Shown here: positions 1-64,000 of the stretch, in pieces | Layout: the number at the start of each line of letters is the position of its first letter | Numbering within the stretch: position 1 is the stretch's first letter | Source of the DNA: Anthoceros angustus | Taxonomy: Eukaryota > Plantae > Anthocerotophyta | Direction: 5' to 3' | Length of the DNA stretch: 64,000 bases | Assembly (NCBI GenBank): GCA_010909165.1 | Contig: MU008175.1 | Location: forward strand, 597,305-661,304 | Notes under the pieces: generated by a model | Told to the model about the DNA's origin: nothing | Database searches by the model: none | Seen by the model: only the letters and a program-made list of their open reading frames with translations | Program-made: the position numbers and the translations under genes

Positions 1-463
1 CCACCGCAAAAGCATGCAGGCGACGACCCAGAACAAGATCCTTCTGGACAACACATTTCTTCAGGACAGTATAAAACAGAGATCTGGAAACACGACCATC
101 TGTCTGCACCAGAACTCCCAGAGCCTCAACACCCTCAGTCACATGACCCTGATCACACAGCTCGCGCACGGTTTCAGCCGATACGCCCCTTTCATATCCT
201 GCGGGCCTGCAAGGGGTAGGATCATCCGGCAAGCTCCACCTGGATTTAGAATCACCAGGACCTATCGCCCACCAAGGTATTGGGTCCCAAGACACTTGTG
301 GCCGGGAAGGCCCGTCCCCAGCCAGGCATGCTCTTCCACGGGCAGGCTTTCTTGCAACGGTGCTGCACCTGGCTGTTCGATGCTTTGCCAGTGGCTGGTT
401 TCTGAACATCAGGTAAGCTGGAGCTCTTCCTACGATTCCTGATACCAAGCTCCAGCCAACCAT
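1..463 (-). CDS. 5' part of a PLS-class pentatricopeptide repeat (PPR) protein; runs off the window start
   Basis: Manual translation: the frame is open from ATG at 463 to base 1 and ends ...VRELCDQGHVTEGVEALGVLVQTDGRVSRSLFYTVLKKCVVQKDLVLGRRLHAFAV, the typical first P/L motifs of PLS PPRs. Absent from the ORF track because it has no stop in the window; start codon uncertain. Confidence 0.75.
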   Translation of the reverse strand, partial: MVGWSLVSGIVGRAPAYLMFRNQPLAKHRTARCSTVARKPARGRACLAGDGPSRPQVSWDPIPWWAIGPGDSKSRWSLPDDPTPCRPAGYERGVSAETVRELCDQGHVTEGVEALGVLVQTDGRVSRSLFYTVLKKCVVQKDLVLGRRLHAFAV

Positions 464-1161
464 GGCTCGCTGGAGCACGTCCCGGGGGACCGACAGGAGT
501 ACGATCTCAGCATGGCGAGAGCTGCAGCCTGCGTCTGCAAGCCTAAATTTGGACAGGCTCACTGCAGCATCGTGAGCACTGACACCGTTGTTGGTGGCCC
601 AAGGTTGGTTGAAACTGCCAGGATTCTTTCAGTGAACTTGAACATCTCTCAGCACCTGAGGCCATCTCCAGTTGGAGCGACTGGAGATGGCCCTATGTCA
701 ATTCATCTCTGTTCACCATGCATACTGCAAATGATTTACACTGACAGGCAGCATAGAACGAACTGTCGGAACAAGATAGCCTCGTGGACCCTGTTTTGGC
801 CATTACACTGGGAAGAACAGATTACACTCGTCTGGGACGCATAGCCCCGTTGTGCCCTGACGAGGCCCCCATTAAAGTCGATGGTCATCATACAAGCCAA
901 TCGAGAGATACCCATGCTAATGTGAGTAAATACCCGTGTATGTAAATACGAAGTTTTCTCAACTGGCTGGGCTAGAATTTTTAAAAGCCGAACGGATGAA
1001 TGAAATGGTGAGCCGTTCTGTTTGAGCTGTGATTTGTTCCCAAGATAGTGATCCGGGCACCCAGCTTAGGCAAAACATGAGCTGCCTTTTTTTACGAAGA
1101 ATTAAGCCAAGGCTAGATCCTAGGTATGACAAGAAATCATGTTAAGGTTGTGGGTATTCTG

Positions 1162-1213
1162 GGGTTAAGGATACATGGAAAGTAGGGTTAAGGATACATG
1201 GAAAGTAGGGTTA
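1162..1213. repeat. 23-bp tandem duplication (gggttaaggatacatggaaagta x2)
   Basis: Directly visible. Confidence 0.85.
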
Positions 1214-1806
1214 CAGATGCAAAGCATAGCAAAGCAAACTTAGGTGCTGTTTTCTTTCTGGCGGTAGGGATGCAGTTAGAGATCCAAGATTTATTAGATG
1301 TTGGATGAGATTTTCGATAAGACATTCTGGAACATAGTTCGCCAACTCACCGCGCCCTTCCTAATATACGGCTTTTCACGATGCATATATTGGTGTGGAT
1401 AGAATCACCCATTTCGTTTTATATAAAGATTCCTTGTCTATTTGTAAAAGAAAAGATATTAAAATATCTTAAAACTTTGTAAGCCTTAGAAATACCTGAG
1501 TCCATTACTTTCATTTTCTCGAAGATTGTTCACAAATATCTTTTATTTTCTACTATTTATTTTACGTTTTATTCTCTCAAAACTTCTTACTACTTTGGAT
1601 AGTTAATGCATTATGCTGAACATTCATAAAGGTTGATGAGGATTTAGACAGTTTGAGGTTTGAAATAATAGAAATTGTAAGTCAAGTACAAATGGGAATG
1701 TATGATACATTTTGAATAGTATTTCTCAAGCTCATGCTGTAGATCTTATACTCTCATAGGGCCATTCACCAATCAACATTGTTTGAGAGACACTCATGAA
1801 AACAAC

Positions 1807-2456
1807 ATGAAAGGCAACAATCGTTGTTATCAACATATGAATCTCATGATGGTATCAGTGTTAGTTATTATCACCAAACTTCATTTTGCAGAAGGTAATT
1901 AATTTGTGTTTTAGTATGAATACGTTTCAAGGTCCCATGTGATCTTGTGTTCACTTGTGTTTAGCTCCTGTACCTATCATAAATTTGACTGATTAAGAGG
2001 TTATATGCTTAGCACTTGACTAATTAATAAGCTACATGCCTAACATGGTTCAATGTGAAACTACATTAGACTGACAAAGTATTGAATTCAAGCACAGTAA
2101 TTGACTCCTTCAAGATTGCAGGTGAATGTAACGTGTACCCATATACTATCATGCGAGGTATACCTCAAGCTGATACCACTACTCATAGCTTAGTTCAATG
2201 TAATGAGTTTTGCAACAAAGAACAATGCCTAGTATTTACCTTCAACAAAGAAGGTTCATGTATATTATTTCCGAGTATTTCTTCTGACCCACAACGTGAT
2301 GACATAACAACAACTGTTACTAAGATAGGTAAGTATCAGTTGAACAAGAAAGCCTTGAATATGTTCGTGCAATTGTTTGAAATCACCTAGTGTATTGATC
2401 TGCTCTAACTTTTTGTAGATCCAAATGACACTTGCGTAACATGGAAGGTGTTTTGA
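1807..2456 (+). CDS. Small secreted Cys-rich protein with a single PAN/Apple-like domain, paralog 1 (exons 1807-1894, 2122-2328, 2419-2456; 110 aa)
   Basis: GT-AG phase-1 introns; hydrophobic exon 1 (LMMVSVLVIITKLHFAEG); mature ECNVYP...CNEFCNKEQCLVFTFNKEGSCILF...DTCVTWKVF* with C-x23-C-x3-C-x4-C-x10-C-x27-C. Structure is shared with two paralogs. Confidence 0.85.
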
Positions 2457-3217
2457 AAGAAACAAAGTATGAATAAAAATCTTCTATTACTAGTAATTTG
2501 TACAAAATAAATAGAGAGATTAATTATGTATTAGTCCTTCAAAATATTTCCTAATGCACGTTTTAGTAGAGTTATATATTATCATGCATCTAAATAAATA
2601 TAAAATATATACTATAATAATTAACATCAATTTAAATATACATCAGTTTCTTTTGCTCCTATGATAAATAAAGAGACTAAAAACATGATATAACATTATA
2701 AATCTTACAATTCAAAAAATTTTATATAAAGCATTTCCTAAATTGTAGACAGAAGTTCGGATATTTAATTTTGAGACGTATAATTAAAATATTTAATTTA
2801 ATATCTTAATATTTTTATTTTTATTATTCTAGAATCTAACTTTTTTCCGTTTTAGACTACTTTGTGCTTTATGAACTTGGATTGGAGTGCAATAGAAAGC
2901 AACAAATTAGAGTTATACGAGTTCGAGATAACTTCTCGATTGTATACTAGCCAAATTAAAAGAATGAGTGTTGAAGTATATTCTTTGTGCTGATAGTAAT
3001 AGCTTAAAGGGAATTTCTAGTTTTACATTATCTAAGCATCTTTTTCAGATATCGATCTAGATATTTTCTACAAAAATGGGTTCATCCCGTCTCATCTCTA
3101 CGTGTACAATAAAACGGTAGGACTCTATTTAGACGACATTTCATTCACTCATGTGATATTGTTTGCAGGATAATTGAATAGATTATTTAACTCAATTTTA
3201 TATCATTACCAACCAAT

Positions 3218-3767
3218 ATGAAAGAATGTCGAAGTAGTGATCACATAAAGTTTGGAGTTAAACAAGCTTTAATTTTTTTTATTATTATATCATATGCAAA
3301 ACGTTTACAAGGTAGCTTTTAATAACAATGAATATGATTAATCTACTAGAAACTATAAGATTTTAAACTCAATCCATCATGTAAACAAAAATAAGAGCGA
3401 ATAACTTGTATGTTGGATGATCAATGCAGGGGAATGTAATGTATATTTATACACGACAATGACTGGTATTCCTAGTTCAAGTGCTTGGACGGATACTATA
3501 AAAAGATGTAATGAATTTTGTCATGAATATCAGTGTCTAGTATACACATTTAACTCCTTCGGCACTTGCATTGTCTTTGATCAAATTTCATCTGTCCCTG
3601 AAAAAGATCCTAATACAACTACTGTAACAAAACTTGGTAAGTATTCTTCCGCATTAGCACAATTAAATTACATTGAATATTGATGGAATGTTCATGCGTA
3701 ATAATCGATAATTACATATCATATTGTAGACTATCACGACCTTTGTTCAGTATGGAAACTCTATTAA
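3218..3767 (+). CDS. Small secreted PAN/Apple-like protein, paralog 2 (exons 3218-3311, 3430-3636, 3730-3767; 112 aa)
   Basis: Same exon 2 (207 nt) and exon 3 (38 nt) lengths and intron phases as paralog 1; signal-like QALIFFIIISYAKRLQG; same six Cys; ends DLCSVWKLY*. Confidence 0.85.
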
Positions 3768-4581
3768 AAGAAACGCGCACTTGTTTTGGGAATATTTGAA
3801 GCTCTTGAGTTTTACAACTTAAACACGGGTAAATAGTTTTTCCATATAAGTATATACACCTATGTATGATTTAAATCAATCTCTTCAAATGACCGTTCAT
3901 TAACTTTTACTTTTTGTATTGTATACTTGGAACTTTTTGAAATATAGTTTTTGCTAAAAATAGGAGAGAGGTCCAAGTCTTCATATCTATTTCCATCAAA
4001 AAATGAGCCTCACATTTGAAATCTCCAAAAAGGAAGCTCATATGGCTGTTGTCCTCAAGAACACAAACACAACAATTACATATGTTGTCATGCCTTCTTG
4101 TCCTTCCAACCTATAATCTCTCTAAAAACTCGACGTCAACCAACATCGTTGCAAAAAAGCAACAATATACCACAATCCATGAGCACATTAATTTATCCAA
4201 GAATTCCTTTTATGCTACAATATTTTAATTATTTATTTTATGTCACTTGGAAATGTGTTTTCTTGTTTTGGACCAATAAGTTCCTCACATATTGGATTCT
4301 ATTGATAGAAACCATATTCTAGTGCAAATACTCAACTGAAATATGCTATTTTGAATAAAATAACTCTACGGAATTTTTGAATATTTTTGAAAATGTAAGT
4401 CCTTCTCACTTGAAGGTTTTATGAACCGTCATTTGCAAATTTTCTTGGAACAAGATCTTTTAACAGTATTGCGAGCTTGAAAACGGTGAAACTGATTACT
4501 AGTTCAATCTTCATCTCTTGATCAATTTGAAACCCATCCATTGTGGAATAAGAAGACATTGCAATTCGATTTGACTTATCT

Positions 4582-5089
4582 ATGACGATTTGGCATGGTT
4601 CCATAACAATCATTGTCTTTTTTACTTTTTTATTTCCTTTAATAAAAGGTAACTATGATCAATTTTACATTCTTTTTATGAATTACAAATGGAACTCTTG
4701 CGCTTATATATTGTTAATTGGCAGGTGATTGTACCTTATATCCTTTCAAAGAGATGGATGGGGTCTCTGATGGAGAATACGTCACCTCAGATATTGGTTC
4801 TTGTAATCGAGCTTGTAAGCAAACCGGTTGTTTGGTGTTCAAATACTACTCAGGAGGAGCTTGCATTGTGTATTCAGCAATCTCTTCCGCTCCAGTATCT
4901 AAGGACCATGTAGTACTAGTGACAAAATCCGGTAAGCTTTTCTTCTTTTTTTTCATTCGTTCATTAAATAGAAAAATATTAATTCATAAATTTATTGTAT
5001 TCATAAAGTATATATCTATGTTCTGACATATATCTATTTATCTGTCTACAGATGATATGGACGATTGCAATGTATGGAAAGTCATGTGA
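4582..5089 (+). CDS. Small secreted PAN/Apple-like protein, paralog 3 (exons 4582-4648, 4725-4931, 5052-5089; 103 aa)
   Basis: Signal-like MTIWHGSITIIVFFTFLFPLIKG; same exon 2/3 lengths and Cys spacing; ends DDCNVWKVM*. Confidence 0.85.
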
Positions 5090-5563
5090 AGAAATAGATA
5101 GAGAAATTGAGGAAACAATGGACAAAATATAAACCTAGAACATATATTTGAGAGTAAAGTCCTATCTATATATTTGCAAAACATAAACCTCAAACATACA
5201 TTTGATAAAATAGTTCAACTCTTCTGAAAAAACATGAAGCTCCACAGGTCTACCAAAAGTGGAGGGAGACCTTGATGAATTATTGCAAGTGTAAACACAA
5301 CTCAACCTGCCACTTTCGTGGCAGGTTAAGAATCACGCCAAATCTTAGCGTTCCTTGTATTGTCATGTTCTTGAGTTAACATTGAAGAACTCTCTCCAAG
5401 AAATGGTTATCTCATAGAAGATATGCATAGGTGATTGTTCTCTTATAGGTTATCTATTCTGGTCTTTGGGTTTGTTTATGGTGAAGCAAAAGAACCCTTC
5501 ACCCAAAGATTAAACTAGATAGATTGTCTAAAAGTAGTCCAATGGAGTGTCTAAAAGGAATAC

Positions 5564-5773
5564 TGTAATGGTCATGGGGCTAGGTTGAGCGGACCTACAC
5601 CCGGGAACGGTTCCACGCAAAGAAGATGTTTTGCTTAAGTTGAGCCGCGGGCTTTATACAAGGAAAAGACACAATCACGGGCCCTGATTGCGCCGTCTAC
5701 TTGGCGCGTATCCTTCGGCCCGTGATTCTAGTTACTATGCTTTCCCGACACGCTTAGGTCATGGGTCGTGACA
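5564..5773 (-). repeat. 3' LTR of the Gypsy element
   Basis: tgtaatgg...tcgtgaca, near-identical to 12815-13028. Confidence 0.93.
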
Positions 5774-6927
5774 ACTCACCTCGGGGGGAAGAAGAAGCTT
5801 CGACCACGAAGGGAGGAAGTGGAAGGCGGTGTTGGTGAAGGTACGGTCGCAAGATATCGGGAGCGTTCGTGAGGTGAGCCAAGGGTTCCCAGGTGGCATC
5901 GGTGAGGGGATACCCCTTCCACAGGACCAAGAATTGGTAGCGACGACGCACAAGGCGATGACGTAAAATAGCCTCGACTTCGAATTCGGGCCCAGGCGGT
6001 GGGAATGGGGGCGGGGCGGGGGCGAGGGGGGTACGAAAGGGTTTGAGAGAGAGACGTGAAAAAGGGATGCAGGTGGGGAGGGAGGCGAGCTCAAAAGCAT
6101 GAGGGCCAATCGGCAAGGATCCGTAGGGACCTAGGCAGGGAGGCTTGCGAACACCAAGAGAGGGGAAGGTGAGGCAGGCGAGAACATACATCGGCACATG
6201 AAGGAGTGCGGCGGTGACAATTGGCACAGCACGCCGGTGGGCTTCAGGCGCGCTGAGCTGTTGAATGGTGAGGCGGCGAGCCAGGAACTCTGTAGCAGTG
6301 GGGATAGCAGGGTGAGCGGGGAGGGAGGTGGAGAGACAGGTGCGTGGATGAAAGCCTTTGTTGAAGAGGAACGGGTAGACACCAATAGAGCTGTTGGGGG
6401 CGTTATTGTAGGCAAACTCCGCAAAGTGCAAGTAGGTGGCCCATTGGTCCTGGTGAGTGCCAGCATATGCCCGCAACATATCCTCAAGAACCTGATTGGC
6501 CTGTTCTGTGGCCCCGTCGGTCTGGGGGTGGAAGGCTGTGGAAAAACAGAGCTTAGTGTGAAGTCCCGCATGTAAAGCCTGCCAGAACCTGGACGTGAAG
6601 CGAGGGTCGCGATCACTTACAATAGAGCGGGGTAAGCCATGCGCACGATAGACAACCTTAAGGAAGATATCGGCAGTCTGCTCCGCGGTACAGGTATCCT
6701 GCGTAGGATGAAGAAGAACGTGGCGAGTGAGCTTATCGGTGAAAACAATAATAGCATTGAAGCCTTCGACAGTCCGCGGAAGACTGGTGATGAAATCAAG
6801 TGTCACCTGCTCCCAAGGCATCAAAGACTGGTAAGGGTTGGAGAAGGTCGGCAGGTACTTGCCTCGAAGGTTTGTTATGCTGACAAGCTGAGCATAAAGT
6901 GACGTAGTCAACAGTGTTTCTCAGCAT
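5754..6927 (-). pseudogene. Integrase core plus chromodomain of the Gypsy element
   Basis: PWEQVTLDFITSLP...IVSDRDPRFTS...HPQTDGATE; chromodomain EFEVEAILRHR...QFLVLWKGYPLTDATWEP; frameshifts present. Confidence 0.9.
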
Positions 6928-9158
6928 AGGGGTTTGTCTCCGAACCCCATTTTGGCCCCAACCATACAGAAATGCACATGTCTCATTTCACTTTTTGATT
7001 TGCGAACCCAGCCATGCATCCGAGCCCAAAGAAGACCTAATGCCCGTCCGTCACAAATGACGGACACACCTTTGTACCAAGTGGGGATGGTGGCGCACTT
7101 ATGCTCCAAAGAGCTGGAGTGCACGTCCCGGCACTTATACTCAAAGAGGTGCAATACACGGGTTTGGAGAGGGTTGCGTCAATACTTGTGTAGGCAAGCA
7201 CTTTCGTTCAAGTTGCTTGTGCACACTTGCTACCGCACCAACACTCACATCAATTCTCTTTTCAAACCCGTGATTCGAGCAATCCGCACGGTGGCATACC
7301 TCGACTGGCCCCTCTGTCGGAGATAAGCCCTTAGATCTGCGGCATTGGGCCCGGCAGAATTGGACAAGGTAAAGGATGGTGAGGCCTCCTCAACCGTTCT
7401 TGATCAAACTCTTGAGCTTACATTTCTTCTTGTCAAGTCCGTCGCTTTCAACCTTAATCTATCCATGGGTGGCACATGGAGCAAGTCGATCTTAAATTCA
7501 AAATCTCCTGGCGAGCTTGGCTATAGTTCTCTGAACACCTAGCGCCCGCAGTGCGTCACGGTGGGTATAGACAGGTCCTCCTTGAGCCTCACTAAATACT
7601 CGCCATTTGGTCAAAACCCCATTTCGGGCGACCCTCTTTCTTCGATACTCTGGCTCTCACTAGGGCTCGGTGGCAGCAGATGCTCTCTTATGCTTGTGTT
7701 TCTACATCCGAGGCTTTCATTACTCAAGGAAAAATCATCTATTCTATTTATTTTCTTGCTTCTCGCAAAACATTGTGAAACATTGTCGTCTTCAAAAGGT
7801 TGGCCATTAGAAACCACCATCATACATGTCGAATTTTGGAAAATGTAGCTCATCTAGAAACCAAGGCCTATGCATCTACGTGCATCAAACTCGAATGAGC
7901 GGACATTTGGCGCACCAATCAAAAGAGATCCATTGCAAGTCATCGGAAGGGCACATAGAGTAAGGCCAAAAGGTTTTACATGTTGTATACAAAGCGAATG
8001 TGGGAATATAACATCAACCAACAAATGATTTTCAAAATAATATTCATGACTTTACTAGATACCGGATGATTTACAAATTTTTCAAACCACTAAAATCAAC
8101 ACTCCATCCTAGTATTGATACCTCTAGGTTGCTTAAGATGGAGTTGTTACAAAGTTTTCAAAGCGCCAAAAAAAGCAAACCATCCTAGTTCTAATCCAAC
8201 CCAAGAGTGCATAACCAGTTCTCAAAGCACCAAAGTCAAGCACCCCATCCAGTACTGATCCGAGGGGCTTAACCTTGAGTTCTTATGCCATTGAGTCTAT
8301 GCACCTATCCGATGTTTCTACAAGACAAACAATAAATATACATGGGACGTCCGGCGCATCCACTCCACCATTTCCATCTCGCGGACGCCCACAAGATTGG
8401 GGTCTCTCTCTCAATCGCCGGACGTCCGTAGAGCTCCAATGTGCGACGTCCGGCGCATTGTTCCAATTCCTTCTATGTTTTCACTCTTTTCACTCTGGAG
8501 ATCCGGGGTTGTGTACTCAATGCACGACGTCGGCGCTACTTTTAGAGTCGTAGTTTGGTCCTCTCGAGATGGCCATGATCGCTATCGGTTAATGTTCTCT
8601 CACAATTCGCGGACGTCCGGCGCGACTCGCCAATGTGCGAGCGTCCGCATTGCTCCAATTCCCTGTTTTCACTCTTTTCACTCTAACAATGGAGATCCGG
8701 GGTTGTGTACTCACGTGCAGGGCGTCAGCGCTACTTTCTAGAGTCGTAGTTTGGTCCTCTCGAGATGGCCATGATCGCTATCGGTTAATGTTCTCTCACA
8801 ATTGCGGACGTCCGTGTGGTTGCTCTTTTACTGCAATTGCTACTTTTGCGTGTTGGTTGCGGACGTCCGTAGCAGTTTCTCTTGGACTAATTTTGTTTGG
8901 TTTTGCTCACCTCACGCTAGGAAGTACTATCGCTGAAGAGGTGTTTAGGATTCCTAGCACCTATTAAAATCCTTGAAATCCCTTCCTTGTGAAGGTGAAA
9001 TCCATGAACCTTCTTGGCTTCAACCTATTAGCGTAAGTATTCACGAGAAAATAACATGGTCAATGTCTTTCTTTACATGTCTAAAGAGTGGTTTTGCTAA
9101 AGATGATGCATTTGGCCCGTTTTGGGGTCATTTTGGTCTTTAGGGACCCAAACCCCTT
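6928..9158. mobile_element. Non-coding insertion inside the integrase gene, probably a non-autonomous DNA transposon
   Basis: Splits the integrase zinc-binding region; ends carry a short inverted repeat aggggtttg...caaacccct; contains internal repeats and no recognisable protein. No TSD identified. Confidence 0.55.
8410..8813. repeat. ~200-bp imperfect tandem duplication with recurring GGACGTCC motifs
   Basis: tagagtcgtagtttggtcctctcgagatggccatgatcgctatcggttaatgttctctcacaatt occurs twice. Confidence 0.85.
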
Positions 9159-9551
9159 TAATGGAGAATAACCCTATCTTTGAGACACCTGTCGCCGGAC
9201 ATCGTTGAGCTGGGCCAAAAGTAGGAATTGAGCAGGCGGTGGTCTTGAACACCTTGATGTCCGGCGGTGTGAGCCTCCTCAATGTTTTGGCGATGGATAT
9301 GTGGCAATTGGGGGACAAATAAGCGCTGCTTGTACCGATAAACCATCCAGTTGCCAATCCAGCGAGCCCTCTGCGGATAGCCTTGTGTCTTTGTCAGTGT
9401 GATCTACGCTAAGGGCCTCACGAATCTCCGCTTGCCAGGGTGGCTGGACCTGTACCTCAGTGACAAGAGTATTAGTCTGCAATCGACTAAGGGCATCATC
9501 AGCCTGATTCTGCCGCTCTTTTACATAACGGATAGTATACTGATACTGTTG

Positions 9552-12296
9552 CTAGAACTCAAGCCACCGGGCCTGCTTGCGAGAGAGATGCTGTTGTGTC
9601 TGTAAGTAGAAAAGGGGGCAATGATCTGTCTCGAGGTGAAAAGCTACCCCCTCAAGAAAACAACGCCAGTTTTTTAATGCAAGTACCTGGGCCAGCGTCT
9701 CCTTTTCCCTTGTCGTCCAATTTAGTTCAGCGCCCTTAAGCTTCCGCGAGAAGTAGGCCACAGGCTGCCTGCCCGCTCCTTGGTCCTGCTGTAGAATGGC
9801 CCCTGTCGGATGCGTGGTAGCGATAAATGGCACGGACGGGTCAGGGTATGCAAGGACGGGAGCGGTGGTGAGTGCCGGCAGTGGCGGCCTCCTATTCAGC
9901 CCACGCCATACCACCTAACGCAATAAAGCGACTATCTTAGCGAAACCCATGATAAATTTTCTATAATAAGATGTGAGGCCAAGAAAACTTTGCACATCAC
10001 GAGTTTGTGATGGAGTGGGCCATTCTCGGACCACCTGTACCTTAGTTGGGTCGACCCGAATGCCGGTTTCGTCAACAATGTGCCCAAGATACTCTACCTG
10101 TCGCTGTAGTATCTCGCACTTCGGGGCTTGGACATACAGTTGATGCTTCCTGAGCCGTGACAAGGCCTCGCATAGGTTCTTATCGTGCTCCGCCTTATCC
10201 CTACCATAAACCAGTATGTCATCAAGGTAGACCAAAATACCTTTGTTGATCAGGCCATGAAAAACATCGTTCATGAGCGTTTGAAATGATGCAGGGGCGT
10301 CTGTCATGCCAAACGACATAACAAGCCACTCATAGTGGCCATACCTGGTATTAAAGGCCGTCTTCTCTTCATCTCCAGCAGCAATCTTGATCTGGTGATA
10401 GCCACTAGCTAAGTCCAATTTTGAGAAGGAGCGGGCCCCTGCCAGTCCCTCCAATAGTTCGTCAATCCGAGGAAGAGGAAATGTATTCTTCTTAGTGAGG
10501 TTGTTCAACCCCCGATAGCCAATACACATACGCAACTTACCGTTCTTCTTATGCAAAAACAAGATGGGTGCCCCATATGGCGATTTGGAAGGTCTTATGT
10601 AGCCTTTGCATAGCAGTTCTTCCACCTGCAGGGTTGACTCCTCAATTTCCAACGGGGACATCCTGTATACTGGTCGATAGGGGGGTTTATGAAATCCTGG
10701 CACAAGCTCAATCCGATGGTCAACACTCCTGGATGGTGGCAACCCCTCAGGCAGGGTGTTGACAAGGACGTCCTGAAAATCAGTCATGATTTTAGTAATC
10801 CCAGCATCACCTTCAGGGGCAACAAGCTTGTCGGGTCATGTAGGGCAGAGCCTCTCCTTGATGACAAACAAGGTCATGACGCGCCCTCCCCTTTTCCTGA
10901 TGCTCCTCCGCATGCTCGTGGTCGAGACCTTCTGAAACCTAATCTTACTACCGTTGCGAAGTTGCTCCCCCCTTACAGTGTATCGCTTTCCCTGTAGCAC
11001 AAGAGACAACTCGTGTTGAGGCCAGGTGATGGCTGGATTGCGGTCTTCGAGCCAAGGCATGCCTAAAATGGCATCGTGTCCATTCCCCAATTCTGTTATG
11101 ATGAAGCTCACCCTTTCGCAGTATGCTCCCATCCGTAAGTTTACGGGGCGGCTGTGCGTAGCTCTCCCTTGTAGCTGGCCATTAGCTAACTGCACAGCCC
11201 CACAGGCTTGCCCAATATCTAGGCACGCCCTCCTTGCAAAACAACGGGACAAGAAATTAGTACTCGCACCGCAATCGATTAAGATTCGGCAAGGTATCCC
11301 GTTGACATGGCCTTGCATGAATAGCGCGTCTCGAGGCTTGATGCTTTTTTTCGATGCGACGGTGCTGCTCCGACCCAACATGCGACCCTACTGCTGGGGC
11401 CCGTTTCACGATGATGCGGCAGGCGTCACTTTGCAAAGTTCACTTCCATTACCTCCTCCTGCCGTACGCCTTCCTCCCACGTCCGACTCCTCGTGCGGGA
11501 AGTGCATGGTAGTCGCGGGTGCGATGCCCCCGCGTATAGCCTTGGAATGCCTGACCGCCGAGGCTCCATCGGAGTGGCCTCCCCCTACCCGGCTCCGAAC
11601 GTCTTAGTTGGCTTGTACCAGCCTTTAAACTCTTGATACAGTGCGTCGGACTGCTGGGCAGTCGTGACGGCCTCCTCAAATGTCTTGCACTTGGCGTGCA
11701 TCACCACATCCTTCCGCACAGCATGCTTTAACCCACGGGAGTACCGGTCCAACTTCTCTTCGTCCATCATCCCAAGGATACTCATTACCAGCTGTCGAAA
11801 CTCGGTGGTATAGGCTGCCACAGTGGTGCGCTACTGCAGGCATGTGAGCTTCTCCCTGGCGACCTGTCGTTCCTCGGCGAGCAGAACGAACTCACGCACC
11901 ATCACAGCAGAACTCGGCGAGCTTGTAGGTCGATTGCCTCCCGCGTGTCGCGCATCTAGAATTGACCCACCCACCATAGTAGGGCAGCTCCCTTAAGAAA
12001 CGTGGCTGCTACCCTCACATACTGCTGAGGGTCCGTGCCGCTGAGTTCTAGATAGGCTTGCACCTGGTGCACCCACAATTCAACCTCTGTTGCATCTCCC
12101 ATCCCCTTGAGGTGCCCGGCTTAGACACCTTGGATCCTACGTTAGCCACTTGCGTGGGCCGTTGGCTGACCTCCACCTCCAGCTGGGCCACCCTCGCGTT
12201 GCTCTCCGCGCACTGACGCTCCATCTGCCTCATTTGTTGGTGTGCCTCATTCAAGAGTCGCGCGAGCTGGGCAGCATCCAGCGTGCCCTCACCCAT
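9552..12296 (-). pseudogene. gag-protease-RT-RNase H of the Gypsy element (disrupted)
   Basis: ORF fragments carry gag (YTTEFRQLV...LDRYSRGLK), DCGA protease, RT (SPYGAPILF, FPLPRIDELL, YLDD) and RNase H (PVAYFSRKL, ETDH) motifs. Confidence 0.92.
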
Positions 12297-22373: not shown

Positions 22374-24465
22374 ATGGCCCGCAGGCCAAGAAAGCGGCCG
22401 GTGACCCAGCGCGATGATTCCAGTGACGAGGAGGAGGCTGCGCTTGCGCATCTGCAGGCCCGGTATGTACCGCATCCGTCTCCGCCCGCTGTGAAGGACG
22501 AGGAGCGGGAACGGCCTGTGCGGGTCTACGCCGATGGCATCTACGATCTCTTCCATTTCGGGCACGCGCGCTCTCTGGAGCAAGCTAAGAAGCTGTGAGT
22601 TCTGAAGTTGTGGCTGGGGATGTGAGGGGAGGGATGGGGAGAGTGTGTTTTTTGTGTTATGGTGCGGGGAGTGGGAACGGCGGAATTTTTGTAGGATTTG
22701 TGGTTCTGCGTTTCTTGTTTTGTTGTGGAATGTGTTGGTTGTGGTTTGGTAACCAGAGCTCTGGATTTGCAGGTTTCCGAACACCTACTTGTTGGTGGGA
22801 TGTTGTAGTGATGCCCTCACAAATAAATATAAAGGCAAGACAGTGATGACCGAGGCGGAGCGCTACGAATCGCTGCGACATTGCAAGTGAGCTGCAGACT
22901 CCTTGGATCTCTCGTCTTTATGGAGTTCGGTGTTCGCTTCACTGTCATGGACCTGTTTTAGTACTTGTTATCAATTCAGTCAGGTGCTAGAAAGGGACTG
23001 TCGATGCTGTGCCTTTTTGTGGTCTGGGGAAGGCACAGGGTCCTTGGTCCTGCATTGTTGTGTGTGGGGGGCTTTTTGGCTCAGGTTTGTGGAATCAGTG
23101 GTGTTGGAGCCCTTCCCGTCGTTGTTCTCTGAGGTTGACGAACTGTCTTTGGCCCTTGGCAGATGGGTTGACGAAGTAGTGCCTGATGCTCCCTGGGTGA
23201 TCAATCAGGAATTTCTGGATAAACATCGAATCGATTATGTTGCACATGACGCCCTCCCGTATGTTTCGCAAGCCTCTGTCGTCTTATGCACCAGGAGCCT
23301 TGTTGTACTGCGTGGCTTTATTCAGTCGAGATTTGTCTGACAGAAAACGCTCTGTTGTATTGCAGGTATGCTGACACCAGTGGCGCCGGCAAGGATGTAT
23401 ATGAATTTGTGAGTATTTGTGATGCTTGAGATTTTTGGAGCTTTCGTTCAGCATGTTTTCAGTGCTTTGTGTCTGTCGCACGAACTAACTCTTCTTGCAG
23501 GTGAAAGCTGCAGGGAGGTTCAGAGAGACAAAGAGGACTGATGGTATCTCTACCTCAGATCTCATTATGAGGATTGTCAAGGACTACAATGAGTATGTCA
23601 TGCGCAACTTGGCTCGTGGATATACGAGAAAGGAGTTGGGAGTCAGCTATGTGAAGGTCAGCCGCCTGCATCTATACCTTTTGGCCGTCTTCTGGGCGTC
23701 TAGTAGCCTGTCCAATTGATGGTAACATCATGGCCTATACCTCAGATTTGGCCCTTTTTGATACATGGGTTTTCTTTGTCTCTCAGGAGAAGCAGTTGAG
23801 AGTGAACATGGGAATCACCAAGCTGCGACAAAAAGTGAAGGAGCAACAAGAACGGGTTGGCCGGAAGGTTTCCCTTTTCGTTCCCACTGCATATTGGTGT
23901 CGTCTAGGACATAGTTCTATATGCAAGGTTTGCACGTAGACAGAACTCGTTGAACATCACTACTTCGGCGTGTTTGCTGGCTTACTTACGGCTTTGGTCT
24001 GAAAATGCCTTGATGTAAACCGTTTTTCGTTTCTGTCGTGGGTGCAGCTCAAGACTGTGGCTAAAACGGCAGGTGAGCACCATGGGGAGTGGGTAGAAAA
24101 CGCAGATCGCTGGGTCATTGGCTTTTTGGAGAAGTTTGAGCAAGGCTTTCATCTAATGGTAAATCACCTCATGAAGCGTGTTGCTGTGCTTGCTCAGAGG
24201 TGCGTTTGAAGAAGCGTGTGGTTTGTGGAGCAGCATCTGATGGGGGTCATCAGGGAGACATTGGTGGAAGCTGATGGCTATTTTTGCTTGCTTGTACCGC
24301 GTGCAGGAAAATGCAATCAAGACTCAAATTCAGAAGGGCTTGATGAGGCCTGAAACAAAGAACAGGGGTAGCTCCAGAAACAAGCTTCTTCCAAACTCAG
24401 GACATGTGAAAGGAAGCGAGAGCTCCTTGCACGGCTCCAAACGAGGTGTCATGGCAGCTCTCTAA
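22374..24465 (+). CDS. CCT: CTP:phosphocholine cytidylyltransferase (8 exons: 22374-22594, 22773-22886, 23163-23258, 23366-23408, 23501-23656, 23787-23867, 24048-24158, 24307-24465)
   Basis: [26 protein letters not shown] (HxGH), [37 protein letters not shown]; all junctions are GT-AG and frame-consistent. Confidence 0.95.
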
Positions 24466-25288
24466 CTCCTTGAATGACCTTGTTTCAGGAGGTGAGACAC
24501 CTTGCATAACGTCCCTGAGTTAGTTGCCACTGAGATGTCACTGTTAAGGTGTATGCGTATGCCATTTTTTCCTCCTTGATTCAATAAAGACCCCGTAACC
24601 TGTCCAAGATACGTTTACTTGCTACCAGCTCCCAATGCAGATTAGGCTTGAGAATGTGGAGAGGCTTTAGTTTAGACTTAGGGTTGCTCGTCGGGGGGCT
24701 TGTCCATTCCACTCCGAAGGGCCAGGCCTCCCCATGGAATTTACCCTCTCTCGCCTTAGCCTACTACGAATGTTTGTGAACGCGTACCTCGTCACTTTTC
24801 GTAGGCAATGGTAATTCCGGATGATAACACGCTCCGAATCATGATTCGCTGTAGATGACTCGGCTTCTCGAAGCTTTTGGTACTACGTGGAACCATGGAG
24901 GAAAACCCAAGATACAACAACACCGGTCGAGCTCGGCTTCCACCAGAGTCGAATCCTCGGGACTCATGAGGACACGGGATTCTCTGCCCTCTTTCGGTCT
25001 AGACCGTAAAGAACTTTCAGTTTCGTGAGGTGGTTGTCTGGGTGTAGAGAGGTGATTCGGGCAACGTAGCTTGGAGGTTGGATGGGTAGAACAACAGGCT
25101 GACACTAGTGTAGTGGCTCGCTCACTGCAGGCTGGATCCACTTGTATCTATGCCGAGCCTGGGTTGCGCCGTTAGCTTAGCAGGATATGGATCCAAGGTG
25201 ACCGCACAGGCAGCAAGTGGAGTGGAGTAGGATGACCCTCCATAGACCGAAAACCTGGAAACCTCACACAGGAACTGACAAGACTTTA

Positions 25289-28200
25289 CACATCAATTTG
25301 CAAGCTTAGGAGAAACATGCTTGTCAGGTAAAAACTCTGGCAGACCCAAGGAGGGAAATCAGTAGAGAAACCTCTGGAGCCGTTCTGCATTAAGTCCTCG
25401 TACAACCAAGACCTGGATGTCCCATCAGACCCTGCGAATCCCCGCGATCTCAACACTGTATGCCCCGAGAGACAGGTACAACGTCTCTCTCGAGGTGTAC
25501 CACACCGGCTACTTGCTGTCCTATGGGATAGTTATATGTTGTTCTTATTTTTACCAAGTTGCAAATGATTGCTGGTGGTGTTTTGGTGCCACTTTAGCAA
25601 ATATTGAACCGGTTGACTTATATATGACACGGAACCATACTTTTACGATCTCAAAATGAAACTTGAAATGAGCCGAAAACATATAAGGGTATTGTTGGTG
25701 CAAAGAGACACATGGGCTTGATGCATGGGAGGCTGAGATGAGGGCTACATCTGCTGCCCCTTCCTCCTCACATCTGGCTGCTCCCTGGAGCCTCCGCCCG
25801 AGTCTTGGCAGTGGTTGCGGGCGCAGTCTGATCATCTTTTGGCTCTTTATGACACGCGTCTCTTGGGACCCTGCCTTTTTCGGTGTCTCCCCATCGACTA
25901 CAAGACGATGTCCGCTTGGCCTACAGGCTTCCCTTGGAGGGCCTCGAGCAAATCTCCCGAAATGACGCAGCCTGGACTTTGCTCCTTTTTCTTCCACGGT
26001 GATAACTTCGTCCTCCAGAGGTGGGAATTCAGGTCACAGGGAGGTTGCCTCCTAGCTCCGCCGTTTCCGGGCCGGGGACTGGCAGACTCTTCAAGAAGAG
26101 AGTGGCTGTGCTGCTCGATCGAGGTTAGAGTTGGCTAAGCTTGATCAGGTTCGTCAAGACCCCGTGAAGGCGCGTCTCAAAAGGTGCCTCCTGGCAGTGC
26201 AGTATCTTTGGGGTTGTCCAAGCCCTTGGCAGTGGCTCAAACATCCGAGGAGACTATTGCTGCTCTACGGGCCCTTCACCCGGCTCCAGATGTCCCATCT
26301 CACTGGATATCTTGGAGTTTCTTTCTAGAACTGTCTATGATCACCTCCGTGACTACTTCTCTCTTGAGGATCTTACTAGTGGTTTTTCGGAGCTCTTTAT
26401 CCTGGCAGCGATTGTGGCGCGCAGTGAGACCCCCATCGGATTTCACATGTGTTTGGGACTAGCAGGCTTTTGGCTATAGAGAAGCCCACATCGGGGGTGC
26501 GCCCTATCGCCGTGGGAGAGGCATTCCTACGTCTTATTAGCCGCAGCATTGCCCTCCAGCTCAGGGACTAATTCCGGGCTCATCTTAGCCTCCATCAATT
26601 TGGCATCGCCACCCCGAGGGCTGCGAGACGGTGAGTTTTTGAGTCGAGGCGGTTCTCCGGCTATCCGGATTGACTTGCCCTTTTAGGTCGATGTTGAGAG
26701 CAGCTTTCAACATTGTATCCATAGCCATCTTTTAAGAGCTTAAAGACACGGCCGAGCAACCGGCAAGTCTTATTCCTTTGTTATTTGTTTCTATGGTTCC
26801 CCCTATATTATCAACGGCCCCTCGATGGAAGGGTCTCCGTGTGACTCCTGTGAGGAACCAAGCAAGGGGATCCCTTGGGGAGCTCTCTTTGCTATGCACG
26901 TTTGAGCCACATCAATTTGCAAGCTTAGGAGAAACATGCTTGTCAGGTAAAAACTCTGGCAGACCCAAGGAGGAAATCAGTAGAGAAACCTCTGGAGCCG
27001 TTCTGCATTAAGTCCTCGTACAACCAAGACCTGGATGTCCCATCAGACCCTGCAGAATCCCGCGATCTCAACACTGTATGCCCCGAGAGACAGGTACAAC
27101 GTCTCTCTCGAGGTGTACCACACCGGCTACTTGCTGTCCTATGGGATAGTTATATGTTGTTCTTATTTTACCAAGTTGCAAATGATTGCTGGTGGTGTTT
27201 TGGTGCCACTTTAGCAAATATTGAACCGGTTGACTTATATATGACACGGAACCATACTTTTACGATCTCAAAATGAAACTTGAAATGAGCCGAAAACATA
27301 TAAGGGTATTGTTGGTGCAAAGAGACACATGGGCTTGATGCATGGGAGGCTGAGATGAGGGCTACATCTGCTGCCCCTTCCTCCTCACATCAGCTGCTCC
27401 ACAGGAGCCTCCTTGAGTCTTGGCAGTGGTTGCGGGCGCAGTCTGATCATCTTTTGGCTCTTTATGACCGCAGCGTCTCTTGGGACCACGCTTTCGGTGT
27501 CTCCCCATCGACTACAAGGCGATGTCGCAGCCTCTGAGGCTTCCCTTGGAGGCCTCGCAAATCTCGAAATGGCCTGGACTTTGCTCCTTTTTCTTCCACG
27601 GTGATAACCCGTCCTCAGGTGGGAATTCAGTCACGGGAGGTTGCCTCCTAGCTCCATGGTTTACGGGGGCAGACTCTTCAAGAAGAGAGTGGCTGTGCTG
27701 CTCGATCGAGGTTAGAGTTGGCTAAGCTTGATCAGGTTCGTCAAGACCCCGTGAAGGCGCGTCTCAAAAGGTGCCTCGCTGGTCGCCTTGTAGTATCTTG
27801 TCCGAGCCCTTCCGCCGGAGCCGGTGGCTCCAAACATCCGAGGAGACTATTGCTGCTCTACGGGCCCTTCACCCGGCTCCAGATGTCCCATCTCCTTTGG
27901 ATATCTTGGAGTTTCTTTCTAGAAGCCTATGATCACCTCGTGACTACTTCTCTCTTGAGGATCTTACTAGTGGTTTTTCGGAGCTCTTTATCCTGGCAGC
28001 GATTGTGGCGCGCAGTGAGACCCCCATCGGATTTCACATGTGTTTGGGACTAGCAGGCTTTTGGCTATAGAGAAGCCCACATCGAGTCGCCCTATCGCCG
28101 TGGGAGAGGCATTCCTCGTCTTATTAGCGCATTGCCCTCCAGCTCAGGGACTAATTCCGGGCTCATCTTAGCCTCCATCAATTTGGCATCGCCACCCCGA

Positions 28201-28508
28201 GGGCTGCGAGACGGTGAGTTTTTGAGTCGAGGCGGTTCTCCAGCTACATCCGGATTGACTTGCCCTTTTAGGTCGATGTTGAGAACGCTTTCAACATTGT
28301 ATCCATAGCAGCCATCTTTTAAGAGCTTAAAGACACGGCCGAGCAACTGGCAAGTCTTATTCCTTTTGTTCGCTGTTTCTATGGTTCCCCGGCCTATATT
28401 ATCAGCACGGCCCCTCAGTGGAGAGGGTCTCCGTGCTTGACTCCGCAACAGGAACCAAGCAAGGGGATCCCTTGGGGGAGCTCTCTTTGCTATGGCACGT
28501 TTCAGAGC
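25289..28508. repeat. ~1.6-kb tandem duplication (25289-26907 / 26908-28508)
   Basis: Both copies start cacatcaatttgcaagc; they differ mainly by scattered small indels. Confidence 0.9.
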
Positions 28509-29401
28509 CCTGTCAATAACTGCCTCCCGTTGTGGGAGTGCCTCTTTCTGTCGGTGGCTGACGACACCCATATCCTTGCGCCGGTGGATAAAGTCAAAGA
28601 TGCTTTCGACCTCTTCTCCTTGGAGCTCTCCCACCTTGGCTTGAAGTTCAAAATCTTGAAGTGCAAGGTATGGTCCTCATTCGATATTACGCCCCCTCTT
28701 CATTATTCCGAGGGTGATATTGATTCTCCACAGGGGCCGCGGGTCCTTGGAGTCCCGGTCGGGCCCCTAGGCTTTATACGGGAATTTGTGGATGTTGCTT
28801 TGAAAGATGATAACATGGTAATTTTTGAAGGGGGTGAATAATCTCGAAGGGGGTTTTCCGCAAATAATCTCCGAAGGGGGTTTTTGATGGGCCTTAAAAC
28901 AGCGTTTTGAAGGCATTCGCAAATTCAAAAAGGGTGTTACCCAGTAAAGTTACTACTTTCCATTCAGCAATGTTTGTGTCGAATGGTGGTCGCAAACTTC
29001 GAACCTAGGGGAATAATGCAAAGTAAGGCGGTGAGGAAGGCCGTTCCTGCCGGGAAGGGACGACTGTAAACTCAGTTTTGGGAGGAAAATGTGGTTTTGT
29101 TATGATACCACAAAAGCCACGGACAGGGTATTTCCCTACCACAGTAACATCACCAACCAGACTTACAACATTAACTCGGGACCGGGAAAATTAGATTTCA
29201 CTCATCCCAGTTCAATCCTTCATCATCACTTGGTCCACTTCTCCATTGTCATCACTATCGTCGGCACTTTGACTGCAAGTTGTATGAAGCCACGCAACTC
29301 CTGAGCTTATCCCTTATCGCTTTTGTCCACCGCATCAGATGTTTTGGAGGAGTACCCTCTACACTCGACCGACCACATGCTGGCTCGATTTCAGCCGGCA
29401 T

Positions 29402-29510
29402 TTGCTTCTAAGGTTAGCCTTCATTCCAAGGTTGCTTCTAAGGTTAGCCTTCATTCCAAGGTTGCTTCTAAGGTTAGCCTTCATTCCAAGGTTGCTTCTA
29501 AGGTTAGCCT
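29402..29510. repeat. 30-bp minisatellite x3.6 (ttgcttctaaggttagccttcattccaagg)
   Basis: Directly visible. Confidence 0.92.
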
Positions 29511-29569
29511 ACTGAATTTTCGATGGATGTGCCATGTATAGGGGGTGCGTGGAAGGGAAGGCCACAATG

Positions 29570-30112
29570 GGCACGCGGAGGGAGGCGGCCGGCCGGCGCC
29601 CTCCTCCGCGCCACCCGTCGGGCATACGGCTAGTGGTGCGGGGAGGCGCCGGCCGGCGCCCTCCCTCCGCGCCACCCGTCGGTTTACGGTGGTGCGGAGG
29701 GATGGCACCGCCGCGGCGCCCTCCACGCGCCACCCGTCGGTGGGCCTCCAGGCTCCACGCGCCACCCATCGGTGGGCCTACGGGTGGTGCGCGGAGGCGG
29801 CCGGCCGGCGGCGCCCTCGCTAGGTGCGTACCACCCGTTTGCCCACCCTAGGTGGTTGGCGTGGAGGGCGCCGGCCGGCGCCCTCCACGCGCCACCCGTC
29901 GCGCCCTCCTCCACGCGCCACCCGTCGCGCCCTCCTCCGCGCCACCGTCGGTGGGCCTACGGGTGGTGCGCGGAGGCGGCGCCCTCCTCCGCGCCACCCG
30001 TCGGTGGGCCTACGGGTGGTGCGGGGAGGCGCCGGCCGGCGCCCTCCTCCGCGCCACCGCGCCGGCCGGCCGGCGCCCTCCTCCGCGCCACCCGTCGCGC
30101 CCTCCTCCTCAG
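29570..30112. repeat. Very GC-rich array of direct and inverted short repeats
   Basis: Recurring gcgccctcctccgcgccacccgtcg and ggcgccggccggcgcc units. Confidence 0.88.
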
Positions 30113-30200
30113 GCATCTTTAAGAAAATGAATATTTAGCGGCTCAAGAGATTTGTAACTTGGGACCGTTGGTCAAGTGTTTGGGACTAATGAATTGGTTA

Positions 30201-30300
30201 TGTGTTCAAAACTTATATCCTCTTAATAAATCAACTTTGTTGATTTTAGTTCTGTGTTCAAAACTTATATCCTCTTAATAAATCAACTTTGTTGATTTTA
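30201..30300. repeat. 52-bp-period tandem duplication
   Basis: tgtgttcaaaacttatatcctcttaataaatcaactttgttgatttta x2. Confidence 0.9.
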
Positions 30301-31414
30301 AGGATGCTTGCATGGGCGCATGGGCAACTAACTTTGTTCATTCTAAGGACGCTGGCATTGCCTTAAAGCCCAAGTGGTTGCATTGAGTGCCAGAAGGTTG
30401 AAGACCACGACTGGCGACCTTTTGGATGAGGGTCAGCAGACCCTAGATGCTGTGTGGCAGTCGACACCGTCGGACGCCTTAAGGTCGACTAGGGACCTCT
30501 TACCCCCTCTAGCTAGGGAGGCCATGCCTTCTTTTTCCTCGTTTCTCGCAGACGGGCTTAAAGGGTTGCAGGTTTCTCTCCAGGAGAAGCATTATGGGCA
30601 GGTGCTCCAGGGTCTTCTTCTGGATTCATCTATTGCTCATCCCGTTGAAGCTCGCCTTCGCTCTAGCTCAGGGAAGGGTGTAGGTTCCTGGCTTCTGGCC
30701 CGCTCTTGCATCTAGACATTCCGAATTGCACCAGCTTCTTTTTCTACCGCGATGAGGTTTCGCTTGGGTCTAGTCCAACCACTAGCCTGTTCTCTTCCGG
30801 CTTGCTGCTGTAGGGCCTCCATCGACGACCCTGCAGCCCACTTAGCGCGTTGTCCAATGGGTGGACAGCGTAGTGCTATGCACGACTCCGTCCAAGATGT
30901 CATGTTCTCGATGGCCAAGGAGAGCGGTTTCTTTCCTTTCAAGGAGCGACAGTATACTCTACTCAATTGCGTCTCTATCAGAGCTGACCTTTCCTTGACG
31001 CGGGGAGACGAGGTCTCGGTTGCGGACGTGGTTGTCACTGACCCAACCAGAGATTCTGTTAGCGACCATGTCATCATCAACCCTCCAAGTTGGGCGGCAG
31101 AAGGGAGTGCAACTAAGAAAATTTACAAGTACATGTACCCATACAACAAGGTCACATTTTCATCCCCCTTGCCATTGAAACCCATGGGCCTTGGGTAAGG
31201 TTTTTTCTCGTTTCATCAAGGAGTGCGCAAGGGCCTACCACAACGACAGGGGCGGGGTTGGCCTCCCCCTTTCCAGTGTCATGGCAAGGCAACGGGTTTC
31301 CATTCTTGTTTGCAAAGGCGTTGGCCGCCATCTTGAGATCACGAGTCTTTGGAGGCCAGCATCGGCGCCACCAGTGCTAAGTAGGCTCTTCCCTATCTCG
31401 GACGACAACATCTT

Positions 31415-31571
31415 GGGGGCGGTAGGGGGTTACAGGATAGATTAGTTTACAGGATAGATTAGTGCGTGGGGGCGGTAGGGGGTTACAGGATAGATTAGTT
31501 TACAGGATAGATTAGTGCGTGGGGGCGGTAGGGGGTTACAGGATAGATTAGTTTACAGGATAGATTAGTGC
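31415..31571 (+). repeat. 53-bp tandem repeat x3 in the LINE 3' region
   Basis: gggggcggtagggggttacaggatagattagtttacaggatagattagtgcgt. Confidence 0.92.
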
Positions 31572-31660
31572 GGGGGCACGCCCTCCCTGGCATGGTGCCC
31601 CATCGTGGGTTGTCCCCTTTCGCCTCGGGGTAGATGGGATTTCCCATCTCGTTCTTCTTA
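31572..31660 (+). mobile_element. Short retroposon copy B, at the 3' end of the CRE element
   Basis: ccctggcatggtgcccc..gggttgtccccttt..ggggtagatgggatttcccatctc. Confidence 0.65.
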
Positions 31661-31929
31661 AGAAGTCTCCTCATTTCTCCAAACTTGAAATGGGACTTGC
31701 CATGCCGTTTGACTACATAAACTTGGTGTCCCGAAACACGAGCCTGGCCTGAAGGTGTTACATACCTTGGGGCTGAAGGTGATGCAAACAAAGTTATTTC
31801 ACATTGATCTGAACTATGCTTGCTCGCCCGGCGCATGGATGGTGGATGGTGCTGGGCATCATACTTATTGTTGTAAGCTGTAACTATTGTGAGCCTGAGA
31901 CCCAGCCTCCTGTGGGTTGGGAATCGTGT

Positions 31930-32120
31930 GAGAAGCCCTGTGAGTTCGGAATCGTGCGAGAAGCCCTTTGGCCGCTTTACAGTTAGAAGCCCCTGTTGGC
32001 CACTTTACTGTTACAAGCCTCTGTGAGCTTTTTCTGTTAGAAGCCCCTGTGGGCTTTTGCCGTTAGAAGCCCCCGTGGGCTTTTGCCGTTAGAAGCCCCC
32101 GTGGGCTTTTGATGTTAGAA
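31930..32120. repeat. ~26-bp degenerate minisatellite (ttagaagcccccgtgggcttttgccg)
   Basis: About seven degenerate agaagccc units. Confidence 0.8.
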
Positions 32121-32480
32121 GAGATAACGCCCCTTCCCAAATATCGTACCTCGCAGGTCCCTTCCAAAATGTCGTACCTCGCAGCGCCCTGGCCCCTTCC
32201 TGCTATAAAATGTGTGTAACATATTCATCACGCCGCACCATTAATGGTCCCCCAGAAAGACGCCAGGATTTTCCAGCCTGGCACCTAAATGGCTGACCTC
32301 TTCTACGGCGTACGAAAGAATCCAGATACTGTACCTCTGTTGGTCCGTTCGATTCGTCAGCAGAACCAAAAAATCTTGCAACCCAAAAATCTTGCTGGGA
32401 GCTAACCCAACGTTCCAGCAGGCACCAGGGTATTGATGTGAATGCCAAAACGTATGCAAATCAGGCTTGTTCAGGGTCTT

Positions 32481-32630
32481 GTGAGCTGCAGCTTGCAGCG
32501 TTCTTGCACAATCAGAAACCCACCGGGAGGCTCTATCAAGGAGGCAATTCGCGTGAAGCTTGTATGCAGACTGGTGAGCTGCACCTTGCAGCGTTCTTGC
32601 ACAATCTGAAACCCACCGGGAGGCTCCACC
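32481..32630. repeat. Imperfect direct repeat (gtgagctgca.cttgcagcgttcttgcacaatc.gaaacccaccgggaggctc x2)
   Basis: Directly visible. Confidence 0.8.
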
Positions 32631-33001
32631 AAGAAGACAATTCACCACACAGATTCGACTGAAACTGCAAACTTGTGTGGACGGTGAGCACTGCTCTGGA
32701 GCGGAAGGTGAGGATATCTCCGCTCCAGATGGTGCTCCGACCTAGCAGCGGTTTTCTTCAAGACTACCAAGACATCACCAGGTAACAAAACAAATTGTCA
32801 CAGGCGCACAAACTGATGGAAATCTGTTAATTGCCCTGAATAGAGCCGCAAAGGGAGAGAGATGAACGTTCGAGTACAGAGGTGTAAATACAGAAAAACA
32901 CGCCAAAATTCATAAGCTGAACAGAGGTGAAGGAGTACGTAAGGAGGCACACAATCTTAGCTATAGTACACTAATATGTATGTAAAGGCCGCATCTCCAG
33001 C

Positions 33002-33526
33002 TCAGTCCAGTCCTCCAGTCAAGGAGGGATGCAGCGGACTCTTAGGAGGTAGCTTACTGATGCGATTTCCAGACGCGTCATAGAGGATCAACCCGGAAAA
33101 CGCCAGCGGCTCACACTTTTCTCCAAGCAAGATGTTCTTCTGCCAGAGGGAAGGGTGAGACAAATCCTCCTCGGAGTAGTCGTTGTAGTCATCCTCCTGC
33201 TCGGCCAAATAGCTCATCTCCGGGGCAACCCCGCCCGCGTACGGGTCACAGCCTTCTTTCTTCCCCGACCCGCGCTCAGAGCCGCGTCCGCTCCTTCCCA
33301 CCCTCGAAAATCCGAAAAGGCGTTTGGCAAAAGACCGTCCCCCGGAACCAGCAGACGCGCTCGCGCTGCTGCTACTGCTGAAGGAGCTGGTGGAGCGGTG
33401 ATCGCAGGAAGAAGGACTCCAAGGCACATCCGAAAGCTCCCCGGACGAGGAGTGGAACACATTGTTCCTATCCACACTCGGGGCCACACACTGCTGCATC
33501 CACTTTGACACGCTGAACCACCTCAT
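33002..33526 (-). CDS. Conserved plant uncharacterised protein, 174 aa
   Basis: Ser-rich N-terminal half, an acidic patch, then LWQKNILLGEKCEPLAFSGLILYDASGNR, a C-terminal motif I recognise from an uncharacterised land-plant family. First ATG at 33526. Confidence 0.8.
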   Translation of the reverse strand: MRWFSVSKWMQQCVAPSVDRNNVFHSSSGELSDVPWSPSSCDHRSTSSFSSSSSASASAGSGGRSFAKRLFGFSRVGRSGRGSERGSGKKEGCDPYAGGVAPEMSYLAEQEDDYNDYSEEDLSHPSLWQKNILLGEKCEPLAFSGLILYDASGNRISKLPPKSPLHPSLTGGLD

Positions 33527-35864
33527 CTTGCTGACAGCACTCAAACACCAAGATTTGTACAGTCACGATTCAACACCTCTCTCCAACATCCTTCAACTTC
33601 CCCTTCCGCTTGCAATTCGCTTCCTCTTCCCTTCCCCCTTCCCCTTCCACTTCCAGTCCAATCTCATCAAATTCCGCACTCCACTTCCTGCCTCCTTCCG
33701 AGCCCGCTCTTCCCGCACCTGGCCGCGTCCTAGACGAACGCGCTCGAGCTCCCACTAGTATCCCAGCGCGCCGCCTCAGAGCCCGGGACACTGCGCACTA
33801 ATATCCGGGCGGCGTCGCTTTGAGGCCCCGCTGAGGGAGAGTGCGGCGAATGCGGTCGGGCCGAGCTCACATCACCTCTGCGCGTGCAGGGCGCAATTCC
33901 GCGCAAGCCCGCCACTTCTTTCCTTCCTCCAACCAAGCTTGACCACTTCCCTCCTCCGCTTCCGTCTGCCACCAATAACGCTTCCGCTTAATACCTCCTC
34001 AAATGCACCTACTTATTATGCCCGGGCCTTTCCCGATATTTTATTCTTTCCCCTCGCCAGGTCGCGACTCCTCGGAGCGCGAAATACCCATATCGTATGC
34101 AAATCTTGCGTAAATGCCGCTGGCCGTCTCATCACCGCCAAAGCTGTCGGCCTTCCGCGCGCTCCGGTTATCAATGCCTATTAGTAAATTTCTGATTAAC
34201 GAATAAACAAGGTATGTGAAGAGGCAAGTGGAAGGATGGACAAGAAGGATTCACTCAAAAATTCCATCCTCTCACCACACGCTTGTATCGACAAAACCAA
34301 TGCACATACATACATAATACAAGAGTACCGACTTTGACTGTCATGGGTGGCGCACTTGGGGGGGTGAATTCCAGTCAACCGGAAGCTACATGGAGGGATG
34401 GTCTTTTGCGGTGGCCTATGGAATTCTTCTTCTTCTGCTACTGGACTAGATGCGGAAAAGGAGCAGAAAGCAAGATTTCTTGTGCTGAGGTCTTTTTTAA
34501 AGGAGAAGGGGCCTGCTTGCAGCTTACGCATGTATGTAAGTGGAGGGTGGGGCCTGGTCCCGGAGCCCCACCATCCAGTTGCATGGCATCCTCATCGTCT
34601 CTCCGAGGTGGCCCACAAATGATGCGGGCAGGATACACATCTCCTCAAGGGAGACTTTTTCAGGCCGATTCTTTGCGATCTGCCTTGGCAGCCGGGAAAC
34701 GACTTCGCGCTTTGGACAGTCGCGTTGCTGCGTTTTTATTAATGGTGTACAACCCACCAGACTAGTCCCAGATTCCTGCTCAGATGCCATCGTTGATCGT
34801 CCATGCTGAAATAACCCATCACCCAGATGGCGTGGGTTCCTGGTCCGGCGGCGTGTCCTCCTCTGAGCCCATGTCAGCTTTTGGGAATGGCATGACATGG
34901 ATATGCCCTCTGCAACTAACGTCCAAGCTGGGTGCCTGGAATAGATGAGGGGGAAGATTAGGTCTGACATTGGGTTCATAATGCATGGCGGATCTGGCAT
35001 GGTGAGCTTTGCTTCCAAGCTTTGACAGGGCAGCATGATTGGAATTCGGTCCTAATAGGAACAGTAAGAGGGTGGGAATCGCGAAGGTGTGAAATGTGAA
35101 CTAGCTAAAGTGTCTGCCAATGACACTGTGACACAATACCGACAAATTTATGGGTGGCGGTGTACTGACTGGTCCGTCCCAAAGCTTTTTGCAGTGAATG
35201 TGTCAGCAACTCCGGGACAAAACAACATTCGGAACACTCCCGCAATCTACCGGCTTGCCATCTTTTCCAGGTAAAAGGAATGAGTAAAGTAGGCAGATTG
35301 TTGCTGTAGGACTCACCAGGAGTCGAGGGTCGGGGCCAAGTTCTCTGTATACACTCTACGTGGCGGTGTGAAGTTCACTACATCTGGACATATTGGAGGA
35401 AGGCAGTCGAGGCTAGGTTGGGGAGCCGTCATTGAAAGGCAGCTTTCTCACATCTGCAGTCGGTCGGTGTTGTCAACACATGACCCAGTTCGGTGTCGAG
35501 CTAAGTGAAGTGACGTGGCCTAGCGTTCTGCATACACGTCCACAGCAGTGTTCTTTTACTAGTGTAGCCTTTACTCCAATGGCTAAAACTGAACAACTCC
35601 TGCAAGGATTTTTTGTTCTCCATCCAAGCTTCACTGTTGGGGGTAAGCACCCCATCCCAACAGGTATTCACCCCAAGGCGGCTTGACTTATGAGGTCGTG
35701 TGAGAACTCACGCACGCATGTCCCAAGTTCTCGCTGGTATAAGGCCGCTGGATTGTTGGTTGTTCAACTTCAACTTCGTTGACAAAATATATCACACTTA
35801 AAAGAACTAGCTGGAGGGAGTTGGGTGACCTACCCAAGGGACAACCAAGGGTATTTACAATGAT

Positions 35865-35952
35865 GGCCCTTTAGTGGGTTGTCCCCTTTTCGGTTTGAGG
35901 TTTTCCCATCTCTTCTTTTCAATAAAACTTTCATTCATTAAAAAAAACAAAG
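35865..35952 (+). mobile_element. Short retroposon copy C, 5'-truncated, with AATAAA, A-tail and TSD
   Basis: Flanks tttacaatgat (35854-35864) and tttacaatcat (35953-35963). Confidence 0.72.
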
Positions 35953-36270
35953 TTTACAATCATTGTTTAGTGACCAAAACTCTTCTTGGCCTTCTTCCTC
36001 CGGGTGCTTAGTTCAAGAGTTGTGAGCATATAGGGCAAGCTGAAGTTCCCACTCTTCTGGCTACTTAACCTTCTTCCAACATTATGAGCCTTATGAGCTG
36101 AAGGAAAAATTGAAGAAGGAGAAATTGCCTGCTTTTAAGGCTGCTCGTGCCTTAGAACAGGTGGCCTTTTTTCATGGTGATCAGTTGGTTCCTCGACCTC
36201 TTAGTGACCTTTTTGATTGATTATCTCGATTACCTTCTTGTTTACATCACACACTGTGACCATCCCTCTA

Positions 36271-36815
36271 CAGTCCACCCCCCCTAATTGGGACTGGTTC
36301 GGAGTGCCTTTAGAGGTCCCATTAAGGGAGGTGTCCCGACTATATTTTCCCTATTTAATAATAATAAAAATAATTATAAAATTGAAAAAAAAATTCAAAA
36401 AAATACCGAAAAAGAGAAAAGTTTAAATTTTGATCGATAGATTTCACTAAAAATAATTTTTACCACTTCTCTATATAGTTGTTTGAAAGCTAGCACTTTC
36501 TCTAAGCAACATCAAAAAACCTCTAGCTATCATATAGGAAAAAGCTTAGTTTAAGAGTCTTCAATCACACCTAAAAGTATATTATGCTCTGAAATAATCG
36601 ATTCCTTTTTCTTTCTTTTTTTTAATTTTTTTGTTAAAAAATAAAAAATCCTATTTAGGGAGGTGAAACTAACATGAATGTATATTTCAAAAGGTCTCAA
36701 TTACTATTTAGGAAAAAGTTTTATTTATTACATTGTAAACTAAAGGGAGTAGGATGGGAGGTCCCATTTAGAGAGGAATCCCATTTATAGAGTCCCCAAT
36801 TAGGGGGGCGGACTG
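36271..36815. mobile_element. Tc1/mariner-type MITE
   Basis: ~25-bp TIRs cagtccaccccccctaattgggact / agtccccaattaggggggcggactg; TA on both sides; AT-rich non-coding interior. Confidence 0.88.
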
Positions 36816-37487
36816 TAGTTCAGACGTAAGTATATGCATTCAATTTTTCACCTCTTTGTATGCTGGATTGTCCCTTGATGGTGGTTCCATCCTTAGTAGA
36901 CAGAAATTAAATTGTCAATGTTGTTGTTCTTGTAGTTTGGTGATGAGGATTTCTGAACGCGGGTGACCTGGGTTCCATCCCGGCAGCGGCGTACGCACGG
37001 GTCAGTAGTGGCGTTAAAATTTTCATTCTTACAACGAAACAGAGTAACTCTTTCTTGAGTCGTGAAACCCGACCAACCCCTTGCTTTGACACGTTAAGCA
37101 TTATGAACCCTTTGCTTTGCCATCTTGCGGCACTGGCAGGCGGATGAATTAGTCGACGATCTCCAACATTTTTCCGCTTTATCCTAACACTTTGCCATCA
37201 AATAAAAACATTCCAGTAAGACAGACCCAGACCGATCCTTTCCTCTGCCCTGTGATTGGATCACGGAGATGCCTTTTGAAAAACAATCGAGTCAATGCGC
37301 TTCCTCCTGCCTGTTCTGACTTCTGCTGACCGCTGTCTCGGGGCCTACCCATTTTGATTGCATCCAGATTCTGTGGCTATGGAGTCGTGGACTGGGCAAT
37401 CGCGTGCTTCTCGCGTCTCGACCATTCTTTCTCCTTGTCCTATCATCTGAACTTGTAGCTTTCAGGGCGATGTGGTGGTGAAACGGG

Positions 37488-39466
37488 ATGGGCCGAGGCT
37501 GGCGTGCTTGCTGCCCGGAGGCAGGACTGCTGGCCCTCATCCTCTTGGGCTCCGTGCTGGCTGTGAGTTCCCAAGCATGTCTCAAGGACTTCAAGGCCTC
37601 CATTACGGACCCACAAAAAAAATTGCTCCCGTTGTCAGAATCACCGAGTTCCTGCAATTGGACTGGAGTCACATGTCGACACCCCGAGGCCAGTGATGTC
37701 TCCCAGGTAGATCTATCACAGCTCGGGCTTCAAGGGGAGCTCCGGCTTGATCTTCTCAAAGCTTGTGACGGTCTCTCCATCATTGACCTCTCCGGCAACT
37801 CGTTTTCAGGCTCCATTCCTGATGACTTGGCTACGGCATTCCCTAACCTTGTGTCTCTCGACTTGTCCGACAACAATATCCAGGGGGGGATACCAGCTGA
37901 CATTGTGATGTGCCAGTATCTGAACACGCTGGCTTTGGACAGGAATCAATTGGTGGGCACCATCCCTCCAGAACTCGGGGATCTTCCGAGGCTCCGTACT
38001 TTGAATTTGTCTTACAACAGACTTGAGGGGATCATTCCGGCCACTCTGCTCAATCGTTCCGATTTCCTTGATGGCACACCAATGTCCTACCCTGAGGACG
38101 CCTTCATCGGAAATGCAGGTCTTACTGTTCCTTCTGCTTATTGCAAAATGTTTTCTCGCACGGCCTGTGAGAATGGAAGCAAGTCTATTAAGATGTGGCT
38201 GGTGGCTGCCCTTATCCCGAGCTCCCTGGTGCTGTGCTTGGTGGTGCTGCTTGTCTGCGTGGTACTATGGAAGCGAAGTCCAGGGAAACCTGCAAAGTTG
38301 AGCGGACCAGAGTCCGCGAAGCTCATACAGTTTACAGCAGTGTCCCCCATGGAAAACAGGGGCACAGAGCCAGTCCGGATTCTGTCTAAGAGGCTGGGCA
38401 GTCGGCGAGGATTGATAGTCGAGGACCTCTGGACTGCCACAGCCAACTTCAGCAAGGAGCATGAGGTCGGGTCTGGGCCCTTCAGTAAGGTGTACAAGGC
38501 AGAGCTGCCAGATGGGAAGGTGGTAGCTATCAAGTGGCTCAACTTGGAGAACAAAGGTGACCCCGAAATTATCTTGCCACGCTTCTCGAAGGCGGTGGGA
38601 GCTATCAGCCACTTCCGCCACCCAAATCTGGTTAGAACGCTTGGATATGTTGCGAAGGCGGATATGATGTTGCTGATCCTGGACTACATGCCACAGGGAA
38701 GCCTTGAAATGCTCCTGCATGGGAGTCCACAGTTGCAGCACATGGTGTATGACTGTCAGCTCAGTTGGGATGAAAGATACGGCATTGCTCTGGGAGTGGC
38801 CATGGGATTGAAGTACCTGCACCAAGAGAGTCCAAGGCCTTTGGTGCACTCTGACCTTAATCCCAGCAACATCTTGCTGGACTCTGACTTGGTGGCGCAT
38901 GTTTCCCCATTGGGCGTAGCAAAGCTGGTGTCAGAGAGTGCTGGGTCCAACGCCTCTTACTGGACCATAGGCTACACTGCTCCAGGTATTGGACTCCTCT
39001 ACGCCACCTGTTGCCCATTTCTTCTTTTCTTGTTTGAGGTTTAAGACTTGACTTTGTGTCTATGTGTGGGGCAGAAAACGTGTTCTCCATGACTGGCTCT
39101 CCGAAGGCTGATGTGTACAGCTTCGGCATCCTCCTCCTTGAGCTCATCACCAGACAGAGGCCTACAAGCTCCTTGTTCGGGGATGGAGTAACCATGTCCC
39201 AGTGGGTGAAGGATGCTCTGGCTAAGCAGAATTTGCTGAGCATCCTGGATCCAACACTTGCGCGCAGCTGGAACTTCAACGATGCTCAACTGCGGGAAAT
39301 GAGCTTGGTGTGCAGACTCGGCTTGTCGTGTTCCCAAGAGGCCCCATCAGCAAGGCCGGACATGAAAGCCGTGGTTCACATGCTACAACAACGTGGGAAA
39401 AACAGGGAGAAGCTCTCCTCCAAAGTGGCTGCTGTGGAGGAGATCCTTGAAGTGCTGGTAGAGTGA
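37488..39466 (+). CDS. LRR receptor-like kinase 1 with 5 LRRs, probable pseudokinase (exons 37488-38985, 39075-39466)
   Basis: Signal peptide, LRRNT (CNWTGVTC), LRRs, TM and kinase with VAIK; HSDLNPSN, and SPLG where SDFG is expected; intron after GYTAP. Confidence 0.92.
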
Positions 39467-39790
39467 GAACTCGTCTCTGTATGCTCTTCGACCAGCAGCC
39501 ATCAATCTTGATCTACGGGAAACTAGGATACTATCTGCCTCTCCTCCAAAGTGGCTGCCGTGGAGAAGATCCTTGAAGTGCTGGTAGAGTGAGAACTCGT
39601 CTCTGTATGCTCTTCGACCAGCAGCCATCAATCTTGATCTACGGGAAACTAGGATACTATCTGCCTCTCCTCCAAAGTGGCTGCTGTGGAGAAGATCCTT
39701 GAAGTGCTGGTAGAGTGAGAACTCGTCTCTGTATGCTCTTCGACCAGCAGCCATCAATCTTGATCTACGGAAACTAGGATACTATCTGCC
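39413..39790 (+). repeat. 126-bp tandem repeat x3 spanning the RLK1 stop codon
   Basis: ctctcctccaaagtggctgc...ggatactatctgc starts at 39413, 39539 and 39665. Confidence 0.92.
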
Positions 39791-40067
39791 CAGGAGGCTC
39801 TCAAACTGGAAATGTAAACAGATCAGTACCTCAAAGTCCGCAGATCTGCAAATCTACAGACCATCGCTCCCCTGGAGAGTCAGATTCGCACCTTCACAAA
39901 TCCACGCATCCATCCCCGAATGGAAGAGGGTAATATGATTCATACCATCTCACTCTCGCCCATGAGCGCAGTCACGGTTGAGCGGATTGCCCGGTACGCT
40001 TCCTCAAGTCTTTTGCTGGACAGGTTCAAGTAGGGGAGCCTTGGAAGAACCCCGAGTGTTAGAGATT

Positions 40068-41186
40068 CAACGCCTCTTACTGGACCATAGGCTACACTGC
40101 TCCAGGTATTGGACTCCTCTACGCCACCTGTTGCCCATTTCTTCTTTTCTTGTTTGAGGTTTAAGACTTGACTTTGTGTCTATGTGTGGGCAGAAAACGT
40201 GTTCTCCATGACTGGCTCTCCGAAGGCTGATGTGTACAGCTTCGGCATCCTCCTCCTTGAGCTCATCACCAGACAGAGGCCTACAAGCTCCTTGTTCGGG
40301 GATGGAGTAACCATGTCCCAGTGGGTGAAGGATGCTCTGGCTAAGCAGAATTTGCTGAGCATCCTGGATCCAACACTTGCGCGCAGCTGGAACTTCAACG
40401 ATGCTCAACTGCGGGAAATGAGCTTGGTGTGCAGACTCGGCTTGTCGTGTTCCCAAGAGGCCCCATCAGCAAGGCCGGACATGAAAGCCGTGGTTCACAT
40501 GCTACAACAACGTGGGAAAACAGGGAGAAGCTCTCCAAAGTGGCTGCTGTGGAGGAGATCCTTGAAGTGCTGGTAGAGTGAGAACTCGTCTCTGTATGCT
40601 CTTCGACCAGCAGCCATCAATCTTGATCTACGGGAAACTAGGATACTATCTGCCTCTCCTCCAAAGTGGCTGCCGTGGAGAAGATCCTTGAAGTGCTGGT
40701 AGAGTGAGAACTCGTCTCTGTATGCTCTTCACCAGCAGCCATCAATCTTGATCTACGGGAAACTAGGATACTATCTGCCTCTCCTCCAAAGTGGCTGCTG
40801 TGGAGAAGATCCTTGAAGTGCTGGTAGAGTGAGAACTCGTCTCTGTATGCTCTTCGACCAGCAGCCATCAATCTTGATCTACGGGAAACTAGGATACTAT
40901 CTGCCCAGGAGGCTCTCAAACTGGAAATGTAAACAGATCAGTACCTCAAAGTCCGCAGATCTGCAAATCTACAGACCATCGCTCCCCTGGAGAGTCAGAT
41001 TCGCACCTTCACAAATCCACGCATCCATCCCCGAATGGAAGAGGGTAATATGATTCATACCATCTCACTCTCGCCCATGAGCGCAGTCACGGTTGAGCGG
41101 ATTGCCCGGTACGCTTCCTCAAGTCTTTTGCTGGACAGGTTCAAGTAGGGGAGCCTTGGAAGAACCCCGAGAGTGTTAGAGATTCA
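40068..41186 (+). repeat. Tandem duplicate of 38948-40070 (RLK1 3' end and flank)
   Basis: Near-identical apart from small deletions; no promoter or 5' exon. Either a fragment or an artefact. Confidence 0.88.
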
Positions 41187-44100
41187 ATCCTCTGCTACTT
41201 ACTCTAGTATAGTAGGATATACTAGGATATTGCACTCTCGTGACCGGGCTTACCTCCTCGATAGTTGCCCCGCCTAAGGGCTATATATGTAGCACCCTGT
41301 GCACCATATTGACTGGTAATGTGGAGCCTATCTAAGCTAGTGGTGCTTTTGTGTGTGCCATCCATTGCCTCCGCGTTCCGCTAACCGTGTTGATCCCGTA
41401 TGCTGCATCGTGCCGTGTCCGAGCTAGTTCTTCATGGTATCGGGCGGGAACACTAATTGCGAGACTTGATAAGAGAGGAGGAGTTGTGATGGCGATGGGC
41501 TCAGAACCACCGCGCCTTGAGGGCGCGGTGTTTGATGGAGCGGAGTTCCATGTATGGAAAAAGGTCCATGAAGGTTACTGATGGCAAAAGGATGCGTATG
41601 GCATTGCAGGGCAAAAAGCGAAACCGAAGATGAGGGAGAGAGCAGAGAATGGATGCGGAGAGACCACAAGGGTACTCCTATATGAATCTCTCGGCGGTCA
41701 GTGAAGGTCGGAGAACCAGACAAGGGCACGGAGTACATTTGGAATCTTCTCAATGAGAAATATGGTCAGAAGGGAGCAGGTGAAGTGTTTCACTTGTTTT
41801 GTCGTGTGACATTGAAGTATTCGAGAGGCGATTTGCGGCACATCGACACCTTTCACGAACTGTTTACAGCGCTAGCATCAGCTAACGAGCGCTTTGCTAT
41901 CCAGGAGGACATAAAGAAGATGTTTCTATATCGTTCTATGCCCGAAGCTTGGTCAGGGTTCATAGATTTCCTAATAGCCCAAGACACTCTCACATGGGAG
42001 GAGGTCACCTCTAAGATGTTGGCGAAGGAGACTCGCCAGTTGGACGCAATGGCGGGATCTTCAACAGTCCGGAGCATGCGATGTTCATCAAGGGAAGGGA
42101 CGGAACAAGAACAAGGACAAGGTGGGGAGTCCTCGTGAGATGTAAGGACAAGAGAATAGTGAAGAGGGAGTCAAATGCTTCAAGTATGGTCATTATGAGA
42201 AGGATTGCAAGGATCGGAAGACCGCACATCTCACGGAGGGTGAGAGTAAAGGTGAGGTTGCGGAGGCAACGTGTATAGTATCGCACGCGTACACAAGCGA
42301 AATGATACACGGCGATAGATTACGCATGTACATCCTTTATGGTGAAGGATAAGGAGCTCCTTCAAGACTACGGAGGGAGAAGGCAGTGCGCCTAGGGAAC
42401 GATAGCAGATAGGCGTCGAGGTGTGGGGAGTACAGCTCGATTGCTCGGCGAGGTCAAGGCAATGGAAGGAGGTTGTTTTGTACCGAACCTACATAGAAAT
42501 CTCATGTCTGTGGCACCATTGACCGATGCAGGTCTGCAGGTCCTTTTTACGAAGAAGGAAGTTTTGTTTCTGAAGAATGGTCGGATGCAGCGATGTGGTG
42601 GCAAAAGGCCACCGTCTGACTGTGCGGATGGAGGTTCCCGACGACCAAGAGGTTACGGCGATGTCGGAGAAAGGTGGAAATGCCTTCGTGGCATAGACGG
42701 TTTGGGCATACCAACTTGAAGTTTCTCCTGGAGATGGAGCGGAAGAAGCTCGTGGCGGGCATGGAGCTCGGAAGGCAGTACGTATGGCGCTTGTATGAAA
42801 GGCAAGCATCCCTAAAGGACTTATGTTTCAATCACGAAGAGAGCAAAAGAAGTCTTGGAACTTGTCCACTCTGATCTTTGCGGACCAATGCAAGTGGAAG
42901 CAAGGATGATACAAAGTAGATACTATATTTCGCTTATCGTTTACATAAGCAGGAGAATACGTGTACTTCTGCGGAAGAAGAGTGGCGCTCTCAAGCATTT
43001 CGGATGTTCGAGCATGCGGAGAAACAAACCGGAAAGAAGTTGAAGAAACTTCGAACTGATGGGGGAGGAGAGTATTTGAGTAAACTCTTCAAGGATGAAT
43101 GCACAGCGGCCGGAATTGAGAGGCAATTGACGACAAGGTACACGCTACAATAGGCAGGGATCGCCGAACGGAAGAATCGTACCATCTGCAATGGCGCTAG
43201 GAGTATGCTAGCGGAAAGCAAGATGCCAAAATATTTTTGGGCAGATGCAGTGGCAGCAGCGGTAAACGTACAGAATCTGTCAATTACCATGGCGCTAGAT
43301 GGCTATGACACCCCATGAAGCTTGGTTTGGTGAGAAACCAAATGTCTCACACTTGAGAGTGTTTGGTCACAGAGCATATGCATGTTCCTAAGCAACTGCG
43401 GAAGAAGTTGGACGACAGAAGCATCAAGTGCAGCTTCATTGGTTATGCGAATGAGCGAAAGGCTTACAGATTGTGGGATCCCGTCAGCAAGCAGATGCAT
43501 GAAAGTTCTGATGTCGTGTTCGATGAGAACAATATTGGAAGTCATGCGGAGAGCACGGCTGTTTACACGGACCTCGACTCTGAGTTTATCCAGGACACCT
43601 TCCTTGTCCCAGATCCACCAATGACAGCAGAAGAGGATCACCACACACCGGAGGGTGATGGTGAGGACATCCCAGCAGGTGAGGTCGTACCACCTATTGT
43701 TCCGCAGGAATTCTCGGAGGAGGAAACTCAGAAGGAGCATAACAGCAGCAGCAAGTTGAGGAGTTAGTTCCAGCATTGGAGGATGCAGAGGACGAATCAA
43801 TAGCAGCTATTCCGAGATGGTCGACAAGGGTCCGACAGCCTTCGTGGAAGGTCCTCGAGAATGCCCAGCTCAACATGGTGAGCGGACTAGAATGGTGTTT
43901 TCTTCTCGAAGATGATATCCCGCTCACAATTGAGGAAGCACAAAACGGACCTGAAGGTGAGTTCTGGAATGAAACTATTCGTACTGAGTATAATTCGATG
44001 CTCGAAAACAACGTTTGGACGTTGGTTGATTTGCCATCCGGGAGAAAAGCCATCGACTGCAAGTGGACTTTCAAGAAGAAGTACAATGCTGACGGATCTC

Positions 44101-45028
44101 TGGAAAGGCATAAGGCAAGACTAGTGACTTGCGGTTTCACTCAGGTGAAAGGGCTGGACTACGAGGAGACCTTCTCCCCGGTAGTTCGCATGAACAGCTT
44201 GCGAAGCGGATTCTCCGGTATCTTCAAGGCACCATCCCTTACGGTGTTACCTATGATGGAAATGGCTTTGCAACAGATCTTCAGGCTTACACTGATGCCA
44301 GTTGGGGCACCAATAAGGATTCCCGATCTACCACATGATGTTGTTACATGCTATGTGGTGGAGCCGTCGAATGGCTCAGCAAGAAACAATCGGTTGTCGC
44401 ACGCTCCTTGGCTGAGGCCGAATACATTGCCCTATCCATAGGGGGAGCCGATATCTCATGGTTCAAACAACTTCTTGCAGATATTGGCATTGTCATGGGG
44501 AAACCCATCCAAGTTTTTGTTGACAACACGAGCTCAATTGCTCTGGCTCATCGACCCGGTTTTCACTCTCGGACTAAGCACATTCCCATACACTTTCATT
44601 ATGTGCGCGATTTAGTTGACAAAGGCGTGATTCAGATCTCATACCTCCGAACCGGGGAGATAGTGGCGGACATCTTCACCAAGGCGCTCAGCGGCGCAAA
44701 GTTTGCACATTTTCGTTCGGATCTTGGCGTCGGTAAGTAGCTTTAGCTTGAAGAGGAGTGTAAGAGATTCAATCCTCTGCTACTTACTCTAGTATAGTAG
44801 GATATACTAGGATATTGCACTCTCGAGACTAGGGCTTACCTCCTCGATAGTTGCCCCGCCTAAGGGCTATATATGTAGCACCCTGTGCACCATATTGACT
44901 GGTAATGTGGAGCCTATCTAAGCCAGTGGTGTTATTGTGTGTGCCATCCATTGCTTCCGCTTGTGTCTGCTAACTGTGTTGATCCTGTGTGTTGCCAAGG
45001 CTGTGCTATGTCTGAGCAGGTTCTTACA
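41174..45028 (+). mobile_element. Ty1/Copia LTR retrotransposon with an internal RT deletion
   Basis: LTRs 41174-41434 and 44759-45028 (TG...CA); TSD gagag; PBS tggtatc at 41435; PPT gaagaggag; gag, WHRRFGH, ELVHSDLCGPM, RT start (CKWTFKKK..KARLV..DYEETFSPV) and RNase H (ADIFTKAL). Confidence 0.95.
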
Positions 45029-57702: not shown

Positions 57703-59459
57703 CCTACACCTTATAAGTGTCTTTGAAGGTATGCTATGGTATTAACATCTCATACATCTTCTTAAAACGAAAAACACCAAAGCCTTTTCAACAACTTTGT
57801 CTTGAAGCGAAGATCTCAATGGGCTCAATTTGGAGCAAAGCTAGGATTTATCAAAGTGCGGCTATAGAAATAAGACTTATTTATATGTTTGTCATGTGGA
57901 TGATCGTCTTGCATCATAGGCGCATGCATATGGAGATGGAATTGTAAGCAAGAATCGTCGACGAATGCAAGCACATAAAGGAGGAGTAAACTAGCAATTT
58001 TGGAGGTGTTCTAAAATTTTGGAAACAACCTTAAAACTGAATTTAGTTCTAGACAAACCCAATTGATAGAATTGTAGAGCATAAATCTTGTTAGAGATGT
58101 AACTCCCAATTTAAATCATGAATAAATTGGACGTGGAAGTATTCTTGAGTGGGTACTTGCCTAAACGCAAGATGATCCATTGAGTAGGGATCACTAAACA
58201 AGACATACGCTACGTGCCAAGCGTTGAGAGACGCCTCTCCGTGGTGGTCGCGCTAACTCGAGAGTTGCAAAGCTCTCGGGGCCAAGTCTTTATGCGAGTA
58301 GCAAAAGAGGCTGCAACCAGGGTTTCCTTGAGGCGTAGCCTTGGATGGACTCGAGGGTGGTCTGTGGCGCAACTTTTGCTGACGGCCAGCCGGGTGCGCA
58401 CAATCCCGTGTCGTTGTAGCAAGGGGTCCGTTCCCAAGAGAATGATAGGCTCCGTTTGGCACGTTTTCAACCGATTCTCACCTCAATGTCGTGACCGTTT
58501 CGGACTCAAGCGCGCGTGTTCGCAGTTTTACGACTAACTACTCTTAGCGTTCACCGAACAGGCCCGGCATGGCCAAACGTTTAAGGACTTGTTCGCGTCC
58601 GTATCCTATCAGTCCGTCCCTCGTTCGTCTAGTCCGTTCTCCTCACCACTCTCACTACACTCATCATTCTTTGGAAAAGAGTGGGTGGGTTGCGTGGTCC
58701 GGACCTCCTCCGTCGTTCCGCCGGGCCTCTCCGTCCGGGCTCTACACGCCCTCCCGGAGTTCCTCCGACTCACTGCGTTCCACGGTCAGGTCAGCGCCGG
58801 GTCCGCCTGGAAGAGCAAGGGTCTCTGATCGTTCGCCCCTGCACACACCACCACACGTTAGGGTCGGTCACCAGGACCTTGATCAATCTCTCCGGGGCTG
58901 TCGTGCTTGCTCAGTGACTCAGGCCTCACGTTAGCAAAGACGCACAAGGGTCTACAAGAAACGCGGTATCCATCCCAAGAAAAAGATGCTTTACTAGAAG
59001 GCTCCATTCTCTTATACTACGCCCAAGGCGGCGTCTTTATTACACTCCTATTCGAGTGGTGGCCAGCTCGTATATAACTAATAGCCTACTACCTCCCCTC
59101 TTCCGCCTATTTCCACTGCCTACGGTGGAGTGCCCTTGGTTCGCCTCGGCCGGTGGCCCAATCCCGATACAGCGGTTGCGGGCGCGCAATCGAATGATCC
59201 ATGGCGGGCCCCGCCCGAGACTCTGTTAGGTTGAGCTACCGGCGGCGATCTGACAACCGCGGTAACCACCACATCCCCCTCTCCGTCCTCTCCTGGCCTC
59301 CGAGTGGGTCCCTGTCCTGTGGGGCTATCACCAGGTGACTGCTCCACCTAAGCAGGTTGGTGGTGATTCCCCCTCTCCTCCTGAGTCCGGACCTCGGGGT
59401 CCAGTCTCGACTCTGGGGTCCGGACCTCGGGGTCCGGCCTTATTTCTGGAGTCCAGACC

Positions 59460-60846
59460 TCAGGGTCCGGTCTCGTCTCTGGAGTCCGATCTTATTTCCG
59501 GGGTCCGGACTTCAGGTCTTGGACTCACGGGCCCTTGGACTTCGACATCTGGGGGTCCTCCCCACTCACCGGACCCCCCTCCTGGCTTGGGTCTTCCCGG
59601 TTTTCTCCTTCTCCACCCCCTTCGAGGCCCTCGTCCCTTCCTTCCCTTGAGGGTTGCGGCTGGCTTACCTCTTCTCGTTGTGTCGGCCGCGTTCTGCTCC
59701 TCCTGAGGCTCCTCTCCATTGCTGCCCTCGTCCCCGAAAAGCGCCACCAAGGCCCCGGTGGTTGTGCTATCCCCGGGACCCTCTTCTCCTCCCCCTCCTT
59801 CTGATCCATTCGGAGGTCCGTCGGTTGTGGGTTGGTATGAGACCTCCAAGGCTTTGAGGAGTTCGTGGTAGTAGGCAAAGTCCAGTCGACTTGTTGAATT
59901 GCCTCTTCCACATGCGCCTGAGCACCTTGCATTCTCTCGCTGTAGGTGCTCCATAGCCATTGGGCCGACCGCTTGTCTGGGCTCCCGCCAGACCGCCAAC
60001 CGGAGCGGAACTCGTGAGGCCAAGCCCTCGCCCCATTCATCCCGCATGAAGCTCCACCATCTCCTTCCCATGCGATCCGTAGCCCGCCTGGCCTCGCTCA
60101 TCCAAGTCCTCTCCATTTCGGCCACGCCCCGCCTCCTTGTTCCCGACCTCCTCCGCCTCTCCAAGTGGAGCCTATCTCCCGCCGTGGTCTCGTGATTATA
60201 CCTTGAGAGCCTGCTCATAATCGTCTTGAGCCGCAGCAAGGTTTCCTTATCCCCATCTCCGCCGCTTTTCCTCCGTCTGTGAGCTTGAGATCCTCCATCT
60301 CCCGGTTGTTGGCCTCTCTCTCGCACGCCGTCCATGCCTACTCACGCCGCTTGTTCGGCCTTCAAGTTGGCCGCGGTTGTTCCTGCCGTCTCCCTCCACC
60401 GGTTCCGATCTCGCTGATAGTGGTCCCGGTCTGTTTTAGCAAGCCGGCCTCCCGCCTTCACCCGAGCCTCCCAGGCTTGGTGTTGCTCCTGCCGAGCCGC
60501 CTCGGCCAGGTCCCGAGCCCTTTCCGCCTGTCTCCGGGCCTCCTCCAGCTCCCTCTGAGCTGCTTCCCTCCGCTTGCAAAGGTCCTCCGCCCTTGCTTGG
60601 GCCTCTCGCCTGGTTCAGCTGTTCGTACAGATGAAGGATCTTGGTCCGATCTTGTTGAACGGACCGGACCTCTCTCTCCGCCGCCCGGCGCTTCTCCTCC
60701 TCGATTCTCGCGAGGGACTCCGCCTTCTTCTTGGTCGCTTGGGCCGCCTCCACCTGCCCCTAGAGTAGCACCATTCGCCTCCTGGTGGCCTCCACTTCTT
60801 GGGTCTTCTCTGCCATTCCGTAGAGACCCCAGAGCATACCGTCCAT
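59460..60846 (-). pseudogene. Disrupted coiled-coil ORF of unknown function, probably TE-associated
   Basis: Frameshifted E/R/A-rich helical segments (AESLARIEEEKRRAAEREVRSVQQDRTKILHLYEQLNQAR) in a GC-rich, intron-free context next to a Gypsy 5' end. Confidence 0.45.
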
Positions 60847-61225
60847 GACGTGACACACGCCAAGAACGATGGCCGATGTGGAAGCTACCGAACGAAGGTG
60901 CCTCCAAACATAGCCGATTTGAGACAATGGAACCGATCCAGAAGGTACCTTGAGTGACTTTATAACGTGACTAGTAGCCGGTGAAGGATAAGTGTTAGAT
61001 GAATCGTTATTAAATTACCTAGATCTCCAAGTAACTAGACGGGATAAATAGGTTGCGTAGGAAATAGCTTTAACTTCAACGGACATTTAACCGCCAACAA
61101 CCAAGGTTGTTGGACGAGGGACAAAGCCTTCTTGGCCTGTCCCCGTCTCCTGTATATGTACCAGTATCTCAGCAATGAAAAGATGTCCAATCTCCAAAGT
61201 GCCTCTCATACGGTTGTAGCATCTG

Positions 61226-61238
61226 TGGTATCAGAGCC
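61226..61238 (+). other. Primer-binding site (tRNA-iMet) of an LTR retrotransposon
   Basis: tggtatcagagcc just after a putative LTR end (...tagca, 61221) and upstream of gag. Confidence 0.85.
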
Positions 61239-61540
61239 ACTGTCCTGCGAATCTTGGGTCCAGGACCCCGGATCTGAGATCGACGGACAGGATCGCCGTG
61301 GCTAGGCTGAACCGTGTGATTGGAAGGAGGCCCCAACGATCCGGGCAAAGAAAGTCATGAGGGACCAATCCACTCAAGATCGTGTACCAGGGATTCCTGC
61401 ACACCCCACCGATTGGGTTGGAGGACGCGAGCGCAACCCAGCCGCCGCCAGAAGGCACGCACTGACCCCTCGGCCCACAAAGTGGCACCCCGGGCCAGCC
61501 GGAGGGTAGGAGGGAGCAAGGCCATTCAGCCTGACGGGAC

Positions 61541-62443
61541 TTGAGCACGGAAGACGAGGAGCTGAAGAAACTTGTCGTGGAGCTCCTACCTGGCGAGAAG
61601 GACAACAAGGACATCAAAGCCATGGTGAGGCGTCTACAGCTGATGAGGTACGAGCACTGGGAGAACCAGCGAGGGAAATCAAGTGGGGAGGTGCAAGAGG
61701 GTGAGGAGTACCAATTCAAACCCAGGCCCCAACTTGACAAAGAACTCCAACGCAAGATCAAGACGACCACCTTTGATGGAGGAGCCAAGGATGCTCAGAG
61801 TGTCCACGACTGGTTAGATAAGATTGATAAATACCTTGCTGCTTTTGACAAGGATGACTTGCAGAAAATTCAGTTCTATGTTATGTCGTTGGAGGGATAC
61901 GCCTATCGATGGTGGTGCCAGCGGGAGAAACAAGTCGACCTCGGCATGGAGTCCCCTATTTACTCTTGGCCAGCCTTCCGACAGATCTTCCTTGAACAGT
62001 TTCTGCCAGTGAACCACCGCAAGGACCTGTACCAGCAATTCAGGAAGATTTTCCAACAAGGCACAATTCAAGAATATTATGACAAGTTTTTACAACTTAC
62101 ACTTGATATGCCCAGGTTGGATGAGGAACAGAAGATCGAGAAGTTCATAGATGGACTGAAGTTCGAGATGAGGGCAGATGTGAATCAAACGAACCCAACA
62201 ACCTTGGTGGAGGCCATGAAGGCGGCCATCAACTATGGCACCAACAAGTATAAGCATCTCTCCTCGACAGCCCCTTCCAAGCCCAAGTGGAGCAAGTCTG
62301 CCAACGCATCAGAAAAGAAGCCAACCTTCAAAATCCTCACGGAAGAAGAGAAGGAGGATTACAAGAAGGCCAGAAAGTGCTTCACCTGCACAGCATCCGG
62401 CCATGGCTCCAAGGCTTTGATGAGAATCATACACAAGCTCTAG
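61541..62443 (+). mobile_element. Ty3/Gypsy gag, truncated within the zinc knuckle
   Basis: TFDG..VHDWLDKIDKYL..SLEGYAYRWW..SWPAFRQIFLEQF..QQGTIQEYYDKF..KFIDGLK; CFTCTASGH lacks the final Cys; no pol follows. Confidence 0.88.
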
Positions 62444-64000
62444 CAATATGTGTTGCATTATATTCATAATAGAAAGTACATGCCTTTATGTAGGCAAGGT
62501 AGTTGTAACCAATAAGTGGTTGTAACAACTAACCAATTAAATAACTACTAAAAGAAACTACCTAGAGCCCTAAGGACTAAATTAATTATTAAGTCCTAGG
62601 TGCCCTAGTGAAGAGTGCCCTAATAGTAAGCTATTTTATCACTCCCACTCACTATGAACTAGGGGTGATTTTCGACCAAAAGAGGTCTAGGAAAACTAGT
62701 CTAGTAAAAACTAGTCCCTAACTAAACTTTACTTAAAGGCATAAAGTAAAACTTAAGGTAAAAACTGAAAGTAATAATCACTATTAAAATAACTCCCACT
62801 TAAGGAGAACGAGATGAGAAACTAATAACCCAACTTCAAGAATAGGTGGAATTAAAACTAATTAAAAGTATTTAAGCGGATTTATATATAGAGGAAAATC
62901 CAGAAAATACCCTAATTTCCGAAAAGGAAAATCAAAAGGATAATGGATAATACCCTTCTTCCTCAAACTTCACGAACGCGATCCCGACAACTTGGTGGTT
63001 GGTACATGTGCGGTGATGGCGATGGCGGAGGGTGGCTACCCGCAGCAAGGCGCCCATCCGCCCACGGAGGAGGCGCCGTGGCGCCATCGCGCCCGTGTCC
63101 CGAGCCCTCGCGGCCCTTCCGCGGCCGCGCCAGAGGCGGCGCCTTCCCGCCGCCAATCCGTCCGGCCCTTGCAAGGACGCTCACGGGCGCTACTGGCGCC
63201 CAAAACAAGATATAGAATATAGGAATGCAAAGATTAGAATTGCTAGGAAGTCTAGTAAGATAGTAGGAGATTCCATACTTATTGCTAACTTCATTGGCTC
63301 TATTCTAATCAAAGTAGAAGATCAAGGAGGCAAATAGAAATTGCTAGAAGAAACTTGCTTACTATCTTTAGTTTAAGTCAAGTGAAGCAATTAGAACTCG
63401 CTCTTGATCATATCCCAAATCTACAAGGTCCTCTTTCTTACATCTCCAATGCGGGTTCAACAAGCAGAACAAGCATAGAGGAGTTAGCAAGAGAAGTGCG
63501 TGATCTCAATAAGCGCCTCCTTGAGCATCTTGATCCAAACATCTTGGTTGTCTTCATCACAAACTTTCCCTTCTGCGCTTGTCATCGACAAACACGCCCG
63601 ATGAAAAGGTTTCTTCTTGCCTTGCTCCTTGCGATTTCATGCATGATGATGAGGAAATGCGTGGCGCTTGCGACTCTCTAAGCGCGGTGACCACTGCAAT
63701 GGTGGTTGGCGTGACGACGAGGAGGAGAAACAACAACATCGAGAGAGAGAGGAAGGATCCACCCAAAGATGAAGTACGACCTTGGTGGTGAATCACAACT
63801 ATGGTGACAGTTTTAAGGAGAAGGACACATTCAATGGGCGGTATGGCGTTTGGCGCTGCGAATCGTGCACTTTTCCATAATCGAGACCTATGGGGCGTTG
63901 TAAGTGGGTCCACACCCAAACCACGGTGGGGCTCAGAGCAAAGAAACAGGGCCGAGGATGAAAAAGCTCAAGACCTCCTCGATCGGTGGACTAGCACTTA

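Follow-up and report, generated by a model that had tools for sequence, protein, structure and literature searches.

Three tandem genes for predicted secreted, single-domain PAN/apple proteins in an AT-rich island of a hornwort genome

The DNA analyzed here, referred to as the window, is a stretch of 64,000 nucleotides from the hornwort Anthoceros angustus, in which three genes follow one another on the same strand (+) at positions 1807–5089 (Table 1; exon coordinates verified by script). The six introns all begin with GT, end with AG, lie in phase 1 and measure 76–227 nt, and the spliced coding sequences total 333 nt for gene 1, 339 nt for gene 2 and 312 nt for gene 3, each a multiple of three. 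From their own start to their own stop the genes span 508–650 nt, and no start codon stands between the ATG of each and the in-frame stop that precedes it; exon 1 of gene 1 contains alternative in-frame ATGs at 1837, 1846 and 1849. The scripted coordinates confirm the phase-1 gene models of an initial annotation, which had given each copy a signal-peptide exon followed by exons of 207 and 38 nt. It had also stated that the open reading frame (ORF) track is limited to exon 2, and indeed only the exon-2 ORFs 2082–2390, 3417–3683 and 4718–5026 appear in the mechanical list: Small multi-exon genes such as these three are easily overlooked by annotation. No other coding sequence was found between or beside the genes in positions 1–5500, and scans of positions 1–6000 with Rfam and for tandem repeats returned nothing relevant to them.

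Table 1. Positions of the gene cluster's exons and of the surrounding AT-rich island within the window.
Feature	Position	Strand	Description
AT-rich island	1251–5500		GC 31%, contains whole cluster; surrounding DNA roughly 50% GC
Gene 1 exon 1	1807–1894	+	ATG and signal-peptide-like region, 29 codons + 1 nt; GT donor at 1895
Gene 1 exon 2	2122–2328	+	207 nt, phase 1-1; PAN/apple core, Cys 1–5
Gene 1 exon 3	2419–2456	+	38 nt; AG acceptor; sixth Cys; D-PNDTCVTWKVF-stop, TGA
Gene 2 exon 1	3218–3311	+	ATG and signal-peptide-like region, 31 codons + 1 nt
Gene 2 exon 2	3430–3636	+	207 nt; PAN/apple core, Cys 1–5
Gene 2 exon 3	3730–3767	+	38 nt; sixth Cys; D-YHDLCSVWKLY-stop, TAA
Gene 3 exon 1	4582–4648	+	ATG and signal-peptide-like region, 22 codons + 1 nt
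Gene 3 exon 2	4725–4931	+	207 nt; PAN/apple core, Cys 1–5
Gene 3 exon 3	5052–5089	+	38 nt; sixth Cys; D-DMDDCNVWKVM-stop, TGA

Each gene would yield a product of approximately 103–112 residues, composed of a predicted N-terminal signal peptide and a single PAN/apple domain some 80 residues long. The putative signal peptides were assessed from hydrophobicity as the sole measure: The 10-residue Kyte–Doolittle means of the hydrophobic cores in exon 1 range from 2.7 to 3.2 (LMMVSVLVII, 3.22, in gene 1; LIFFIIISYA, 2.71, in gene 2; ITIIVFFTFL, 2.85, in gene 3), and small residues precede the first cysteine. Together with the gene models, these cores bear out the proposal of stand-alone, single-domain proteins with a signal-peptide-like N-terminus. 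The cysteine spacing C-x23-C-x3-C-x4-C-x10-C-x27-C and the subsequent C-x2-WK tail, both previously claimed, recur in the translations of all three genes. Exon 2 encodes, along with the first five cysteines, the entire core of β-sheet and helix, to which exon 3 adds the sixth cysteine and the conserved tryptophan. In PAN/apple domains, the sixth cysteine links the C-terminus back to the first.

The initial annotation had derived the PAN/apple assignment from this cysteine pattern and had suggested a Pfam scan and a fold comparison as checks. Run per exon, the scan identified PAN_1 (PF00024) in exon 2 of gene 1 above the cut-off (28.1 bits, cut-off 21.4, E = 1.8e-6) and in exon 2 of gene 3 slightly below it (19.5 bits, E = 9e-4); exon 2 of gene 2 alone gave no Pfam match, though it is 57% identical to its counterpart in gene 1. 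A profile built from the three exon-2 peptides recovers multi-PAN proteins with PAN_1/PAN_4 repeats at E-values down to 2.7e-10 and weakly matches all four apple domains of factor XI, with C2, C3 and C4 aligning with apple cysteines. In each of the three genes, the cysteines that make up the core pairs (C2–C5, C3–C4) and the outer pair (C1–C6) in apple domains are present at the usual spacing. The window genes were folded exon by exon, so that the AlphaFold2 (AF2) model of gene 1 (pLDDT 87, pTM 0.71) covers exon 2 without the sixth cysteine and the tail; it comprises strands at residues 2–5, 16–19, 37–41, 45–49 and 62–67 and a helix at residues 23–32, in keeping with the PAN fold, an antiparallel β-sheet packed on one α-helix. 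When this model was compared with the PDB by Foldseek, almost all of the top 50 matches were PAN/apple modules, including those of plasminogen (TM 0.87), a Colletotrichum oxidase (0.84), HGF N (0.81), factor XI/prekallikrein (0.72–0.80) and Eimeria (0.73), and feature and shape searches of the ESM Atlas likewise returned PAN clusters. Profile matches and predicted fold thus support the assignment of the three proteins to the PAN/apple domain, and specifically to its PAN_1 type.

We turned to the relationship between the copies and reproduced the hand-counted identities of 44/80 residues (genes 1 and 2) and 30/80 residues (genes 1 and 3), here counted per exon plus the shared junction aspartate. 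At the protein level, tblastn aligns the copies without indels (E = 2e-23 for genes 1 and 2, and approximately 1e-13) and finds no match beyond these three across the 64-kb window; at the DNA level, no similarity between them is left. The proportion of nonsynonymous differences (pN) amounts to 0.31–0.47, compared with 0.67–0.86 for synonymous differences (pS). Synonymous change has reached saturation and replacement differences lag behind it, which places the reading frames under constraint; ORFs, splice sites, all six cysteines and the tail are intact despite this saturation. As judged from these substitution patterns, the copies represent an old divergence under constraint. A claim of positive selection was dropped, since pS exceeds 0.75 in two of the three pairs and dN/dS is consequently not computable.

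Among approximately 15 billion predicted proteins, in which the proteomes of the species itself and its close relatives are not represented, only one true relative emerged: P0002, a gene call of 96 amino acids within a 110-codon ORF on the Logan contig SRR33208242_10609 (L001). A word-index protein search with exon 2 of gene 1 alone yielded no match, and the same type of search with a four-sequence alignment yielded P0002 as the sole match. The ORF of P0002 is bounded by upstream stops and runs uninterrupted from a hydrophobic N-terminus through C1–C5 to the ending VKT-D-STDG-C-TDW-SLI-stop, continuous across the sites of both introns of the window genes. P0002 is 29–38% identical to the exon-2 peptides of the three genes and shares with these genes the six cysteines with the C5-x27-C6 spacing, a C-x2-W motif near the C-terminus, the hydrophobic N-terminus and an AT-rich coding sequence. 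It differs from them in a C1–C2 loop that is two residues longer, in the missing lysine after the tryptophan and in its unbroken ORF, which thus corresponds either to a spliced mRNA or to an intronless copy. The AF2 model of full-length P0002 reaches a pLDDT of 65.7 overall, with termini below 50, and its PAN matches have E-values of at least 0.035. Two scans of JGI metagenome contigs and one of viral contigs produced pattern matches and no relatives. How the protein searches are to be read is indicated by a neighboring LRR-kinase ORF: Its best matches are only 26–39% identical and stem mostly from seed plants, which implies that the proteomes of the species and its close relatives are absent from the database, and the lack of PAN family members there therefore says little. 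An exact look-up of the same kinase ORF returned no record. Searches of the literature on hornwort PAN proteins, plant stand-alone PAN proteins and secreted cysteine-rich hornwort proteins found nothing relevant. With a single relative among the searched proteins and no papers, the three genes look like an undescribed family, as had been proposed.

Could the three 207-nt exons instead be spliced to one another as parts of one larger gene, whose secreted product would then contain three PAN-like repeats? Their symmetry (phase 1-1 in every case) would preserve the frame upon such joining; however, each of them has upstream an ATG and a hydrophobic exon with a phase-1 donor of its own, and 90–120 nt downstream a 38-nt stop exon of its own. 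The 38-nt exons have kept their length, the junction aspartate, the Cys-x2-Trp-Lys motif and the position of the stop despite saturated synonymous divergence, and since unused sequence would be expected to lose such conservation, these exons appear to be in use. Skipping them would leave five cysteines per repeat and would require introns of approximately 1.1 kb, compared with the 76–227 nt seen here. Moreover, in the sole relative found, one domain and the tail make up a closed ORF, and this identical design argues against a joined protein, which we regard as hardly credible. Instead, we consider it likely, with a probability of roughly three in four, that the locus holds three independent genes, which are old tandem paralogues from a lineage-restricted gene family of plants, each made up of a signal peptide and one PAN/apple domain.

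The composition of the locus gives rise to two further explanations. Within the island of approximately 4.2 kb, the GC content of 250-nt windows is 20–39%, the GC content at third codon positions (GC3) of exon 2 is 21–35%, compared with 48–72% in neighboring genes, and a Ty3 element lies approximately 480 nt downstream of the cluster. A bias of this strength could mark a silenced or a foreign island. Methylation-driven decay as the cause of the AT-richness was not supported: The observed/expected CpG ratio of the island (0.61) resembles that of its flanks (0.54–0.79).

According to the first explanation, the genes are silent relics, i.e., unexpressed units or pseudogenes that have stayed intact by chance in a possibly heterochromatic island beside a retrotransposon. 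Such a fate would fit the extreme AT bias, the proximity of the Ty3 element and a run search by sampled words that listed no RNA run containing the stretch, but the RNA runs probably span few tissues or conditions, and CpG depletion is no stronger in the island than in its flanks. The one doubtful run that the search offered shared next to none of the sampled words and contributed no contigs, an outcome that says nothing about expression either way. Above all, three ORFs, twelve splice sites, eighteen cysteines and three stops have remained intact after synonymous saturation, and the clear rarity of replacement changes relative to synonymous ones requires long-term purifying selection. We hence judge silent relics to be very unlikely.

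The second explanation assumes that the AT-rich island was acquired from a bacterium, virus, animal or protist with a small PAN gene, which was subsequently duplicated in place. A foreign source would account for the GC content of 31% amid approximately 50% and for the deviating GC3, and it agrees with the match to PAN_1 instead of the plant PAN_2 as well as with the shape searches, in which the closest clusters of small single-PAN proteins are bacterial or rotifer rather than plant. It is opposed by the spliceosomal phase-1 introns retained in all three old paralogues, and by the failure to find a close donor among 1.84 billion representatives, the JGI metagenome contigs and the viral contigs. 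Furthermore, despite the age of the duplications the composition shows no drift toward that of the host, and the relative on L001 is equally AT-rich; both observations are more in line with a trait of the family than with a recent import. Foreign acquisition consequently appears improbable to us. It concerns the origin of the genes and is compatible with three single-domain paralogues as the account of their present role.

How do these paralogues compare with known PAN proteins? With the N-terminal domain of plasminogen, the N domain of HGF, the apple domains of factor XI/prekallikrein and the microneme PAN lectins of Eimeria and Sarcocystis they share the fold (TM 0.72–0.87), the six-cysteine layout, the CxxxC helix motif and the ensuing aromatic-rich strand. 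These PAN_1-type modules are extracellular, as predicted for the window proteins, and known members bind glycans or proteins. They are, however, of animal or apicomplexan origin, mostly part of multi-domain or multi-repeat proteins and 15–24% identical to the window protein, whereas the latter belongs to a land plant, consists of one domain per protein and carries the conserved C-x2-W(K) tail at its C-terminus. Stand-alone architecture and size are shared with small single-PAN proteins from Pseudomonadota, rotifers and nematodes. In the ESM Atlas, clusters of such proteins (76–105 amino acids) match in shape at TM 0.84–0.86, and the 85-residue Bursaphelenchus protein P0011 matches the exon-2 profile at E = 8.4e-4. 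This group includes no plant member and no close sequence relative, and the window family is set apart from it by a division into three exons and by the AT-rich island. Single-PAN proteins are thus already known elsewhere, and the cluster is a new branch of a well-known domain family.

In plants, PAN_2 (PF08276) is an extracellular module of S-domain/G-type lectin receptor kinases and S-locus glycoproteins, and the initial annotation had pointed to this connection. The window proteins share superfamily and plant origin with it, but the link was not supported, as PAN_1 was matched and none of the three exon-2 peptides matched PAN_2 at E-values up to 10. Unlike S-domain receptors, the genes lack lectin, EGF, transmembrane and kinase exons and each has its own stop; the nearest kinases are LRR-type and lie more than 32 kb from the cluster. 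A land plant thereby gains a family of single-domain, predicted secreted PAN/apple proteins that is separate from the S-domain PAN_2 module. This amounts to a well-supported gain in annotation, not to a new mechanism.

PAN/apple modules of Sarcocystis SML-2, HGF and factor XI act as extracellular binding modules. By analogy, the window proteins may be secreted and work outside the cell as small glycan- or protein-binding modules, with wall or mucilage polysaccharides, microbial surfaces or receptor ectodomains as candidate partners. The conserved core would maintain the scaffold, and the variable C1–C2 loop would determine specificity. The roles in gamete recognition, symbiosis or defence put forward in the initial annotation found no support in this analysis. 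Hornworts are noted for their cyanobacterial symbiosis. A more far-reaching and quite unlikely possibility is that the proteins form a lectin-like PAN family of the hornwort lineage whose expression is confined to special circumstances, e.g., cyanobacterial colonization of slime cavities or sexual reproduction, and which binds a surface glycan of a partner or a receptor, the AT-richness marking an unusual origin or chromatin state. That no RNA run was listed as containing the stretch is a lead in this direction, short of evidence. Should the proteins indeed turn out to be extracellular binders specific to certain conditions, cell-surface recognition would be a candidate role for them. The gene most strongly induced by symbiosis in Anthoceros encodes a transporter of the SWEET16/17 clade (PMC8075897). 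The 4-kb AT-rich island, retained through old duplications, represents a compositional oddity.

The three plus-strand units within 1807-5089 are identical in anatomy: Exon 1 begins at the first ATG past an in-frame stop and closes at a phase 1 GT donor, exon 2 comprises 207 nt, and exon 3 comprises 38 nt with the stop codon at its end. All six introns (76-227 nt) run from GT to AG, with GTAAG or GTAAT as donor in four of them, and T-rich tracts precede the acceptors. The initial annotation had proposed this layout of a signal-peptide exon followed by exons of 207 and 38 nt with phase 1 introns, and it was reproduced; the mechanical ORF list, which contains only the three exon-2 ORFs from these genes, agrees with its remark that the ORF track displays exon 2 alone. 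Each exon-2 translation reads C-x23-C-x3-C-x4-C-x10-C and is followed by a junction Asp and by exon 3 with x4-C-x2-W-K-x2-stop. The true start of gene 1 is uncertain because a four-codon upstream ORF (ATG AAA ACA ACA TGA, 1796-1810) overlaps its first ATG out of frame and further in-frame ATGs follow at 1837, 1846, and 1849, from which the signal peptide would be shorter and more typical. Just past the stop codons lie AAGAAAC in genes 1 and 2 (2457-2466, 3768-3777) and AGAAATA in gene 3 (5090-5099), which may be a common 3' motif or a chance outcome given the AT-rich DNA.

Table. Coordinates of the three mini-protein genes and of their neighbours in the window.
Feature	Position	Strand	Remarks
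Gene 1	exons 1807-1894, 2122-2328, 2419-2456	+	CDS 333 nt
Gene 2	exons 3218-3311, 3430-3636, 3730-3767	+	CDS 339 nt
Gene 3	exons 4582-4648, 4725-4931, 5052-5089	+	CDS 312 nt
Ty3/chromovirus LTR retrotransposon	5566-13029	-	near-complete; ~480 nt downstream of gene 3
Ty3/chromovirus LTRs	5566-5774, 12817-13029	-	213-nt, 95% identical
Ty3/chromovirus integrase + chromodomain ORF	5754-6911	-	
Ty3/chromovirus RT ORF	9915-10787	-	
Ty3/chromovirus aspartyl protease ORF	10836-11381	-	
Nodulin-like/NFD4 transporter-type gene	15215-17223	-	two ORFs
PAP2 phosphatase gene	18465-19544	+	
LRR receptor-like kinase genes	37488-39466, 53505-55586	+	two paralogous genes

An exon-by-exon recount of the identities yielded exactly the figures previously counted by hand, namely 44/80 for genes 1 and 2 (39/68 + 4/11 + the junction Asp) and 30/80 for genes 1 and 3 (24/68 + 5/11 + 1). 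The copies found each other by tblastn without gaps (E = 2e-23 and about 1e-13), and no match beyond genes 1-3 appeared across the 64-kb window; judged from these alignments, their likeness is far above chance. At the DNA level blastn detected no remaining similarity between the genes, and synonymous divergence is saturated (pS 0.67-0.86) against a clearly lower pN of 0.31-0.47. Nevertheless, three start codons, 12 splice sites, 18 cysteines, three Trp-Lys tails, three stop codons, and all exon lengths are intact. Because these features have survived saturating synonymous divergence, the sequences argue that the spliced reading frames are under long-term purifying selection, and a reading of the genes as relics is made improbable by the same intact frames, splice sites, cysteines, and stops. 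Conservation is concentrated in the CxxxC helix, the CLVF(T/K)(F/Y) strand, the C-x2-WK tail, and the ISSxP and VTK motifs; the Cys 1-Cys 2 loop varies most within the domain. The exon-1 peptide of every gene contains a hydrophobic core with a 10-residue Kyte-Doolittle mean of 2.7-3.2, after which small residues lead up to Cys 1, an arrangement that by hydrophobicity fits a cleavable signal peptide, so that the proposed secretion of the products probably holds. A search of RNA runs listed none carrying 1807-5089, and the one doubtful run that it suggested yielded no contig there, which is compatible with expression limited to certain tissues or conditions and equally with silence.

The exon-2 core is a PAN/apple domain, as had been proposed from the cysteine pattern. 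Four lines of evidence, which are not fully independent, bear this out: Pfam, a profile search, alignment to factor XI, and the predicted fold. Pfam PAN_1 (cut-off 21.4 bits) was exceeded by exon 2 of gene 1 alone (28.1 bits, E = 1.8e-6), exon 2 of gene 3 reached 19.5 bits, and that of gene 2 by itself had no match; PAN_1 apart, none of the three peptides matched any family, PAN_2 included, at E up to 10. When the three exon-2 peptides were combined into a profile and searched against 1.84 billion cluster representatives, 12 matches had E <= 0.001, of which two (P0006 and P0010) look spurious, being repeat or low-complexity proteins; multi-repeat PAN_1/PAN_4 proteins made up seven of the ten matches scanned with Pfam (best E = 2.7e-10). 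In the PDB, the profile weakly matched all four factor XI apple domains with Cys 2, 3, and 4 aligned. AlphaFold2, supplied with a 22-row alignment, modeled exon 2 of gene 1 (Cys 1-5, exon 3 with Cys 6 lying outside the model) as five strands and one helix with a pLDDT of 87 and a pTM of 0.71. Nearly all of the best 50 Foldseek matches to this model in the PDB are PAN/apple modules, with a probability of 1.00 throughout: plasminogen (TM 0.87, rmsd 1.5 Å), the PAN of a Colletotrichum copper oxidase (TM 0.84), the HGF N domain (TM 0.81), the apples of factor XI and prekallikrein (TM 0.72-0.80), and an Eimeria PAN module (TM 0.73). The ESM Atlas was concordant in both features (0.93, PAN clusters) and shape.

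Since the 207-nt exons are symmetric and would keep the frame if joined, we considered whether they might be parts of one larger protein. However, a separate ATG and signal exon precede each of them, a conserved 38-nt terminal exon follows each only 90-120 nt away, and in these terminal exons the length, the junction Asp, Cys-x2-Trp-Lys, and the stop position have been kept despite saturating divergence. Omitting them would leave an odd number of cysteines per repeat and require introns of ~1.1 kb versus the 76-227 nt observed. Moreover, P0002, the sole full-length family member found by the representative search and by a word-index search with alignment, is a closed single-domain ORF, tail included. 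For these reasons a single larger protein is very improbable; the loci are three independent three-exon genes, and the single-domain design, which the initial annotation had postulated, is also present in this relative.

P0002 is a 96-aa gene call on L001, a 1108-nt Logan contig (SRR33208242_10609) of run SRR33208242, where its ORF spans 110 uninterrupted codons (106-438) behind three in-frame stops at 22-30. P0002 shares 29-38% identity with the exon-2 peptides of genes 1-3 and proceeds from a hydrophobic N-terminus through Cys 1 to Cys 5 to ...VKT-D-STDG-C-TDW-SLI-stop, sharing the C5-x27-C6 spacing and the C-x2-W tail. Unlike in genes 1-3, the frame is continuous across both intron positions, and the equivalent sites read AG|G or AG|A, as at exon junctions. 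The simplest reading of L001 is a spliced mRNA that encodes a stand-alone protein with one domain; it could instead be an intronless genomic copy. A 17-nt A run (784-800), ~345 nt past the stop and followed by 300 more bases, may belong to genomic DNA or may mark a chimeric join past a poly(A) tail, so that L001 may be either mRNA or DNA. The AlphaFold model of P0002 is mediocre (pLDDT 65.7, both termini <50), and its best PDB matches are weak (E >= 0.035), these being the PAN modules of Eimeria (1hky), SML-2, and HGF N.

In sequence, cysteine pattern, and fold the products belong with the PAN superfamily, resembling PAN_1-type modules such as Sarcocystis SML-2, the Eimeria microneme PAN, the HGF N domain, and the factor XI apples. 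The products fall outside the PAN_2 group of plant S-domain receptors, since they do not match PAN_2 and carry neither lectin nor kinase parts. In databases, free-standing PAN proteins 76-105 residues long already form clusters from Pseudomonadota and rotifers, and a nematode has one of 85 residues, so the architecture is not new to biology; for plants, our literature search found no description of free PAN mini-proteins, and the family can still be regarded as undescribed. The protein collections contain no proteome of this species or of a close relative, which makes the absence of PAN relatives there a weak argument. The products would enter the secretory pathway, shed the signal peptide, and fold as an 80-residue PAN module with three disulfides; to the structural reading we assign a probability of roughly 0.85. 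The mature modules might then act extracellularly by binding a glycan or protein, for which we see about even odds, and it is a reasonable guess that the Cys 1-Cys 2 loop would form the specificity-determining surface. We regard genes 1-3 as a solid hidden-gene family inside a compositionally odd island rather than as a new mechanism.

This AT-rich island of ~4.2 kb (1251-5500) encloses the entire cluster with a GC content of 31% versus ~50% in the flanks (20-39% in 250-nt windows inside it), and GC3 in exon 2 of the genes is 21-35% versus 48-72% in neighbouring genes and the retrotransposon. Methylation decay does not account for this, as CpG depletion is no stronger inside the island than outside. 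Searches of proteins (1.84 billion representatives), metagenome contigs, and viral contigs turned up no donor. L001 shares the AT-richness, with a GC content of 31% in its CDS. Because old paralogues remain AT-rich, the composition is better read as a lasting trait of the family than as a recent import.

The window is plant DNA. In both LRR kinase genes the first long ORF terminates within the kinase domain, which makes an intron at that point likely in each. The best protein-database matches to these kinases are just 26-39% identical. The ORFs of the Ty3/chromovirus element are broken up by stops or frameshifts, and an additional Ty3 gag lies farther along the window. Between the integrase and RT regions a 68-nt direct repeat (8540-8607 and 8736-8803) is 99% identical at a distance of 196 nt, and directly outside the upstream LTR a 96-nt unit occurs in three tandem copies (13033-13320, 86-91% identical).
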